Notes: generated from the letters alone by a model not told the origin. A stretch of DNA of 63,985 nt, filler included, from Bradymonadales bacterium (GCA_007693605.1; 4 parts of 4 records of this genome joined end to end with filler, not necessarily neighbours in it); one strand, 5' to 3'. Shown: positions 1 to 63,985, numbered from the whole stretch's first letter. Numbers and translations: made by a program.

Positions 1-1218
1 TCGGCTCAAGGACTTGTTGCCCGACGCTGATTCAAAGGAGCCCCCCATTTCTTGGATGAGACCCAGACAACGATCTGCAATCTCATCTAATCGATGGGCC
101 GTGAGCTGTCTCTCAAATCGAAAGCTCGACTCCGAAAACAACTGGTGCCTTCGACTGGTGGCCCGAATCCGTTTGGCATCAAAACAGGCCACCTCCAGAA
201 GCACTCGAGTGGTCTCTGAGGTCACCGCAGAAGCTTTTCCGCCCATGACGCCCGCCAAAGACAAGGGCCCCGACTGGTCGGCAATCACCAAATCTTCGGC
301 AGAAAGCTCAATCGTCTCATCATTAAGAAGCTCCAAAGTCTCGCCGGGCTTCGCCCTTCGCACACCAATGGTCTTGGCATCCACCCGATCGGCGTCGAAG
401 AGGTGAATCGGGTGACCCATCTCAAACAAGAGTATATTGCTGACATCAACCAAGGGCGACAAAGGCCTCCCTCCCATCGCGACCAAAAAACGACGCCACT
501 CATCAGGAGTTTCATCCAAAGAAACTCCCTCAATCAAGACCCCCAAAAAGCCCTGAGCATCTTCAAACGACTCCACTCTCGGGTTGACCACAGAACTTCC
601 CTGCTTCCATCGAGCTGTCCGCTGCGTCTTTAACTTCAAAGAGCATTTCGCGGCCAACTCTCGAGCAATCCCTCTCAAGCTAAGAGCATCCCCTCGATTG
701 GGGGTCACATCCAATTCAAATACCGTGTCCCTCCAAGGGAAAAGCTCCGAGAGCTTTGTCCCCAAGGCCGCTTTCGATGCTTCAACGGCTCGGGTTGGCA
801 AAATCCAAATTCCCTCGCTCTCCTCGGCTAAACCCACTTCAGCCTCCGAACAACACATTCCCTGCGACTCGACTCCCCGAATCTTAGCCTTCTTGATCCG
901 AAAGCCACCGCCGTCTTCAGTCGGCAAGTTCGCCCCCACAGGAGCAAAGGCAACAAAATCCGAAACCTTCATATTCTTTGCCCCGCAGACCACCGGCAGC
1001 TTCTCCTTTCCGGTGTCGACTTCCAACAACCACAGCCGATCGGCCTGAGGATGCTTTTCCATTTTCAAGATCTTGGCAAGAACGACCTCATCAAGAGCGG
1101 CTCCGATCTCTCGAATCCCATCGTTCGGAAAACCCAAGCTTGCTAAATCGTCAGCACAGGCGTTGGCGCTGTCGTCATAATCCAACCAGCGTTTCAAAGC
1201 CGCAAAGCTCAGCTTCAT
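1..1218 (-). CDS. pheT: Phenylalanine--tRNA ligase beta subunit (runs off window start)
   Basis: Manual translation from ATG at 1218 gives MKLSFAALKRWLDYDDSANACADDLASLGF; ATGA overlap with the pheS stop; absent from the ORF track because there is no stop in the window. Confidence 0.93.
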   Translation of the reverse strand, partial: MKLSFAALKRWLDYDDSANACADDLASLGFPNDGIREIGAALDEVVLAKILKMEKHPQADRLWLLEVDTGKEKLPVVCGAKNMKVSDFVAFAPVGANLPTEDGGGFRIKKAKIRGVESQGMCCSEAEVGLAEESEGIWILPTRAVEASKAALGTKLSELFPWRDTVFELDVTPNRGDALSLRGIARELAAKCSLKLKTQRTARWKQGSSVVNPRVESFEDAQGFLGVLIEGVSLDETPDEWRRFLVAMGGRPLSPLVDVSNILLFEMGHPIHLFDADRVDAKTIGVRRAKPGETLELLNDETIELSAEDLVIADQSGPLSLAGVMGGKASAVTSETTRVLLEVACFDAKRIRATSRRHQLFSESSFRFERQLTAHRLDEIADRCLGLIQEMGGSFESASGNKSLSR

Positions 1219-2291
1219 CGCACTCGTCCCCTCAAAAAACTCAAGCGATTCTCAAAAAAGGATCTGAGATCTGGAATTTTAAGTTTCAACATGGCGAGCC
1301 TTTCAATCCCCATCCCGAAAGCCCAGCCCTGCACCTCTTCCGGATTCCAACCACAGGCTTGAAACACATTGGGATGCACTAGACCCGCTCCAGCGAGTTC
1401 AAGCCACCCGCTTTGTTTGCAAACCTTGCAACCCAAGCCCTGACAAAACACGCAAGACGCGTCCACCTCAGCGCTCGGCTCAGTAAAGGGAAAATAACTC
1501 GGCCGAAAACGAATCTTCGTCTTCTCTCCAAAAAACTTGCGAAAGAAATAGTCTAGAGTCGCACGAAGCTCCGGCATGCCAGACTGAGTGTCGACAACCA
1601 ATCCCTCAATCTGATGAAACATGGGAGCATGAGTCGCGTCGTCATCCACCCGATAGACTCTGCCTGGCGCTTGAATTCGAATCGGCAGTCTCTTTTCTGC
1701 CTTGGCCAATTTCAAGAGGGCTCGAACTTGAACGGGTGAGGTGTGAGTTCTGAGAATCAATGATCGATCCCCGGCGCTCTTCACAAAAAATGTGGCCTGC
1801 ATATCCCTAGCCGCATGATCTTTTTGAAAGTTAAGGCGATCAAAACAGTAGTCTTCAAACTCCACTTCAGGACCATAGATCGCCTGCAGCCCCGCCCTCT
1901 CCAAAATCGAAATCGCCTCTTCCATCACTTCGCGAATGGGGTGCGGCTGGGCGGGCGGAAAGAACACGCCAGGAGCAGAGGCGTCTAAGTCAGACTCTCG
2001 CAACTGCTTTTCTAGAGCCTCTGACTCAAGACGGCTCTCGGCCACTTGAAAGAGGTTCTCCAAGGCTCGACGAGTCTCGTTTAGCTTCGCCCCAAAGTCT
2101 TTTTTAGCTTCTGGTTGTAAATCCTTTAAACTCGCCAAGAGTCTAGAGAGTTCGCCCTTTTTTCCCAAAAACCGCGACTTCAACTCCCTTAACTCGTGAA
2201 GGCTCTTGACGGCAGCCGACTCCTTGGTGGCTTCATCGAGAAGCTCCATGAGTCGTTGAGGCTTTGGATTTTCTTGCAATGCCCGAGACAC
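1215..2291 (-). CDS. pheS: Phenylalanine--tRNA ligase alpha subunit
   Basis: LRTHTSPVQ, DATHAPMFHQIEG, RFRPSYFPFTEPS and AFGMGIERLAML motifs. Confidence 0.98.
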   Translation of the reverse strand: MSRALQENPKPQRLMELLDEATKESAAVKSLHELRELKSRFLGKKGELSRLLASLKDLQPEAKKDFGAKLNETRRALENLFQVAESRLESEALEKQLRESDLDASAPGVFFPPAQPHPIREVMEEAISILERAGLQAIYGPEVEFEDYCFDRLNFQKDHAARDMQATFFVKSAGDRSLILRTHTSPVQVRALLKLAKAEKRLPIRIQAPGRVYRVDDDATHAPMFHQIEGLVVDTQSGMPELRATLDYFFRKFFGEKTKIRFRPSYFPFTEPSAEVDASCVFCQGLGCKVCKQSGWLELAGAGLVHPNVFQACGWNPEEVQGWAFGMGIERLAMLKLKIPDLRSFFENRLSFLRGRVR

Positions 2292-2410
2292 GATGCTTCA
2301 TCCTAGCGGGACTTTTTGACACGAGAAAGGGACTTCTTGAATTTTTAAAAGCAAACCGTCGAGAGGCTCAAAGCTCCCATCCTGAGTGAACGGTCCGGAA
2401 AGCCTCTTTG

Positions 2411-2758
2411 TTACTTTAGACCCGAAGCGGAAAGAATTTGATCAAATGCCTTTGGCTCAGTCGCAGCAATTTCCGCTAACATTTTTCGGTTCATGCCGAT
2501 CTCGCTCTTTCTCAAGGCGTCCATCAGACGACTGTAAGAAAAACCTCTGAGGCGAGCCGCGGCGGTAATTCGTATAATCCACAGACTTCTCATATCTCGC
2601 TTGAGCCGCTTTCGGTCACGATAGTTAAAGGCCATGGCCCTATCCAAAGCTTGCCTTGCAAGTTTATTCGAAGACTTCGAGCGCCCACGAAATCCCTCTG
2701 TCAGCTTCGTGACTCGCTTTCGTCTGATCTTTCCCTTTGGGCCACCTTTTACACGCAT
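2411..2758 (-). CDS. rplT: 50S ribosomal protein L20
   Basis: MRVKGG...YRDRKRLKRDMRSLWIIRI; infC-rpmI-rplT-pheS order. Confidence 0.97.
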   Translation of the reverse strand: MRVKGGPKGKIRRKRVTKLTEGFRGRSKSSNKLARQALDRAMAFNYRDRKRLKRDMRSLWIIRITAAARLRGFSYSRLMDALRKSEIGMNRKMLAEIAATEPKAFDQILSASGLK

Positions 2759-2786
2759 TTCTCTACTCCAATTCGCTCATTCCGCA

Positions 2787-2993
2787 CTAAAACGCATAGG
2801 GCATTAATCGACGCATTTTTGACTCTTCCTCAGGAACGACATAAGTCTTCTTTCGGTAGCGCCTCTTCACTTTTCTTGGGTGCGTCGTCAAAATATGGGA
2901 CAAATGGTTTCGTTTTCGCTTCACTTTGCCGCTGGCAGTGACTCGAAACCGCTTGGTTGCCCCACTCTTGGTTTTCATCTTTGCGGATGCCAT
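2787..2993 (-). CDS. rpmI: 50S ribosomal protein L35
   Basis: KMKTKSGATKRFRVTASGKVKR; ATG at 2993 taken as start. Confidence 0.96.
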   Translation of the reverse strand: MASAKMKTKSGATKRFRVTASGKVKRKRNHLSHILTTHPRKVKRRYRKKTYVVPEEESKMRRLMPYAF

Positions 2994-3089
2994 CCCAAAA
3001 GAACTAGCTTTGAATCCCCTAGGGATCAATGGAGAATTCCAGGATTTTTTGCAGGATAAGGCCCGTCCCCCTAGGAGGCGCCAGCCCCC

Positions 3090-3752
3090 TCAGGAGGAAC
3101 TCGAACCCGAGCCCGACTGCTGCTGCTGTTGTTGCCCCCCCGAAGCCAATTTTCCAGCAGCTTTCGGGTTGCCGGTATCGGACGACTCCTTCAATTCTTT
3201 GAGTTCCTTTGCCTTCTTGGCGGCGGCGGGTAAGGCGGCAAAAGTGGCTGCTAAGACTCGCCCCTCCATTTTGGGGGCTAGTTCAACCGTGGCGACTTCT
3301 TTTAGGAGCTCGGTGATTTTTTCCATTTGCTGCCGACCAATTTCAGGATGGGCCATCTGTCGCCCTCGGAAGCGAATGCTGAACTTCACGCGGTGGCCAT
3401 CGCCCAAGAACCGAATGGCGTTTCGCACTTTAAACTGTATGTCATGGTCTTGAGTCACCGGCGAAAGAGTCACCTCTTTCAAAACCGTGGCCGCCTGTTT
3501 CTTTTGGCCTTGTGACTTCTTCTTCTGTTCGTACTTGAACTTCCCAAAGTCCATGATTTTGCAAACCGGTGGGTTCGCATTGGGGCTAATCTCTACAAGG
3601 TCTAAACCTCGCTGTTGAGCGGCCTCAAAAGCTTCCCTTGAGGTCATGACCCCCAACATTTCTCCGCTATCTAAAACGACCCTCACTTTGGGAACTCTAA
3701 TTTCACGATTGATTCGAGGACCGCGGTCCTTACGATTGGGCTCTCGTCTAAT
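3090..3752 (-). CDS. infC: Translation initiation factor IF-3 (ATT start)
   Basis: GLDLVEISPNANPPVCKIMDFGKFKYE; frame extends 22 codons upstream of the tracked GTG to an ATT at 3752, 5 nt after SD AAGGAGGT (3758-3765). Confidence 0.97.
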   Translation of the reverse strand: MRREPNRKDRGPRINREIRVPKVRVVLDSGEMLGVMTSREAFEAAQQRGLDLVEISPNANPPVCKIMDFGKFKYEQKKKSQGQKKQAATVLKEVTLSPVTQDHDIQFKVRNAIRFLGDGHRVKFSIRFRGRQMAHPEIGRQQMEKITELLKEVATVELAPKMEGRVLAATFAALPAAAKKAKELKELKESSDTGNPKAAGKLASGGQQQQQQSGSGSSSS

Positions 3753-3876
3753 AAGCCACCTCCTTAAAAATTCAACTTACAAGGACTGTCGCGAAAAGCC
3801 ACCCCCCATTCAGGGTTTGGCAATCTCACTTCATAGGATTGAACACGAAATCCAGAAAAAGAAAACCCCTTCCTAC

Positions 3877-4488
3877 TTAATTCAAGCGGGCCGGGGGCTC
3901 AAAGCAAGATCGACATCGAGCCTCATAGCTCTCCAAAGCTCCCACAAAGAGCTTTTCGGTCTCATTACCCTGAATTCGCTGATTTCGGGTGGCAGGCCGG
4001 CCACAGCGAACACAGATGGCCAGCTGCTTGGTGACATACTCGGCCGAAGCCATCAGTTCTGGAATGGGGTCAAAGGGCCTCGCCCGAAAGTCAGAGTCGA
4101 TTCCCGCCACAATGAGCCTCTTGCCAGAGTCAGCCAGTTGATTGACCACCTCCACCAGGCTTTGGTCAAAGAACTGGGCCTCATCAATTCCCACGACCTG
4201 AGAGTCCTTCGCAAGCTCATAGATCTCGTCGGCCCTCTTCACTCGAAGCGCCGGAAGACTCACACGATCGTGGGTCACCACATGATCTTCAGAGTAGCGC
4301 TGATCAATCTCAGGCTTCACCAAAACACACGCCTGCTTGGCAATCATCGCCCGCCGGATTCTTCGGAGAAGCTCCTCAGTCTTTCCTGAGAACATACTCC
4401 CGGTAATGACCTCGATCCAACCGAATTGAGAGGGAACGGCATTTACCGGCAACTCTTGATAACGATCTCGAAATACTTCAATCACCAA
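3877..4488 (-). CDS. tdk: Thymidine kinase
   Basis: GSMFSGKTEEL P-loop, IDEAQFF, CxxC and YEARCRSCF zinc lasso. Confidence 0.96.
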   Translation of the reverse strand: MVIEVFRDRYQELPVNAVPSQFGWIEVITGSMFSGKTEELLRRIRRAMIAKQACVLVKPEIDQRYSEDHVVTHDRVSLPALRVKRADEIYELAKDSQVVGIDEAQFFDQSLVEVVNQLADSGKRLIVAGIDSDFRARPFDPIPELMASAEYVTKQLAICVRCGRPATRNQRIQGNETEKLFVGALESYEARCRSCFEPPARLN

Positions 4489-4597
4489 CCACCTCTCGTC
4501 CGTTTCTATCGATAGCGACCCCCAAACTCAAGTTGAACCTAAGCGCTCTTCAAAAAAAGTTTGTGACGACCTCTCTTTTGGAGGATGATGAGGTCTC

Positions 4598-5773
4598 GTG
4601 CGACACCAAACAACAAGAATTTGCCTTGTTCTCTGCATGAGCGCGCTTCCTTTCTCTTCGTTTTCGGAAGAGAACTTTCGGCTTGACTCAAGTCCAGAGG
4701 CCCTTCGTCCCCTGCAGCCCGAAGAAGAGTTGAGCGGGCTTTTGCGCTTGGAGCCTTCAGAGACGGCGACCGCCATTCGAAGGCTTCGAGAGAGCGATAC
4801 GATCAGGATTCTTCGATCACAGGGCGAATGGTACGAGCTCGAATTGGAAAGTGAAGAGGGCGTGGTCTTTCGGGGCTGGGTGAAAGCTAGCCTTGCACCA
4901 GAAAGACTGGCCGCCGAAGCGCCGAAAATGGCCGAACTGGACTCTCGACCCGAGGCTTTAGACTATTTTTTGGATCGCCGTTTGCGCTGGTTTTGGTCGC
5001 CTCGAATGAAGAGAGCTTTAACTCTTGAGTTTGGCTTGGGCCTTCAGAATCAAAGAACTCAGTGGGACGGAAATGACCCCAGCCTTCTCAACCCGGCAAG
5101 TAACCAACTCAACGGACTTGATCTTCAAGCCTCAGCAAAACTTCAAATACTCGAGTACGAATTTGGACCAGGCACGTGGGGGCTGGGCTCACAGTTCCGA
5201 TACCATTTGGGCTTTTACCAAGTAAACTTTCCCCCCGGAGAAGTGATTCCGCCAGAACTTCGAGGTCAAGCCTATCAACAACTGACCCACCAACTGCAAG
5301 CGGATCTGTTTAAGAGCTTTGTCAATTCCATTTCTCGGCTCCGACTTCGACTCGAAGCGGGGGTCGGCATTTTTTTTCATGAAAGCTCGCCAGACGCGAA
5401 GTCTGTGGTGGAGGGGCAGCCCGTGTTTACTCGGCTCGAGTTTTTCAGTCCGATGATTCGACTCGGAGCGGGTCTCGAATTCTCGGATCGATGGTCCACG
5501 ATGACCGAAACAGGCTTGATGCTTTTTTCTCAATGGTCTGAAACTCCCTCGGCCTCAGCCAACAAGCTTGAGACGACGGGCTTTCCGATTTGGCTTCGAA
5601 TCAAAACGGAATACCGCTGGCTCGATTGGCTGGGAAACTACTTAAGTGCAGAGGCTCTTCTTTTGAAGGCCCGACAAGACGGGCCTAGCAGTCGAGGTGG
5701 GATCACTTATGATCGCGTTGATCTTGACTTGCGACCTCTTCGAGTCACTGCAGGTTTTAGCCTGATATTTTAA
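4598..5773 (+). CDS. Exported protein with SH3b-like domain and probable outer-membrane beta-barrel
   Basis: Signal-peptide-like N-terminus, GEWYEL...RGWV SH3-like pattern, amphipathic strands, C-terminal Phe. Confidence 0.6.
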   Translation: MRHQTTRICLVLCMSALPFSSFSEENFRLDSSPEALRPLQPEEELSGLLRLEPSETATAIRRLRESDTIRILRSQGEWYELELESEEGVVFRGWVKASLAPERLAAEAPKMAELDSRPEALDYFLDRRLRWFWSPRMKRALTLEFGLGLQNQRTQWDGNDPSLLNPASNQLNGLDLQASAKLQILEYEFGPGTWGLGSQFRYHLGFYQVNFPPGEVIPPELRGQAYQQLTHQLQADLFKSFVNSISRLRLRLEAGVGIFFHESSPDAKSVVEGQPVFTRLEFFSPMIRLGAGLEFSDRWSTMTETGLMLFSQWSETPSASANKLETTGFPIWLRIKTEYRWLDWLGNYLSAEALLLKARQDGPSSRGGITYDRVDLDLRPLRVTAGFSLIF

Positions 5774-5949
5774 GAAACCACGCCTTTGGATAGATTGTAG
5801 GCGAACGGCTGACTGTAGCGAGTCTCGCTAAAGCCCCATCCGCGTGATACTCCCAAATCCGCCCCACGAAACCGAGAGACTCAGGCATTTTTGCCAGTGA
5901 CAAAATTTGCCCTCGCGTCATTTCAAACACTTAAGCGAGCGCTTGAGCC

Positions 5950-5965
5950 TGGCACCGCTTTTGCA
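5950..5965 (+). promoter_or_regulatory. sigma54 (-24/-12) promoter
   Basis: TGGCAC-CGCTT-TTGCA matches the TGGCAC-N5-TTGC consensus exactly. Confidence 0.7.
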
Positions 5966-5975
5966 ATTTAAGATC

Positions 5976-6061
5976 TCGACTAACCAGACCAGATCTCTGC
6001 ACAACACCCAAAAACCTTCGCAGCATATAAAGAAGTCCTCCATTAGGAGGACTTCTTTTTT
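5976..6061 (+). ncRNA. Candidate sigma54-dependent small RNA (~85 nt)
   Basis: Lies between the sigma54 promoter and a strong intrinsic terminator; no ORF. Confidence 0.55.
6029..6061 (+). terminator. Rho-independent terminator
   Basis: AAAGAAGTCCTCC-ATTA-GGAGGACTTCTTT hairpin ending in a T tract. Confidence 0.85.
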
Positions 6062-6218
6062 GTAAGAAGGGACTGTCGCGAAACTCTGGATTCGGCAGTG
6101 TCGCTAAAGGCCCATCTGCTTCGGCTGCTGAGTCGCTGGGCTTCTCGACCCTGCCTTTTTGAAATTGAAGGCCTTAAATCAGTGTGCACCCGCAGCAAGT
6201 CTCGCTAAACTACGACTA

Positions 6219-8468
6219 ATGATTCGGGTTTTGGTGGTCGAAGATGACAAATATCTGAATAAGCTGATTTGTGACTACTTGAGCCTAGAGGGTTTTCAGG
6301 TCTCTAGCGCCTTGGACGGAGAGTCTGCTTGGAAGATATTACAAGATTCTACGACTGAATTCGATGCGGTGACCGTCGACCTCCTGTTGCCCCGAATGAT
6401 GGGGGCCGAACTTTTCTCAAAGATCAATGAAGACACTCGACTGAGCCCCCTCAAGAAGATTGGAATTTCTGGCGTCTACAAAGATCCCGCCGATCAGGAA
6501 CGAGTCTGCAGTCTACATCAGCTGTCTGCCTACCTCTTGAAGCCCTTTGATCTTTCTGAGCTTGCTGCCCAACTCAGAGGAGAGAGCCCTCCCTCCAGTT
6601 CTGAGAAACTTCAAGGCTCTGGTGATCTCGCACAGACCCCCCTAGAGAGACTGTTTTTTCAGGCTTACTGCCGAGCCTTCACGGGCAGCTTGAATTTGAA
6701 GTGGCAAGATTCTGATCGAAAGATCTTTTTTCTAAACGGACATCCCGTGAGCGCAAGCTCTTCGTCGCTTTCTGAAAACTTAGGGGCTTTTTTGATCCAA
6801 GAGGCCCTGATTGACTCTGAACAGCGAGAGGAAATTTCAAAACAGATGGCTGAGAAGGCTCAGTACTTCGGCGAGGCTCTGTTAGAACTTGGCATTTTGT
6901 TGAAGTCTGAACTCTATCAGGCCCTTCGAAAACATACCTACCAAATTCTAATGAACAGCTTCTCCACCCGACAAGGCCAGTACTCTTTTGAGAGCCTTGA
7001 AGAACTTCCGTCTCATTTGCCCCATATTGAGTTCAACCCTTTCCTCTTGATGTTGGAAGCTCAAAAGAGACAGATATCGGCCGCAGCTCTCGAAGAGCTC
7101 TTTCAGATCAAAGCGAAAGACTTTCCGGCACGAGGGCCTCGATTTTTTCAACTCCTGCCCTCCTGCAACCCGAGTCTTGAGCTACAAAAGCACTTTGAAA
7201 TTTGGCCACCAGAGCTTTCTCTCTCCGATTGGTTTAACAAGATTGGCATTGAGAACAGAGAGTCTGCCCAGAGAACTCTCTATCTTTTTGAAACTCTCGG
7301 AGTTTTAGGCTGGCAGTCAGAACCCCCAGAATCGAACGAAAGACCCGAACAGGTCTTCCAATTCGAAGAACAAAGGGCTCAAGAAAATCAGGAGCACGAT
7401 CGAAAAACCTCAGAGAAGATTCGAGAGGTCTATATGGATGCTCTGAATCAAAACTTCTTTGAGCTCTTGAGGGTTTCGGAAGAGGCCTCTCGAGAAGAGA
7501 TCGAAGAAAAGTACCGTGAGCTTCGATTTGAGGCTCACCCCGATCGATTCTTAGGAAAACTTCGTGGCGAAACCTCTCGAATTTTACAGGACTATCTGAC
7601 TCGACTTGACAAGGCGTATCAGTGCTTGATCGATGACGATCGAAGGCAAGAGTATTTAGCGAGAGTCAGTCGTTCATCCGAAGACTCAGCAGCTGACTCC
7701 AAACGCTACCTGCAAGCTCAAGACCTTTTTCATCAGGCTCAAAGAGAACTCGCAAAAGAAAAATTCACGGAGGCCAAACTTTTGTTTGATCGCGCCTATG
7801 CCTCCTGGGCCGCCGGCATCGAATACCGACTCTTTTCGATTTACACCGACTTTCGAAGCAAAGCCTCTGCGAAGCTCTCAGAAAAACAGGCTCAACTCAA
7901 TCGATTGAAAGAGGTCTGCCTCCAAAACCCTCACCTTGAAACAGGCTTTCTACTGCTGGGACACGCGCATCGTCATCTGAACCAAGTTTCTGCCGCACGA
8001 GAAGCCTATCAAAAGGCTCTACAGATCTCTCCCGATTTGGAAGAAGCCCTCAATGCGCTGTCTCGACTTGCCGAAAAGGAGAGAAAACACTTTCAGTTTA
8101 AGCTTCCGAAAATTCTGTCAAAAAAAATTCTTAAGCGGGCGCTGGTGATCGCCCTCTTGACTGCCGCTTTTGTCCCACTGTATCGCTTGCAGAAAAGTTT
8201 TCAGTCTGAAGATGCTGCAGTCATCCGCCCCGATCCGGCCATGTTGAGAGAGCACTTTCAAACGAATCGTATTGAAATTAAGGCCCAGTTTGCCCAAATT
8301 CAGGTAAAATCAGGGGAGGTGCGAGGACTTCCGGACGCCGTTGTACGGCACCGATGCCAAAGGAGTTTGTTGCTATTGGAAGTTTATGGAGCAGAAAGAC
8401 TGTTTGTCATTGAGGAGAATCATGGGCTATCGGCCTTTTGCACAAGAGATCAGTTTCGGCGCTACTAG
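6219..8468 (+). CDS. Response-regulator receiver + DUF4388-like + J-domain + TPR membrane protein
   Basis: VEDD/VDLLLP/KPF receiver, FTGSLNL..IFFLNG segment, HPD J motif (FEAHPDRF), TPR (LGHAHRHLNQVSAAREAYQKAL), TM near C-terminus; ATG at 6219 preferred. Confidence 0.8.
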   Translation: MIRVLVVEDDKYLNKLICDYLSLEGFQVSSALDGESAWKILQDSTTEFDAVTVDLLLPRMMGAELFSKINEDTRLSPLKKIGISGVYKDPADQERVCSLHQLSAYLLKPFDLSELAAQLRGESPPSSSEKLQGSGDLAQTPLERLFFQAYCRAFTGSLNLKWQDSDRKIFFLNGHPVSASSSSLSENLGAFLIQEALIDSEQREEISKQMAEKAQYFGEALLELGILLKSELYQALRKHTYQILMNSFSTRQGQYSFESLEELPSHLPHIEFNPFLLMLEAQKRQISAAALEELFQIKAKDFPARGPRFFQLLPSCNPSLELQKHFEIWPPELSLSDWFNKIGIENRESAQRTLYLFETLGVLGWQSEPPESNERPEQVFQFEEQRAQENQEHDRKTSEKIREVYMDALNQNFFELLRVSEEASREEIEEKYRELRFEAHPDRFLGKLRGETSRILQDYLTRLDKAYQCLIDDDRRQEYLARVSRSSEDSAADSKRYLQAQDLFHQAQRELAKEKFTEAKLLFDRAYASWAAGIEYRLFSIYTDFRSKASAKLSEKQAQLNRLKEVCLQNPHLETGFLLLGHAHRHLNQVSAAREAYQKALQISPDLEEALNALSRLAEKERKHFQFKLPKILSKKILKRALVIALLTAAFVPLYRLQKSFQSEDAAVIRPDPAMLREHFQTNRIEIKAQFAQIQVKSGEVRGLPDAVVRHRCQRSLLLLEVYGAERLFVIEENHGLSAFCTRDQFRRY

Positions 8469-8928
8469 GGGCATGACGATTATTGAGCTATTGCTTGTGG
8501 TGACCATTATTGGGATTCTGGCGGCGACGGCCGGATCCGCTTTTGACGGCTATCGAAAACGGGCCATGACTCAAGAGCCTTTGCGCTTACTCCCCATGAT
8601 GGCCGGGGGCATTGTGACTTACTACGGTCGAGAAGATGAATTCATTCCGCTCGGACCAACGAATGTCCCTCCGACCAACGGCAGCACTGCCCGATCGGTG
8701 GACTTTCTGGAAAATCCAGAATGGAACTGGATCAGAATCAATTTTAGCATCTCAGACCCCATTCGCTACGGATATCAGGGCTCTCAAACGGGTCCTGGCT
8801 CGTATCTACTAGAAGCCCTTGGCGATCTCAACTCTAACGGAATTTTAAGCATCTTTAGCATTTCCATCTTTACGACAGGAGAGCGAACCCAGATTTCTCC
8901 GGTTCATATCTTTAACGAACTCGAGTAA
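8422..8928 (+). CDS. Type IV pilin-like protein
   Basis: Prepilin cleavage motif RG|MTIIELLLVVTIIGILAA; ATG at 8422 after GAGGAG; ALGDLNSNG C-terminal motif. Confidence 0.88.
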   Translation: MGYRPFAQEISFGATRGMTIIELLLVVTIIGILAATAGSAFDGYRKRAMTQEPLRLLPMMAGGIVTYYGREDEFIPLGPTNVPPTNGSTARSVDFLENPEWNWIRINFSISDPIRYGYQGSQTGPGSYLLEALGDLNSNGILSIFSISIFTTGERTQISPVHIFNELE

Positions 8929-8948
8929 GGTCGGCGCACAAAAAGCTT

Positions 8949-9254
8949 TTAGGCTTTATCAGCCTCTTTCTGCTCTTTAATCTCCATCAAGCGCTCGAGA
9001 GCTGTTAGCTCTCGTTTCAGTCGACGAAGCTCTAGGCTTCTTGAGATCAGAATACCGGAAAAAATCACAGCAGAGACCAGCAAGCCCACAATAAAACTCA
9101 AACTCACCAAGACTCCCAAAGAACTTTCGTAGGTTCTCCAGGCCAGAAAATAAAGCCGAACATTCTGTGCGTTCTCTCGCAGAAAGTGGGCGAGAGCGAA
9201 GCCCAATACAAAAACCGCCGCAACAATCAGTAAAATTCCGAATACTCGTTTCAT
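8949..9254 (-). CDS. lapA: LapA-family (DUF1049) membrane protein
   Basis: Two TM segments with EN..V.L.FL motif and a coiled-coil tail; ATGA overlap with the HIT gene. Confidence 0.7.
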   Translation of the reverse strand: MKRVFGILLIVAAVFVLGFALAHFLRENAQNVRLYFLAWRTYESSLGVLVSLSFIVGLLVSAVIFSGILISRSLELRRLKRELTALERLMEIKEQKEADKA

Positions 9255-9739
9255 GAAACTAACCCCCAAGCCTTCTTCAATTTTTTGTAACTCTGCTTCA
9301 AATGTTCGGGCAGAACCTTCACTTCTGCAAGCACCGGCATAAAGTTCGTGTCTCCCGACCAACGAGGAACAAGATGAAGGTGAAGGTGATCGGGAATTCC
9401 CGCCCCCGCAGCCGCACCCAAATTGGCTCCTAGGTTGAAGGCCTCACACTGAAAGCAGTCTCTTAAAACCTTCACCGCTTTTTGAGAAAGCCGCATCATC
9501 TCCTCTAGCTCTTGAGCCGTCAGTTCTGACCACTCCTTCACATGCCGATTCGGAACAAACATCAAATGCCCATTGGAATAGGGAAACTTATTCATCAGAA
9601 CGAAGCTCTCTTCCGCTCGCTCTAGAATCAAAGCCTCTTCATCATCTTCCATCTTTAAAATATTACAAAGAATGCAGGAAGCTGTGCTTTTGTAAGTCTC
9701 AATGACTTCTAAACGCCAGGGAGCAAACATTCTCTCCAA
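9251..9739 (-). CDS. HIT family hydrolase (FHIT/Ap4A-like)
   Basis: APWR, NKFPYSNGHLM, AGAGIPDHLHLHLVPRWSGD histidine triad. Confidence 0.93.
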   Translation of the reverse strand: MERMFAPWRLEVIETYKSTASCILCNILKMEDDEEALILERAEESFVLMNKFPYSNGHLMFVPNRHVKEWSELTAQELEEMMRLSQKAVKVLRDCFQCEAFNLGANLGAAAGAGIPDHLHLHLVPRWSGDTNFMPVLAEVKVLPEHLKQSYKKLKKAWGLVS

Positions 9740-9745
9740 TTCAGA

Positions 9746-10639
9746 TCACCTTTCAGCACCAGAAATTGCGCTTGGACCTAAGTAGTAAGGCGTCCAGGCG
9801 GCTTGACTCAGACGGTTCCATAAGCTCTCAGCAGACGACTCTAAAAGTCTCTCGACAAAGCCTTTCGGTTTTCGAGACAGATAGGCAAGCTCAGCTTTCT
9901 CAATTCCCGCGAGTTCAACCGCGCGATCGACCGCATCTCGAAAATTACCAATCGAATCCACCACTCCCAGTTCCAAGGCTTCTCGTCCGCTAATGACTCG
10001 AGCATCACTCATATAGTCAATCGCTTCATCCGATAGGTTTCTCGCACTCATTACATCTTCCCGAAACTGCTCAAAGGAGGCATCCACCATCTTCTGAAGA
10101 AAAGCCCTGGCTTCTTCGTCCATTGGCTTCAAGGGGTTGCCCGCATCTTTCAAATCTCCTGACCGTACCGGCATGGGATCGATGTACAGCCGATCCATCA
10201 AGCGAGAGATATTGGTTAAAGGCATCATTACCCCCATCGATCCGGTGATCGTTCCGGGCAGTGAGACAATCTCTGTTCCGGCCACAGCGATATAAAGGCC
10301 CCCGCTCGCGGCCAGATTTCCCATCGATACCACCACAGGCCTTTCGGTCTTTAACTTCAATAACTCAAAATAGATCTCTTGAGAGGCCCCAACGGCTCCG
10401 CCAGGGCTGTCGATTCGAAGCACCAGAGCCTTAAGGTTTTTATGTTCACGAAACTTTTCAATCTGATCCAGAATGGGCAGAGCCTCTCTGATGACGCCCT
10501 CAATCTCAATCACCCCAATCGTCTTTGAAGACCAATCGGGCCCCCTCTTCTGTCCCCAGATCAAATGAAGTGAACTGCAAAAGCTAAGAAAAAAAACAGC
10601 CGCAAGAATCGCGACAACAATCAGAAATCCCTTCTTCAT
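9746..10639 (-). CDS. sppA: Signal peptide peptidase SppA (36K type)
   Basis: LRIDSPGG, SMGNLAASGG, TGSMGV. Confidence 0.94.
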   Translation of the reverse strand: MKKGFLIVVAILAAVFFLSFCSSLHLIWGQKRGPDWSSKTIGVIEIEGVIREALPILDQIEKFREHKNLKALVLRIDSPGGAVGASQEIYFELLKLKTERPVVVSMGNLAASGGLYIAVAGTEIVSLPGTITGSMGVMMPLTNISRLMDRLYIDPMPVRSGDLKDAGNPLKPMDEEARAFLQKMVDASFEQFREDVMSARNLSDEAIDYMSDARVISGREALELGVVDSIGNFRDAVDRAVELAGIEKAELAYLSRKPKGFVERLLESSAESLWNRLSQAAWTPYYLGPSAISGAER

Positions 10640-10700
10640 GCGCTTAGGCTAACAAAAAGAACCACTAGTGGTCCAACAGACTTTCTAACAAAGCCCATGC

Positions 10701-10734
10701 TGCCTCGCGACTCTTCTTTAAAGAGTCGCGGGCA
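10701..10734. terminator. Intergenic hairpin downstream of rpsA
   Basis: CGCGACTCTT-CTTTA-AAGAGTCGCG inverted repeat; no adjacent U tract, so may be a processing/stability hairpin or repeat remnant. Confidence 0.4.
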
Positions 10735-10768
10735 AGGCGCCAAAGCGAGAGAACTCGATGCCGATGTC

Positions 10769-12478
10769 TTAGGACTTCTTAAAGGCGTCGCCAAGACTTG
10801 AAGAGAGAGAGTCCCCACTATCCAGGTACTTTTTCATCTCTTTATCTCGATCGCGCCGCTTCAAAGACTTCATCGACAGAGACAGTTTTCTCTCTCGAGG
10901 GTCAAAAGAGGTGACTTCCACCTCAATCTCTTGACCTTCCTGAAGATAGTCTCGAATGTCTTGCACCTTCTCTTCTGAAATCTCAGAAATATGAACAAGC
11001 CCCTCGACTTCAGGCAAGACCTCCACGAAGGCTCCAAAATCTGCCAATCGAATCACCTTGCCGGTGAATCGAGTGCCCGGACTGCATTGTTTCTCAGCCT
11101 TCTCCCATGGATCTCCTGAAAGCTGTTTCACGCCGAGCGAGAACTTCTCATTCTCGACATCAATATGCAGAACCTTGGCTTTGATCTTTTGCCCGCGCTC
11201 GTAGAGCTCCCCAGGGCTCTTTGACTTCCCAGACCAAGCGAGATCGGAGATGTGAACAAGGCCGTCGATTCCGTCCTCAACACTGACAAAAATTCCGAAA
11301 TCCGTCACATTGGAGACTTCTCCCTCCAACTCTGACCCGACCGGATACTTGTAAACCAGAGCCTCCCAGGGGTTTGGTTCCAACTGCTTGAGGCCAAGCG
11401 AAATTTTCTTGTTCTCTGGATCGAGCTCCAAAACTTTCGCTTTGACGCTTTGCTCTGGCTCCAAAATCTTATTGGGGTGCTTGAGCTTCTTATTCCAGCT
11501 CATCTCTGAAACATGAATCAGACCCTCTACGCCGTCTTCAAGAGAGATAAAGGCTCCATAGTTCGTGATACTGACGACTTTGCCCTCGACAATGCTGCCG
11601 GGAGGGTACTTGTCGTAAACACTCGACCAAGGATCTTCGCCCATTTGCTTCAGACCGAGACTCACTCGCTGTTTTTCAGCATCGTATTTAAGGACCTTTA
11701 CTTGAATGGGATCGCCCACCCGAAAGCTTCGCTGAGGGTTCTCGGCGCGACCCCAAGAAATATCCGTCACATGCAACAGACCGTCAATTCCTCCCAGGTC
11801 AATGAAGACCCCGTAATCGGTTACATTCTTGACAATTCCGTCGACCACTTGACCCTCTTCAAGATTGCTGAGAGTCACTTCTTTCATTTGGCTTCTTTCA
11901 GCCTCAAGGACCGACCGTCGAGATAGAACCACATTCCCTCGGCGCTTGTTAAACTTGATAATCTTGCAGCGAATACTCTGATTCACAAAGGAATCAAGAT
12001 CTCGAGACGGCATCAAGCCAATCTGAGAACCGGGTAAAAAGGCTTTCACGCCAATATCCACCACGAGCCCGCCTCGGACTTTATCGACGACCCGGCCTTC
12101 AATAATATCGCCTCGCTCATAGACCTCGGCCACTTCATCCCAAATCTTTAGCCGGTCGGCTTGAGTTTTCGACAGTTGCAAATAGCCGTCCGAGCCGTCC
12201 AGCGACTCGATATAAACTAGAAGCTCATCACCAGCGGCTACTTGATAGTTTCCGTCAGCATCCCGCTCGAATTCCGCTAGTGGGACAACTCCCTCGGCTT
12301 TAAAATTAATATCAACAAGAACGAATTCGTCCTGCACCCGGAGAACTTTTCCGGGGACAACTTCACCCTCTTTTAGTCTTTTTTCTTTTTCAAAGGCCTC
12401 TTGTAACAAAGCCTCGAAATCTTCACTGCCCTCCATTTGGGCCTCGTGTTCATCTGTTTTCTTTAAGGTCATAAGCAA
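10769..12478 (-). CDS. rpsA: 30S ribosomal protein S1
   Basis: Six S1 repeats (YGVFIDLGGIDGLLHVTDISW etc.). Confidence 0.98.
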   Translation of the reverse strand: MLMTLKKTDEHEAQMEGSEDFEALLQEAFEKEKRLKEGEVVPGKVLRVQDEFVLVDINFKAEGVVPLAEFERDADGNYQVAAGDELLVYIESLDGSDGYLQLSKTQADRLKIWDEVAEVYERGDIIEGRVVDKVRGGLVVDIGVKAFLPGSQIGLMPSRDLDSFVNQSIRCKIIKFNKRRGNVVLSRRSVLEAERSQMKEVTLSNLEEGQVVDGIVKNVTDYGVFIDLGGIDGLLHVTDISWGRAENPQRSFRVGDPIQVKVLKYDAEKQRVSLGLKQMGEDPWSSVYDKYPPGSIVEGKVVSITNYGAFISLEDGVEGLIHVSEMSWNKKLKHPNKILEPEQSVKAKVLELDPENKKISLGLKQLEPNPWEALVYKYPVGSELEGEVSNVTDFGIFVSVEDGIDGLVHISDLAWSGKSKSPGELYERGQKIKAKVLHIDVENEKFSLGVKQLSGDPWEKAEKQCSPGTRFTGKVIRLADFGAFVEVLPEVEGLVHISEISEEKVQDIRDYLQEGQEIEVEVTSFDPRERKLSLSMKSLKRRDRDKEMKKYLDSGDSLSSSLGDAFKKS

Positions 12479-12545
12479 CTGGTATTAACTCTCCTTTCAA
12501 TGAGAATGCCTTTTGCTACCCCAGTCTTCCTAAGGAAGTCAAAGT

Positions 12546-13256
12546 TTAAGAGGTGGCATCTTGCGCCTTATCGGCCTGTATATAAGCTTGAATTCGCTTG
12601 GCCAACCGATCGAAAACCTGATCTTCGTCGAGCCGAGAACTGTCCACCCGAATCGCATCTGAGGCCGGCATCAGGGGACTCGCCTTTCGCCCCTGATCTT
12701 GCTGGTCTCGAATACTCACATCTTTTAGCACATTCTCGAAGCTTGGGGCAGCCTTTCCCATCTTCTCCAGCAGCTCCCGGTGTCTCCGCTGAGCGCGCTC
12801 CTCTGCAGAAGCCGTCAAAAAGAACTTTAGGTCGGCCTCAGGAAAGATCACCGTTCCTGCATCGCGACCCTCTAGAACCCCCCCTTTTTGACGACCACTG
12901 GCTTGTTGCTTTCGAACCAATAAGCTTCGAAGCTCTGCCCACTGCGCAATTTTGCTTGAAGCCATCGACACCTCAGGGCTTCGAATCTCGTCGCCCGCAA
13001 CAACAAACTCCCCACCCGACTCAGAAACGGCCGTAAAATAATCGCCATCCTGAAATCGAAACTCGAACTCCAGTCTCTCAGCAATCTCCACCAGAGCGGG
13101 AATGTCTTCTAAGGACTTCCCTAACTGAATGGCTCGATAGGCCACCGACCGATACATAGCGCCGGTATCAATATAAGGAAGACAGAAGTACCTCGCCAAG
13201 CGTTTGGCCACCGTGCTCTTGCCACTGCCTGCGGGCCCGTCAATTGTAATAATCAT
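12546..13256 (-). CDS. cmk: Cytidylate kinase
   Basis: ITIDGPAGSGKST, DTGAMYR, EGRDAGTVIFP; ATG at 13256 overlaps the accA stop. Confidence 0.97.
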   Translation of the reverse strand: MIITIDGPAGSGKSTVAKRLARYFCLPYIDTGAMYRSVAYRAIQLGKSLEDIPALVEIAERLEFEFRFQDGDYFTAVSESGGEFVVAGDEIRSPEVSMASSKIAQWAELRSLLVRKQQASGRQKGGVLEGRDAGTVIFPEADLKFFLTASAEERAQRRHRELLEKMGKAAPSFENVLKDVSIRDQQDQGRKASPLMPASDAIRVDSSRLDEDQVFDRLAKRIQAYIQADKAQDATS

Positions 13257-14245
13257 GCCGATTGCCCCAGTTTGGGCTTTCTTTCCTCTCCAAAACAACC
13301 AATTGCCCGATACTTTTGAAAGCGAGACTCTAAAATCTCTTCAAGGGGGCTCGTCTTCAGCTGCGAAAGCTCTTTGACAAGAGCCTCTTTCAATGCCTTT
13401 GCCGCCTGAATGGGGTGCCGGTGCGCCCCCCCGAGAGGCTCCTTGATCAGATAATCGCAAAGGCCTTGGGCCTGTAAATCTTCTGCGGTGAGTTTTAGGG
13501 CCTCGGCGGCATCTTCCGTAAAGCGAGGGTCTTTCCAGGTAATGGCCGCACAGCCCTCGGGCGAAATCACGCTATAAGTCGAGTACTGCATCATCAACAA
13601 GCGATTGCAAACCGCAATGGCAAGGGCGCCGCCACTTCCGCCCTCTCCCGTAACCACGCTTAAAATTGGAACTTTCAGGGAGGCCATTCGAAGAATATTT
13701 TGTGCGATGGCCTCTGATTGACCTCGCTCCTCAGCGTCCATGCCCGGGTAGGCGCCGGGAGTATCCACAAAGGTCAAAAGAGGTAGCGACCAGTGTTCAG
13801 CCAGCTCAAACAATCGCAGAGCCTTTCGATAACCTTCTGGTCTCGGCATTCCAAAGTTTCGATGAACATTCTCAGAGGTGCTGCGCCCCTTCTGATGTCC
13901 AACAATCATCACGGACTGCCCCTCCAAACTGGCCAGACCTCCGACCAAAGCGGGATCGTCCCGAAACTTTCGGTCGCCTTTCAACTCAATGAATTCATCA
14001 AAAATCAAGCCGACATATTCCAAGAAGTTAGGACGATCGGGATGCCGCGAAATCTGAATCTTTTGATAGGCGGTTAACTTCTTGGTGTTCGCCTCCAAAA
14101 AGGACTGCGCTTTCGACTCGAGTCTTCTGATCTCTGAGCTGATGTCCACCGATGAGTCGAGCTTCAAATCCTTGAGCCTCTGAATCTCTTCATCCAGAGA
14201 GGCCAAGTCTTTTTCAAACTCCAAATACCGTCTCTTCTTCTCCAC
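13253..14245 (-). CDS. accA: Acetyl-CoA carboxylase carboxyltransferase alpha subunit
   Basis: RHPDRP, NFGMPRPEGYRKA, DTPGAYPG, GEGGSGGALA. Confidence 0.98.
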   Translation of the reverse strand: MEKKRRYLEFEKDLASLDEEIQRLKDLKLDSSVDISSEIRRLESKAQSFLEANTKKLTAYQKIQISRHPDRPNFLEYVGLIFDEFIELKGDRKFRDDPALVGGLASLEGQSVMIVGHQKGRSTSENVHRNFGMPRPEGYRKALRLFELAEHWSLPLLTFVDTPGAYPGMDAEERGQSEAIAQNILRMASLKVPILSVVTGEGGSGGALAIAVCNRLLMMQYSTYSVISPEGCAAITWKDPRFTEDAAEALKLTAEDLQAQGLCDYLIKEPLGGAHRHPIQAAKALKEALVKELSQLKTSPLEEILESRFQKYRAIGCFGEERKPKLGQSA

Positions 14246-14284
14246 AGCTCATCCTTATAGCGAGTGAGCCGCCTTCTGCAAAGT

Positions 14285-14450
14285 GGGGAGTGTCGCTAAA
14301 GGCCCATCTGCCCCTTCATTCATGTCGACCTACGGTCGACTACATGAGGATGGCTGCTTCGTTTCTTGCCCGCGTTGCAGTGGCGGCTTCGTCGCTCCGC
14401 TGCTCGCAACCTCATATTCTTCTAGTCTGGCACTTTCGTCTCCCGACCCC
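14285..14450. repeat. Composite REP/MITE-like element (family B start, family A 29-mer end)
   Basis: GGGGAGTGTCGCTAAAGGCCCATCTGC, GTCGACCTACGGTCGAC hairpin, 29-mer at 14422-14450. Confidence 0.8.
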
Positions 14451-14453
14451 GAC

Positions 14454-16235
14454 CTAAGTGCGGTGGAAGAAGCGCCCAAGCTCGGAGGCCTTCAACTCAA
14501 TGAAGGTCGGCCTTCCGTGGGGGCAATGCCCAAGGGCGTCTTCAGAATCAAACTGCCTCAAAAGCCTCTCGGCTTCTTGGTTAGAGATCGGATCTTTAGC
14601 CCGAATCGCCGAATGGCAGGCCATGGTGGCCAACAGATCCCGAAGCAGACTCTCCTTTCCAGCCGCCATCATGTCGAGAAGCTCTGGAAGCAGCTTCTCC
14701 GGCTGTCGCTTTAAAAGACTCGGCACGGCCAAAACTTGTAAACCGGAATTCCCCCACTCCCTGAGCTCAAAACCTAGATCTTCAAGATCTTTCTCCTTTT
14801 CCATCCAGTCTCCTGAATCCAAAATCGAGATTTGAATCGGAAACAGAAGTCTCTGAGATTGCAGCTTCCCCTTCTCTTGATGCTCCTTCCAAAGTGCTTC
14901 GTACAATATCCTTTCGTGCAAGGCGTGTTGATCAAACAGAAAAAGTCTCTCTTGCTTTCTTGCTAAAAGATAAGTGCAGTCAATGGCGGCCAAGTACTCG
15001 AAACATTCAGGCAGAGCAAAGCTGGCGATTTCTGTCTGAGTCCAGGCCTGGGTCTGTGCAAGCGACAGAGCCTCGCCTGCAGGAGTGGGGGAAGTCGACT
15101 CCGCTGAAAGGAAGCCCCTAGCTGATTTTGAAGAAGAGGGCTCTCCCCATGAACTGGAAGCCAATGACTCGCTTGAAGCTGAACTCGAAGAGATCGCAGA
15201 GAAGTTCTCTTCCCTTCGGAGCCCGCTGGAGGTTTCAGCCTGATGATCTGAGTGGAGGTTTGAGAGCGAGGCGCGAAGGCTGTGAACGATCAAGGAAAAG
15301 ACCCGATCGGCGTCCACAAAACGAACTTCGGCCTTGGTCGGGTGAACATTGACATCAAAGTCAGCAGCCGGCCCCTCTAGAAACAAAGCCCCCACCGCCC
15401 ACTGAGGATGCTCAGTATAACCCTCATAGGCTCTTCGCACTGCAAATTCGAGACGACGATCCTCGATCGGACGACGGTTCAAAAAAATCTGAAGGCTTTG
15501 CCGAGAGGCCTTTAGATATCTGGGCTTCAGAGCCACAAAGACCAGCGACCAATCGCGATCTTGGCCTTCGGCTTGCCACCAATAGGACTCTTGATTGGCA
15601 TCAAAAAACCAGAGCACCCGATCCCACAAGGAGCTGGCGGCCACAAAGACTTCGCGCTTTCGGTCAGGGTCCTGGTAGGACCATGTGATTTCAGGATGCG
15701 CCAGGGCATAACGACGAAAGCACTGCAGCAATCGCCGAGATTCGGCACTGGCAGACTTCAGAAATTTTTGTCTTACAGGAAGGTTCTGAAACAAATGCAC
15801 AACCTGCACTTCAGTACCAGACCTGCGCTCACAAACTTCAATGGGCGTCTGCTTGCCAAAAAAGTTCTTCAGTCGAAATCCAAGCTCTGAGGCCCTGGGC
15901 GTCGTCCAAATCTCGAGTTCTGAGATGTGCGCCAAGACCCCCATGGCTTCGCCCCGAAAGCCCATACTGCTTAAACTCTCAAAATCGCTCATGGCTTGGA
16001 GCTTTGAAGTCGCGTGAGCTTCACAAACCAAGGGCAGATCCCCTTCAGAAATTCCCAGCCCGTCATCACTAACGCAGAGCCTCAGAAGCCCAGCTCCTTC
16101 GCTTTGCACCTTGATCTCCCGCGCGTCTGCATCGATACTATTCTCTAAGAGTTCTTTCAGAACAGAGGCAGGCCGCTCGATCACTTCGCCGGCTGCAATT
16201 TGTTGAATGAGAGCTGGTGAAAGTTTGCGAATCAT
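14454..16235 (-). CDS. mutL: DNA mismatch repair endonuclease MutL
   Basis: IAAGEVIERPASVLKELLENSIDA, GFRGEA, DVNVHPTK, DQHALHERILYE, CPHGRP. Confidence 0.98.
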   Translation of the reverse strand: MIRKLSPALIQQIAAGEVIERPASVLKELLENSIDADAREIKVQSEGAGLLRLCVSDDGLGISEGDLPLVCEAHATSKLQAMSDFESLSSMGFRGEAMGVLAHISELEIWTTPRASELGFRLKNFFGKQTPIEVCERRSGTEVQVVHLFQNLPVRQKFLKSASAESRRLLQCFRRYALAHPEITWSYQDPDRKREVFVAASSLWDRVLWFFDANQESYWWQAEGQDRDWSLVFVALKPRYLKASRQSLQIFLNRRPIEDRRLEFAVRRAYEGYTEHPQWAVGALFLEGPAADFDVNVHPTKAEVRFVDADRVFSLIVHSLRASLSNLHSDHQAETSSGLRREENFSAISSSSASSESLASSSWGEPSSSKSARGFLSAESTSPTPAGEALSLAQTQAWTQTEIASFALPECFEYLAAIDCTYLLARKQERLFLFDQHALHERILYEALWKEHQEKGKLQSQRLLFPIQISILDSGDWMEKEKDLEDLGFELREWGNSGLQVLAVPSLLKRQPEKLLPELLDMMAAGKESLLRDLLATMACHSAIRAKDPISNQEAERLLRQFDSEDALGHCPHGRPTFIELKASELGRFFHRT

Positions 16236-16284
16236 TTCCCCTTGGAATTAGCGGAAACAAAGCCCCCCTGACAATGAGAAGATC

Positions 16285-17304
16285 ATGACGGAAACAACAA
16301 ACTCTACACTCATTCCACTCAGCCCCAGCGCTGAGAAAATTGTGGTCGTGGGCGCCCATACCCAGCTGGGCGAACAGATTATTCAGGAACTTGAAAAACG
16401 ACCAGAGGTCAAAGAGTACTGGGTCGTTGACCTTCATAGCCCGAAGAAAAGAGCCTATCAAAAGCTGCGATTCATTCAACTCGACTTAATCGCCCCCGGG
16501 GCCGATGCCACCCTGGCCGAAGAACTGAAAAAGATTGGAGCCAGCTGCATCTTGCATACCGCGCTGAAAAACAACCCCAGTCTCAACTGGGTCTATGCTC
16601 ACGAGTTAGAAGTCATTGGCACCCTCAACCTCGTGAGCGCCGCAAAAGCCGCTCAGGTCAAAAAATTTATTTTGTGTTCCACCACTGCGGTTTACGGAGC
16701 TTCTCCGAAGAATCCAAATTATTTAACGGAGTCGCATCCCGTTTGTGAGAAAGCCTGTTCGTACTTCGTAAAAGACAAAATCGAAGCCGAGAAACAAGTT
16801 TTGAAGATTTTGAATGAGGCGCCTCAAATCACGGTAACACTTCTGCGCTTCTGCTTAATTGTAGGCCCTCGCTCTCACAACTATTTCACCGAACTCTTTC
16901 GTCGAAGTGTGGTGCCCACTCTCTTGGGCTACGACCCCTTGATGCAGTTCATCCACGAACGAGACGCCATTCGGGCTCTAAAATTGGTTCTGTACGGAGA
17001 TCATCCTGGTGTTTTTAATATTGTCGGCCGAGGAGTCATTCCGTTGAGTTATGCCCTTCGAAAAGCGGGCAAGTGGAGTCTGCCCTTGTGGCCGGCTCTC
17101 GCTTACCCGAGCATCCAAAGCCTATGGAACTTACAGATGGTGTCGGTGCCAGCTCGGCTTTTAGATTTCTTTCGCTACAGCTGGGTGGCGGATGGGAGCA
17201 AGGCCTCAGAGGTTTTGGGTTTTGAGGCCAAGAGATCTTCGAAGGATGCCTTTTTAGAGTTTGCCAAATCGGAACGCATTGAAAGGATGTCATTGTCGGC
17301 ATGA
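16285..17304 (+). CDS. NAD-dependent epimerase/dehydratase (extended SDR)
   Basis: Rossmann start, STTAVYGA, Y...K, MQFIHERDA. Confidence 0.85.
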   Translation: MTETTNSTLIPLSPSAEKIVVVGAHTQLGEQIIQELEKRPEVKEYWVVDLHSPKKRAYQKLRFIQLDLIAPGADATLAEELKKIGASCILHTALKNNPSLNWVYAHELEVIGTLNLVSAAKAAQVKKFILCSTTAVYGASPKNPNYLTESHPVCEKACSYFVKDKIEAEKQVLKILNEAPQITVTLLRFCLIVGPRSHNYFTELFRRSVVPTLLGYDPLMQFIHERDAIRALKLVLYGDHPGVFNIVGRGVIPLSYALRKAGKWSLPLWPALAYPSIQSLWNLQMVSVPARLLDFFRYSWVADGSKASEVLGFEAKRSSKDAFLEFAKSERIERMSLSA

Positions 17305-18509
17305 AGTCCACCCCCGAAGAATCAAACGAGCCGACAAGAAAGAAGAAGGTGATTTCAATGGAAGCCCGTCTGCAAGTCAAAGATCAACGCCTCACCGAAG
17401 AATCTTCTCCTGAAGAAGTCAAAGTGCCGGAGGCGCAGGCGGAACTGGAGCCTACAGGATCACGATCGGCTGCAGAGGAAGCCAGCCCCCATCAAGAAGA
17501 CTTCGACGAAACGAAGCGAATTCTCGACCAACTCGGGAAAGAGCTCGATGAGTTTCATGCCCGACCTCGTGACTATGATCGCAAGAGACTTGAAGGGGTG
17601 ATGAGAGAGTTTATTCACCAGCTGAAAGTTATTTTGGCCGATACGGGCGCCCTTGCTCGAATTCAAGAGGCCTTGGAAGCCGAGAGTTCTGGGCTGCGAT
17701 CCTTTTTTCAAAAGTTGCCAAAGATCTTTCGTGCTGGCGATGTCGACGATTGGGGCCTAGACCGTGAGTTTGAGCTGGCCATCAAGCCCTTCTTTGACTT
17801 CATGTACTACAAGTACTTTCGAGTGCAGGTGGAGGGAGTTCAAAACATCCCTCATGAGGGTCGATGCCTTTTGGTTGCAAATCACGGAGGCGTGATTGCC
17901 TGGGATGGAGCCATGCTGAAGTTGGCTCTCTTTGACGAGCACCCGGCTCGAAGAGAGCTTCGATTTTTGGTGGATGACTTTGTTTTTTATTTTCCCTTCA
18001 TGGGCAGTCTGATGAACCGCATTGGAGGAGTACGAGCCTGCCCTGAAAACGCTGAAAGACTCTTGCGACAGGGGGAAGTGGTGGCCGTCTTTCCGGAGGG
18101 CATTAAGGGGATTTCAAAACTATTCAAAGACCGCTATCGGGTCGAACGCTTTGGCAGAGGTGGGGTTATTCGGCTCGCCATGAAAACAAAATCGCCTATT
18201 GTGCCGGTGGCCGTTGTTGGAGCAGAAGAAACCTACCCTCTTTTGTTTAAGAGTCATGTTTTGGCGCGACCCCTGGGTCTTCCCTTCATTCCGTTTACTC
18301 CCCTCTTTCCTTGGTTGGGGCCGTTTGGATGTCTTCCTTTGCCGACGAAATGGAGTATCCGATTTGGACCCATTCAGTCCTTTTCTCAATTTTCAAGCAA
18401 AGACTTGAACGACGGAATTCTGGTCAACCAAGAGACCGAAAAGTTGAGAGAGCTGATTCAAAAGATGCTCCAAGACAAACTCATCACCCGAGACTCCGTC
18501 TTCTTCTAA
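17301..18509 (+). CDS. Lysophospholipid/glycerolipid acyltransferase family protein
   Basis: LLVANHGG...DG, VFPEG, PIVPVAVVGAEE motifs. Confidence 0.9.
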   Translation: MKSTPEESNEPTRKKKVISMEARLQVKDQRLTEESSPEEVKVPEAQAELEPTGSRSAAEEASPHQEDFDETKRILDQLGKELDEFHARPRDYDRKRLEGVMREFIHQLKVILADTGALARIQEALEAESSGLRSFFQKLPKIFRAGDVDDWGLDREFELAIKPFFDFMYYKYFRVQVEGVQNIPHEGRCLLVANHGGVIAWDGAMLKLALFDEHPARRELRFLVDDFVFYFPFMGSLMNRIGGVRACPENAERLLRQGEVVAVFPEGIKGISKLFKDRYRVERFGRGGVIRLAMKTKSPIVPVAVVGAEETYPLLFKSHVLARPLGLPFIPFTPLFPWLGPFGCLPLPTKWSIRFGPIQSFSQFSSKDLNDGILVNQETEKLRELIQKMLQDKLITRDSVFF

Positions 18510-18610
18510 CTCGGGGTCGGGAGACGAAAGTGCCAGACTAGCATCGGCCAACAGATGGGCCTTTAGCGCTTCCTGTAACTCGGGGTCGGGAGACGAAAGT
18601 GCCAGACTAG
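18507..18610 (+). repeat. Tandem pair of family A repeats separated by an inverted family B motif
   Basis: TAACTCGGGGTCGGGAGACGAAAGTGCCAGACTAG at 18507-18541 and 18576-18610. Confidence 0.9.
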
Positions 18611-18649
18611 CCAAGCAGCTGAACTTTTTGCGCTTCCTGGGGACTGGCG

Positions 18650-18952
18650 CTAAGGTTGAAAGAGAAACGCAAAAGGACTCGCCCACAATCGAAAAGCCGC
18701 TGTCACGAAAACCCCGCCCAAGATGAACTTTGAACTCGCCATGCCAGCCAATAGCAAAAGTCCTGAAGCATAAGAGAATCGGCGATCGGTCTTCTCGGTC
18801 CAACTGAAACGATTCTTCAGCCAAAAGTAGGGCCCCACCCATTGAGCAAAGGCCAAGGGCGACCGCAAAGAAAACAAACTGAGACCCAGAAGCAAACTGC
18901 TCCAAGCCAAGAGCATCGAGAGCACTAAAATTGAATAGCCCGTGTGAAACAT
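18650..18952 (-). CDS. Small hypothetical membrane protein
   Basis: Several hydrophobic segments; ATG after a GGGG SD-like run. Confidence 0.55.
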   Translation of the reverse strand: MFHTGYSILVLSMLLAWSSLLLGLSLFSLRSPLAFAQWVGPYFWLKNRFSWTEKTDRRFSYASGLLLLAGMASSKFILGGVFVTAAFRLWASPFAFLFQP

Positions 18953-19102
18953 GAGAACCCCCTGATTTTATCCTATTTTTGGGACTGGGGTCTTGATCAA
19001 TTCTCGATCAGCTTTTGAGCGCTTTGAGTGCCTTTATCTTGGCTTCATTTGGGCCGAGAAAAACTTGCAGGCTTATACAGGTTTACATAAACTTTCTATG
19101 TC

Positions 19103-19609
19103 GTGTGGAAATCTTGGCTTATTGGAAGCAATTGGAAGAGGACCTTGGTTCGAGCCCTCATTTTGGGTCTTGGCGCCTTTGTTTTCTTCCGAATGCTTTT
19201 GAGCCCGATTCACTACCAGGCGGAGGCCATGAGTCCGAGCATTGAGAAGGGGCAGATGATTTGGGTGAATCGGATGCAGTATTTTCGATCGGAACCCGCC
19301 CGTGGCGATGTGGTCGCGATTCGGCTGGCCGGTGACTCTGTTATTCGGGTCGCCCGCGTGATTGCTTTAGAGGGAGAAGTGGTCGAACTCCGAGACGGAA
19401 GAATTTTTGTAAATGACTCGGCGGCTGAGCTTGAAGACTTTCAGCTACCCCACGAAATGATCGAGACAGGCTACCGAAGCGAAGTGGTGGCGCCTGGGCA
19501 ACTGTTCGTTCTGGGAGACAATCGAAGGATGAGCCTGATGGAACTTCATACTCAAGGCGCGATGGGGCGTGTCGACCGCTCTCGAGTGATTGGAAAGGTG
19601 TTGCACTAG
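19103..19609 (+). CDS. Signal peptidase I (S26) homolog lacking the catalytic Ser/Lys
   Basis: TM anchor, RGDVV, GDNRRMS boxes; box B reads AEAMSPS and box D reads VARV. Confidence 0.85.
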   Translation: MWKSWLIGSNWKRTLVRALILGLGAFVFFRMLLSPIHYQAEAMSPSIEKGQMIWVNRMQYFRSEPARGDVVAIRLAGDSVIRVARVIALEGEVVELRDGRIFVNDSAAELEDFQLPHEMIETGYRSEVVAPGQLFVLGDNRRMSLMELHTQGAMGRVDRSRVIGKVLH

Positions 19610-20122
19610 ATGCGATCCATTTTAAAAGTTTTCATCCCTGTTTTAGTAGGAGTCAGTCTCGTTCTGGCTTGGAGGCAGATGTTTCCGAGTGAAGAAACTC
19701 AAATACAAAGACAACTGTCGAGGCTGGAGAGCCTTCTCAGTCGTAGCGGACAGGAGAATGTGCTAGAGCGCGCTGCAAGCGCCCGCGCTTTGGGTCAAGT
19801 TCTTCATCCAGACATCAAATTGAAATTTCAGCATGCCACAGGAGATTATGAGTTAAACGGGCTCTCCTCCCTCCAAGAGGCCTACCTGCAAACTCAGATG
19901 AGAGTTCCAGAATTCGAGCTTTCGATTCGAGACCTTCTCACCAACATTGCTGAAAGCCGCACTGAGGCTGAGAGCCGATTTACCGCGATCGTTCGAGGTC
20001 GAAGTCAACAAGGCCGCCAAGATTTTCGTGAAGCCTCTGAGTTTCGAGTCGAGTGGATCAAGCTCGACGGAGACTGGCGCATCAGCTTCTTCGAAAATGT
20101 CGAAGCTCTTCAGTTTCAGTAG
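19610..20122 (+). CDS. Membrane-anchored NTF2/SnoaL-like protein
   Basis: N-terminal TM, C-terminal WIKLDGDWRI motif. Confidence 0.6.
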   Translation: MRSILKVFIPVLVGVSLVLAWRQMFPSEETQIQRQLSRLESLLSRSGQENVLERAASARALGQVLHPDIKLKFQHATGDYELNGLSSLQEAYLQTQMRVPEFELSIRDLLTNIAESRTEAESRFTAIVRGRSQQGRQDFREASEFRVEWIKLDGDWRISFFENVEALQFQ

Positions 20123-20330
20123 CGAGAGATTTCGGAACCATCGGCTTCCTAAAAACTTGGGTTCACATTTTTTGCTGGGAACTGCTGAAAGACTTCGGCT
20201 GCCCAATGACTCCAATCAGAACGGCCCGAAATGCGAAAAGATTCAATAATTATCATGCCTTCTGATGGCAGCCCCTGCGCCTCACGATCTAGGCCTCTCG
20301 CTTGAAATTTGTGTTATAAGACTCAGAGTT

Positions 20331-21308
20331 TTGAGCAAGTTTTTCACATTTGTGGTGGCAAGCATCATAGGTTTTGTGGACCTGTCATCTTGGGCCTGCG
20401 CCGTCTACGCTAAGACCCTCCCTGTAAGTCTTTCTGTCCAGAGCAGCGAAGCCGACATCTCTGAAGGTTTCGAAACACCCGAAATCGAACTCAACAAGAG
20501 CGGTGGCTCGATTTGGCTTCAGTCTCCCTTTGCCGCCATTCCAATCATTGGTGACACTCACGGTGACTTGGAGGCTCTTTATGAAGCCGTTCGGAGACTC
20601 CAAATCAGGCATCAGAGGTTTTTTCCTCTTGTGATTCAGCTCGGTGATATGGAGTACTTGACTAATAATATCCCGACATCGTCAAGACGGCCCGGTCACG
20701 GCCCTCGAAATGATCTTGTCTCGAATCATGTCGCGGGAGATGACAAACTTTACCAGCTTTACTATCAGGAGGCTAAGGGCTTTGAGCGTTTGTCTACGCG
20801 CGTTCTCTGGATCAGGGGCAATCATGACAATGGCACTGAACTTGAGCGACTCGTCCGCCAGAATTCAAACGGATTGATTGCTGTCGATAGGCAAGAGACA
20901 CTTCTGTATCTACCAGATGGAAGACCCTTGCTTTTGAAAGTAGGAGAGAATCAAGAAAAGGAAATCGAGTTTATCGGTGTGGGCGGAGTCGATCCCAACA
21001 CAAGGCGCCAAAGTACCCAGCGCTATCCGGGAATCGAAATCAAAGAAGAGTTTTTAGCCCCCGATTTTCTTGGCGCCTTTGAGCCCCGACCCCGCGTGCT
21101 ATTGACTCACCAAGGCCCGCCTTCGGCGCTTCAGGGCTCGCCTTGTATTGACCTCTTGCGCTCTACTATCAGGCCGGAAGCCCATCTCTTTGGCCACTCG
21201 CATACACCTTCACAAGATAGTATATCTGAGGGACTGGGGATTCTTACATGGAATGCAGTCAAGAAGGGGGACTTTAAGTCTTTTTCAAGAATGCTCATTG
21301 TACGTTAG
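20331..21308 (+). CDS. Calcineurin-like metallophosphoesterase with signal-peptide-like N-terminus
   Basis: GDTHG, QLGD, GNHD, LLTH and GHSH motifs; start uncertain (ORF open from 20265). Confidence 0.85.
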   Translation: MSKFFTFVVASIIGFVDLSSWACAVYAKTLPVSLSVQSSEADISEGFETPEIELNKSGGSIWLQSPFAAIPIIGDTHGDLEALYEAVRRLQIRHQRFFPLVIQLGDMEYLTNNIPTSSRRPGHGPRNDLVSNHVAGDDKLYQLYYQEAKGFERLSTRVLWIRGNHDNGTELERLVRQNSNGLIAVDRQETLLYLPDGRPLLLKVGENQEKEIEFIGVGGVDPNTRRQSTQRYPGIEIKEEFLAPDFLGAFEPRPRVLLTHQGPPSALQGSPCIDLLRSTIRPEAHLFGHSHTPSQDSISEGLGILTWNAVKKGDFKSFSRMLIVR

Positions 21309-21430
21309 GGTTAAGATCGAAGCCTAAAGAGCTGTGTTGATACCTCCGACCTGAGCGCGAACTTCGACCATACCCAAGCTGAGTTAAAGAAAGTCCTTCT
21401 GATAGCTGCACTTCAGCTTACTCAGTGAGT

Positions 21431-23848
21431 CTAGTCTGCCGGCCATCCCTCAAGTCTGAGCGCTGGGGCCAAGACAGGTCCAACCTCTGAGGCAACGACA
21501 TCCGCCTGATTCGCCTCCCTCTGCAAAATCAACTCCATTGGACCCATGTAGTTCATATCAACAAGTGCAGAGTCTAGGTTGTGGAGCAGGCTCTGTAGGT
21601 GTTGAATTGCCTGCCCAAACCGAGCGATTTCCGCCTCTGAAAGGTAGGATGCAAGACTGGCTACTCGTTTTCTGAGAGAGAGAAGAGCGCGCCGCGTATT
21701 TTCTTCGAATCGTTGTAGCTCGAAGGCCAAATGCTCGATCTTTTTCTGTCGGAGTTGAGCATCAAGTTTGCCAACTCTGATTTCCATCTGATCGACGAAA
21801 ATCTCTTCTCGAAGTCGCTGGAAGTTCCGTTGAACCGCAAGCAGGGCGGCATCGACATATAGAGAGACATCCGACTCACTGAAGTAACCTCCACTCCAAA
21901 AGGGTGAGGCCCAAAGAACAGACTGATTTTGGCTCATAAACTCGCCAATCTCGCTTGAACGAGTATAAGCCTCTAGACTTTGATGAGGAATCCCGGCTTG
22001 CTCAGAGACTCTAGCGACCTCCTCAAACATCAAAAAGTGAGCGAATTCATGGGTTAGACTGCCCTTGGCCTCCTCTTTCAAAACAATGACCGGTCTATCA
22101 GAAAACTTTCTCTCATAGCCTCCAATTTGAAGATTGGTGTTCGCCGGAATGAATGCGGCACGCGCACCGGAATTTGCAAAATAGCTGTGATAGGCAAGAA
22201 GCTCCTGAGAGTCGTGATCCGCGGGCACAACAACAACCTCAATACCATACTGCCTTTTCAGATATCGAACGGCAGGGCCAAAAGGCATTGTGCTGACTCG
22301 CTGAAGCTCTGGAGAGTTCAATTGTATTCGGACCCGACCAAGTCGCACCTCAGCCTGATCGGTCTGAAGACTTGCCTCTATGAGGGCCTCTGCCCTCATG
22401 GCTTGGCCCGTCACCGCCGCCGCTTCGTGGCTGATTGCTGCTCGAGAATCCTGACCCACCCTAGATCCTTGAAAACGAGACAGAAGCCTTCGAATGAGCC
22501 CTATCTCAATGCCATGTTCGACTAAGAACCTAGGGCCGAAGACTTCTAGGAGCCTCGTACGAATCTCTGCGTCGTTCTGAGCTCTCCAAGTATAGCTCGA
22601 GAGAAGAAGAGAATACACATCGGGCCTATCAGGAAACTTCTCAATCAGCTCACGAATCTTCTTCATTTCCTCTTTATGCATCTCTCGGCCGCCAAGCCAT
22701 AGCTTCTGTAAAGCATAAAATACGCTGCTCTGGCCCGCTCCAATGACGGGATTTTCTTGGATGTAGGAAACAAGGACTTCACGCGCCACTTCTCCTTGTG
22801 GTTGACCTTTCTGCTCAGCAACCGCACTAACAAGAAGTTCTAGCTGATCAGCCCCCTCCCATGGATTCACTGAGTGCCAAAGACTGAAAGTGCGAGGCAC
22901 CTCACTCGCCTCAATTCCCACTTCATCGACTAGGGCCTCCAGTCTTTTCTCAAAATAATCTTTCCAAGCACTGAAGTTTTCTCCGCTCGCCCATTTCCAT
23001 GCTTGAATCGCCAACCGCACATTCTCTAGCTGACGCAGATCTTTCGCAGAATCAATCAAGCTCTCGGCTTGACCCATAAGGACTCGATCTCGTGCCAAGA
23101 CAAAGGCCGCAGGATCAGAAAACTCTGCCTCCCGGCCGTAGTCGAGCGCCTCAAGCATCCGATGAACCTCGAGATCCGATATCTCCCTCGCTTCAAAATT
23201 CAATATTGTCTCACGCCATCTGGATGCATGCTCTTCAACATATTGATCCACCATCTGAGGGGGAACCTCTCGCCGAACCCGGGGCCTTGTTGCTTGACCT
23301 ATAGAGCCTTGCCGGGACACATCTGAGTTGAGTCGATCGTAGGTTTCAGAAACCAACTTAAATCCTCGGTTGTAAAGCTCTATCAATTCTGAACTTGCTT
23401 CTTCCCCAAGAACATCCGGATGCCATTTCCTGGCAAGTCTTCGAAACGCGTCTTTGACTTGATCTAAAGTGTAAGACTCGTCTAGTCCGAAACGCGCCCG
23501 GTCTGATTGGGCCTCTAGATGTGCGAGTGCTGATTTCATTTCAATAAGCGCAGACGCCTCTGGTCGAGTCACTGAGCTTGACTGACCTTGAGGCGTAATC
23601 AGACGCAATTGATCTAAGTCTGCATCTATCTGAGCTTGATCTTCGACGAATAGCGATGAAGGAAGCTGGTCAAGAGTCGAGGATAAGCTTGAAAAATCTG
23701 AGAAGAGCCGAGCTAAAAACAGTGCATCCGTTAAGGTAGAGCTTATCCTGCCCACACTCTCGCTCAACGAATCGAGATCATTCAATCGTTTTTGAACACG
23801 ATCCAACAGAGCATTGGAGTGCGGTCGAAAAATTGGAGTTGAAGTCAC
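21431..23848 (-). CDS. Large hypothetical protein with J-domain and HEXXH motif
   Basis: VKDAFRRLARKWHPD and THEFAH; start lies 21 nt from the contig end. Confidence 0.7.
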   Translation of the reverse strand: MTSTPIFRPHSNALLDRVQKRLNDLDSLSESVGRISSTLTDALFLARLFSDFSSLSSTLDQLPSSLFVEDQAQIDADLDQLRLITPQGQSSSVTRPEASALIEMKSALAHLEAQSDRARFGLDESYTLDQVKDAFRRLARKWHPDVLGEEASSELIELYNRGFKLVSETYDRLNSDVSRQGSIGQATRPRVRREVPPQMVDQYVEEHASRWRETILNFEAREISDLEVHRMLEALDYGREAEFSDPAAFVLARDRVLMGQAESLIDSAKDLRQLENVRLAIQAWKWASGENFSAWKDYFEKRLEALVDEVGIEASEVPRTFSLWHSVNPWEGADQLELLVSAVAEQKGQPQGEVAREVLVSYIQENPVIGAGQSSVFYALQKLWLGGREMHKEEMKKIRELIEKFPDRPDVYSLLLSSYTWRAQNDAEIRTRLLEVFGPRFLVEHGIEIGLIRRLLSRFQGSRVGQDSRAAISHEAAAVTGQAMRAEALIEASLQTDQAEVRLGRVRIQLNSPELQRVSTMPFGPAVRYLKRQYGIEVVVVPADHDSQELLAYHSYFANSGARAAFIPANTNLQIGGYERKFSDRPVIVLKEEAKGSLTHEFAHFLMFEEVARVSEQAGIPHQSLEAYTRSSEIGEFMSQNQSVLWASPFWSGGYFSESDVSLYVDAALLAVQRNFQRLREEIFVDQMEIRVGKLDAQLRQKKIEHLAFELQRFEENTRRALLSLRKRVASLASYLSEAEIARFGQAIQHLQSLLHNLDSALVDMNYMGPMELILQREANQADVVASEVGPVLAPALRLEGWPAD

Positions 23849-23869
23849 TTAGTTTTATTGATCTCGGAT

Positions 23870-23969
23870 NNNNNNNNNNNNNNNNNNNNNNNNNNNNNNN
23901 NNNNNNNNNNNNNTTAATTAATTAANNNNNNNNNNNNNNNNNNNNNNNNNNNNNNNNNNNNNNNNNNNN
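23870..23969. other. Artificial contig linker
   Basis: N run with central TTAATTAATTAA (stops in all six frames). Confidence 0.99.
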
Positions 23970-24141
23970 CGCTGCCGCCTTGCATCGCCTCAAACTGGCC
24001 TCAGCACAACACGGAAACAATTTATCGGTTGGACCACTAACCTTCTCGCATCTGAACCTTTATCGCCACTCCCCATGAACCGCTAAGGGCCCATCGGGCT
24101 TGCTTGGGTTTGCTAGTCTGGCACTTTCGTCTCCCGACCCC
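23970..24141. repeat. Mosaic of repeats at contig start (MITE right end, family B motifs, family A 29-mer)
   Basis: 23970-24040 nearly identical to the right end of the 30554-30824 element; 29-mer at 24113-24141. Confidence 0.85.
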
Positions 24142-24216
24142 TTCGCTGTGGCGGCGGCGTCGACTTCGCTTTGATCAAACCTTTGGCCTTTTTTGGGGCT
24201 GTGTTAAGAACAAGGG

Positions 24217-24477
24217 ATGTTGGCATTCATTTGGACGATTATTTTAGGTCTTTTTATTGGCTTGGTGGCGCGACTTTTGATGCCCGGAAAGACGGTTCAA
24301 GGATTTATAATGACAGCACTTTTGGGAGTTGGAGGGGCCGTGGTCGGAAAGTGGATCGGACAGGCTTTTGGATGGTACGGGCCTTATGATGCCGCCGGCT
24401 TTTTGATGGGCGTTTTAGGAGCGATGCTGATTCTCTTTGTGTACCGGCTCCTTCAAGCCTTGAAAGAGAGCGATTAG
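24217..24477 (+). CDS. GlsB/YeaQ/YmgE (transglycosylase-associated) membrane protein
   Basis: WTIILGLFIGLVARLLMPG...LGVGGAVVG. Confidence 0.92.
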   Translation: MLAFIWTIILGLFIGLVARLLMPGKTVQGFIMTALLGVGGAVVGKWIGQAFGWYGPYDAAGFLMGVLGAMLILFVYRLLQALKESD

Positions 24478-24510
24478 CTGAAGCGGACACCAAAAAGACG
24501 ATAGAAACAT

Positions 24511-26313
24511 ATGAATCCTAGAATCCGAAACTTTTCGATTATCGCTCATATTGATCACGGCAAGTCCACGCTTGCGGATCGCTTGATTGAAGCCACAGGA
24601 GCTTTGACGAAGCGAGAAATGAAAGAGCAGGTTCTCGACAAGATGGAGCTTGAGCGAGAGAGGGGAATCACCATCAAGGCTCAAAGCGTTCGCTTGAACT
24701 ATCTCGCAAAGGACGGTCAGAACTATTGTTTAAACCTCATCGACACTCCCGGACATGTGGATTTCTCTTACGAGGTGTCGCGAAGTTTGAAGGCTTGTGA
24801 GGGGGTCCTGTTGGTTGTAGACGCCTCACAGGGGATTCAGGCTCAGACTCTGGCCAATGTTTATCTTGCGCTTGAAAACGACTTAGAAATCATTCCCGTC
24901 ATTAACAAAATTGATCTGCCTGCAGCTGAACCCGAAAAGGTGAGGGCCGAGATTGAGAATGTTATTGGAATTGATGCAAAAGACGCCATTCTTTGTTCTG
25001 CGAAGTCGGGAATAGGCATTGAAGAAGTTCTTGAAGCCGTCGTGAAGAGAGTTCCCCCCCCGAGGCAATTGCCTGAAATGCAAGGGAAGTTGGCCGCTTT
25101 GATTTTTGATAGCTGGTTTGACTCTTACCGAGGGGTCATCATTCTTGTTCGGGTCTTTTCGGGTGTTTTAAAGAAGAAAGACAAAATGCGTTTGATGAGT
25201 CGGAAAATCGATCACGAAGTACTTGATCTTGGCTTGTTTTGTCCGAATCCGACGCCTGTCAATGAACTCTCTGCCGGAGAGGTGGGCTTTGTGATTTCTG
25301 GAATCAAGAGTTTGCAGGATGCAAAGATTGGCGACACCTTGACCTTGACGAAGGACCCTGCGCCAAAAATGTTGGCAGGTTTTCGTGAAGTGAAACCGAT
25401 GGTGTTTTGCGGTCTCTTTCCGACCGAGACGGACGCCTATGAGTCTTTAAAAGATTCACTTGAGAAACTCGTTCTGAACGACTCCTCCATTACCTATGAG
25501 CCGGAGATTTCTGAGCATTTAGGCTTTGGCTTTCGTTGCGGATTTTTAGGGCTTCTTCATATGGAGATTGTTCGAGAGCGCTTGGAACGGGAGTATAGTC
25601 TCTCATTGATTTCAACCTGTCCGACTGTAAAATACCGAGTTCATCTGGAGGCAGGAGAGACCATCGAGGTGTCTAACCCCAGCAAGATGCCCGACCCCAA
25701 TTTGATTGCAAGCACCGAAGAGCCCTACTTTCGTGTGGTGATTCACACCCCTCAAGAATTTGTCGGAGGGGTGATGAAGCTCTGCACAGACAAAAGGGGA
25801 ATTCAAAAGAAAATGGAGTACCTCGGCCCGCAGCGAGTGATGTTTGAATATGAGATTCCTCTAAACGAGTTGGTTTTAAATTTCTATGATCGATTGAAGT
25901 CCATTACAAAAGGTTACGCCAGCCTAGACTATGAGTTCTTGGACTATCGACCTTCGGAACTGGTGAAGCTAGACCTGCTACTGAACGGAGAGAGAGTCGA
26001 GAGTTTATCTTTGATTATTCACCGCGACTTCGCTCAGCATCGGGGTCGAGAGCTAGCCAAAAAAATGAAAGAGCTTCTGCCCAGACAAATGTTTCAGATT
26101 GCCGTTCAGGCCGCCATCGGGGCAAAGGTCATCGCGCGAGAAACCCTGAGTGCTTTACGAAAGGATGTTACAGCCAAGTGCTACGGCGGAGATATCACTC
26201 GGAAAAGAAAACTGCTCGAGAAGCAAAAAGAGGGAAAGAAGAAGATGAAATCAATTGGCTCGGTCGAAGTTCCTCAAGAGGCGTTCTTGGCCGTTCTGAA
26301 GATTGACGGATAA
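24511..26313 (+). CDS. lepA: Elongation factor 4
   Basis: [45 protein letters not shown]. Confidence 0.99.
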
Positions 26314-27954
26314 ATGATGGTCAGTGGAATTGTCGGCGGCTTAGGCTTGTTCTTGCTGGGAATGCTCCTTCTCACAGAGAATCTGAAAGCCGTTGCCAGT
26401 GATAGTTTGCATCGAATTCTTAAACGATTTACTTCGAAGACTTGGACAGGAATTTTAACGGGCGTGGGAATCACCAGCCTTTTGCAGTCCAGCAGTGCAA
26501 CCACCCTGATTACGGTGGGTTTGGTAAGTTCCGGGCTTCTCAGTTTCACTCAGTCTTTGGGCATCATTTATGGCGCCAATCTTGGGACGACCTCCACGGC
26601 TTGGATTGTGTCGGGGCTTGGCCTGAAAGTCAGTATGACGGCGATGAGCCTGCCCTTGTTGGGGATCGGCGCCTTTTTAAGGATCTTCTTGCAGGGAGCT
26701 TGGAGGCATCTGGGCTTGGTGATCGCTGGCTTTGCGATGATTTTTTTAGGAATTGATTTTCTTCAGCTCTCGATGGCGGATTTGTCAGAAAAGATTGATA
26801 TCGGGGGTTTCGTCTCGCCGGGCTGGGGAGGGCGCTTTAGCCTGTTGCTGGTTGGGCTACTCATGACAGTCGTCATGCAGTCTTCAAGTGCTGCTGTTGC
26901 CGTGACCATGACGCTCCTCTATGCTGGAGTCATTCCCTTTGAACTCGCAGCGGCGATGGTGATTGGTCAGTCGATCGGAACGACTGTGACCGCGGGCTTC
27001 GCGTCTTTGGCCGGTTCTGTACAGGCCAAGCGCACGGCTTTGGCCCACATTCTTTTTAATGTGGTGACGGGCACGATTGTCTTTCTGTCATTTCCAATTT
27101 TTATCAAAGCGGTATTGCTTCTGGCAAATTGGCTTTTTGGAGATCAAGAGACTCTGAGCCTCGCGGTTTTTCAAACGAGCTTTCATCTTTTGGGCATTTC
27201 AATCTTTCTCCCGTTCACGAGCTTCTTCGCTCGACAGATTGAGCGACTTCTGCCTGATCGGCGAAGCATTGCTTGGGTGCCTAGGCTTGAGAAAGATTCT
27301 CCACTCGGACAAGAACAGGCGATTGAGGTGGGACAGAAGGCGGTCTTTGAGCTGACACGGGAATTGCTGACTCTCTCTCAACAGATGCTGAAAACAGGCC
27401 TTCAGAATAAGCAAAGATATCGACTCTTGGATCTTCGAGAGGCCTTGCGAGAGAGTTCCAGTTTTGTCGCGAGCTCTGAGTTTGATGAAGATCGAGAAGA
27501 TCGAAGGCCGCTGCGATTGAGAATTTTCCACGCCTTTGAGCATCTGGAGAGAATCTTAGAGCTTTTGGCTCAGAGCCACCGACTGCACGAAGGGGCCGAG
27601 GGCTCGGCTTATCGCGAGAGATTGTCGGAGTATTTGCAAGAGTTTCTGAACGAGATGGGCAAAGAGAATGAGCGACTTCAGTGGGGGCATCGAGCTCAGC
27701 TTGAGCTGGACGAAGACTACGCGAAGATCAAAGGCTGGTTCAAAGCAAAGCGAGAGGAGATGCTTCAGGCCGTTTCACAGAAGAGACTTCCCATTCAAGA
27801 CTGTAATCGATTTTTGACAGAGCTGTTTTTATGCATGCAGCTTGCTAAGCATTTTTGGAGGATACTCAGAAGCTTTCAGACATCCGAAGAAGTGGCGTCT
27901 TTGGAGGGAAAAGAAGAGGGCCTTCAAGAGCTATCCAGGGCTAGTGAACTGTAG
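26314..27954 (+). CDS. Na/Pi cotransporter family protein
   Basis: Two QSSSA repeats, GANLGTT. Confidence 0.92.
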   Translation: MMVSGIVGGLGLFLLGMLLLTENLKAVASDSLHRILKRFTSKTWTGILTGVGITSLLQSSSATTLITVGLVSSGLLSFTQSLGIIYGANLGTTSTAWIVSGLGLKVSMTAMSLPLLGIGAFLRIFLQGAWRHLGLVIAGFAMIFLGIDFLQLSMADLSEKIDIGGFVSPGWGGRFSLLLVGLLMTVVMQSSSAAVAVTMTLLYAGVIPFELAAAMVIGQSIGTTVTAGFASLAGSVQAKRTALAHILFNVVTGTIVFLSFPIFIKAVLLLANWLFGDQETLSLAVFQTSFHLLGISIFLPFTSFFARQIERLLPDRRSIAWVPRLEKDSPLGQEQAIEVGQKAVFELTRELLTLSQQMLKTGLQNKQRYRLLDLREALRESSSFVASSEFDEDREDRRPLRLRIFHAFEHLERILELLAQSHRLHEGAEGSAYRERLSEYLQEFLNEMGKENERLQWGHRAQLELDEDYAKIKGWFKAKREEMLQAVSQKRLPIQDCNRFLTELFLCMQLAKHFWRILRSFQTSEEVASLEGKEEGLQELSRASEL

Positions 27955-27955
27955 G

Positions 27956-29383
27956 TCACTTGACATTGAGGCAAGCCAGAGCTTCTTGATGGAGTTCCTT
28001 CAAGGCGGGCGCAGTCTGGGGATCGGCCCGCATGAAAGCAGAAAACCATTGTGCCAGCACTTCTTCGTGGCCGAGTGAGATTTCTTCACGGTCCCAGATA
28101 TCTGTGATCAACAGAACAAGAGACAAAAAGAGATCGGGATCTTCTTGAAGCAAATTCTCAAGATTCAATTTTAAGCCGAAGTTGAGGGCTTGACCCAGGT
28201 GAGGGAGTCGGGTGTTGGCTTGTGAAAACTCCTCCAAGAGCCGATAGCTGAGCTCAGCCTGCCAAAGGCTCTCTAGGCTTTTCAAACTGCGGCAAAAGGC
28301 TTGGCAGAATCTATGGGGTCCGAGTTCTGAATAAAGATACTGATTGAGTTCCGAGTGTTCCCAGACCAGCTTTCGAAGAGAGGCGGGAATTTCATGAGAG
28401 CCCAGAAAGACATTTTCTCGAATGGATTCGTTCAGATATTCGAGTGCAAGAAGTCTTCCTGTTTGCTGCCACCTCTTGAGATTTTCATAAGAGGGGAAAA
28501 TGGGCTGTTGATCTCTAAACGCCATCAAGAGAACAAACTCTCGTTGTTCAGCTGAAAGCTCGAGGCTAAAAAGATGAAGCTCCGTCCAGACCTCGATGGC
28601 TAGTGAGCTTTTCAGAAATGCTTCCAAGTCCTTGGGTGAAAGCTTCCTTTGATTTGTTGCCCTGTCGAAAACTCTTGCGGCTTCGTCGTGTTGGTAAATG
28701 CGAAGTCCGATTTTGCTGTGCTGTCTTAGGAGTTCGACGGCATCCAATCGCTGTTCTGCGCTGAATCCGCTCAAGCCTTGAAGGACCATTCGAGTGACCC
28801 CCTCGGTATCGCCGCAATGGTGGCCGATCATATCCAGCGCTTGAGAGATGCCTGAGGGGTTGGCAAAGCCAGGCTCCGCTAAAGTCCCAACCAAAAATGG
28901 AATGGCTGGCTCTCCAACTCTGACAATGGCATCTCGTGCGGTTCGTCGAATGAACCAACTCGGTGTCTCTAAAGTCTGAATCAGGACAGGCATGACCTGT
29001 TCCGTCGGCCGGCCAATTTGACCCAGACTTAAGATTGCGGCTTCTCGAACACTGAGATCTCGATCATGAGTCAGGGCGGTCAGTGCGGGAACGGCAGGAA
29101 TGGCCTCCTCTCCTAATCGGCCCACCTCTTGTGCGGCGGAAACCCTAACGACCCAACGAGGGTCAGAAAGTTCTGAGATCAAACGATCGAGTCGTTTCAT
29201 CGGTGCGGAGTTCTTATCGCGGGCATTCAGCCTCTCCTCGCCCACGGTCCCTTCAGTGCTTTCTTGAGTCTCCTGATCCTCCCAGGCTGTTCGAACGAGA
29301 TCTCCCATCCAGCCCCCAAAGCTCTCTTCGGCGCCCACAAGAACCGAAGCCAATAGAAATATAGAAAATAGATATCCCCTCAC
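27956..29383 (-). CDS. Exported HEAT-repeat protein
   Basis: Signal peptide; VRVSAAQEVGRLG and VREAAILSLGQIG HEAT/PBS repeats. Confidence 0.75.
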   Translation of the reverse strand: MRGYLFSIFLLASVLVGAEESFGGWMGDLVRTAWEDQETQESTEGTVGEERLNARDKNSAPMKRLDRLISELSDPRWVVRVSAAQEVGRLGEEAIPAVPALTALTHDRDLSVREAAILSLGQIGRPTEQVMPVLIQTLETPSWFIRRTARDAIVRVGEPAIPFLVGTLAEPGFANPSGISQALDMIGHHCGDTEGVTRMVLQGLSGFSAEQRLDAVELLRQHSKIGLRIYQHDEAARVFDRATNQRKLSPKDLEAFLKSSLAIEVWTELHLFSLELSAEQREFVLLMAFRDQQPIFPSYENLKRWQQTGRLLALEYLNESIRENVFLGSHEIPASLRKLVWEHSELNQYLYSELGPHRFCQAFCRSLKSLESLWQAELSYRLLEEFSQANTRLPHLGQALNFGLKLNLENLLQEDPDLFLSLVLLITDIWDREEISLGHEEVLAQWFSAFMRADPQTAPALKELHQEALACLNVK

Positions 29384-29455
29384 GAATCCCCCTCTCGTGA
29401 CTTCCCAGCCCTCAGACTAGCCACAGCGAAGCGATGAATTCAAGACAAAGTTGCT

Positions 29456-29494
29456 CTAGGCTCCTGGAAGGTGTTGGGGTTGTGGTCTTTGGGG
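29456..29494 (+). repeat. 39-bp direct repeat, left copy
   Basis: CTAGGCTCCTGGAAGGTGTTGGGGTTGTGGTCTTTGGGG, identical to 30935-30973. Confidence 0.95.
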
Positions 29495-29605
29495 ATGCTT
29501 CGAAGACCGATAAGCCCGCCGAAGAACAGTGGATCTGAAACCACAAGCTGGGTCATTGTTCAATGATTATGGCCTGTCCACCTAGAGTGCACAGCGAGTC
29601 ACCTT

Positions 29606-30337
29606 TTACCAAGCTTCAGGCTTGTGAATCTTTCTGCCCTTGCACTCAATGACAGCTGGAAATTGACTAATCTGAAGCAAACCCTCTCGAATGACTTTGA
29701 AGAAATCGGACTGTCGCATCAACTCTTGGGCAGCGGTGTAGAATTTTCGTTTCCTGCCGCTTCCTACCCTGGAGTTAAAAGCCTCGACCCTCTTTCTGTT
29801 TCTATCATAGTGAGGATTTATCAAACCTATCTTCTTGCGAAACTTCTCTCTGACCATTCTCATTGGCGTCTCTAGGTCCGAATCGTTCGATATCACGACA
29901 GCGCAGTCGAACGAGCTGGAAAAGGCATCCATCAACAAATGGCACGCCAAATTAACATCGGACCCTTTTTCTTCTGTCTTCAACACCTTGACTGACTCTA
30001 GCTCTTGTCCGTTATGGGTAATCAGCGGCTCAACCAACCGTGCTGGTTTCACGCCTTGTTTGAAGTGTCCGAAGTAACACTCTACTTTATCAAGTGTTTC
30101 TAGCGCCTTCAAATAGGCAGACTGTCTTAGCGGCGCATCCTCATCATCCACACGCGGGCTAACGCGAGCGGTGAAGTATTTGATCTTAACAATTTCATTT
30201 TCTTTGAGAAGATTTGAGCAGAGCGCTTCGAGGTTAAGCCACTTGTAGTTTGTGTGCCTGAGACAACCATAGTACAAGTTGAAGCCGTCAATATAGACAT
30301 ATGTCTTCTCTTTAGTTTTCTTTTGATTCGCTGCCAT
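29606..30337 (-). CDS. NYN domain (LabA/DUF88, PIN-like) ribonuclease
   Basis: VYIDGFNLYY, EEKGSDVNLA, VISNDSDL; acidic catalytic residues intact. Confidence 0.93.
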   Translation of the reverse strand: MAANQKKTKEKTYVYIDGFNLYYGCLRHTNYKWLNLEALCSNLLKENEIVKIKYFTARVSPRVDDEDAPLRQSAYLKALETLDKVECYFGHFKQGVKPARLVEPLITHNGQELESVKVLKTEEKGSDVNLACHLLMDAFSSSFDCAVVISNDSDLETPMRMVREKFRKKIGLINPHYDRNRKRVEAFNSRVGSGRKRKFYTAAQELMRQSDFFKVIREGLLQISQFPAVIECKGRKIHKPEAW

Positions 30338-30441
30338 AAAAATGCAGAAGCCGCTTCAAAGAGCGGCTTCGCGCCCTACTGACGAAACAGTAGGGGTAAT
30401 AAAAACTCTGGTATAGATCTAGTTCAATTCCAGTATACCAG
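30338..30441 (-). ncRNA. Candidate structured leader/ncRNA upstream of the NYN gene
   Basis: Inverted repeats at 30408-30441 (8 bp), 30374-30395 (8 bp) and 30347-30370 (9 bp), followed by TGCATTTTT-ATG. Confidence 0.6.
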
Positions 30442-30553
30442 CAACGGCATAATGAAAGAATACCGCGCCTGTAGAAAAAAACAAATAAAATCAGTTAATT
30501 GCGCGCCATGCCGCCTGCGGTGGGGGGGGCGGCAAAAGAACAAGTCCACATTT

Positions 30554-30824
30554 CTAGTGGTCCAACCGGTAAATTTTTTCCTGTTGTGAATCAAGCTTTT
30601 GCTTCGAATCAAGGCGCGAGGGTGGGATCAGGTTGGGTACCTATGCCATCCCGAGCAACGCTGAGTCGGGGCAAAAGCTTGATTCCCTTCGGGCTGGGCC
30701 CTTTTGAGCCGCTGCGGCGTTGTCGCTCGTTGTATATGTCCAATATGCGTCTCGCTGCCGCCTTGCATCGGCCTCAAACTGGCCTCAGCACAACACGGAA
30801 ACAATTTACCGGTTGGACCACTAG
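30554..30824. mobile_element. 271-bp MITE-like element
   Basis: 22-bp perfect TIR CTAGTGGTCCAACCGGTAAATT, extending imperfectly to ~35 bp; partial copies at 23970-24040 and 10665-10677. Confidence 0.8.
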
Positions 30825-30934
30825 GAGTGTCAGAACTCCGCAGATCCTCTGGGAAGAGACTCTCGGCTTTTGCAGCCAACAGTTCGCAAATTCACCTGCT
30901 TCTTTTGAGCTCTTCTTTTCTAAGCGGGCTTTTG

Positions 30935-30973
30935 CTAGGCTCCTGGAAGGTGTTGGGGTTGTGGTCTTTGGGG
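30935..30973 (+). repeat. 39-bp direct repeat, right copy
   Basis: Identical to 29456-29494. Confidence 0.95.
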
Positions 30974-31768
30974 TGGATGGCATTATTCTGCTTGGGCGAA
31001 GTTGGCGAATTGGCGGGTCCTTCACTCTATATGCCTCGATTGAAGTCCTTTGAAGTGGCCGAGGTCGAGAGGATGGGGCCAGTCTCTCTCGAAGACCTGA
31101 GGGCCGAATTGAAGGAGAGTTTTTTACCAGAGGCCTTTCATCCAGAAATTCTCGATCAGGTTTTGTGGAGTCTTTCGTGGTTGAGCTGGGCAGCGAGGAA
31201 CCCCACTCAAGGCTTTTCAAAAGAGAACTTCCGGTCCCATGCCCTTCGTGTTCTTCGACAGCTCGAAGCGGCTTCTGAAGATTTCTCGGATTCTGAGATG
31301 GGGGCGCTGGGGGAGCTCAGAGTGGCCGCTCATCTTGTGGCTCGTGGCTACTCGCTTCAAGGGATTCGAGAGTCTTATCGAATGAAGATCAGGGGCAAAT
31401 CCGAAGTGGGGGAGTTTGATCTTCTGATCCGAGACCCCGAAGACTCAAAGTTGCTTTGGGCTGTCGAGGTAAAGGCAAGATTGGGCGACCGACATCTTTC
31501 GAATCGAAGTCGAGAGTCTTTGAGAAAATTAAGGAGAGCCCAGAAAGCGAGCGAAGCCGGCCAGCTCGTTCTGGAAGCGGGCAAGGGGCAAGCGCGGATC
31601 TCAAGGCTTTTGGTCTTTAGTCTAGAAGAGCCAAGTCAGAAGATTCAAGAGAGGCATGGAAAGCTTTTTCCTGACATCGACCTGAAGACTTATCCGCCAG
31701 GATTGATGCGTTCAAGCGCTTTCCCCTCTCGAAGGATGGGCCCCTCTGCCTCTAAAGAGACCCGCTGA
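30950..31768 (+). CDS. PD-(D/E)XK nuclease, YraN-like C-terminal domain, with hydrophobic N-terminus
   Basis: GALGELRVAAHL..GY...GEFDLL...AVEVKAR; start uncertain (tracked ORF begins inside the MITE). Confidence 0.65.
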   Translation: MLGLWSLGWMALFCLGEVGELAGPSLYMPRLKSFEVAEVERMGPVSLEDLRAELKESFLPEAFHPEILDQVLWSLSWLSWAARNPTQGFSKENFRSHALRVLRQLEAASEDFSDSEMGALGELRVAAHLVARGYSLQGIRESYRMKIRGKSEVGEFDLLIRDPEDSKLLWAVEVKARLGDRHLSNRSRESLRKLRRAQKASEAGQLVLEAGKGQARISRLLVFSLEEPSQKIQERHGKLFPDIDLKTYPPGLMRSSAFPSRRMGPSASKETR

Positions 31769-31855
31769 GCCGTCTTTGGCGACTCCAGAAATACGGGGAA
31801 AGCCCTTGTCAAAGACCAAGTTCGATTGCACAATCTGGCCCTGGAGGTTTTGGCT

Positions 31856-32281
31856 GTGAATACTCAACTGATTGCAAAATTGAATGAAATTCTAGAGTGG
31901 GAGCTTTCAGGCGTGGCTCGTTATCTGCACTACTCTTTGATGGTGACGGGTCCCAATCGAATTCCCATTGTGAAGTGGTTTCGGGATCAGGCGAGCGAGG
32001 CCTTTGATCACGCCGCCACGATTGGCGAAAAAATTACCGCGCTTGGCGGGCACCCCTCCATCAAAGTGACACAACCCCCCGAGAGAAATGAGCACGGGGT
32101 GATGGCTATTCTGAACGAAAGTTTAGAATATGAGTTAGAGGGTCTAAAAATGTACGAAGCGGTTTTGGCGATGACGGATGGAAACATTGCCCTGGAAGAG
32201 TTGATCCGCGAGCAGATTCGTTTAGAGCAGGAGCATGTTGAAGAGGTTCGAAAAATGCTTGCTCCAGCTTCCAGTCACTAG
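31856..32281 (+). CDS. Ferritin-like/bacterioferritin family protein
   Basis: ELSGVARY, E..HA, E.EG, EQEH diiron pattern; GTG after GGAGG. Confidence 0.88.
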   Translation: MNTQLIAKLNEILEWELSGVARYLHYSLMVTGPNRIPIVKWFRDQASEAFDHAATIGEKITALGGHPSIKVTQPPERNEHGVMAILNESLEYELEGLKMYEAVLAMTDGNIALEELIREQIRLEQEHVEEVRKMLAPASSH

Positions 32282-32405
32282 GATCTGCAGCAGTCGAAAA
32301 CTTCATTTGTCAGACAGAGCCAGTAATCCAACTGCTGAACTGTTTCTGTGTTTGCTGAGGCCAGCTTGAGACGATGCAAAGAGGCAGCGCAGATGCACCT
32401 TATCG

Positions 32406-33014
32406 CTATGGCCTTTGTGCTTCAAAGAGGAGCACCATGGGGGAGGCTGTTAGCTTCGGAAGGCTTCGGTTGTTTTTCTTGCGAGTGATTTTCAAGTCCT
32501 TGGTGTGAAAAGCTTCCAGCGAGTTCGATCGAGAGGCCTCAATATAAGAAGACATGAGGCTAGCTCTCAGCTTCTGCCATCGTTCAAACTCTTCTTGAGA
32601 CTCAATCTCTCCGAGCCAATCGTCAAAAAGCCCTCGTAGAGCGCTTCTTGCACATTTTGTTTGATCTTGGGAGCTCCATAGAACGCTGACCCACTGTTGT
32701 CTTTCGTTCAGGTAGAAGATGATTTGGCTTTGATTCGACTGATAGAAGTAGACGGGTTTAATCGGGCTTCCCATCCAATTGAGCAAGCCTTCAGCTGAGG
32801 CCGCGGTGAGGGGGCCAGATTCCTGGGTAAGATAAGATTCAAAACTGCGCTGCCAATACTCACTTTTTGGGTGTTGGGCTACAAGCCCAGCCCATGAGGG
32901 CAGGGCGAGTATCAATCCAAGAAAGCCTTGAAGGATCGTCGCTCGAAAATGCTCAATTGCCCCCATTGCCTCTTTTATTTTAATGCAATCTTGAAGGCTC
33001 GGAGTGACCGTCAA
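32406..33014 (-). CDS. Hypothetical exported protein
   Basis: Hydrophobic signal-like stretch (LGLILALPSWAG); no recognisable domain. Confidence 0.5.
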   Translation of the reverse strand: MTVTPSLQDCIKIKEAMGAIEHFRATILQGFLGLILALPSWAGLVAQHPKSEYWQRSFESYLTQESGPLTAASAEGLLNWMGSPIKPVYFYQSNQSQIIFYLNERQQWVSVLWSSQDQTKCARSALRGLFDDWLGEIESQEEFERWQKLRASLMSSYIEASRSNSLEAFHTKDLKITRKKNNRSLPKLTASPMVLLFEAQRP

Positions 33015-33024
33015 AACTTTGTCT

Positions 33025-34227
33025 TCAGATCAGGATCCCAGCAATGCAAGCGGTCATATTAGCTGCGAGAGTTCCGCCGAGCATGGCCTTGAATCCGAGT
33101 CTGGCAAGATCTTGACGCCGCTCGGGAACGAGAGCAGAGATTCCTCCGATTTGGATGGCGATCGAGGCAAAGTTAGCGAAACCACAGAGGGCATAAGTGG
33201 CCAGGGTGAAGGAGCGAGGACTGATCGAGTCTCTAAGATCTCGTAAATCCACAAAGGCTAAGAACTCATTCAAAAACATTTTCTTTCCAAGAAGTTGCCC
33301 GACGATGGCTGAGTCTTGTGCGTCCACTCCGATTAGCCAGGCTATAGGAGTAAAGAAAAAGCCTAAGATTCTCTCAAAGCTCAGAGGGGCTCCACCGACC
33401 TGGGGAAAAATCGACAGAGCGCCATTGAGAAGCGCAGCGAGCGCGACAAAGGCAATGAGCATAGCAAGCACATTAAGACCGAGCTTCAAACCCTCCGAGG
33501 CCCCTCGACAAGCTGCATCCAGAATGTTTTTGTCACTTCGCTCCAACTTAATCTGCAGAGAGCCCTTCGAAACAGAAAGCTCCTTTTCGGGAAGAATGAG
33601 CTTTGCAATAAGAAGAGAGGCTGGAGCCGACATCACTGAGGCGGCCAGCAGATGGCCCGCATCTGCTCCAAAGCTCACATAAGCAGCGAGAACGCCACCG
33701 GCGACCGTGGCCATTCCCCCTGTCATCAGGGCGAGAATCTCTGACTGGGTCATGCTGGCAATATAGGGTTTGATCACGAGTGGTGCCTCTGTTTGTCCGA
33801 TAAACACATTGGCACTGGCTGCGAGGGATTCTGTGCCAGACACATTCATGCTTCGGGTCATGACCCACGAAAGGGCCGCGACAATCTTTTGAATGACTCC
33901 TAGATAAAAGAGGATGGCCATCAGAGAACTGATAAAAATAATCGTGGAAAGTACTGAGAAGGCAAAAAAGTGATCCCTAAATGTTGGGCCAAAAGCCATT
34001 TCGGCCCCTGCATCCGAAAACGCCAAAAGGTGGTCAAAAAAAAGCCTCACCCGATCCATGATGAAGAAGCCGACCCTGGTTCGAAGAATGAACAAGCCAA
34101 ATAGAAACTGAAGCCCCAGACCCATCAAGACAACTCGCCAAGGGATGCTTCGTTTTGAGCTCGACAGAAGCCAAGCCAAAGCGAGCATTGTCAAAAGACC
34201 CATTAGACTGGTCAGGCTTTGCCACAC
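33025..34227 (-). CDS. nupC: NupC/CNT family nucleoside transporter
   Basis: ANVFIGQTEAPL, MTGGMATVAG, YALCGFANFASIAIQIGG. Confidence 0.94.
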   Translation of the reverse strand: MWQSLTSLMGLLTMLALAWLLSSSKRSIPWRVVLMGLGLQFLFGLFILRTRVGFFIMDRVRLFFDHLLAFSDAGAEMAFGPTFRDHFFAFSVLSTIIFISSLMAILFYLGVIQKIVAALSWVMTRSMNVSGTESLAASANVFIGQTEAPLVIKPYIASMTQSEILALMTGGMATVAGGVLAAYVSFGADAGHLLAASVMSAPASLLIAKLILPEKELSVSKGSLQIKLERSDKNILDAACRGASEGLKLGLNVLAMLIAFVALAALLNGALSIFPQVGGAPLSFERILGFFFTPIAWLIGVDAQDSAIVGQLLGKKMFLNEFLAFVDLRDLRDSISPRSFTLATYALCGFANFASIAIQIGGISALVPERRQDLARLGFKAMLGGTLAANMTACIAGILI

Positions 34228-34359
34228 GCCTCATCCGCTACAGAAAAATCCCTCGATACGGAAGTAAAAAGCTCGCTCAGGCTTTGAAACAAAGGCTTCT
34301 GTGGGGCTTTGGGCTTTTTTGCCTTTTAAGTCCTGAGTAGAGGGGTTAAAACAGGAATA

Positions 34360-35232
34360 GTGCTCGATCACCGAGGCTTGTTAAGTTTGTCTGATATTCC
34401 AATCACTCAGTTGAGGGACTTCTTTAGGCGTCTTGTCCAAAAGCGCAGAGATTCAGTGACGAGAGCCTCTCGCGTTCAGAGTCCTGTGGGCTGTCTGGCC
34501 TTTTTTGAGAATAGCACCCGCACCTTGACGAGCTTTGAGAAGGCCGGCCTCGATTTGGGTCTTCGCTGGATTCACTTTGATCCCTCCCTCAGCAGTTTGT
34601 CGAAGGGGGAAAGTCTTGAAGAGAGCTTTAAATCCTTGGCCGAGCTCGATCCTTCTTTTTTTGTGGTTCGACACTCGGAGCCGGGTTTTGCCCATTGGGT
34701 TCAACACTGGACCCAGAAACCGGTCTTCAATGCCGGAGACGGGCGACATCAACATCCGACTCAAGCTCTGGGGGACGCTTGGACTCTCTGGAAGCAAGAC
34801 CTGAAGTCAGGCTCTGTCGCCTTTTTTGGCGATGTCGAAAACAGCCGAGTCGCCAGATCGAGTGGCTTTTTGTTTAAAAAATTGGGCTATCGCGTTTCTG
34901 TGGTCAACGACGGTCGACCTCAAACTCTTTTGTTCTCAAAGGCCATGGGATTTCGATTGTTGGCCCGAGACAAATTGCCTTCCCAAAAGATCGTCTTCGT
35001 GCTTCGGGCTCAAAAGGAGCGGGGAGGCCATTCTGCTTTGGGGCCACTCTTGAAAAAAGAACTCGGACGAGGGAGTTATTGGATGCATGCGGGGCCCGTG
35101 ATCGAAAACGAAGATGTGGAATGGGCGCTTTGTCGCTTCGAAGATGAAAACTCTTTGGTGAGACAGCAAGTTCGTGCGTGCTACGAAGTTCGTTATCGAT
35201 TGCTGGCCGACTTGTTCGAGGGGAGCCGATGA
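34360..35232 (+). CDS. pyrB: Aspartate carbamoyltransferase catalytic subunit
   Basis: FFENSTRT, NAGDGRHQHPTQAL, GD...SRVARS. Confidence 0.93.
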   Translation: MLDHRGLLSLSDIPITQLRDFFRRLVQKRRDSVTRASRVQSPVGCLAFFENSTRTLTSFEKAGLDLGLRWIHFDPSLSSLSKGESLEESFKSLAELDPSFFVVRHSEPGFAHWVQHWTQKPVFNAGDGRHQHPTQALGDAWTLWKQDLKSGSVAFFGDVENSRVARSSGFLFKKLGYRVSVVNDGRPQTLLFSKAMGFRLLARDKLPSQKIVFVLRAQKERGGHSALGPLLKKELGRGSYWMHAGPVIENEDVEWALCRFEDENSLVRQQVRACYEVRYRLLADLFEGSR

Positions 35233-36503
35233 GGCGACTTTACAGCAAGAGAGTTTGGAATGAAAGGACAGGCCGATTTGAACCCGGCTTGATTGAGATT
35301 AGAAAGGGTCGAATTGACTCGATTGATTTTGGATCGAAGAGGAGTCTCGCCAAAACAGAAGACCTAGGGGAGTCTTTTGTGGGCCCCAGTGCGATCGATC
35401 TTCATATTCACAGCCGTGGCTTTGACGAAAATCACAAAGAGGATTTTGAAAGCCTCGAGGCCGCAGCCCAGAGAGGGGGGGTCGGCCTGATGGCCTGCAT
35501 GGCGAACACTCAGCCGCGGCTAGACTCCCCCAAAAGAATCTTAGACTTTCTGCGCCTAACAAAGAACCGAAGCATTCGAATGCTGCCCTTTGCAGCCGTG
35601 ACAGAAAAGCTTGAAGGAAAGACTCCTACCGCCTGGAAAGAGCTTTTGAAAATGCCGATTGCAGGCCTGTCTGACGATGGCAAGCCCTTGTGGAATGAGG
35701 AGATCTTCGTGGCGGCCTTAAAGGCGACGAAGGCCGCAGGAAAGCTTTTGTCGCTGCACGAAGAGGATCTTTCTTGTTCGGAAGCCAGTGTGATTCATCT
35801 ATCAGAGGCTTCAATGAGAACGGGGCATAAGGGTTCACCAGAAGAAGCAGAGACTCGAATGGTCGAGAGAGATTTGGCGTGGGCGGCCCGCTTGCGGGCT
35901 CCAATTCATCTCTGCCATCTTTCGAGTGAAAAGACATTGAGTTTGATTCGTCGCTACCAAAAGAAAGGGGTCAAGGTGTCCTCTGAGTTGACGCCGCATC
36001 ATGCTCTTCTTTCAGTAGAGGACTTTCGAGAGCGCGAGCCACTCGAATGGAGTCAGTTTAAGGTTTGCCCTGTGATTCGAGAAAGGTCGGACAGAGAAGC
36101 CCTTTGTCGAGCGGCAAGGTCTGGGCTGATTAGTGTCTTTGCCAGCGATCACGCCCCCCACAGTCGCTTAGAGAAAGATCGTCCGATGGAATCGGCAGCT
36201 CACGGAATTTTGTCGCTAGAGAATCATTTGCCACTTTATGATTTGGTTCGCAGACGATCAAAACTGTCCTGGGGGGACTATTTTCGTTTGAGTGCACAAA
36301 AGCCCGCGGATCTTCTTGGCCTGGGCCAAGAATGGGGGCATCTTAAACCAGGATACTGGGCGAATCTCATTGTCTTTGAGGAGACGAAGCCGCAGGATCT
36401 GGAGTGGGGTCGCTCTAAATCGAGCAACGGACCATGGAAAGGCCTGAAGGCTCAGGTTCGGATGCTGCAACATTGGTCTCAAGGAAGGCAGGTCTATGGC
36501 TAG
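35229..36503 (+). CDS. pyrC: Dihydroorotase
   Basis: DLHIHSR, SDDG, TPHH, SDHAPH; ATG at 35229 overlaps the pyrB stop. Confidence 0.93.
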   Translation: MRRLYSKRVWNERTGRFEPGLIEIRKGRIDSIDFGSKRSLAKTEDLGESFVGPSAIDLHIHSRGFDENHKEDFESLEAAAQRGGVGLMACMANTQPRLDSPKRILDFLRLTKNRSIRMLPFAAVTEKLEGKTPTAWKELLKMPIAGLSDDGKPLWNEEIFVAALKATKAAGKLLSLHEEDLSCSEASVIHLSEASMRTGHKGSPEEAETRMVERDLAWAARLRAPIHLCHLSSEKTLSLIRRYQKKGVKVSSELTPHHALLSVEDFREREPLEWSQFKVCPVIRERSDREALCRAARSGLISVFASDHAPHSRLEKDRPMESAAHGILSLENHLPLYDLVRRRSKLSWGDYFRLSAQKPADLLGLGQEWGHLKPGYWANLIVFEETKPQDLEWGRSKSSNGPWKGLKAQVRMLQHWSQGRQVYG

Positions 36504-37668
36504 GTTGAAAAGCTCCGTCCGAAAACAGAGAGAAGGCAAAGCCCTTTCTGATGAGGGCTTTCTTCTATGCGCTGACGGCAGTGTTTTTCGTGGGCGTGTG
36601 ATGGGGGCGAGAGCCCGCGTAGAGGCCGAGCTCGTCTTTCACACCGGACATACCGGCTATCAAGAAATGCTGACAGACCCTTCCTATTGCAAACAGATTC
36701 TTTGTTTTACAGCCCCTCAGATTGGTAACCAGGGCGTTCATCCTGATGACTGGGAAAGCTCGCGAGCTTGGGCAGAGGGCCTCTTGATTCGAGATCTTTG
36801 TGATGCTCAGTTTCACTGGCGCTACCACGAGAGCCTCGAAAGTTTTTGTAAGACTCAAAATATTGCAGCTCTTGTGGGAGCAGATACCAGACGATTGGTG
36901 AATAAGTTAAGGATCGAGGGAGCCCAGACCGCCTTGTTATGCACCGATGGAAGCTCGGTGGAACAAGTACGAAAGTCGTGGAAGTCTCAAATGCAGATGC
37001 AGGGCCTTTCTCTTGTGAAGGAGGTCAGCACCAAAAAGTCTTATCGCTGGACGATGGGATCTTTCCCCCTTCTTGATCCCCATTGGAAGACTGGGGCATC
37101 GAATCTAAAGCGCTGTGTGGTTCTTGATTTTGGAGTGAAGAGACAGATTTTGCGTTATCTGATCGATGCGGGTTTTGAGGAGCTCTGGGTTTTGCCATGC
37201 TCCTCTAGTTACGAAGAAGTTTTGGCACTCCGTCCGGATGCCATGGTTCTTTCGAATGGGCCTGGGGACCCTTCGGCCGAGCCCGACTTGGTTGAGCTGA
37301 TAGAAAGCTTCATTGGTCTCTTTCCAGTTCTTGGAATCTGTTTTGGCCACCAACTTTTGGCACAAGCCCTCGGGCAGAAAACTTACAAGCTGAAGTATGG
37401 TCATCGGGCTGCGAATCATCCGGTATGGGACACCCGACGACAGCGAGCGGCCATGAGCTCGCAAAATCACGGCTTTGCGGCCGAAGCTTTTGGTGATCCG
37501 AAGATGGCCGAATTGATTCACCTTAACGATCAAAGTCTGGCGGGTTTTGTCGATGCGGACCGGCAAGTCGCTGGATTTCAGTTTCACCCAGAAGCTTCGC
37601 CGGGCCCCCTAGACTGGCGGGACATTTTTTACGAGTTTCGAGAGGGAAGTTTATGGAAGAACTCTTAA
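36496..37668 (+). CDS. carA: Carbamoyl-phosphate synthase small subunit
   Basis: TGYQEMLTDPSY, SNGPGDP, GICFGHQ, QFHPEASPGP. Confidence 0.97.
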   Translation: MARLKSSVRKQREGKALSDEGFLLCADGSVFRGRVMGARARVEAELVFHTGHTGYQEMLTDPSYCKQILCFTAPQIGNQGVHPDDWESSRAWAEGLLIRDLCDAQFHWRYHESLESFCKTQNIAALVGADTRRLVNKLRIEGAQTALLCTDGSSVEQVRKSWKSQMQMQGLSLVKEVSTKKSYRWTMGSFPLLDPHWKTGASNLKRCVVLDFGVKRQILRYLIDAGFEELWVLPCSSSYEEVLALRPDAMVLSNGPGDPSAEPDLVELIESFIGLFPVLGICFGHQLLAQALGQKTYKLKYGHRAANHPVWDTRRQRAAMSSQNHGFAAEAFGDPKMAELIHLNDQSLAGFVDADRQVAGFQFHPEASPGPLDWRDIFYEFREGSLWKNS

Positions 37669-38393
37669 ACTCGTCGGAGCGAAGGGAAGATCTCTGGACG
37701 CAGTCCTTCGAGGGTCTCGTGGATTTTTTCTCTAAGGGAGAGTTCGAGAAGGAACTCATGCGAGCGAAGTCGATTTTTTTCTCAAAGTTGGGTCGAACTT
37801 ATGAGATGGAAGAGTCCTTCTACAACGCGGTCAGCCAGAGTTTTCTGGAATGGTATTTGTTCGACTACTGCTTGGCTGGTCGACAAAAGAGTCCGGCCAT
37901 TCTGTCCTTTAGTTTAGATCGCGGGTCTGAGGCCGAAAGGGGTTGGCTCAAGGCATCGATTTTTCATCACCTGTCTGTGTTTGAGGTGAGAAAGATCCTG
38001 CCCGGAGAGATCGTTTTGCGAGATCTTTTGTTCTCCGTCGAACGAAGGGTTCGGAAGCGAAAAGAGGACGGACTCTTTCAGTCTTGGAGGGCTGAACTTC
38101 ATCAGATCGTTCAGGCTCGTCTTTTTCCTGTCGAGTCGGGCTCCAATCAATACTTTGCGACACATATTTGGTTGCATCCAGAGACGGAGTACAAAAAGTT
38201 GAGGGATCTTTGTCGGCAATATTCTGAGGTATGGGGGCTGCATCGAGAGATGCTTCGCGAACTTTTAGAGTGTCTCATTCGTAGCTACGACTTGTCAGAC
38301 CAGTTGGCCGTGCTTCGTTCTCAAAACTGGTTGTATCGAGATTTTTACAAAAAGTATCTGAAGGGGGAGGCGACCGATGCCACGCAGAAATGA
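37653..38393 (+). CDS. Hypothetical protein between carA and carB
   Basis: 246-aa ORF overlapping both neighbours; FLEWYLFDY motif. Confidence 0.75.
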   Translation: MEELLNSSERREDLWTQSFEGLVDFFSKGEFEKELMRAKSIFFSKLGRTYEMEESFYNAVSQSFLEWYLFDYCLAGRQKSPAILSFSLDRGSEAERGWLKASIFHHLSVFEVRKILPGEIVLRDLLFSVERRVRKRKEDGLFQSWRAELHQIVQARLFPVESGSNQYFATHIWLHPETEYKKLRDLCRQYSEVWGLHREMLRELLECLIRSYDLSDQLAVLRSQNWLYRDFYKKYLKGEATDATQK

Positions 38394-41300
38394 TCTTAAG
38401 AAGATTCTCGTGATTGGGAGCGGGCCCATTCAGATCGGTCAGGCCTGTGAGTTTGACTATTCAGGCTCTCAAGCTCTACGGGCTCTTCAAAAGGAGGGCT
38501 TCGAAGTTGTTCTGGTGAATTCCAACCCGGCCACCATCATGACCGACCCCCAAATGTCTTCTCGAACCTATATTGAAGCCTTAGTGCCAGAGACCTTAGA
38601 AAAGGTGATTGCCAAAGAACGACCGGACGCCCTGCTCCCGACCTTAGGGGGGCAGGTGGCTTTGAATTTGGCGCTTGATCTCGATCGGATGGGAGTTCTT
38701 CAGACCTACGGCGTTCAATTGATTGGAGTTCGGTTGGAGTCCATTTCATTGGCAGAAGATCGAGAGCGATTTCGTGATCTCTTGATAAGAAACGATTTGC
38801 CCTGTCTGAAGTCTCGCTTGGTTCGTTCAGAGCAAGAGGCTCTTCAGGCCTTGAGTGAGTTTGCTTTCCCACTGATTTTGCGCCCCAACTATACCTTGGG
38901 AGGTGCAGGGGGCGGGATTGTTTACAACCAGCAGGACTTTGTTCGTCAGATGCAGGAAGCGCTAAAGGCCTCACCTACTTCAGAGGTCTTGATCGAAGAG
39001 TCGATTATTGGATGGAAAGAGCTCGAATATGAAGTGATGGCCGACTCAAAGAACCAGTTTGTCGTGATCTGTAGTATTGAGAATCTTGATCCGATGGGGG
39101 TGCATACGGGGGACTCCATGACGGTTGCGCCCGCTCAAACGCTGACGGATAAAGAGCATCAAAGGCTTCGAGAGGCTTCCAAGAAAATCTGTCTGGCGGT
39201 CGGAATTGAAACGGGAGGATGCAATATTCAGTTTGCTCTAGACCCTCTGTCAGACCGCTTTGTCGTGGTGGAAATGAATCCTCGCGTTTCTCGAAGTTCG
39301 GCTCTCGCTTCGAAGGCAACAGGTTACCCCATTGCGAAGATCTCGGCTCTTCTGGCGGTTGGTTATCATTTAGATGAACTGAAAAACGACATCACCGGTA
39401 TCACCTCCGCTTGCTTTGAGCCAGCCCTCGATTATGTGGTGCTGAAAATCCCCCGTTTTAATTTTGAAAAGTTTTCTCAGACGCAGCCGGTTCTGGGGAC
39501 ACAGATGAAATCGGTCGGAGAGGCCATGGCCCTGGGTCGAACTTTTCGAGAGGCTTGGATGCGGGCCTTTCATTCGCTCGAGACTGATCAGCCTGGTCTG
39601 GAGCTTCCATCTGATTGGCAGGCTTCAGAGCTCAGTCTCGAAAATGTTAGAAGCCCAAGGTATGATCGCTGGTATCTGATGGCCGAACTATTGCGGTCAA
39701 AAAAAGCAGGCGTTCAGCAGCTTCAAGAGGCGACAGGTATTGACCCTTGGTTTTTAAAACATCTGGATGAGCTGATTTCTCTAGAAGGGGAGCTGAAGAC
39801 CCACGCTTTGAGTCCGGTCCTTTTAAGAAAGGCGAAGACGGCCGGACTCAGTGATGAGCAGATTGCTGGATGGTGCAAGAAGACAGAGCTTCAGATCTTT
39901 CGTTTGAGAAAGCAGTGGAAGATTGATTCAGAGCTAAACCAAGTCGACACTTGTGCAGGAGAATTTGAAGCTCAAACTCCGTATTATTACTTTTCTTATG
40001 AAGACTTTCCGATGGAGTCTGGGCGCGCTCAGAAACCGGCCCCGTTAAAGGCAAGCACCAAGAAAGATTTTGTGGTGGTTTTGGGCAGTGGGCCCAATCG
40101 AATTGGGCAGGGAATTGAGTTCGATTATTGTTGTGTCAAGGCGGTTCAAAGCATTCGGAAGATGGGCCTTGAGGCGGTGATGATTAACTGCAACCCCGAG
40201 ACCGTTTCGACAGATTACGACATTTCCAATCGACTTTACTTTGAGCCCCTCACAGCAGAGTTTGTTCGACGAGTGATCGCCGAAGAAAAGAAAAGCGGCC
40301 GTTGTATTGGTATTTTGTGTCAAACCGGTGGGCAGACGGCTCTAAAATTATCTCAGGAACTTAAAGAAGAGACATTGCTTGGAACGAGTCGAGATCAGAT
40401 CGATCGAGCTGAAGATCGAGACCGATTTTACCGAATGCTGCAAAAGCTAAAGATCAAGAGACCCCCGTCGATTACTGTGAAGTCGATCAAATCTTTGCGA
40501 GCCGCCGTAAAGAAAATGGGTTTTCCGATTCTTCTTCGACCCTCCTATGTTTTGGGGGGAAGGGCGATGCACATTCTTCGCTCCCCTCTTGAGTTCGAAG
40601 CTCTGTTTGATTCAATACGGCGTCTCAAGAAGTCTTACTGGCCAATGATTGTGGACCGCTTCTTAGAAGACGCAATCGAAGTGGATGTCGATTGTGTAGG
40701 GGACGGCAAGAGGGTTCAAATCGCTTCGATTATGGAACATATTGAAGAGGCGGGCATTCATTCTGGCGATAGTTCTTGTGTGATTCCCCCACAAAGCTTG
40801 GCTTCGTCGGTACTGAAGAAAATCGAAAATCTCAGTATTTCTGTGGCGAAAGAGCTAAAGCTTAGTGGCTTCTTGAACCTTCAATTGGCAATTACGGATT
40901 CAGAGATTTTTGTTTTGGAAGTGAATCCGAGGGCTTCGAGGACAATCCCCTTTGTTTGCAAGGCGACGGGGATTGATTGGATTGAGTTGGCGATTAGGGC
41001 GATGCTTGGAGAGCGAATTGATCATCAGTTGAAGTCCATTGATCTGAAGCCGCCAAGCCTGGTTTCCGTCAAACAAGTTGTGTTTCCGTTCTTAAAGTTT
41101 CCGGGGGTGGATGTTCTTCTCGGCCCTGAAATGAAATCGACCGGGGAAGTGATGGCGGTGGGCTCGAGTTTTGAAGAGGCTTTCGTGAAGGGCTTGCTTT
41201 CATCAAATCACCGATTGAGCAAAGATGGCTCGGCTTTTGTGAGCGTGAAAGACTCTGACAAACCAAAGGTCGTAAAGCTGTGCCGAGAATTGAAGAGGCT

Positions 41301-41715
41301 GGGCTATCGAATCGTTTGCACGCATGGCACCGCTCGCTATCTTCAGTCAAAGGGAATCGTTTGCTCGGGCATTAACAAGGTCAAAGAGGGGCGGCCCCAT
41401 ATTGTGGACGCCATCATCAATCGAGAGATTCAATTGCTTGTTAATACCACCGATGGAATCGAGGCCATCTCTGACTCCTTTTCGATTCGGCGCTCTGCCC
41501 TGCAGGCGGGGATTCCCTATTTTACGAATCTGATGGCAGCTCAGGCAGCCATTTTCTCGCTTCAGCGTTGGATTCAAGGGGGGCTTGAAGTGCATTGTTT
41601 GCAGGATTTTCATCGAATCCGCCCGAATGGGCAGAGAATGAGATCTCGCTCGACCGGGAGCCCACCCGCCCTATCGGAGAGAAAAGCTCTTCAGAAATTG
41701 CCCAGAAGAAGGTAA
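38377..41715 (+). CDS. carB: Carbamoyl-phosphate synthase large subunit
   Basis: GSGPIQIGQACEFDYSG, EMNPRVSRSSALASKATG, GSGPNRIGQGIEFDY, MGS domain. Confidence 0.99.
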   Translation: MPRRNDLKKILVIGSGPIQIGQACEFDYSGSQALRALQKEGFEVVLVNSNPATIMTDPQMSSRTYIEALVPETLEKVIAKERPDALLPTLGGQVALNLALDLDRMGVLQTYGVQLIGVRLESISLAEDRERFRDLLIRNDLPCLKSRLVRSEQEALQALSEFAFPLILRPNYTLGGAGGGIVYNQQDFVRQMQEALKASPTSEVLIEESIIGWKELEYEVMADSKNQFVVICSIENLDPMGVHTGDSMTVAPAQTLTDKEHQRLREASKKICLAVGIETGGCNIQFALDPLSDRFVVVEMNPRVSRSSALASKATGYPIAKISALLAVGYHLDELKNDITGITSACFEPALDYVVLKIPRFNFEKFSQTQPVLGTQMKSVGEAMALGRTFREAWMRAFHSLETDQPGLELPSDWQASELSLENVRSPRYDRWYLMAELLRSKKAGVQQLQEATGIDPWFLKHLDELISLEGELKTHALSPVLLRKAKTAGLSDEQIAGWCKKTELQIFRLRKQWKIDSELNQVDTCAGEFEAQTPYYYFSYEDFPMESGRAQKPAPLKASTKKDFVVVLGSGPNRIGQGIEFDYCCVKAVQSIRKMGLEAVMINCNPETVSTDYDISNRLYFEPLTAEFVRRVIAEEKKSGRCIGILCQTGGQTALKLSQELKEETLLGTSRDQIDRAEDRDRFYRMLQKLKIKRPPSITVKSIKSLRAAVKKMGFPILLRPSYVLGGRAMHILRSPLEFEALFDSIRRLKKSYWPMIVDRFLEDAIEVDVDCVGDGKRVQIASIMEHIEEAGIHSGDSSCVIPPQSLASSVLKKIENLSISVAKELKLSGFLNLQLAITDSEIFVLEVNPRASRTIPFVCKATGIDWIELAIRAMLGERIDHQLKSIDLKPPSLVSVKQVVFPFLKFPGVDVLLGPEMKSTGEVMAVGSSFEEAFVKGLLSSNHRLSKDGSAFVSVKDSDKPKVVKLCRELKRLGYRIVCTHGTARYLQSKGIVCSGINKVKEGRPHIVDAIINREIQLLVNTTDGIEAISDSFSIRRSALQAGIPYFTNLMAAQAAIFSLQRWIQGGLEVHCLQDFHRIRPNGQRMRSRSTGSPPALSERKALQKLPRRR

Positions 41716-41747
41716 ACCAGATCTTTCGGAAAGTGAGGTTGCGACCG

Positions 41748-42233
41748 ATGTCTGACAGAAAAGAGCCGATGACTCCGCAGGGCCATGAAAAGTTGGTGAA
41801 AGAACTTGAGCACCTAAAGTTTGTCGAGAGGCCCGCCAATATTAAAGCCATTGAAGAGGCGAGAGCCTTGGGGGATCTCTCTGAAAACGCAGAGTACCAA
41901 TACGCCAAAGACGAGCAGGGGATGATTGCGGGGAAACTGGCCCGTTGTGAGGACTTGTTGGCTCGGGCAGAAATCATTGACCCTACCAAGTTCGAGGGGC
42001 CGCAGATCGTGTTTGGAGCCTCGGTGAAGGTGGCCGACCAGGAATCCGGAGAGGAGCTAACCTACCGGCTTCTGGGTAGCTACGAGGCCGATGTTAAATT
42101 GGGCAGCATCAGTATTGAGTCGCCCATTGGAAAGGCCTTGATTGGTCGGTCCGAGGGCGACGAAGTTCGAGTAAGAACTCCAAAGGGCGAGAGAAATTTT
42201 GTTATTCTCGAAGTGAGTTATCCTTCTGCCTAG
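41748..42233 (+). CDS. greA: Transcription elongation factor GreA
   Basis: ARALGDLSENAEY, ISIESPIGKALIG; ATG at 41748. Confidence 0.97.
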   Translation: MSDRKEPMTPQGHEKLVKELEHLKFVERPANIKAIEEARALGDLSENAEYQYAKDEQGMIAGKLARCEDLLARAEIIDPTKFEGPQIVFGASVKVADQESGEELTYRLLGSYEADVKLGSISIESPIGKALIGRSEGDEVRVRTPKGERNFVILEVSYPSA

Positions 42234-42255
42234 GTTTTCTGGAGAGACGAAGGTT

Positions 42256-44361
42256 TTGGGTCGAACGGACCAAAAAGAGAGTGGCTTACAGACGCCCTTA
42301 CAATTCTTGAAAGGGGTGGGCCCGAAGCTTGGCGAAAAGCTCCTTAAGAAGAATCTGAGCGTGATCGAAGATCTGCTCTATTTTTTGCCGAGGAGCTACG
42401 AAGACCGGAGAATTCTAAAAAATGTGAGAGACCTGAAGCTGGGGGAGAAGGTCCAGTTTATCGGGCGCATTCGGCGGGCCTACCCAGTCAATTTTGTTCG
42501 TTCTCGACAGTCGGCTTTTGAGGTTTTGCTGGAAGACTTAGATGGACCCAGCTCGCTTGTTCGACTTCGATGGTTCTATCGTCCTTATCAGTCGGAACAC
42601 TTTCAGGCCGGGCACCTTTTGCGGGTCTTTGGAGAAGTGAAGATCTATCGTGGCAATCTACAGGTCATTCATCCTGAGATAGAGGCATTGGGTCGAAAGC
42701 TCGCACCGGATGTTTTTGAGCCTCAGATCTGCCCTATCTACTCCAGCTCAGAAGGCCTCTATCAGAAGACACTCCGTAAGATTTGCAGAGAAGCCCTACT
42801 TCGTTACGGCTCGTTGATTTCTGAGTTTCTTCCGCAAGAGGTTCTGGATCGAGAAGACTTTCCCTCTCGTGCGGGGGCGCTAAAGGCCGTTCATCAACCT
42901 GAACTTCATACAGAGCTCTCAGCTTTAGTTGAAATGAGGACGCCGGCGCATCGGCGCCTGAGCTACGAAGAGTTGTTTTTGTTCTGTCTTGAGATGTCGA
43001 TGAATCGAAAGTCCTATACTGAAAAGGCAGGGCATTCGTTTGAAAAGCCGAAGCTTTTCTGGGAAAAGTTTAAAGCTCAGCTGGATTTTCGATTTACGGA
43101 GTCTCAGAAGCAGGTACTACGAGAAATTCTTGAAGATATGCAGGCCCCGCGAATGATGCATCGACTCTTGCAGGGCGATGTCGGATCCGGAAAGACCGTC
43201 GTGGCAGCGGCGGCGGCACTTGTGTGTTTAGAGTCCAAAATGCAGGTAGCTTTTTTGGCGCCCACTGAAGTTTTAGCCGAGCAACATTTTCAAAAGCTAG
43301 GCTCCTGGTTTGAGAATTTACCTGTTGAGATTCGACTGCTTACCGGTTCAACGAAGAAGGCGGAACGAGCAGAGATTGCAAAGCTTTTGCAATCGGACGG
43401 ATCGGTCATCGTGGTAGGGACTCACGCGCTTTTAGAGCCTTGGGTCAGTTTCAAAAATCTTGGTTTAGTATTGATTGATGAACAACATCGGTTCGGGGTG
43501 CTTCAAAGGGCAAAGCTTCTCGAGAAAGGAAAGTCTCCTGATCTCTTGGTCATGACGGCCACTCCTATTCCACGATCTTTGGCATTGAGTCTATATGGAG
43601 ACTTAGATGTTTCTCAGCTTAAAGAGAAGCCAGAGGGCCGACAGAGAATTCAAACCACCGTCTTTAAGTCTCAAGACCGGCTCAAGCTTGAAGGCCTAGT
43701 GAAGGAGAAGTTAAAACAAGGCCAGAAGGTCTACTGGATCTTTCCTCTCATCGAAGAGAGCGAGCATTTAGACCTGAGTAATTTAGAAGAAGCTTGGCCT
43801 CGTTTAAAAAAGATTTTCTCTGAGTTTCGCTTAGATCAGTTGCATGGGAGAATGGCGGGAGCAGAAAAGCTCAGGGTTTTGCGGGATTTTCAGGGGGGAT
43901 CGACTCAGATGCTTGTTTCTACCACGGTGGTAGAAGTGGGAGTGAATGTGCCCGAAGCGACGGGAATTGTGATTGAGAACTCTGAACGATTTGGGCTCAG
44001 CCAATTGCATCAGTTACGAGGGCGAGTGGGGCGGGGTCTTGTGGCTTCAGATTGCTTTTTGATTTTTGGAGGACAGGGAGGAAAGAAGCAGTTTCAGCGA
44101 CTCAAAGCGATGGAGGCTTCTGAAGACGGCTTTGAGCTGGCAGAATTGGATCTGAAGCTCCGAGGTCCGGGGGACTTTCGTGGAACCAAGCAGGCGGGTC
44201 TGCCTCAGTTTCGAGTGGCCAATTTGTTTTCCGATTCTGATCTCTTGATGAAGGCCAGGGAAGACGCCTTAAATTTGTTGAGTCGCGATCCGGAACTAAA
44301 GAAGCAGCCCGAACTTCGGCATCGACTGGATCGAGACCTTCAGCATCGGTTTATTCATTGA
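42256..44361 (+). CDS. recG: ATP-dependent DNA helicase RecG
   Basis: RLLQGDVGSGKT, DEQHRFG, MTATPIPR, QLHQLRGRVGRG. Confidence 0.98.
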   Translation: MGRTDQKESGLQTPLQFLKGVGPKLGEKLLKKNLSVIEDLLYFLPRSYEDRRILKNVRDLKLGEKVQFIGRIRRAYPVNFVRSRQSAFEVLLEDLDGPSSLVRLRWFYRPYQSEHFQAGHLLRVFGEVKIYRGNLQVIHPEIEALGRKLAPDVFEPQICPIYSSSEGLYQKTLRKICREALLRYGSLISEFLPQEVLDREDFPSRAGALKAVHQPELHTELSALVEMRTPAHRRLSYEELFLFCLEMSMNRKSYTEKAGHSFEKPKLFWEKFKAQLDFRFTESQKQVLREILEDMQAPRMMHRLLQGDVGSGKTVVAAAAALVCLESKMQVAFLAPTEVLAEQHFQKLGSWFENLPVEIRLLTGSTKKAERAEIAKLLQSDGSVIVVGTHALLEPWVSFKNLGLVLIDEQHRFGVLQRAKLLEKGKSPDLLVMTATPIPRSLALSLYGDLDVSQLKEKPEGRQRIQTTVFKSQDRLKLEGLVKEKLKQGQKVYWIFPLIEESEHLDLSNLEEAWPRLKKIFSEFRLDQLHGRMAGAEKLRVLRDFQGGSTQMLVSTTVVEVGVNVPEATGIVIENSERFGLSQLHQLRGRVGRGLVASDCFLIFGGQGGKKQFQRLKAMEASEDGFELAELDLKLRGPGDFRGTKQAGLPQFRVANLFSDSDLLMKAREDALNLLSRDPELKKQPELRHRLDRDLQHRFIH

Positions 44362-44433
44362 CCTCTTTTTAAAAGCAAGAGAGCCTAGGCCCATAAAGAG
44401 CATATTTTGTATTGCTGAAGGAGACAGATTGAA

Positions 44434-45186
44434 ATGAAATTTTGGAGCTTTTTGGTTTTAGGCCTTGTGGTTTTAGCGGTCAGTTCATGCGCAAGAGTCG
44501 AACAGGATCAAGTGAACGAATGGATTGATCAGTACCTCGAAGAAAAGGGCCTGGACTTTGTGGAAAAGTCGCTTGAGACCATCGTCGAAAGACGAATGGC
44601 GGAGAGAGGGCAGCAAAGGCCTCCGACCCTACAGGAGCGGCTGGCCAATCGAGTGGAGGTTTCGGTCGGGCCTTCGGCCACAAAGGGGCCGGATAATGCG
44701 CCGATCACCCTTGTCGAGTTTTCAGATTTTGGCTGCGGTTTTTGCGGACGGGCCATTCCAACTCTGAAGGAGCTGGAGAAGCTCTATGAAGGTCGCATTC
44801 GATTTGTCTTTAAACATCTGCCGATGACATTTGCGGAGCTCTCAACGCCCGCGCATATCGCAGCCATGGCCGCACAAGAACAGGGAAAGTTTTGGGAGTT
44901 TCATGCGAAGGCCTTTGCCAATCAAAGAGCTCTGAATGAAGAGAATATTCAGAAGTGGGCTCAAGAAATTGGTTTAGATATGGCTCGTTTTGAGCGAGAC
45001 CGAAAGAAACCAGAGTTTGCCCAGCGACTGGAGCAGAATCAGGCCTTTGCAAGGGCAAATGGGGTTAATGGCACGCCTGCTTTCTTCGTCAACGGGGTGC
45101 TCATCATGGGAGCTCAGCCCGTCGAAGAGTTTCAAAAGGTCATCGACGCAATACTCAGGGGTCGGGAGACGAAAGTGCCAGACTAG
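44434..45186 (+). CDS. DsbA-family thioredoxin lipoprotein
   Basis: Lipobox-like VSSC, EFSDFGCGFC, GTPAFFVNG. Confidence 0.9.
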   Translation: MKFWSFLVLGLVVLAVSSCARVEQDQVNEWIDQYLEEKGLDFVEKSLETIVERRMAERGQQRPPTLQERLANRVEVSVGPSATKGPDNAPITLVEFSDFGCGFCGRAIPTLKELEKLYEGRIRFVFKHLPMTFAELSTPAHIAAMAAQEQGKFWEFHAKAFANQRALNEENIQKWAQEIGLDMARFERDRKKPEFAQRLEQNQAFARANGVNGTPAFFVNGVLIMGAQPVEEFQKVIDAILRGRETKVPD

Positions 45187-45239
45187 AAAAGCCTGGCAAT
45201 AAACAATCTTTTCTAGTCTGGCACTTTCGTCTCCCGACC

Positions 45240-45240
<1 letters not shown>
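45158..45240. repeat. Inverted pair of family A 29-mers between convergent dsbA and purA
   Basis: 45158-45186 and 45213-45240 with AAAAG/CTTTT form a ~33-bp stem. Confidence 0.92.
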
Positions 45241-47509
<2,269 letters not shown>

Positions 47510-47565
47510 TTTCCCCCTTTTAGCCGGCTATGGCTGACAGTTTCCAACAGAAAATCAGTCCTTTT

Positions 47566-47717
47566 GGGAGTGGCGATAAGGGCCCATCTGCCCCCACTCT
47601 CAGGTCGACCTTCGGTCGACATGATTTGAGGATGGCTGCAACGCTCCTTTCCCGCGTTGCAGTGTCGGCTGCGTCGCTGCGCTTCTCGAGTGGCATTTTA
47701 ACCACACTGCGATGCTC
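47566..47717. repeat. Family B REP/MITE-like element at contig end
   Basis: GGGAGTGGCGATAAGGGCCCATCTGCCCC...GTCGACCTTCGGTCGAC, similar to 14285-14400. Confidence 0.8.
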
Positions 47718-47817
47718 NNNNNNNNNNNNNNNNNNNNNNNNNNNNNNNNNNNNNNNNNNNNTTAATTAATTAANNNNNNNNNNNNNNNNNNNNNNNNNNN
47801 NNNNNNNNNNNNNNNNN
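47718..47817. other. Artificial contig linker
   Basis: N run with TTAATTAATTAA. Confidence 0.99.
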
Positions 47818-48183
47818 GTCGTAACGCAAGACATCTAAGCCCGGGAGCTTCCTAGTTTTTGGGGTGGGGTCATAACGCAGAGAGACTCAGCTCAATTCCT
47901 TACGAACTTCGGGGCCAAGGCCGTCTTTACTCAGCACGAACACAAACCCTTCCCCTGTCACTGCTAGCCGGCCAGCAAAAAGCACAAGCCAATGAGCGGT
48001 ATGCCGGCCCGGCCTTTCCGCATAGCAATAAGGTCAACTGTGCCCCGCAAGCATTGCCCCCATTTTAGTTTGTTTCCGAAGAGCGGCAGCTGCCGACTCT
48101 TCAATGAGACTAAAAATTGATACCCCCTTGTTCGATGGCAGGGTGCGAAGTTGCTGAGCGGGGTGCGTAGGGCCCATGACAAA

Positions 48184-49530
48184 TCATATTGATCCATTTT
48201 GAGCGCTATCGCAAGAAGTTAACCGATGTGAGCTAGCCGCAGTTGATTTTTCGGCCGACCATATGTAATAGCTGCGCACCAAGCAGCCCAGGAGAAAATG
48301 GTACAAAAACGAGATACGAATCTGTTCAACCAGGTTGTTTCCGATGGCCGCGATGGGCATGATCAAGAGCCAAGCCAAAATCCCGATGTACATCGGCCAG
48401 TACGATGCTGAGACTGAGCGATTCAAAAGCACCTTTCCCGCAAAAACTATTCCCACAATCGCGGGGACAACAAAAACAATTCCGAGCCCCAAGAACCCAT
48501 AGCGAAAGACATGATAGGTATAGATCGATTCTACCAGTGACATGATTTCTTTTGATGGGCCATTTCCAAACAAAGCAACGAGCCAACTGGACCTCGCCTG
48601 TTCCATTGCAAAGTTCCACTGGGCAATGCGACCCTCAAGCGGTCCTAAGCTTTGGCCAGCCAGAACACGCTTAAAACCATGAATCAAATAATTCAGTTGT
48701 TCGGAATATGTTAGGTATAGATAAGTCCCAAGACAAAGTAGTAAAAATGAAATCAAAGCAAGTCGAACAAGGGACTTGTCGACCTTCAAGCGAACAAGCC
48801 GGTGCAAGGTGGGCAGAGCAATGGCAATGGGCAGCATGAGGCCTAAGCCGACCAGAACAGCCCCTACCACTGATCTCGATTGAGTAAGAACAACGATAAG
48901 GCCCACTAAGAGAGTTAAGAAAAAGTAGCCGAAGCGTCTACGAAACAAAGTCAATGATATCGAGTGAAACAAAAACAGGCTCATAACAAATGCCATGTCA
49001 TATGGAGCAATGAATGAACCAGTGACTTGGAGCGAGTCAACATTCGCTGGCCTTGTATACAAGTGAAACAAAGGACTAGCAATACCCGAAAGCTGAACCA
49101 AAGAAAGAACTATCAAGGCTCCACAGACTGCGAACAATACTCTCTCCAACTTTTGAATATCATGAGGGCTTTGAATGGTTGCAAAGGGCAAAAGAAAGCT
49201 GAGTGTGTACAAAAGAGGGCGGTGAACTTCAAACAAATCATTGAAAACCACTTGTGTACTCAAAAACAAGGTGGAGCCAACAATTGCCAGGGCATAGTAA
49301 CCGAAAACTACAAAAAAAAGTAACGCGACTCTTTTCTCTGGCTTAGACAGAAATTTGATCTTCCCTTTGTACAGTACAAGGTACATTCCGAGAAGCATGA
49401 TGAGGCCGCCATTGACTAGTATTGATCCGGCCCGACCGACAACACCCCTAAAACTTGGGAAGAAAAATGCGAAAAAGAAGAAGAGAAGAAGTATCTCATA
49501 TGTACCAATCTTCTTTAGTTTTAGATCCAT
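48184..49530 (-). CDS. O-antigen polymerase/ligase-like (Wzy/WaaL) membrane protein
   Basis: About 11-12 hydrophobic segments, TQSRS motif, periplasmic loop ending FGNG; glycosyltransferase context. Confidence 0.75.
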   Translation of the reverse strand: MDLKLKKIGTYEILLLFFFFAFFFPSFRGVVGRAGSILVNGGLIMLLGMYLVLYKGKIKFLSKPEKRVALLFFVVFGYYALAIVGSTLFLSTQVVFNDLFEVHRPLLYTLSFLLPFATIQSPHDIQKLERVLFAVCGALIVLSLVQLSGIASPLFHLYTRPANVDSLQVTGSFIAPYDMAFVMSLFLFHSISLTLFRRRFGYFFLTLLVGLIVVLTQSRSVVGAVLVGLGLMLPIAIALPTLHRLVRLKVDKSLVRLALISFLLLCLGTYLYLTYSEQLNYLIHGFKRVLAGQSLGPLEGRIAQWNFAMEQARSSWLVALFGNGPSKEIMSLVESIYTYHVFRYGFLGLGIVFVVPAIVGIVFAGKVLLNRSVSASYWPMYIGILAWLLIMPIAAIGNNLVEQIRISFLYHFLLGCLVRSYYIWSAEKSTAASSHRLTSCDSAQNGSI

Positions 49531-49541
49531 GATTCAGTCGA

Positions 49542-50654
49542 CTAGTGTAAAAGCGAACGATAGAAACCAAGCAGCTTTTCCTCTTGGCCCTGCCACAAGT
49601 AATTGCCGACCGCCTCCCTCCCACACTTTCCCATTGTTGATGCTTGCTGAGGCAAACTCACCTGATGCAGGGCGGCCACAATGGCCTTAGTATCCGCCGG
49701 ATCGATACAGATGCCTGAGCTATGACCCTCAATCAATCTGCGCCACACTAGGAAGTTGGAAGCAATTATCGGCAGGCCATATGCCATGTATTCAAAAAAC
49801 TTAGTCAACTCTTTCTCTCGATAGTGAGCCACATCCGGAAAAATCGCCAAGCCCGCAGTCCACGCCCCTGCCTGATAAAAGGACTCAATCTCCGAAAAGG
49901 GCAAATATCTATCAACACCGTGAAAAAACAGTCGGGACCGATTCTGACCTGCAATTGCTTGCATTCTGGCGACTAGCCCGTGGGTACAGTGGCCCACAAA
50001 ATGCACCTCGGCTGTTGGCAATAAATTGACTATGTTGGCGTGTATTAGGGCGCCCCTATTCACGGTCACATTGCCGGTGTAGATAAAGCGAGGGCTGTCG
50101 CCCTCATGGCTGGTTGCCGGCGGAGGTAGTTTGTCAATCTTCGGATAATTGAGAACCTCAATCGAATGGGGGAATCGTCTGCTATAATATTTTTCGGCAA
50201 TAATCTGCTGAAAGCTATTTGCCGCTAGTTGCTCCAGACATCCAAAAATAGGGGCCGTCATACGAGCTATGGATTTCGGTAAATATTCCTTTTGTTGAAT
50301 TGAACTGACATAATCTTCATGAATATCATACACAACCACCTTGCCAAAAAGGCGAAGCGCCAAGCCGACTGGGATCAGCTCGGGGTCGTGAAAATGATAG
50401 AGTCTTGCGCGCTGTCGAATCGCTTTAAAAAAAACAAGAAGAGGGTTTGTAAGCCACCGAACAAGCCTGTTCTTGAAGACTGGCAGCTTAATAATGCGTA
50501 CACCCTGCACAACTTCATTCTTTGTATGAGGGGCGATCAAAGTGACATCGTAACCACTTCTTGCCAATGAAACGCACTCCTTGAAGAAAATTCGGTTGTC
50601 TAGCGCTGGGTGTGCACTTGTCAGCTGTACTATATTCTCCTTTCGCTGGGCCAT
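49542..50654 (-). CDS. Glycosyltransferase family 4
   Basis: H...DNRIF.KE, HFHDPEL, YDIHED, KFFEYMAYGLPIIAS. Confidence 0.92.
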   Translation of the reverse strand: MAQRKENIVQLTSAHPALDNRIFFKECVSLARSGYDVTLIAPHTKNEVVQGVRIIKLPVFKNRLVRWLTNPLLVFFKAIRQRARLYHFHDPELIPVGLALRLFGKVVVYDIHEDYVSSIQQKEYLPKSIARMTAPIFGCLEQLAANSFQQIIAEKYYSRRFPHSIEVLNYPKIDKLPPPATSHEGDSPRFIYTGNVTVNRGALIHANIVNLLPTAEVHFVGHCTHGLVARMQAIAGQNRSRLFFHGVDRYLPFSEIESFYQAGAWTAGLAIFPDVAHYREKELTKFFEYMAYGLPIIASNFLVWRRLIEGHSSGICIDPADTKAIVAALHQVSLPQQASTMGKCGREAVGNYLWQGQEEKLLGFYRSLLH

Positions 50655-50748
50655 TCTAAACCGCCTTTAACACATAGGTGTTCACTGCAAAACTGCTCCC
50701 GCCTCGTTACTCTCGCGCAAAGCCAGGCAAGCTCGTGTTCGGCACCTA

Positions 50749-51540
50749 TCAACCAAGATACGCTCCTCGTACTTCGTACAGCGCTTTACCAATCTGGAAA
50801 AATACTGCAAGCGCCTTGGCATAGACGCGAGCCAGACCGCTCATATTACTATCAATCACCTGGAGCTGAGCTGAAAATGTTTTATGCCTCACACGAAGCC
50901 TATCTCGAACTCTCGCACGATGTTTTCGGACCCTAAAGACGGGCTTTGGTACGATGGCAAACTGCGCAGCCATCCGCAAGAGCCGCACAGAGAAATCGAC
51001 ATCTTGTGCGCGTCTCAACCCAACATCGAACAACCCAACGCGCAGCATGAGATCTTTGGTAAACAAACAACCCGTCATTGAGAAGGGCGTCTTGTATCCA
51101 CAAAGAAGCTGGTACACAAGTTGATCTGCAGTTCGCCCAGCGGGTGGTATTCGAGTACCAAGAGTCGGCCCTTCTACAAACACTTCAAAGCCCCCGACCA
51201 CCAGGTCGACACTGGGACCAGTTTCAAAGACTCGAACTCGATCCGCAATCCCGTCAGTCAACAGGCAATCGTCCGCATCCAGCACCGTGACATACTCACC
51301 CGAAAGCTCTCGAAAAGCGCGATTGACAGCAACTGACTTTCCCGCATTTTCCTGATAGAAATAGCGAAACCGCTGATCCTTTAGGAAGCCTTGAACCACA
51401 TCCACTGTGTCATCTTTGGATCCATCATCCATTACTAAGGCTTCAAAATCACAATAGATATTGGAGGCAATGCTCTCTAGGGCCTCGGGCAGCCACCTTC
51501 CCATATTGTATGTGGGGACTATAATTGATACTTTAGCCAT
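50749..51540 (-). CDS. Glycosyltransferase family 2
   Basis: VSIIVPTYN, DDGSKD, LDADD. Confidence 0.93.
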   Translation of the reverse strand: MAKVSIIVPTYNMGRWLPEALESIASNIYCDFEALVMDDGSKDDTVDVVQGFLKDQRFRYFYQENAGKSVAVNRAFRELSGEYVTVLDADDCLLTDGIADRVRVFETGPSVDLVVGGFEVFVEGPTLGTRIPPAGRTADQLVYQLLCGYKTPFSMTGCLFTKDLMLRVGLFDVGLRRAQDVDFSVRLLRMAAQFAIVPKPVFRVRKHRARVRDRLRVRHKTFSAQLQVIDSNMSGLARVYAKALAVFFQIGKALYEVRGAYLG

Positions 51541-51653
51541 CGCTTTAGAACTCAGAAAGGAGGTTGGCAATAATTTTAAAGGGCGTCAAATATGAGTTTC
51601 TGCTGCATGTTTTTTCTGGGCACCGTGACTGAAACTCCGCTAAAAGGGGCAAA

Positions 51654-53060
51654 ATGAGTGTTGAATTAGACAATGTTTGGCGTACCCACCTCGTGAGGGC
51701 AACCTGTGAAACGGAGGCCTTCCCCTCTAACTATGGTGCTGGCGAACGGCTGCAAGAGAAAATTTTACAGAAAACAGCTAAAATTGGAATTATCGGGCAG
51801 GGCTATGTCGGGCTGCCCCTTGCTATCGTATTTAACAGATTCGATTTCAGCGTGCTTGGGTTTGAAAAGAATGTTGAAAAGATCAAACTGTTGAACGAAG
51901 GGGTTTCCTATATTCAAGATGTCCCGAGCAGAGATGTTGAGAAATACCGCAAATTGGGCAAATTTGAAGCAACATCTGATTTTCCCAGGCTGAAGGATTG
52001 TGATGTTGTCATAATCTGTGTTCCTACGCCATTAGCCAAGACTCAAGATCCAGATATGTCTTTCATACTATCTGCCGTAGAGAGCATTGCGAGAAACTTT
52101 CGAGAAGGGCAGTTGGTCATCCTGGAAAGCACGACTTATCCGGGCACCACTCGCGAAGTCGTTCTCCCCATACTGGAAGCTGCTCAAAAACAGACTAACA
52201 AACAGAAATTGAGAGTTGGAAGAGATTTTTTCCTAGCCTTTTCACCAGAACGGGTTGATCCCGGAAACAAGAAATACAGTGTTTTTAACACTCCTAAGGT
52301 TGTTGGGGGTGTCACCAGTATTTGTGCTGATTTGGCCTGCCTCTTTTATGCTCAGGCTCTTAAACAAGTGGTGAGAGTCAGTTCACCTGAAACTGCTGAA
52401 ATGGTGAAACTCCTTGAAAACACCTTTCGTGCCGTAAACATCGGTCTTGTAAATGAGGTCGCTGTCATGTGTGAGAAGCTTGGTATTGACTGCTGGGAAG
52501 TAATTGAAGCGGCCGCATCTAAGCCTTTTGGCTATATGCCGTTTTACCCAGGGCCGGGCCTTGGCGGCCACTGCATACCAATCGATCCTTCCTATTTAAG
52601 CTGGAAGCTTCGTGGGCTGAATTATACCGCGCGATTTATAGAGCTGGCTCGTGAGGTGAATGCATCGATGCCTCAGTTTTGCATTCGTAAAGTTATATCA
52701 GCTTTGAATATGGATAGTACTGCAGTGAATGGCTCTCGGGTACTGGTGTTGGGTGTTTCGTACAAGAAAGATATTGATGATGTTCGTGAATCCCCTGCTA
52801 TCGATGTTATCCATGAGTTAGAAGCCATGGGTGCGAAAGTCGACTACTATGATCCCTTCGTGGCCAAATTGAATTACGAAGGAATTCAGAAAGCGTCAAA
52901 AAACTGGTCAGACGGGCTTGGCAGCGACTATGAATGTGTGGTCATTATCACAGACCATACAGAAGTAGATTATGAAGCCATTCTTAAGAGCGCAAAGCGG
53001 ATCGTGGACACAAGAAATGCCCTCAAGAAGTTCAAGCATGAAAAGATCGTTAAACTTTAA
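51654..53060 (+). CDS. Nucleotide-sugar dehydrogenase (UDP-GlcNAc 6-dehydrogenase, WbpA-like)
   Basis: GQGYVGLP, ESTTYPGTT, FSPERVDPG, GPGLGGHCIPIDP. Confidence 0.93.
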   Translation: MSVELDNVWRTHLVRATCETEAFPSNYGAGERLQEKILQKTAKIGIIGQGYVGLPLAIVFNRFDFSVLGFEKNVEKIKLLNEGVSYIQDVPSRDVEKYRKLGKFEATSDFPRLKDCDVVIICVPTPLAKTQDPDMSFILSAVESIARNFREGQLVILESTTYPGTTREVVLPILEAAQKQTNKQKLRVGRDFFLAFSPERVDPGNKKYSVFNTPKVVGGVTSICADLACLFYAQALKQVVRVSSPETAEMVKLLENTFRAVNIGLVNEVAVMCEKLGIDCWEVIEAAASKPFGYMPFYPGPGLGGHCIPIDPSYLSWKLRGLNYTARFIELAREVNASMPQFCIRKVISALNMDSTAVNGSRVLVLGVSYKKDIDDVRESPAIDVIHELEAMGAKVDYYDPFVAKLNYEGIQKASKNWSDGLGSDYECVVIITDHTEVDYEAILKSAKRIVDTRNALKKFKHEKIVKL

Positions 53061-53122
53061 GCCCACATGACCCCTGTCTCAGGCCTGACAGCTGTGAGAT
53101 TCCGAAAATTTGTGTCAAACAG

Positions 53123-54787
53123 TTGAGGAATACGACTCACGAGACTCCGATTGCCTCTCCCCCGGTCTCCTGCTTAAAGGGATGGGTGGTGGTGATCTTG
53201 AGGCAAATTGGAGCCGGATTTTTTTGGGCTCGGGGGCTTTGGCTTTTTGGCTCTACTCTTCTGTTCATGGGCCTTTGTCTGAGCCCAGGGGATGTCGATG
53301 CATCTCATTGCGCTTCAGGCCTGGGAGTCTCTTCTCGGCCTCTTCGGCTTGGCAGTGATTGGCAGCATGATCTGCTTCGATTGGACGCTAGAGAGGGCCT
53401 GCCTCGCTGGGTGGCGGGGCATCAAGGCATTTCAAGACGAGAGTTCTTTGAACTCACCCAAACTCAAGACCCCAGGCTTTGTCGTCCAGAGAGGCCTTTG
53501 GGTTTCGAGTCGGCCTTCATGAATTTCTCTTACACCAACGCAACTCGAAAGGTCTCTGATCCGAAGAACCGCCATACGGTGCATGAAATCTTTATCAATC
53601 CCCTGAAACAAAACGAGGGATACTATCTTCGAAATGAGCCGCAATGGAGTATGGGCTTTGACATCGTGAGTGAACCCGAAAGCTGGCTTGCTTTCGAGTT
53701 CTCGCCTCGTGTGGTAAACACCTGGATCGGTGACGAAAAGCCTCGCAGTGATTTTCATCTGGAGCGGGCCTATCTTCAAATCCGCTTTTCGGACTGGAAC
53801 CTCCGCGTTGGTCGGCAAGAACTGGGTTGGGGGCTTTCGCCCACGGGCGGAATCTTTTGGTCGAATAGCCCACGGCCCGCCGACATGATTCTTCTGACGC
53901 CTGACAAGCCGTTTCAATTTCCTTGGATCTTCAAACATCTCGGCCAAGTGAAATTCTCAAGCTTTTTGGCGCATGCGGGTCAGTATCGAGACTATCCTCA
54001 TGCGAAAATCTTTGGCACGAAAATGAGCTTTCGCTTCAACCGCTTCGTTGAACTGGGCTTCACTCAGGCCCTCACATTTGGCGGTAAAGGCTCTGAGCCC
54101 ATCAAGCCCTGGGAGATTTTTCGTGAGGCCTTTACGCCCTTTAAAAATCAAAGTACCCCAGACAGCCCAGAGAATGTGGCCGATGGTCGTGCGGGGGCTG
54201 AGCTTCGAGTTCGAATTCCCTTTCTTCACAATCTTGTCTGGAGTTATGAAACCGTTATAGACGACGGCAGACACGGCGACCTTTGGAAGCTCTACAAAGA
54301 TCAGGTCGGCTACCGAAGCCTGTTCTACTGGCCCTCCATCGACCCCTGGGAGTCGACGAGTCTCACGGTGGAGTATGCTCGCTTTCCGAAACTGATCTAT
54401 CGACACCACCTCTGGCAAACCGGCTACTCTCTAGACGAGAGATTCATCGGAGATCACTTTGGCCCACAAACTCGTCGCTGGGCTTTCATCTTTAGAAGTC
54501 AAATTGGACCGAAGCTTCAGCTCAACCAAAGATTTCAGTGGTTGAAACGAAGTAATAACGACTACGCGCAACAACGAGACTCTGCGAACTTTTTAAGAGT
54601 GGTGCCCACCACCGATCGACCCAAAGAGGTCAGTTGGAGCTGGCAGCCCAGTATCAATTGGCAGGTCTCTGAAAATCTCGAAGCCGACTTTGATTTCGGA
54701 TTTGAGAGAGTGAAAAACTATCAGTTTGAAGCCGACCGAAGCCGCAGCTTGTTTTTGACCCAGCTGCAGCTGCGCTACTGGTTCTAG
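53123..54787 (+). CDS. Capsule assembly Wzi-family outer membrane protein
   Basis: RVGRQELGWG..TGG..WSN, FPWIFKHLG, ELG..Q..FGG; C-terminal Phe; start uncertain. Confidence 0.75.
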   Translation: MRNTTHETPIASPPVSCLKGWVVVILRQIGAGFFWARGLWLFGSTLLFMGLCLSPGDVDASHCASGLGVSSRPLRLGSDWQHDLLRLDAREGLPRWVAGHQGISRREFFELTQTQDPRLCRPERPLGFESAFMNFSYTNATRKVSDPKNRHTVHEIFINPLKQNEGYYLRNEPQWSMGFDIVSEPESWLAFEFSPRVVNTWIGDEKPRSDFHLERAYLQIRFSDWNLRVGRQELGWGLSPTGGIFWSNSPRPADMILLTPDKPFQFPWIFKHLGQVKFSSFLAHAGQYRDYPHAKIFGTKMSFRFNRFVELGFTQALTFGGKGSEPIKPWEIFREAFTPFKNQSTPDSPENVADGRAGAELRVRIPFLHNLVWSYETVIDDGRHGDLWKLYKDQVGYRSLFYWPSIDPWESTSLTVEYARFPKLIYRHHLWQTGYSLDERFIGDHFGPQTRRWAFIFRSQIGPKLQLNQRFQWLKRSNNDYAQQRDSANFLRVVPTTDRPKEVSWSWQPSINWQVSENLEADFDFGFERVKNYQFEADRSRSLFLTQLQLRYWF

Positions 54788-54856
54788 TCGAGATCAAAGG
54801 GAGTGAGGTCGGCAAAGCAGATAGGCCTTTGATTGACGATTCATGACGACTGGAGC

Positions 54857-56227
54857 CTAAGCGGTCTTCAGCTTAGGCCTCGTCTTTGGCCCACCACCCG
54901 GAGCGCCCACGCCATAGTAAGTGAAATCTTTCTTTCTCAGAGAGGCGGCATCATAAATATTCCGCCCGTCCAAAACGAGGGCTTCGGCCAAGGTCACTTT
55001 GATCTTGTCAAAGTCAGGCGATCGATACTCGGGCCACTCTGTCAAGACGGCAAGCGCGTGAGCCCCCCCTAGGGCATCGTACGGCTCTTCAAACAATTGA
55101 AGGCTTCCTTCTTTCAGCTCCTTCGCGAATAACTTCTGAACATTGGGAATGGCCGCAGGATCATGGGCCTGAACCTTTGCCCCATGGCCGATTAGTCTTC
55201 TGATCAGGTCGACAGAAGGGGCCTCTCGAAGGTCGTCTGTATTTGGCTTAAATGCCAGCCCCCAAAGACCAATCACTTTGCCCTTAAAATCAGATCTCCA
55301 AACCTCCTCTAGCTTGTCAGCAACCCAAGCTCGCTGCCGACGATTCACGAAATCAATCGCTTCTAAAATCTTCATCGGCTCCTTTAGGGCCTTACCTTGA
55401 GCCACCAGCGAGTGGCTGTCTTTGGGAAGACAACTTCCGCCATAGCCAATGCCAGGAAACAAAAACTGATCCCCAATTCTAGAGTCGGTAATCATTCCGG
55501 CCCGAATCTCGCGAATATCGGCACCCATGGCCTCTGCCAATCGCGCCATCTCGTTAATGAATGAAATCTTCGTCGCCAGAAAACAATTGCAAGCATATTT
55601 TACTAACTCGGCAGAACGACGGCTCATACTGATGATTCGATCTCGCTTCAACATAAAGGGGTGATGCAGCTCTGCTAAAAGCTCCATCGCTTCGGGATCA
55701 AGGGTTCCGATAATCACTCGCTCCGGCTTCAAGAAGTCTTGAACAGCCGAACCTTGCTTCAAAAACTCTGGATTTGAAGCCACCACAGGAAATTTGGATT
55801 TTTTTCGAAGATAGTCTTCAACCTCGTCGCCCGTTCCGACCGGTACGGTGCTTTTAATCACAACAATTTTGTCTCGAAGCTCGCCCTCCAAAGAACTTAG
55901 CTGGTCCATCACCTTGAAGAGATAACTGAGGTCCGAACTCCCGTCGGGTTTCTCTGGCGTCCCTACGGCTACGAAAATCACGCGACTTTCCCTTAAAGCC
56001 CTTTCAAAGGCCGGATCGGCCACATGGAGAAAATGAAGCCGTTTACTCTGAAGACCCGCCTGAATCAGCTCCTCAAGCCCTGCCTCAAAGATGGGGCTCT
56101 TTCCCTCTCGCATGAGCTTTAGCTTCTCTTCGGAAACATCCGCAGCAAAAACCGTATTTCCCGTAGAAGCCAGCCCAGCGGCCTGAACTAGCCCGACATA
56201 ACCCGCACCGAATACACAAATCTTCAT
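54857..56227 (-). CDS. ugd: UDP-glucose 6-dehydrogenase
   Basis: GAGYVGL, KSTVPVGT, SNPEFL, GYGGSCLPKD, LAFKPNTDDLRE. Confidence 0.95.
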   Translation of the reverse strand: MKICVFGAGYVGLVQAAGLASTGNTVFAADVSEEKLKLMREGKSPIFEAGLEELIQAGLQSKRLHFLHVADPAFERALRESRVIFVAVGTPEKPDGSSDLSYLFKVMDQLSSLEGELRDKIVVIKSTVPVGTGDEVEDYLRKKSKFPVVASNPEFLKQGSAVQDFLKPERVIIGTLDPEAMELLAELHHPFMLKRDRIISMSRRSAELVKYACNCFLATKISFINEMARLAEAMGADIREIRAGMITDSRIGDQFLFPGIGYGGSCLPKDSHSLVAQGKALKEPMKILEAIDFVNRRQRAWVADKLEEVWRSDFKGKVIGLWGLAFKPNTDDLREAPSVDLIRRLIGHGAKVQAHDPAAIPNVQKLFAKELKEGSLQLFEEPYDALGGAHALAVLTEWPEYRSPDFDKIKVTLAEALVLDGRNIYDAASLRKKDFTYYGVGAPGGGPKTRPKLKTA

Positions 56228-56431
56228 GCTTCATTTCTGCCGGAAAAGTCTGCCCGCGTCTAGGATTCAGGCGATGCGAAGCATTTCTCTTTCAGTAGGA
56301 ATTGATCGAAACCGAGAGGCAGCACGATTAAATTTTTTGAATTGATGGCTTTTCTAGCTTGGGCTTTTTGAGATAGGGGCTTAGTATTACAGGTTGAGGG
56401 TGAGCTCTCTAAAGCACTTCGGTGGGTAGTC

Positions 56432-57673
56432 ATGAGTGAAGTTTTCGGATTTTTTGTTTTATTAACATTCTTAGCTTGTGTTTTTGCTTGGGCGTCGAGT
56501 TCGGTTCTTCTCCCCTTCTGCATCAGACATGCAAGGCGCTGGGGAAGCCTCGATCGGCCCAACCCTCGAAAGCTTCACCAAATGCCGACTCCCCGGCTCG
56601 GCGGGCTCGGCATTAGTCCAACCATTTGGTTTGCCTGTGCGATGGCGCTATTCGCAGTTGATCGAGTGGGTCCAAGGCTCGACCTACCCGCCTATTGGAA
56701 TCCGATGCTTGTGGGCCTTCTTCTCGGCTCAGGCGGAATGTTCCTGATTGGGCTTCTGGATGATCTGAAGTCGATGTCGGCGTCGAGGAAACTTCTTGGC
56801 CAGGCTCTTGTGGCCGCAGTCGTGATCGCCTTTCTACCCATCCCCCAAAGCATTATGGGCATTGAGCTGCCCCAAAGCCTTAGTCTCTTTCTGATCTTTG
56901 GCTGGCTATTAGTCGTTCCCAACGCCATCAATCTGATGGATGGCATTGATGGTCTCACTTCAGGAATGCTGCTTGTTTTTCTATTGACGGCCTCGGTTCT
57001 CGCCGTCGCCGGCCAACAAAGCTTGTTGCTCATGATTAGCTTGCCACTGGCGGTCACCATCATCAGCTTTCTTCGCTTCAACTGGGCGCCTGCCAAGATA
57101 TTCTTAGGAGATTCCGGCTCGTTGAGTTTGGGTTTTGTGGTTGCCTATCTTTCTTTGGGAGTCAGCTTCCAGTCGAATAGCCCTGGGGGCCACCCCCAGA
57201 ATTGGAGCCTGTGGATCAGCCTACTTCTAGTATCGGTGTGGCTGGCAGATACGAGCATTGCAGTCGCCAGAAGATACCTCTCAAAAGCACCTCGGCTTAA
57301 GATCTTTCTAAAACGCTCTAAGATCACTTACTTTCTGCTTCATCAGGCCGCCATCAGAAATATTGTACGGCCCGACTGTCGGCACCTTCATCACCTCGCC
57401 CTAAGATCCGGCTTCAGCGTCAAATCGACGGTCTTTCTGATTTCTGCAAGCCTTTTGAGTATCCACTTTAGCTTGTTAGGTTTTTGGTTGTTCGCTCAGT
57501 CGGAAACGAAAAACTTTGTCGCAGCGAACTTATTGCCGAGCCTTTTGATTTGCTCAAGCGCCGTCATTTTTTTACAAATTGTGGATCAGGTTCGAAAGAA
57601 GCGCAGTCTAGAGCCATCGAAAGAAATTCCTGGAATTGGGGCTTCAGGTCCTGAAAGAAAAGAAGTCGCTTAA
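56432..57673 (+). CDS. MraY/WecA-family polyprenyl-phosphate sugar-1-phosphate transferase
   Basis: RKLH..PTPRLGG, GLLDD, NAINLMDGIDGL, FNWAPAKIFLGDSGS, HLHH. Confidence 0.92.
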   Translation: MSEVFGFFVLLTFLACVFAWASSSVLLPFCIRHARRWGSLDRPNPRKLHQMPTPRLGGLGISPTIWFACAMALFAVDRVGPRLDLPAYWNPMLVGLLLGSGGMFLIGLLDDLKSMSASRKLLGQALVAAVVIAFLPIPQSIMGIELPQSLSLFLIFGWLLVVPNAINLMDGIDGLTSGMLLVFLLTASVLAVAGQQSLLLMISLPLAVTIISFLRFNWAPAKIFLGDSGSLSLGFVVAYLSLGVSFQSNSPGGHPQNWSLWISLLLVSVWLADTSIAVARRYLSKAPRLKIFLKRSKITYFLLHQAAIRNIVRPDCRHLHHLALRSGFSVKSTVFLISASLLSIHFSLLGFWLFAQSETKNFVAANLLPSLLICSSAVIFLQIVDQVRKKRSLEPSKEIPGIGASGPERKEVA

Positions 57674-57680
57674 AGAGAAA

Positions 57681-58526
57681 TCAAGGCGTCTCTGGTTCCG
57701 CCAAACACAACAGACCAATCTGCTGAATCTGAAACAAGCGCTCTGCCACCTGCATCCTAGCGGCGGCCAAAGAGTAAATGCTGTCAGTGGCTTCTTCGAC
57801 AGAATTGATATTCGAGTTTTTATAGCTTAAGCTCGGGTCCTTGACATGAATATTCAGCTTCGTCTCAGCAAACAAGCCTGGCGGAGCGATGATCCGAAAT
57901 GCTCTTTCAGACTCCAATTTAATCGAGTCTTCATCCAATCGGCGGACCAAGACCCCCGTTCTTTTGTGAAATCGATCCATGATCACATACAGATCCTCAG
58001 TAGCAACGGGCTGACCATGATTGGAGCTGATGCCCATTGCCACCGAATTAAGAATGATCGGAAGAACACTGAAAGCGTCAGGTTTCAGTTTAAGCTCCAG
58101 CTGATAAATATCCCCAAGTCCCGACAAGCCTAACTCAATCCGTCGTCGCATTGCGGCTTCCCCGTAGGGTTGAAACTGAAGTTCAAATGAAAACGGAGAA
58201 CTGAGAACCTGATGCACCTGCCCCGCTGCATCCAAAAAATGCTCCCCCTCAAGCTTTCGACTCACTTGAGTTTTTATTGAATCATAGCGAAAGGCCAGGG
58301 CCTCCCGTCTCTCTTGCGAGATCTCGTCCAGAGCCGCTAAAACCACCAGATTAGATTGATCGCTGAGAAGCCGAAAAATTTCGCTCAATGGCTCTCGCAA
58401 CTCCTGCCCGAGCTGGGTCGCTTCTTTGCATTCCAAAACAGGAACTCGGTCTTGAGCCTCTAGGGCTTGAATTCCCAACCAAATCGACAAAACTCCAAAA
58501 ACACTCATCATCCTAATTGACCTCAC
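57681..58526 (-). CDS. Hypothetical exported protein
   Basis: Signal peptide ending ALEA; no recognisable domain. Confidence 0.6.
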   Translation of the reverse strand: MRSIRMMSVFGVLSIWLGIQALEAQDRVPVLECKEATQLGQELREPLSEIFRLLSDQSNLVVLAALDEISQERREALAFRYDSIKTQVSRKLEGEHFLDAAGQVHQVLSSPFSFELQFQPYGEAAMRRRIELGLSGLGDIYQLELKLKPDAFSVLPIILNSVAMGISSNHGQPVATEDLYVIMDRFHKRTGVLVRRLDEDSIKLESERAFRIIAPPGLFAETKLNIHVKDPSLSYKNSNINSVEEATDSIYSLAAARMQVAERLFQIQQIGLLCLAEPETP

Positions 58527-58611
58527 ATTTCAAGGCCATTTCGCCCGAGCCCCGCCCCTCTGACAAGAAGAAAGCGCCCACGCCCTCAAGGACCATCGAG
58601 CTAGCTATACA

Positions 58612-58722
58612 GGGAGTGTCGCTAAAGGCCCATCTGCTTTGGCGGCTGCGATGCTCGCTCCTTGCCTTCGCGCATCTGGACCCTTATCGCCACTCCCGAA
58701 TCGGGAGTTTGGCGACACTTCC
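58612..58722. repeat. Family B element with terminal inverted repeats
   Basis: GGGAGTGTCGCTAAA ... TTTGGCGACACTTCC. Confidence 0.8.
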
Positions 58723-58820
58723 AGGTCAACCTGAACGAAGGCTGGTTGGGCCTCCACAAAAAATCTGGGAACGGCCCCCAAGCTTTGCTAAACTAAAAGC
58801 CTTCTGGGGGGAGGAAGAAA

Positions 58821-59306
58821 ATGTTTCCATTCGCATTGATGTTGTTTTCATTTCAAGTCGTCAGCTTTGATGAATCTTACGACCATCGGGCCTTTGTGCG
58901 AGATCTACCTGTTCATTCTGAGTTTCAAGTCGGGGGACCCAATGGCATCTCTCCATTTGATTTGCGACTGGAGTTTGCGACACCCCTAACCAAAGAGCCC
59001 CTGATTTCTGGGGCCTCATGGAGCGATCAATTTTGGCTCCGAGACTCTTGGATGAAGATTGGCGATCATCGTGTAGAGCTTCAGTGCGCCAGAATCTACG
59101 GCACAGAGTTTGGTTCCGACACGAAGATCATCAGCTTTTCGATTCACCCCTCACGCGAAGCTTGCGAAACAGAGGGCTGGCTTGACTTACACAGCCAGCC
59201 TCATCGCTTTTCTTTTACTGTGAATAGCAAGCGGCCCAGTCGAATGCTTGGGCCCAGCTTTCGATTTTTTCACAATGACTTTCGTGTGGCCCATCTCGAC
59301 GAGTGA
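58821..59306 (+). CDS. Hypothetical exported protein
   Basis: GGAGG SD, short hydrophobic N-terminus, two Cys. Confidence 0.6.
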   Translation: MFPFALMLFSFQVVSFDESYDHRAFVRDLPVHSEFQVGGPNGISPFDLRLEFATPLTKEPLISGASWSDQFWLRDSWMKIGDHRVELQCARIYGTEFGSDTKIISFSIHPSREACETEGWLDLHSQPHRFSFTVNSKRPSRMLGPSFRFFHNDFRVAHLDE

Positions 59307-59339
59307 GGGGGCTGAGAAAAAGCCTTGCTCTCACTGAGC

Positions 59340-60829
59340 TTACTCAGGCTCAACAATCTCGAATCGACCCTCTCGTTCCCAGCTTTCAATCTTTTCTCTC
59401 GTCCAATAAAGGGTGGTGGAATTTCCCACAATCTGAATATCCAAGGGGATCGTGTCTGCGTCGATCGATCTTGGTAAGGCTTCGCCCTCTTGAAAGTGAG
59501 GATAGACCGCGATCACACCCGGAAGTCGTCTCGCCGCTTCGATGGTTTCAAAGTTCAATCGACTGCCCGGAGTTTGAGTGTGAACAAAATACTGAAGAGC
59601 CTGCTGCCTTACAGAATACATGGGCGCTCTTGCTCGAAAGCTTTCTGGGTCTAAAGCCGCTTCAACTGTCGTCAACACCTGACAGGAGTCCGTCGCGGCC
59701 CGTATCATTCGCGGGGTTTGAGCTCCACAAATTCTGGCACCCACTTCAACCAAAACAATCTGCCCGTCGGGCCTTCTCATCAACTCGATATGAGCTGGCC
59801 CGTGTTGAATTCCCAAAGCATCCAGTACCTGTTTGGAGTAAGAGACCAAAGACTGTTGAAGCATTCTTCGTTTCTCAACCTCTCGGTTTAGGTCGTCTAC
59901 CCGTGACACCTTGCCGAGCGAATCTAGAAAGAGCCCGCTCCTCTCCCGTCTATCCGAAAGCCCTTCAAAGAGCGGGTCACCCGAAATTGGATTCTGCAGC
60001 CGATTGGCTCGATAGAGCGTCGCCGCGCCTTCCACACGAGTTCTCTCGTAATCCAAAATCTCCGTGACAATATGCCGCCCATCTAAACTGACGGTGTTCA
60101 CTGAGAACTCAGTCCCTTCAACAAACTCTTGAACAATGACCGCTTCATTAATTTGGTTCAATCCATTTAGCTTCGCAAAGATCTTATTGAAAGCCGCACT
60201 GAATTCTTCGATCGAGTGTACGAAATAAACTCCATTGGTGCCCGCACTCGAAGGGGGCTTGACCACCACCGGCCAACGGCCATGCTCAAGAACCCAAGCC
60301 TCGAGCTCTCGATAATCCTTTGATTTCATCTGATCGATATGAGCCAGGCCCTTCTCGCGTAGAACTCTGTGCATCTCAAATTTATCTATGCGAGCAAGAC
60401 TTAAGGCCGTTCCGTTATTTGGCACACCCAGTCCTTCACCCAACTGGTCTGCCAAAAGAACGCCCGTTTCGGCTCCGGCCACAACAGCAAAAATCGATCG
60501 ATGCTTTAACTCAGCAAGAAGGCGCTGAACTTGTTCAGGCTTGCGAGAATCAATGACGAAGTCTTGAATCAAAAGGCTTTTAACACCGGACTCATGAAAG
60601 CTCCTCCAAAAGGCGGGCTCTGCGGTCATCTCAGGGTGGGCGTGAACATGAATCACCCGCACCCCCCTTGTTCGAAAAGCACTGATCAAATCAATACCAG
60701 AGGAGTAGGCATCAACAACCAGGGCCACTCGCTCAGCACAAGGCTTCGAAAGGCTTGGTCTGCTGCCCGCCACAAGCAAGGCGGTTGCGAGAATAAGAAA
60801 ACAGAATCTTAAGACTCTTGAGCTTCTAA
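59340..60829 (-). CDS. ATP-grasp ligase (L-amino-acid ligase-like), 5' end at contig edge
   Basis: DKFEM, PVVVKP..SAGT.GV, VQEFVEGTEFSV, GPAHIE, VEVGAR; frame stays open to the contig end. Confidence 0.88.
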
Positions 60830-60929
60830 NNNNNNNNNNNNNNNNNNNNNNNNNNNNNNNNNNNNNNNNNNNNTTAATTAATTAANNNNNNNNNNNNNNN
60901 NNNNNNNNNNNNNNNNNNNNNNNNNNNNN
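60830..60929. other. Artificial contig linker
   Basis: N run with TTAATTAATTAA. Confidence 0.99.
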
Positions 60930-61091
60930 GAGCAGCGCAGTGAGGAGAGCAACGAAGCTGGGCGGAAAAAGAGGACGCAAGATGGGGTGCCTGGTTAGAC
61001 GATTTTGGAACTGCTTGTTTGAAGTGGGCGGCCTGAGGAGGCCAAATTCTATTTTTCGAAAGGGGCTGATGGGACGAGTTTGGAACTCCAC

Positions 61092-61352
61092 TCATTCGTA
61101 AACATCTTTACGATGTCCTATCATCAGAACAACAACCCTATTTGAATCATGATCAATTCTATAGATTACGCGATGATCCTCGACCCTCAATCGACGCAAC
61201 CCCTTTAAAGAGCGGCGTAGAGGTTTACCGTACGCCACTGGATCTATCGCGAGCTTTTTCTCAATCGCTTTTTTTATTTTTTTTGAGACTTCCGCAGATA
61301 GTTTCGGAATGTGTTCGGAAACGACTTCAGAGGTGTACAGAATCTTAAACAT
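61092..61352 (-). CDS. RelE/ParE family toxin
   Basis: GKPLRRSLKGLRRLRVEDHRVIY...IGHRKDVY; TAATG overlap with the antitoxin. Confidence 0.93.
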   Translation of the reverse strand: MFKILYTSEVVSEHIPKLSAEVSKKIKKAIEKKLAIDPVAYGKPLRRSLKGLRRLRVEDHRVIYRIDHDSNRVVVLMIGHRKDVYE

Positions 61353-61579
61353 TACTTCCAAGCGTCTTCGTGAGAAACAAGCTTCGAATTATCATGCTCT
61401 TCCCACCTACGATCGCCTTCTCTGGAAAAATAAAGATCCTCTTGAATCTCGAGAGCCTCTTCGACTAAATCGGCGGCAATACCTGACAGTGACTGACCAC
61501 GCTTGGAGGCTAGACGTTCAAGCTCTTTGTAAACTCGATTTTCAACAGGGATCTGGATTCTTTTCTTCGTAGTAGGCAT
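61352..61579 (-). CDS. Ribbon-helix-helix antitoxin
   Basis: RIQIPV strand, LA...GQSLS helices, EALEIQED; upstream of RelE. Confidence 0.88.
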   Translation of the reverse strand: MPTTKKRIQIPVENRVYKELERLASKRGQSLSGIAADLVEEALEIQEDLYFSREGDRRWEEHDNSKLVSHEDAWK

Positions 61580-61586
61580 ACCATTG

Positions 61587-61615
61587 AGTGTACCACTAGT
61601 TCACCACCCCGTCAA
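61587..61615 (-). promoter_or_regulatory. sigma70 promoter/operator of TA operon 1
   Basis: TTGACG-17-TACACT, 7 nt before the ATG. Confidence 0.8.
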
Positions 61616-62009
61616 GGTGCCTACTTAGACGAGTAAGGACCTACTTGTTCGTAAATTTTCTGTGGGATTCGCTTAGCGCCGGCACTACTTCTGCTCCTGT
61701 AGAGCCTTACTCACTTTTGTGCTCAAGCCTATGGGGATGCGCTCATCTCATCGGTTGTGGCGTTCCGCTTGAGGGCTTCTGGCCTTCGTTATCCCCTCAA
61801 GTTTTCGTAGCAATTCTCATGCGGGAGTACATTCAAACCCTTGGCCCCGAAACTTGTCGACTCTCCCATCCGAGCAAAATGGCGCAGTATTTCACGGTCC
61901 ACCGCATTTCCTTACCTCACTCGCGTCCTTTGTGCTAATCAAACAGCCTTCTGTGTGAATTCAAATGCTTAACTGCGTGGCCGTGCCCGCCGCGTACAAG
62001 TAGATCCGT

Positions 62010-62400
62010 AGTCGAAAGTTCTCGGTGGCTCGTCGTCGGGGTAAAACTCCTGGGAGTCGTGTGGAGCTGTAGCGGCCACACTCCAAGCACTTTGATTTAT
62101 AAACTTCCACACGAACACAAATCAGACGATTTCCAATTCGAGTATGTTTGAGCGTCCGAGAATAGCGATCCTTGAGCAGCAAGGCTTGCGAGTCACAATA
62201 GAGGACAGCGCCTCTCTCCTCGGTAAACCGCTGAAACAAGAGTTTCTTCCCCTTCCTCTACTTTTTGAATCTCTATATCCCGCAATCCTATGATAAGTTC
62301 AGTCTTCTGGGGCATCCCGCTCCTCCTTGATTTTATTGATGTTTTCAACACCAACAGTTTAATCAAAGAGGGCGCTTGCCCCTAATAATGATGGAGAGCC
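62010..62400 (-). pseudogene. ISL3-family remnant (left end plus frameshifted, truncated transposase N-terminus)
   Basis: GGCTCT terminus at 62400, SD and ATG at 62315, RRCP/YC frameshift, CLECG zinc finger, RRRATENFR; no catalytic domain. Confidence 0.75.
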
Positions 62401-62479
62401 TCGGGATATCACCCCGACGGTCAGGGGCTTTCCTAAAATAGGATTTTCCTATATTATTAAAGTTGTAAAGGTGATAACA

Positions 62480-62746
62480 ATGAAACGCATGTCGACAACA
62501 ACTTTTAAAAGAGTCGGAGATAACGGTCAGATCAGTATTGGAAAAGAATGGGCTGGCAAACTCGTTCAGGTCGTTTCCTCTTCTGTGGGAGTAGAAATTA
62601 TTCCTGGCGAGTTTATTCCTGAGTCGCAAAAAATTTTCTATACAAAGGAAGCTCAGGAACAACTTGTTGCTTTCGATCAGTGGGCGTCTAAGAAGCCGGC
62701 TAAGAAATCAGATCTTAAGGCCTTAAAGAAGAAGCTCGGTGGCTAA
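62480..62746 (+). CDS. AbrB/MazE-like putative antitoxin
   Basis: KRVGDNGQISIGKEWAGK swapped-hairpin-like motif; overlaps the next gene by 8 nt. Confidence 0.7.
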   Translation: MKRMSTTTFKRVGDNGQISIGKEWAGKLVQVVSSSVGVEIIPGEFIPESQKIFYTKEAQEQLVAFDQWASKKPAKKSDLKALKKKLGG

Positions 62747-63119
62747 AAGAGATAAACGTTCAGGTGGTTCGACTCAGAATGAATTGGTCGTCTGTGACCT
62801 CGAGTTTCCAAACTTTCAGAAGTCTCTTGCTCAGTTGAATTCAAAAGAGATCAATCAATTTTTTGATGTGGTGGAAAACAAAATTCAGAAAATGACCTGG
62901 CGTCAAATCTATGCCACGAGCTCCAAATCGAAAAAACGTGGCCTGAACTGGGAAGTTATCGAAGGGCAAAAGACAGCTAAAGGAGGCGTGATTGCAAGTA
63001 TTCGCATCACGCAGAAGTCTCGGGCGAGAGTGACTCGAGATGGTAAATTCATGCGCTTCATTAGCGTCCACCCCGACCATGATTCCGCATATGAAAAGGG
63101 TGGGGGCGAAGATCTGTAG
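62739..63119 (+). CDS. Putative RelE/ParE-like toxin
   Basis: SIRITQKSRA...FISVHPDHDSAY; downstream of an AbrB-like gene. Confidence 0.6.
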   Translation: MAKRDKRSGGSTQNELVVCDLEFPNFQKSLAQLNSKEINQFFDVVENKIQKMTWRQIYATSSKSKKRGLNWEVIEGQKTAKGGVIASIRITQKSRARVTRDGKFMRFISVHPDHDSAYEKGGGEDL

Positions 63120-63262
63120 AAAGCACCTACTTCTGAAAACTTTTGGGGCTGGAAAAAAGGTCATGCTGGGTGGGGCGATTGGATCACCTTCAAGCTTAAC
63201 GGAGTTACCTCAAGGGCAGTTCTTGCTTGCGCAGAGGCTGGGACATGAATCGGGAAATAGGC

Positions 63263-63418
63263 TTAGCCCCCTATTGGGAAAAAAAATTGGCAAAGCTTGA
63301 GTTCAGTGCCTATCAAGCTTCACGAAGGGGCGGTGCGCTAAAGGTTCGGCTAGTTGGGGATCGGGTTCGTCTGCTTGGCCAGGCCGTTACCGTTTCAAAA
63401 GCAACTCTACTCATTTAA
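63263..63418 (+). pseudogene. C-terminal fragment of a PhzF-family epimerase
   Basis: LAPYWEKKL...AYQASRRGG.LKVRL.GDRV...GQAVTV without the N-terminal domain. Confidence 0.75.
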
Positions 63419-63449
63419 TAGCCGGACATTTTGGGGCTCGAGGCCTGCC

Positions 63450-63710
63450 TTATCCATAGATCTCTTTGCGATGACCAATTTTTGTAATTAAGACGGTTCT
63501 CGCGCCTTCCTCTATAACGAAAATGATTCGATAATCCCCCACTCGCAATCTTCTCGAGCCTTTGAGGCCGTAACGCAATGGCTTGCCAAAAGCGACTGGA
63601 TCGAGAGTGAGCCGCTCTTCAATGACTCGTCTTATTTTCAGACCGATGGATTTAGGCAAACTCGGAATATCATCTTCCAGTACGCGTTCAAGATATTCTA
63701 TCTGATACAA
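63450..63710 (-). CDS. RelE/ParE family toxin
   Basis: GKPLRYGLKGSRRLRVGDYRIIF...IGHRKEIY. Confidence 0.93.
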   Translation of the reverse strand: MYQIEYLERVLEDDIPSLPKSIGLKIRRVIEERLTLDPVAFGKPLRYGLKGSRRLRVGDYRIIFVIEEGARTVLITKIGHRKEIYG

Positions 63711-63941
63711 CTATTTAATTCCCCAGGCCTCTTTGTGCGAAATCCTCTTGCCCTTCGATTCACGAAGTCGCTTTTCAGATACTGCAGAAAAATAAAGATC
63801 CTCTTCAATCTCAAGAGCCTTCTCAATCAGATCTACGCTGACATTGGATAGACTCTTCCCTCGACGTTTGGCCAAAAGACTCAACGCAGCATGAGTGTCT
63901 GGATCAACAGTAATGTTTACTCGATTCTTTTCAGTGGGCAT
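63711..63941 (-). CDS. Ribbon-helix-helix antitoxin
   Basis: Paralog of 61352-61579 (ALEIEEDLYFS, SHKEAW). Confidence 0.88.
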   Translation of the reverse strand: MPTEKNRVNITVDPDTHAALSLLAKRRGKSLSNVSVDLIEKALEIEEDLYFSAVSEKRLRESKGKRISHKEAWGIK

Positions 63942-63947
63942 GGGTTA

Positions 63948-63976
63948 AGTGTTACACGGGTGTACCACCCTGTCAA
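63948..63976 (-). promoter_or_regulatory. sigma70 promoter/operator of TA operon 3
   Basis: TTGACA-17-AACACT, 6 nt before the ATG; aligns with 61587-61615. Confidence 0.7.
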
Positions 63977-63985
63977 GATGGGGTG

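Follow-up and report, generated by a model that had tools for sequence, protein, structure and literature searches.

A conserved two-hairpin RNA motif beside HEC-09-family NYN nuclease genes as a candidate RNA antitoxin

In a genome of a Bradymonadales bacterium (GCA_007693605.1) an NYN nuclease gene is directly preceded by two hairpins, and the locus raises the question whether these hairpins form a leader of that gene or an RNA in its own right, and what such an RNA might do to the nuclease. The window is the whole stretch of DNA that was analysed (63,985 nucleotides, filler included, four parts of four records of the genome joined end to end). An earlier note, made from the sequence alone, had described a leader of ~95 nt with a possible promoter and a terminator-like hairpin ahead of an intact NYN ribonuclease gene, had compared this layout to type III toxin-antitoxin systems and AbiF, and had proposed that the RNA binds and inhibits, or autoregulates, the enzyme.

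Features of the window locus

The RNA, the NYN gene and the candidate promoter are located on the minus strand, within a cassette bounded by direct repeats. The constituent features are as follows.

29456-29494, no strand assigned: downstream copy of a perfect direct repeat of 39 nt, located 111 nt past the stop codon of the NYN gene (repeat search)
29606-30337, minus strand: NYN-domain nuclease gene, 243 aa, PADLOC HEC-09 family (Pfam, PADLOC, predicted fold)
30338-30400, minus strand: small RNA motif (covariance model, fold, terminator-like site)
30343-30338, minus strand: U-tract of the small RNA, abutting the NYN ATG
30346-30338, minus strand: TGCATTTTT, then the ATG at 30337 (window sequence)
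30370-30347, minus strand: hairpin 2, consisting of GAAGCCGCT (30370-30362), loop CTTTGA and AGCGGCTTC (30355-30347) (window sequence)
30372-30344, minus strand: P2 of the small RNA, 11 bp around a bulged U at 30346, loop CUUUGA
30395-30374, minus strand: hairpin 1, consisting of CCCTACTG (30395-30388), loop TTTCGT and CAGTAGGG (30381-30374) (window sequence)
30395-30374, minus strand: P1 of the small RNA, 8 bp, loop UUUCGU, with CGC as the linker to P2
30408-30441, minus strand: candidate promoter region (inverted repeat, TGGTATACT and TATACC)
30440-30432, minus strand: possible extended -10, TGGTATACT (window sequence)
30441-30434 and 30415-30408, minus strand: 8-bp inverted repeat, CTGGTATA and TATACCAG (window sequence)
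30548-30830, no strand assigned: MITE-like element of 283 nt with 34-nt terminal inverted repeats (inverted repeat, genome copies)
30935-30973, no strand assigned: upstream copy of the 39-nt direct repeat (repeat search)

The inverted repeat, both hairpins, TGCATTTTT and the ATG are all found in the window sequence where the earlier note had placed them. The window RNA (63 nt) folds into exactly the two hairpins, with a minimum free energy of -31.6 kcal/mol (z = -7.13; 0 of 200 shuffled sequences are as stable), and the fold lengthens hairpin 2 by two G-C pairs (G-C/C-G) around the bulged U. Hairpin 2 is the sole terminator-like site in 29000-31500. Neither a tandem repeat in 30300-30560 nor a direct repeat within the leader was found. 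The 9 nt between the stem of hairpin 2 and the ATG contain no purine-rich Shine-Dalgarno sequence, which confirms for the window gene what had been described; as a general trait the absence does not hold, as it is confined to a minority of loci whose ATG directly adjoins the U-tract.

The description of the promoter stands in part. The possible extended -10 TGGTATACT is present within the inverted repeat, but a sigma-70 consensus scan called no promoter in 29000-31500, including the candidate promoter region, and the inverted repeat is not conserved in homologs. The slot that holds the -10 element of the homologs is occupied in the window by TATACC (30415-30410). TGGTATACT is located 27 nt upstream of this slot, and both sites together make up the inverted repeat, which with its TGGTATACT appears to be specific to the window. 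Three metatranscriptome runs of the same study yielded 0 reads, which constitutes no test of expression.

Conservation, linkage and orientation of the RNA

A perfect hairpin of at least 7 bp is found within 130 nt upstream of the gene in 48 of 76 homolog loci, mostly with a shared sequence theme. The conserved covarying two-hairpin motif that the earlier note had suggested looking for was recovered both by RNAalifold and by a covariance model. A plain MAFFT alignment, not fitted to the model, evaluated with RNAalifold exhibits double-sided compensatory changes in 10 of 14 pairs. The covariance model finds the motif beside the NYN gene in 79 of 80 genome loci and likewise in 79 of 80 metagenome loci, the latter being independent in that they had no part in building the model. 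The two misses are a locus whose contig ends 23 nt after the gene (L028) and a locus with only 25 nt of upstream sequence (L093). In total the motif adjoins the NYN gene in 158 of 160 loci. The window copy scores 65.6 bits (30338-30414, E = 5.8e-20).

In alignments fitted to the model, 95.1% of the cells are paired in set 1 and 97.5% in the independent set (70 distinct rows among 79), with 15 of 17 pairs changed on both sides in each. The covariation score is 0.538 in set 1, compared to 0.200 for shuffles (0 of 500 reach the observed value) and at most 0.12 for slid controls; in the independent set it is 0.576, compared to 0.203 for shuffles and at most 0.118 for slid controls. This comparison supports the view of the hairpins as a discrete, conserved and covarying non-coding RNA that is linked to the nuclease gene.

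The consensus consists, in this order, of promoter-like -35 and -10 elements, a spacing of ~5-9 nt, a C-run opening P1 with a CUUCGG loop, the junction GGG-YGCG, P2 (GAGGCCGCC-loop-GGCGGCCUC), a bulged U, GC, and the U-tract. The conserved RNA therefore begins a few nt ahead of the C-run, ends with the U-tract and measures ~65 nt, rather than the ~95 nt proposed for the leader. Its sequence is nearly constant across phyla and contains no variable guide-like segment; a locus of the Saccharibacteria (L069) also carries the motif. A search of Rfam 15 returned 0 matches in 28500-32000 of the window (E ≤ 1) and no match at the motif in 12 canonical loci (E ≤ 0.5). Those 12 loci gave a single Rfam match, a sub-threshold ylbH hit located ~2 kb away from the motif. 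A survey of the openly accessible literature on NYN proteins, HEC-09 and RNA or type III antitoxins found this RNA nowhere described, and the term NYN is absent from the main text of the comparative RNA-motif discovery papers covered. The two hairpins are one copy of a conserved, predicted RNA gene of ~65 nt that matches no Rfam 15 family.

The linkage to the nuclease gene is specific. Within five whole genomes (19.4 Mb), eight of nine motif matches abut an NYN gene, and the motif is present at all eight stand-alone genes of the family, one of them a pseudogene. The window genome (2.19 Mb) contains one motif copy, according to both a DNA search and the covariance model, and one gene. A genome-wide repeat family, which had been named as a refuting outcome, is hence not what the hairpins represent: unlike REP- or MITE-like repeats they are single-copy, and it is the neighbouring 283-nt element that is dispersed. 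Some genomes contain two to four copies of the RNA and NYN pair. Extra motif copies are found ahead of a second NYN gene in L012 and ahead of a decayed NYN fragment in L052, two tandem copies of the whole motif occur in L065, and orphan motifs with no gene are found in L030, in L051 and once in genome G044. No extra motif copy accompanies a different gene family. A conserved protein neighbour was not found either: the largest flanking protein family occurs in only 3 of 79 loci, which argues against a protein partner and bears out the earlier observation that a gene for a protein antitoxin is missing.

We note that the RNA is not always located ahead of the gene. At 119 of the 158 loci (65 + 54) it precedes the gene on the same strand, at 36 loci (14 + 22) it is convergent and directly follows the NYN stop codon, and at 3 loci it is divergent, upstream on the opposite strand. 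The end of the U-tract falls between -3 and +9 nt from the stop codon at 13 of 14 convergent loci, the distance given for the fourteenth being a script artefact. In both arrangements the modelled strand is the folding strand, because G-U pairs are more frequent than A-C mismatches, at a ratio of 75:13 for the same-strand and 19:1 for the convergent copies. A strict sigma-70 match precedes 25 of 69 same-strand and 3 of 14 convergent copies, compared to 0 of 82 control positions, and each of the 14 convergent copies has a -10 element that ends 11-15 nt ahead of P1. The start codon of tandem loci lies a median of 12 nt past the end of the model (61 loci), and 0 nt past it in the window.

The convergent form is clustered in a quick protein tree, which needs three changes of arrangement, although well-supported branches force only one. 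The form persists over deep branches of this NYN tree, and one genome holds both a tandem and a convergent copy. Because 39 of the 158 loci have the RNA on the strand opposite to the gene, it is to be regarded as a separate small RNA gene and not merely as a leader, a description that turns out to be too narrow. The RNA carries a promoter-like site and a predicted intrinsic terminator, and its link to HEC-09-family NYN genes is nearly one to one.

The nuclease family and its mobile cassette

The protein encoded at 29606-30337 matches the Pfam NYN family (PF01936, E = 4.6e-10, 40.6 bits with a cut-off of 24.2, residues 11-172) and the PADLOC HEC-09 profile PDLC04163 (E = 3.6e-43, residues 10-182). 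NYN is its only Pfam match; neither Abi_2 nor HEPN was matched in the Pfam search. The AlphaFold2 model (pLDDT 90.4) has as its best PDB matches in Foldseek 2qip (E = 4.6e-8) and the MARF1 NYN domain. Residues D17, D127, D152 and D154 are invariant among 23 aligned homologs, and the window protein keeps its predicted catalytic aspartates intact, in agreement with the earlier description of an intact nuclease gene of the NYN/PIN fold. Compared to the LabA-like and MARF1 NYN structures (2qip, 6fdl, 5yaa), fold and acidic active site are shared, whereas the window family adds a long beta-hairpin and ~65 C-terminal aa, both of them lacking a structural match. To our knowledge, LabA-like and MARF1 NYN proteins have no dedicated RNA partner.

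The family is large and widespread. Of 8,000 scored candidates, 7,989 have E ≤ 0.001; typical members have ~207 aa, and the family occurs in at least 17 named phyla that are mixed throughout the tree. The window protein contains a basic insertion of 24 aa that is otherwise found only in its closest relative (P0002, 59% identity). A scan of metagenomes revealed no relative of the window protein above 48% identity; we note that a contig scan with a single protein as query found no relative, whereas an alignment as query did.

The earlier note had known of no characterised system of this kind, but the protein family is already catalogued as HEC-09 in PADLOC. HEC-09 has been described as an NYN/MARF1-like candidate defence gene embedded in Hma systems, and its product as a predicted RNase with conserved aspartates that is treated as a single protein (Payne et al., bioRxiv 10.1101/2024.01.29.577857). 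According to the main text of that study, HEC-09 was cloned with ~150 bp of native upstream DNA and conferred no protection against any phage tested, toxicity is noted for HEC-03 and HEC-04 only and not for HEC-09, and an RNA is not mentioned in connection with HEC-09 (10.1101/2024.01.29.577857). Absence of protection and of reported toxicity fits a neutralised toxin and equally fits a harmless protein. Some homolog cassettes are found inside defence systems, among them DUF1156/ATPase and type I restriction loci (for example L027, L018, L061 and L025). The window copy belongs to the same family (E = 3.6e-43) but, unlike the described HEC-09 genes, it is not embedded within Hma or any other defence system; it is flanked by a HEAT-repeat gene and a weakly YraN-like gene.

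The 39-nt direct repeats enclose the NYN gene, the RNA and the MITE-like element, which is intergenic; the earlier note mentions neither the repeats nor this element. Their starts are 1479 nt apart, 0 such repeats are expected compared to the two copies in the window, and neither copy had a further match in a search of its own genome. The MITE-like element has seven further near-full copies (94-99% identity) and many contig-end fragments in the same genome, and constitutes an independent insertion that entered the cassette later, at a site between the repeat and the promoter region of the RNA. Without this element, the enclosed DNA has a GC content of 0.464, equal to the lowest of 76 windows on the contig (mean 0.499, sd 0.015).

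Flanking repeats of at least 20 nt are found at 9 of 79 loci, compared to 1 of 137 shifted controls, where two of the nine are a duplicated motif (L030) and a 128-nt repeat from a duplicated flanking gene (L050). In the independent set the numbers are 6 of 64 loci and 0 of 64 controls. The repeats duplicate the starts or ends of genes, such as DUF1156 in L027, HsdR in L018 and an arginase-family gene in L083. Their lengths are variable, from 18 to 68 nt and more, and no shared sequence just inside the repeats was recognised by eye. Among 40 related genomes, 0 had the NYN gene. The gene that borders the cassette on its far side was found in 0 of 20 relatives, which leaves no uninterrupted site for comparison.

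Members of the NYN family also occur in 62 plasmid and 3 phage records, and the RNA was found in all four plasmid or phage records checked. It is in tandem with the NYN gene on a 3.46-kb E. coli plasmid and on a Leptospira plasmid, convergent on a Paenarthrobacter plasmid, and convergent in a Mycobacterium prophage, where the pair is located between the integrase and the immunity repressor. Candidate cultured carriers are an environmental E. coli isolate with the 3.46-kb plasmid (NZ_CP091696.1), Granulicella tundricola MP5ACTX9 and Paracoccus sp. S1E-3. The RNA and NYN pair behaves as a horizontally moving cassette that resides on chromosomes, on plasmids and in a prophage.

Possible functions of the RNA

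The best explanation, to which we assign about an even chance, is that the RNA would bind the HEC-09-family NYN nuclease and keep it inactive, as an antitoxin of the type III or AbiF kind; it draws on the comparative evidence and on analogy. The proposed mechanism is as follows. The RNA would be made as a discrete transcript. In tandem loci, with a start codon 0-30 nt past the terminator, the nuclease would be produced only from transcripts that read through the terminator, because the short distance to the end of the model (median 12 nt, 0 nt in the window) leaves no room for a separate NYN promoter. Nuclease production by read-through only would in turn keep the RNA in excess of the protein. 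The strongly conserved nucleotides, namely the 5' C-run, the CUUCGG loop, the GCG junction and the UGC, might constitute the recognition surface for the protein, and binding would block a growth-inhibiting RNase until the supply of RNA drops, for example upon loss of the cassette or upon shut-off of transcription by a phage.

The arrangement of RNA, terminator and nuclease does resemble that of type III toxin-antitoxin systems and AbiF, as the earlier note had pointed out. In ToxIN, CptIN and TenpIN, a promoter, an antitoxin RNA, an intrinsic terminator and an endoribonuclease gene follow each other in this order, with no protein antitoxin; the systems are found on plasmids and in defence islands, and the antitoxin RNA consists of tandem repeats that the toxin processes. 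The likeness lies in the RNA and intrinsic terminator directly upstream of the nuclease gene (119 of 158 loci), whereas the RNA described here is a single two-hairpin unit with no tandem repeats, and the toxin fold of ToxN and AbiQ differs from NYN.

AbiF provides the closest analogy. [quoted passage not shown] The AbiF ncRNA was at first known only as a motif from comparative genomics, and the systems are also found on prophages and other mobile DNA. Both cases consist of a stand-alone nuclease gene beside a short, structured and conserved ncRNA, for which the function in the present case is predicted from sequence, and share an invariant RNA with no guide-like part, the absence of a protein partner, and carriage on plasmids or prophages. 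They differ in that the AbiF toxin is a HEPN (Abi_2) protein and the window protein is NYN/PIN-like, in that the window RNA matches no Rfam family, the abiF motif included, and in that the RNA of the NYN systems is also found convergent or divergent to the gene. The difference in nuclease fold from both ToxN and AbiF had been anticipated and is borne out by Pfam and by the PDB fold matches, which point to NYN only. Points that count against the antitoxin reading are the single unit with no tandem repeats, a nuclease fold unlike ToxN and AbiF, and the orphan RNA copies.

Several other explanations have to be considered. A purely cis-acting leader, in which the terminator acts as an attenuator ahead of the NYN gene or the nuclease autoregulates by cutting its own leader, and no RNA acts in trans, would account for the motif being upstream on the same strand in 119 of 158 loci and for a terminator at a median of 12 nt ahead of the start codon, abutting the ATG in the window. 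Autoregulatory 5' leaders that are parts of the mRNA are known from ribonuclease genes of E. coli, namely those of RNase E (rne) and RNase III (rnc) and also pnp, and these likewise place a structured RNA immediately ahead of a ribonuclease gene; the RNA beside NYN differs in having its own promoter-like site and terminator and in that it may lie on the other strand. We regard a mere leader as rather unlikely, given that 36 convergent and 3 divergent loci keep the distance to the promoter-like site and the structure on the opposite strand, that the convergent form spans deep branches of the NYN tree, and that one genome has both forms. Those convergent loci are at the same time what might speak for an antisense regulator, as an NYN transcript reading past its stop codon is there fully complementary to the RNA and could pair with it through its 3' UTR; alternatively, the conserved C-run ahead of P1 could mask a ribosome-binding site. 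Such a role appears very improbable: the window gene has no Shine-Dalgarno sequence to mask, tandem loci have no 3' UTR complementarity and yet the RNA is equally conserved there, and in a crude test NYN starts (26) pair with the RNA at a median of -33.7 kcal/mol, compared to -36.7 kcal/mol for other ORF starts (130; one-sided p = 0.99). A mechanism by base pairing found no support in this test: the start regions of NYN genes pair with the RNA no better than those of other ORFs of the same loci.

The RNA could also be a substrate, cofactor or activator of the nuclease, being processed to a small RNA or needed to find targets or to sense infection. The same evidence of linkage and conservation applies as for an antitoxin, and AbiF is described as also processing its own ncRNA (PMC12737573); a near-constant RNA offers no variable segment usable as guide, however, and the layout with the terminator before the gene favours an excess of RNA, as in antitoxins, so that we consider a substrate or cofactor role quite unlikely. 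Lastly, nuclease and hairpins may be parts of a mobile cassette, in which the nuclease cuts the target or the element, the hairpins serve as recognition site in the form of RNA or single-stranded DNA, and the pair exists in order to move. The 39-nt repeat around the window cassette, the excess of flanking repeats over controls (9/79 versus 1/137 and 6/64 versus 0/64), the duplicated gene starts or ends in L027, L018 and L083, the absence of the gene from 40 relatives, the mixing of phyla in the NYN tree, the genomes with two to four copies and the GC content of the cassette at the low extreme of its contig are all in line with this. It remains an unlikely account of the pair: most loci have no flanking repeat, the repeats vary in length unlike the fixed duplications of transposases and share nothing just inside as judged by eye, a conserved promoter and U-tract together with the maintained G-U pairs point to a transcript, and the NYN relatives with a solved structure either are RNases or have no assigned function. 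We note that mobility and a toxin-antitoxin role are compatible with each other.

If the RNA is an antitoxin, RNA-antitoxin systems would extend to PIN-like nucleases, and this would be the second case, after AbiF, of an RNA motif from comparative genomics that turns out to regulate the neighbouring nuclease. Independent of its role, the invariant companion RNA means that a hypothetical nuclease can be studied as a testable system of two components, and it adds an uncatalogued RNA family; it also suggests why HEC-09, alone or together with the RNA, gave no phenotype in a defence screen. A more far-reaching proposal, which we put forward tentatively and consider doubtful, is that of a new selfish or defence cassette spanning many phyla, in which the NYN nuclease is held by the 65-nt RNA, so that both the toxin fold and the RNA of this RNA-antitoxin system would be new, and which inserts at gene boundaries with target duplications of unusual and variable length. 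Insertion of this kind, if true, would explain the cassettes that are found embedded in defence systems. The long flanking duplications also raise a separate question, namely how such small cassettes move.

Surroundings of the cassette in the window

The window consists of several contigs, and the NYN gene (a predicted nuclease of the HEC-09 family) together with its RNA motif, a small RNA of two hairpins, is placed on the second of these (23970-47717). The features that concern us here are as follows.

23870-23969, 47718-47817, 60830-60929: runs of N joining the contigs
30548-30830: MITE-like element, 283 nt, with 34-nt terminal inverted repeats
31028-31768 (+): divergent neighbour gene, 246-aa product

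The MITE-like element inside the cassette (the pair of RNA and NYN gene) harbors a nested 24-nt inverted repeat and is present in seven further near-full copies (94-99% identity) in the 2.19-Mb genome from which the window derives. Fragments of the element are also numerous in this genome and several are located at contig ends, therefore the element probably breaks the assembly.

The protein encoded by the divergent neighbour matches no Pfam family, and its similarity to YraN in NCBIfam is weak and below threshold (best E-value 1.3e-4). A copy of the gene was detected in none of the 20 related genomes searched, hence the neighbour may be accessory DNA as well. A stretch within this gene (31265-31284, plus strand) is identical in 17 of 20 bases to the 3' arm and tail of the RNA (30338-30357; repeat pair I3), a resemblance that is possibly due to chance.

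Cassettes at the start of defence genes

In three of the homologous loci, L027 (2208-3219), L018 (3140-3173), and L057, the cassettes lie precisely where a defence gene begins, either HsdR or a methylase-type gene with DUF1156; the first codons of the defence gene are present in duplicate. L027 and L057 originate from different phyla, yet the duplicated DUF1156 start sequence is partly shared between them, a hint that insertion into sites of this kind has occurred more than once.

In locus L052 (1877-2500) a decayed NYN fragment comes after the RNA, and an intact NYN gene follows 546 nt further on; in locus L046 (2364-2500) a 14-nt unit occurs in three copies between RNA and NYN gene. A 49-nt direct repeat brackets the cassette of locus L036, and a reverse-transcriptase gene (3864-4985, minus strand; RVT_1, E-value 7.7e-21) lies approximately 900 nt downstream of this cassette. 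In two genomes scanned in full, one component also occurs by itself. A 955-aa open frame of G043 includes a HEC-09 family NYN domain (C1:48854-49438) and lacks an RNA motif in its vicinity, and in G044 (C1:886893-886967) an RNA motif is an orphan, as no adjacent NYN gene was detected.

Plasmid and phage carriers

The E. coli plasmid NZ_CP091696.1 (L171, 3461 bp) has only three annotated genes, encoding an HTH protein, a VbhA-family antitoxin without an annotated toxin partner, and the NYN protein; the RNA motif is located 14 nt upstream of the NYN gene. The plasmid size of 3,461 bp is recurrent, with records from E. coli and Serratia rubidaea. A further carrier is Mycobacterium phage prophiGD43A-1 (L172).

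3279-3979: gene 6 of the phage, annotated as hypothetical, a member of the NYN family

Its RNA copy is convergent (on the opposite strand) and overlaps the stop codon of gene 6; the integrase lies on one side of the two and the immunity repressor on the other.
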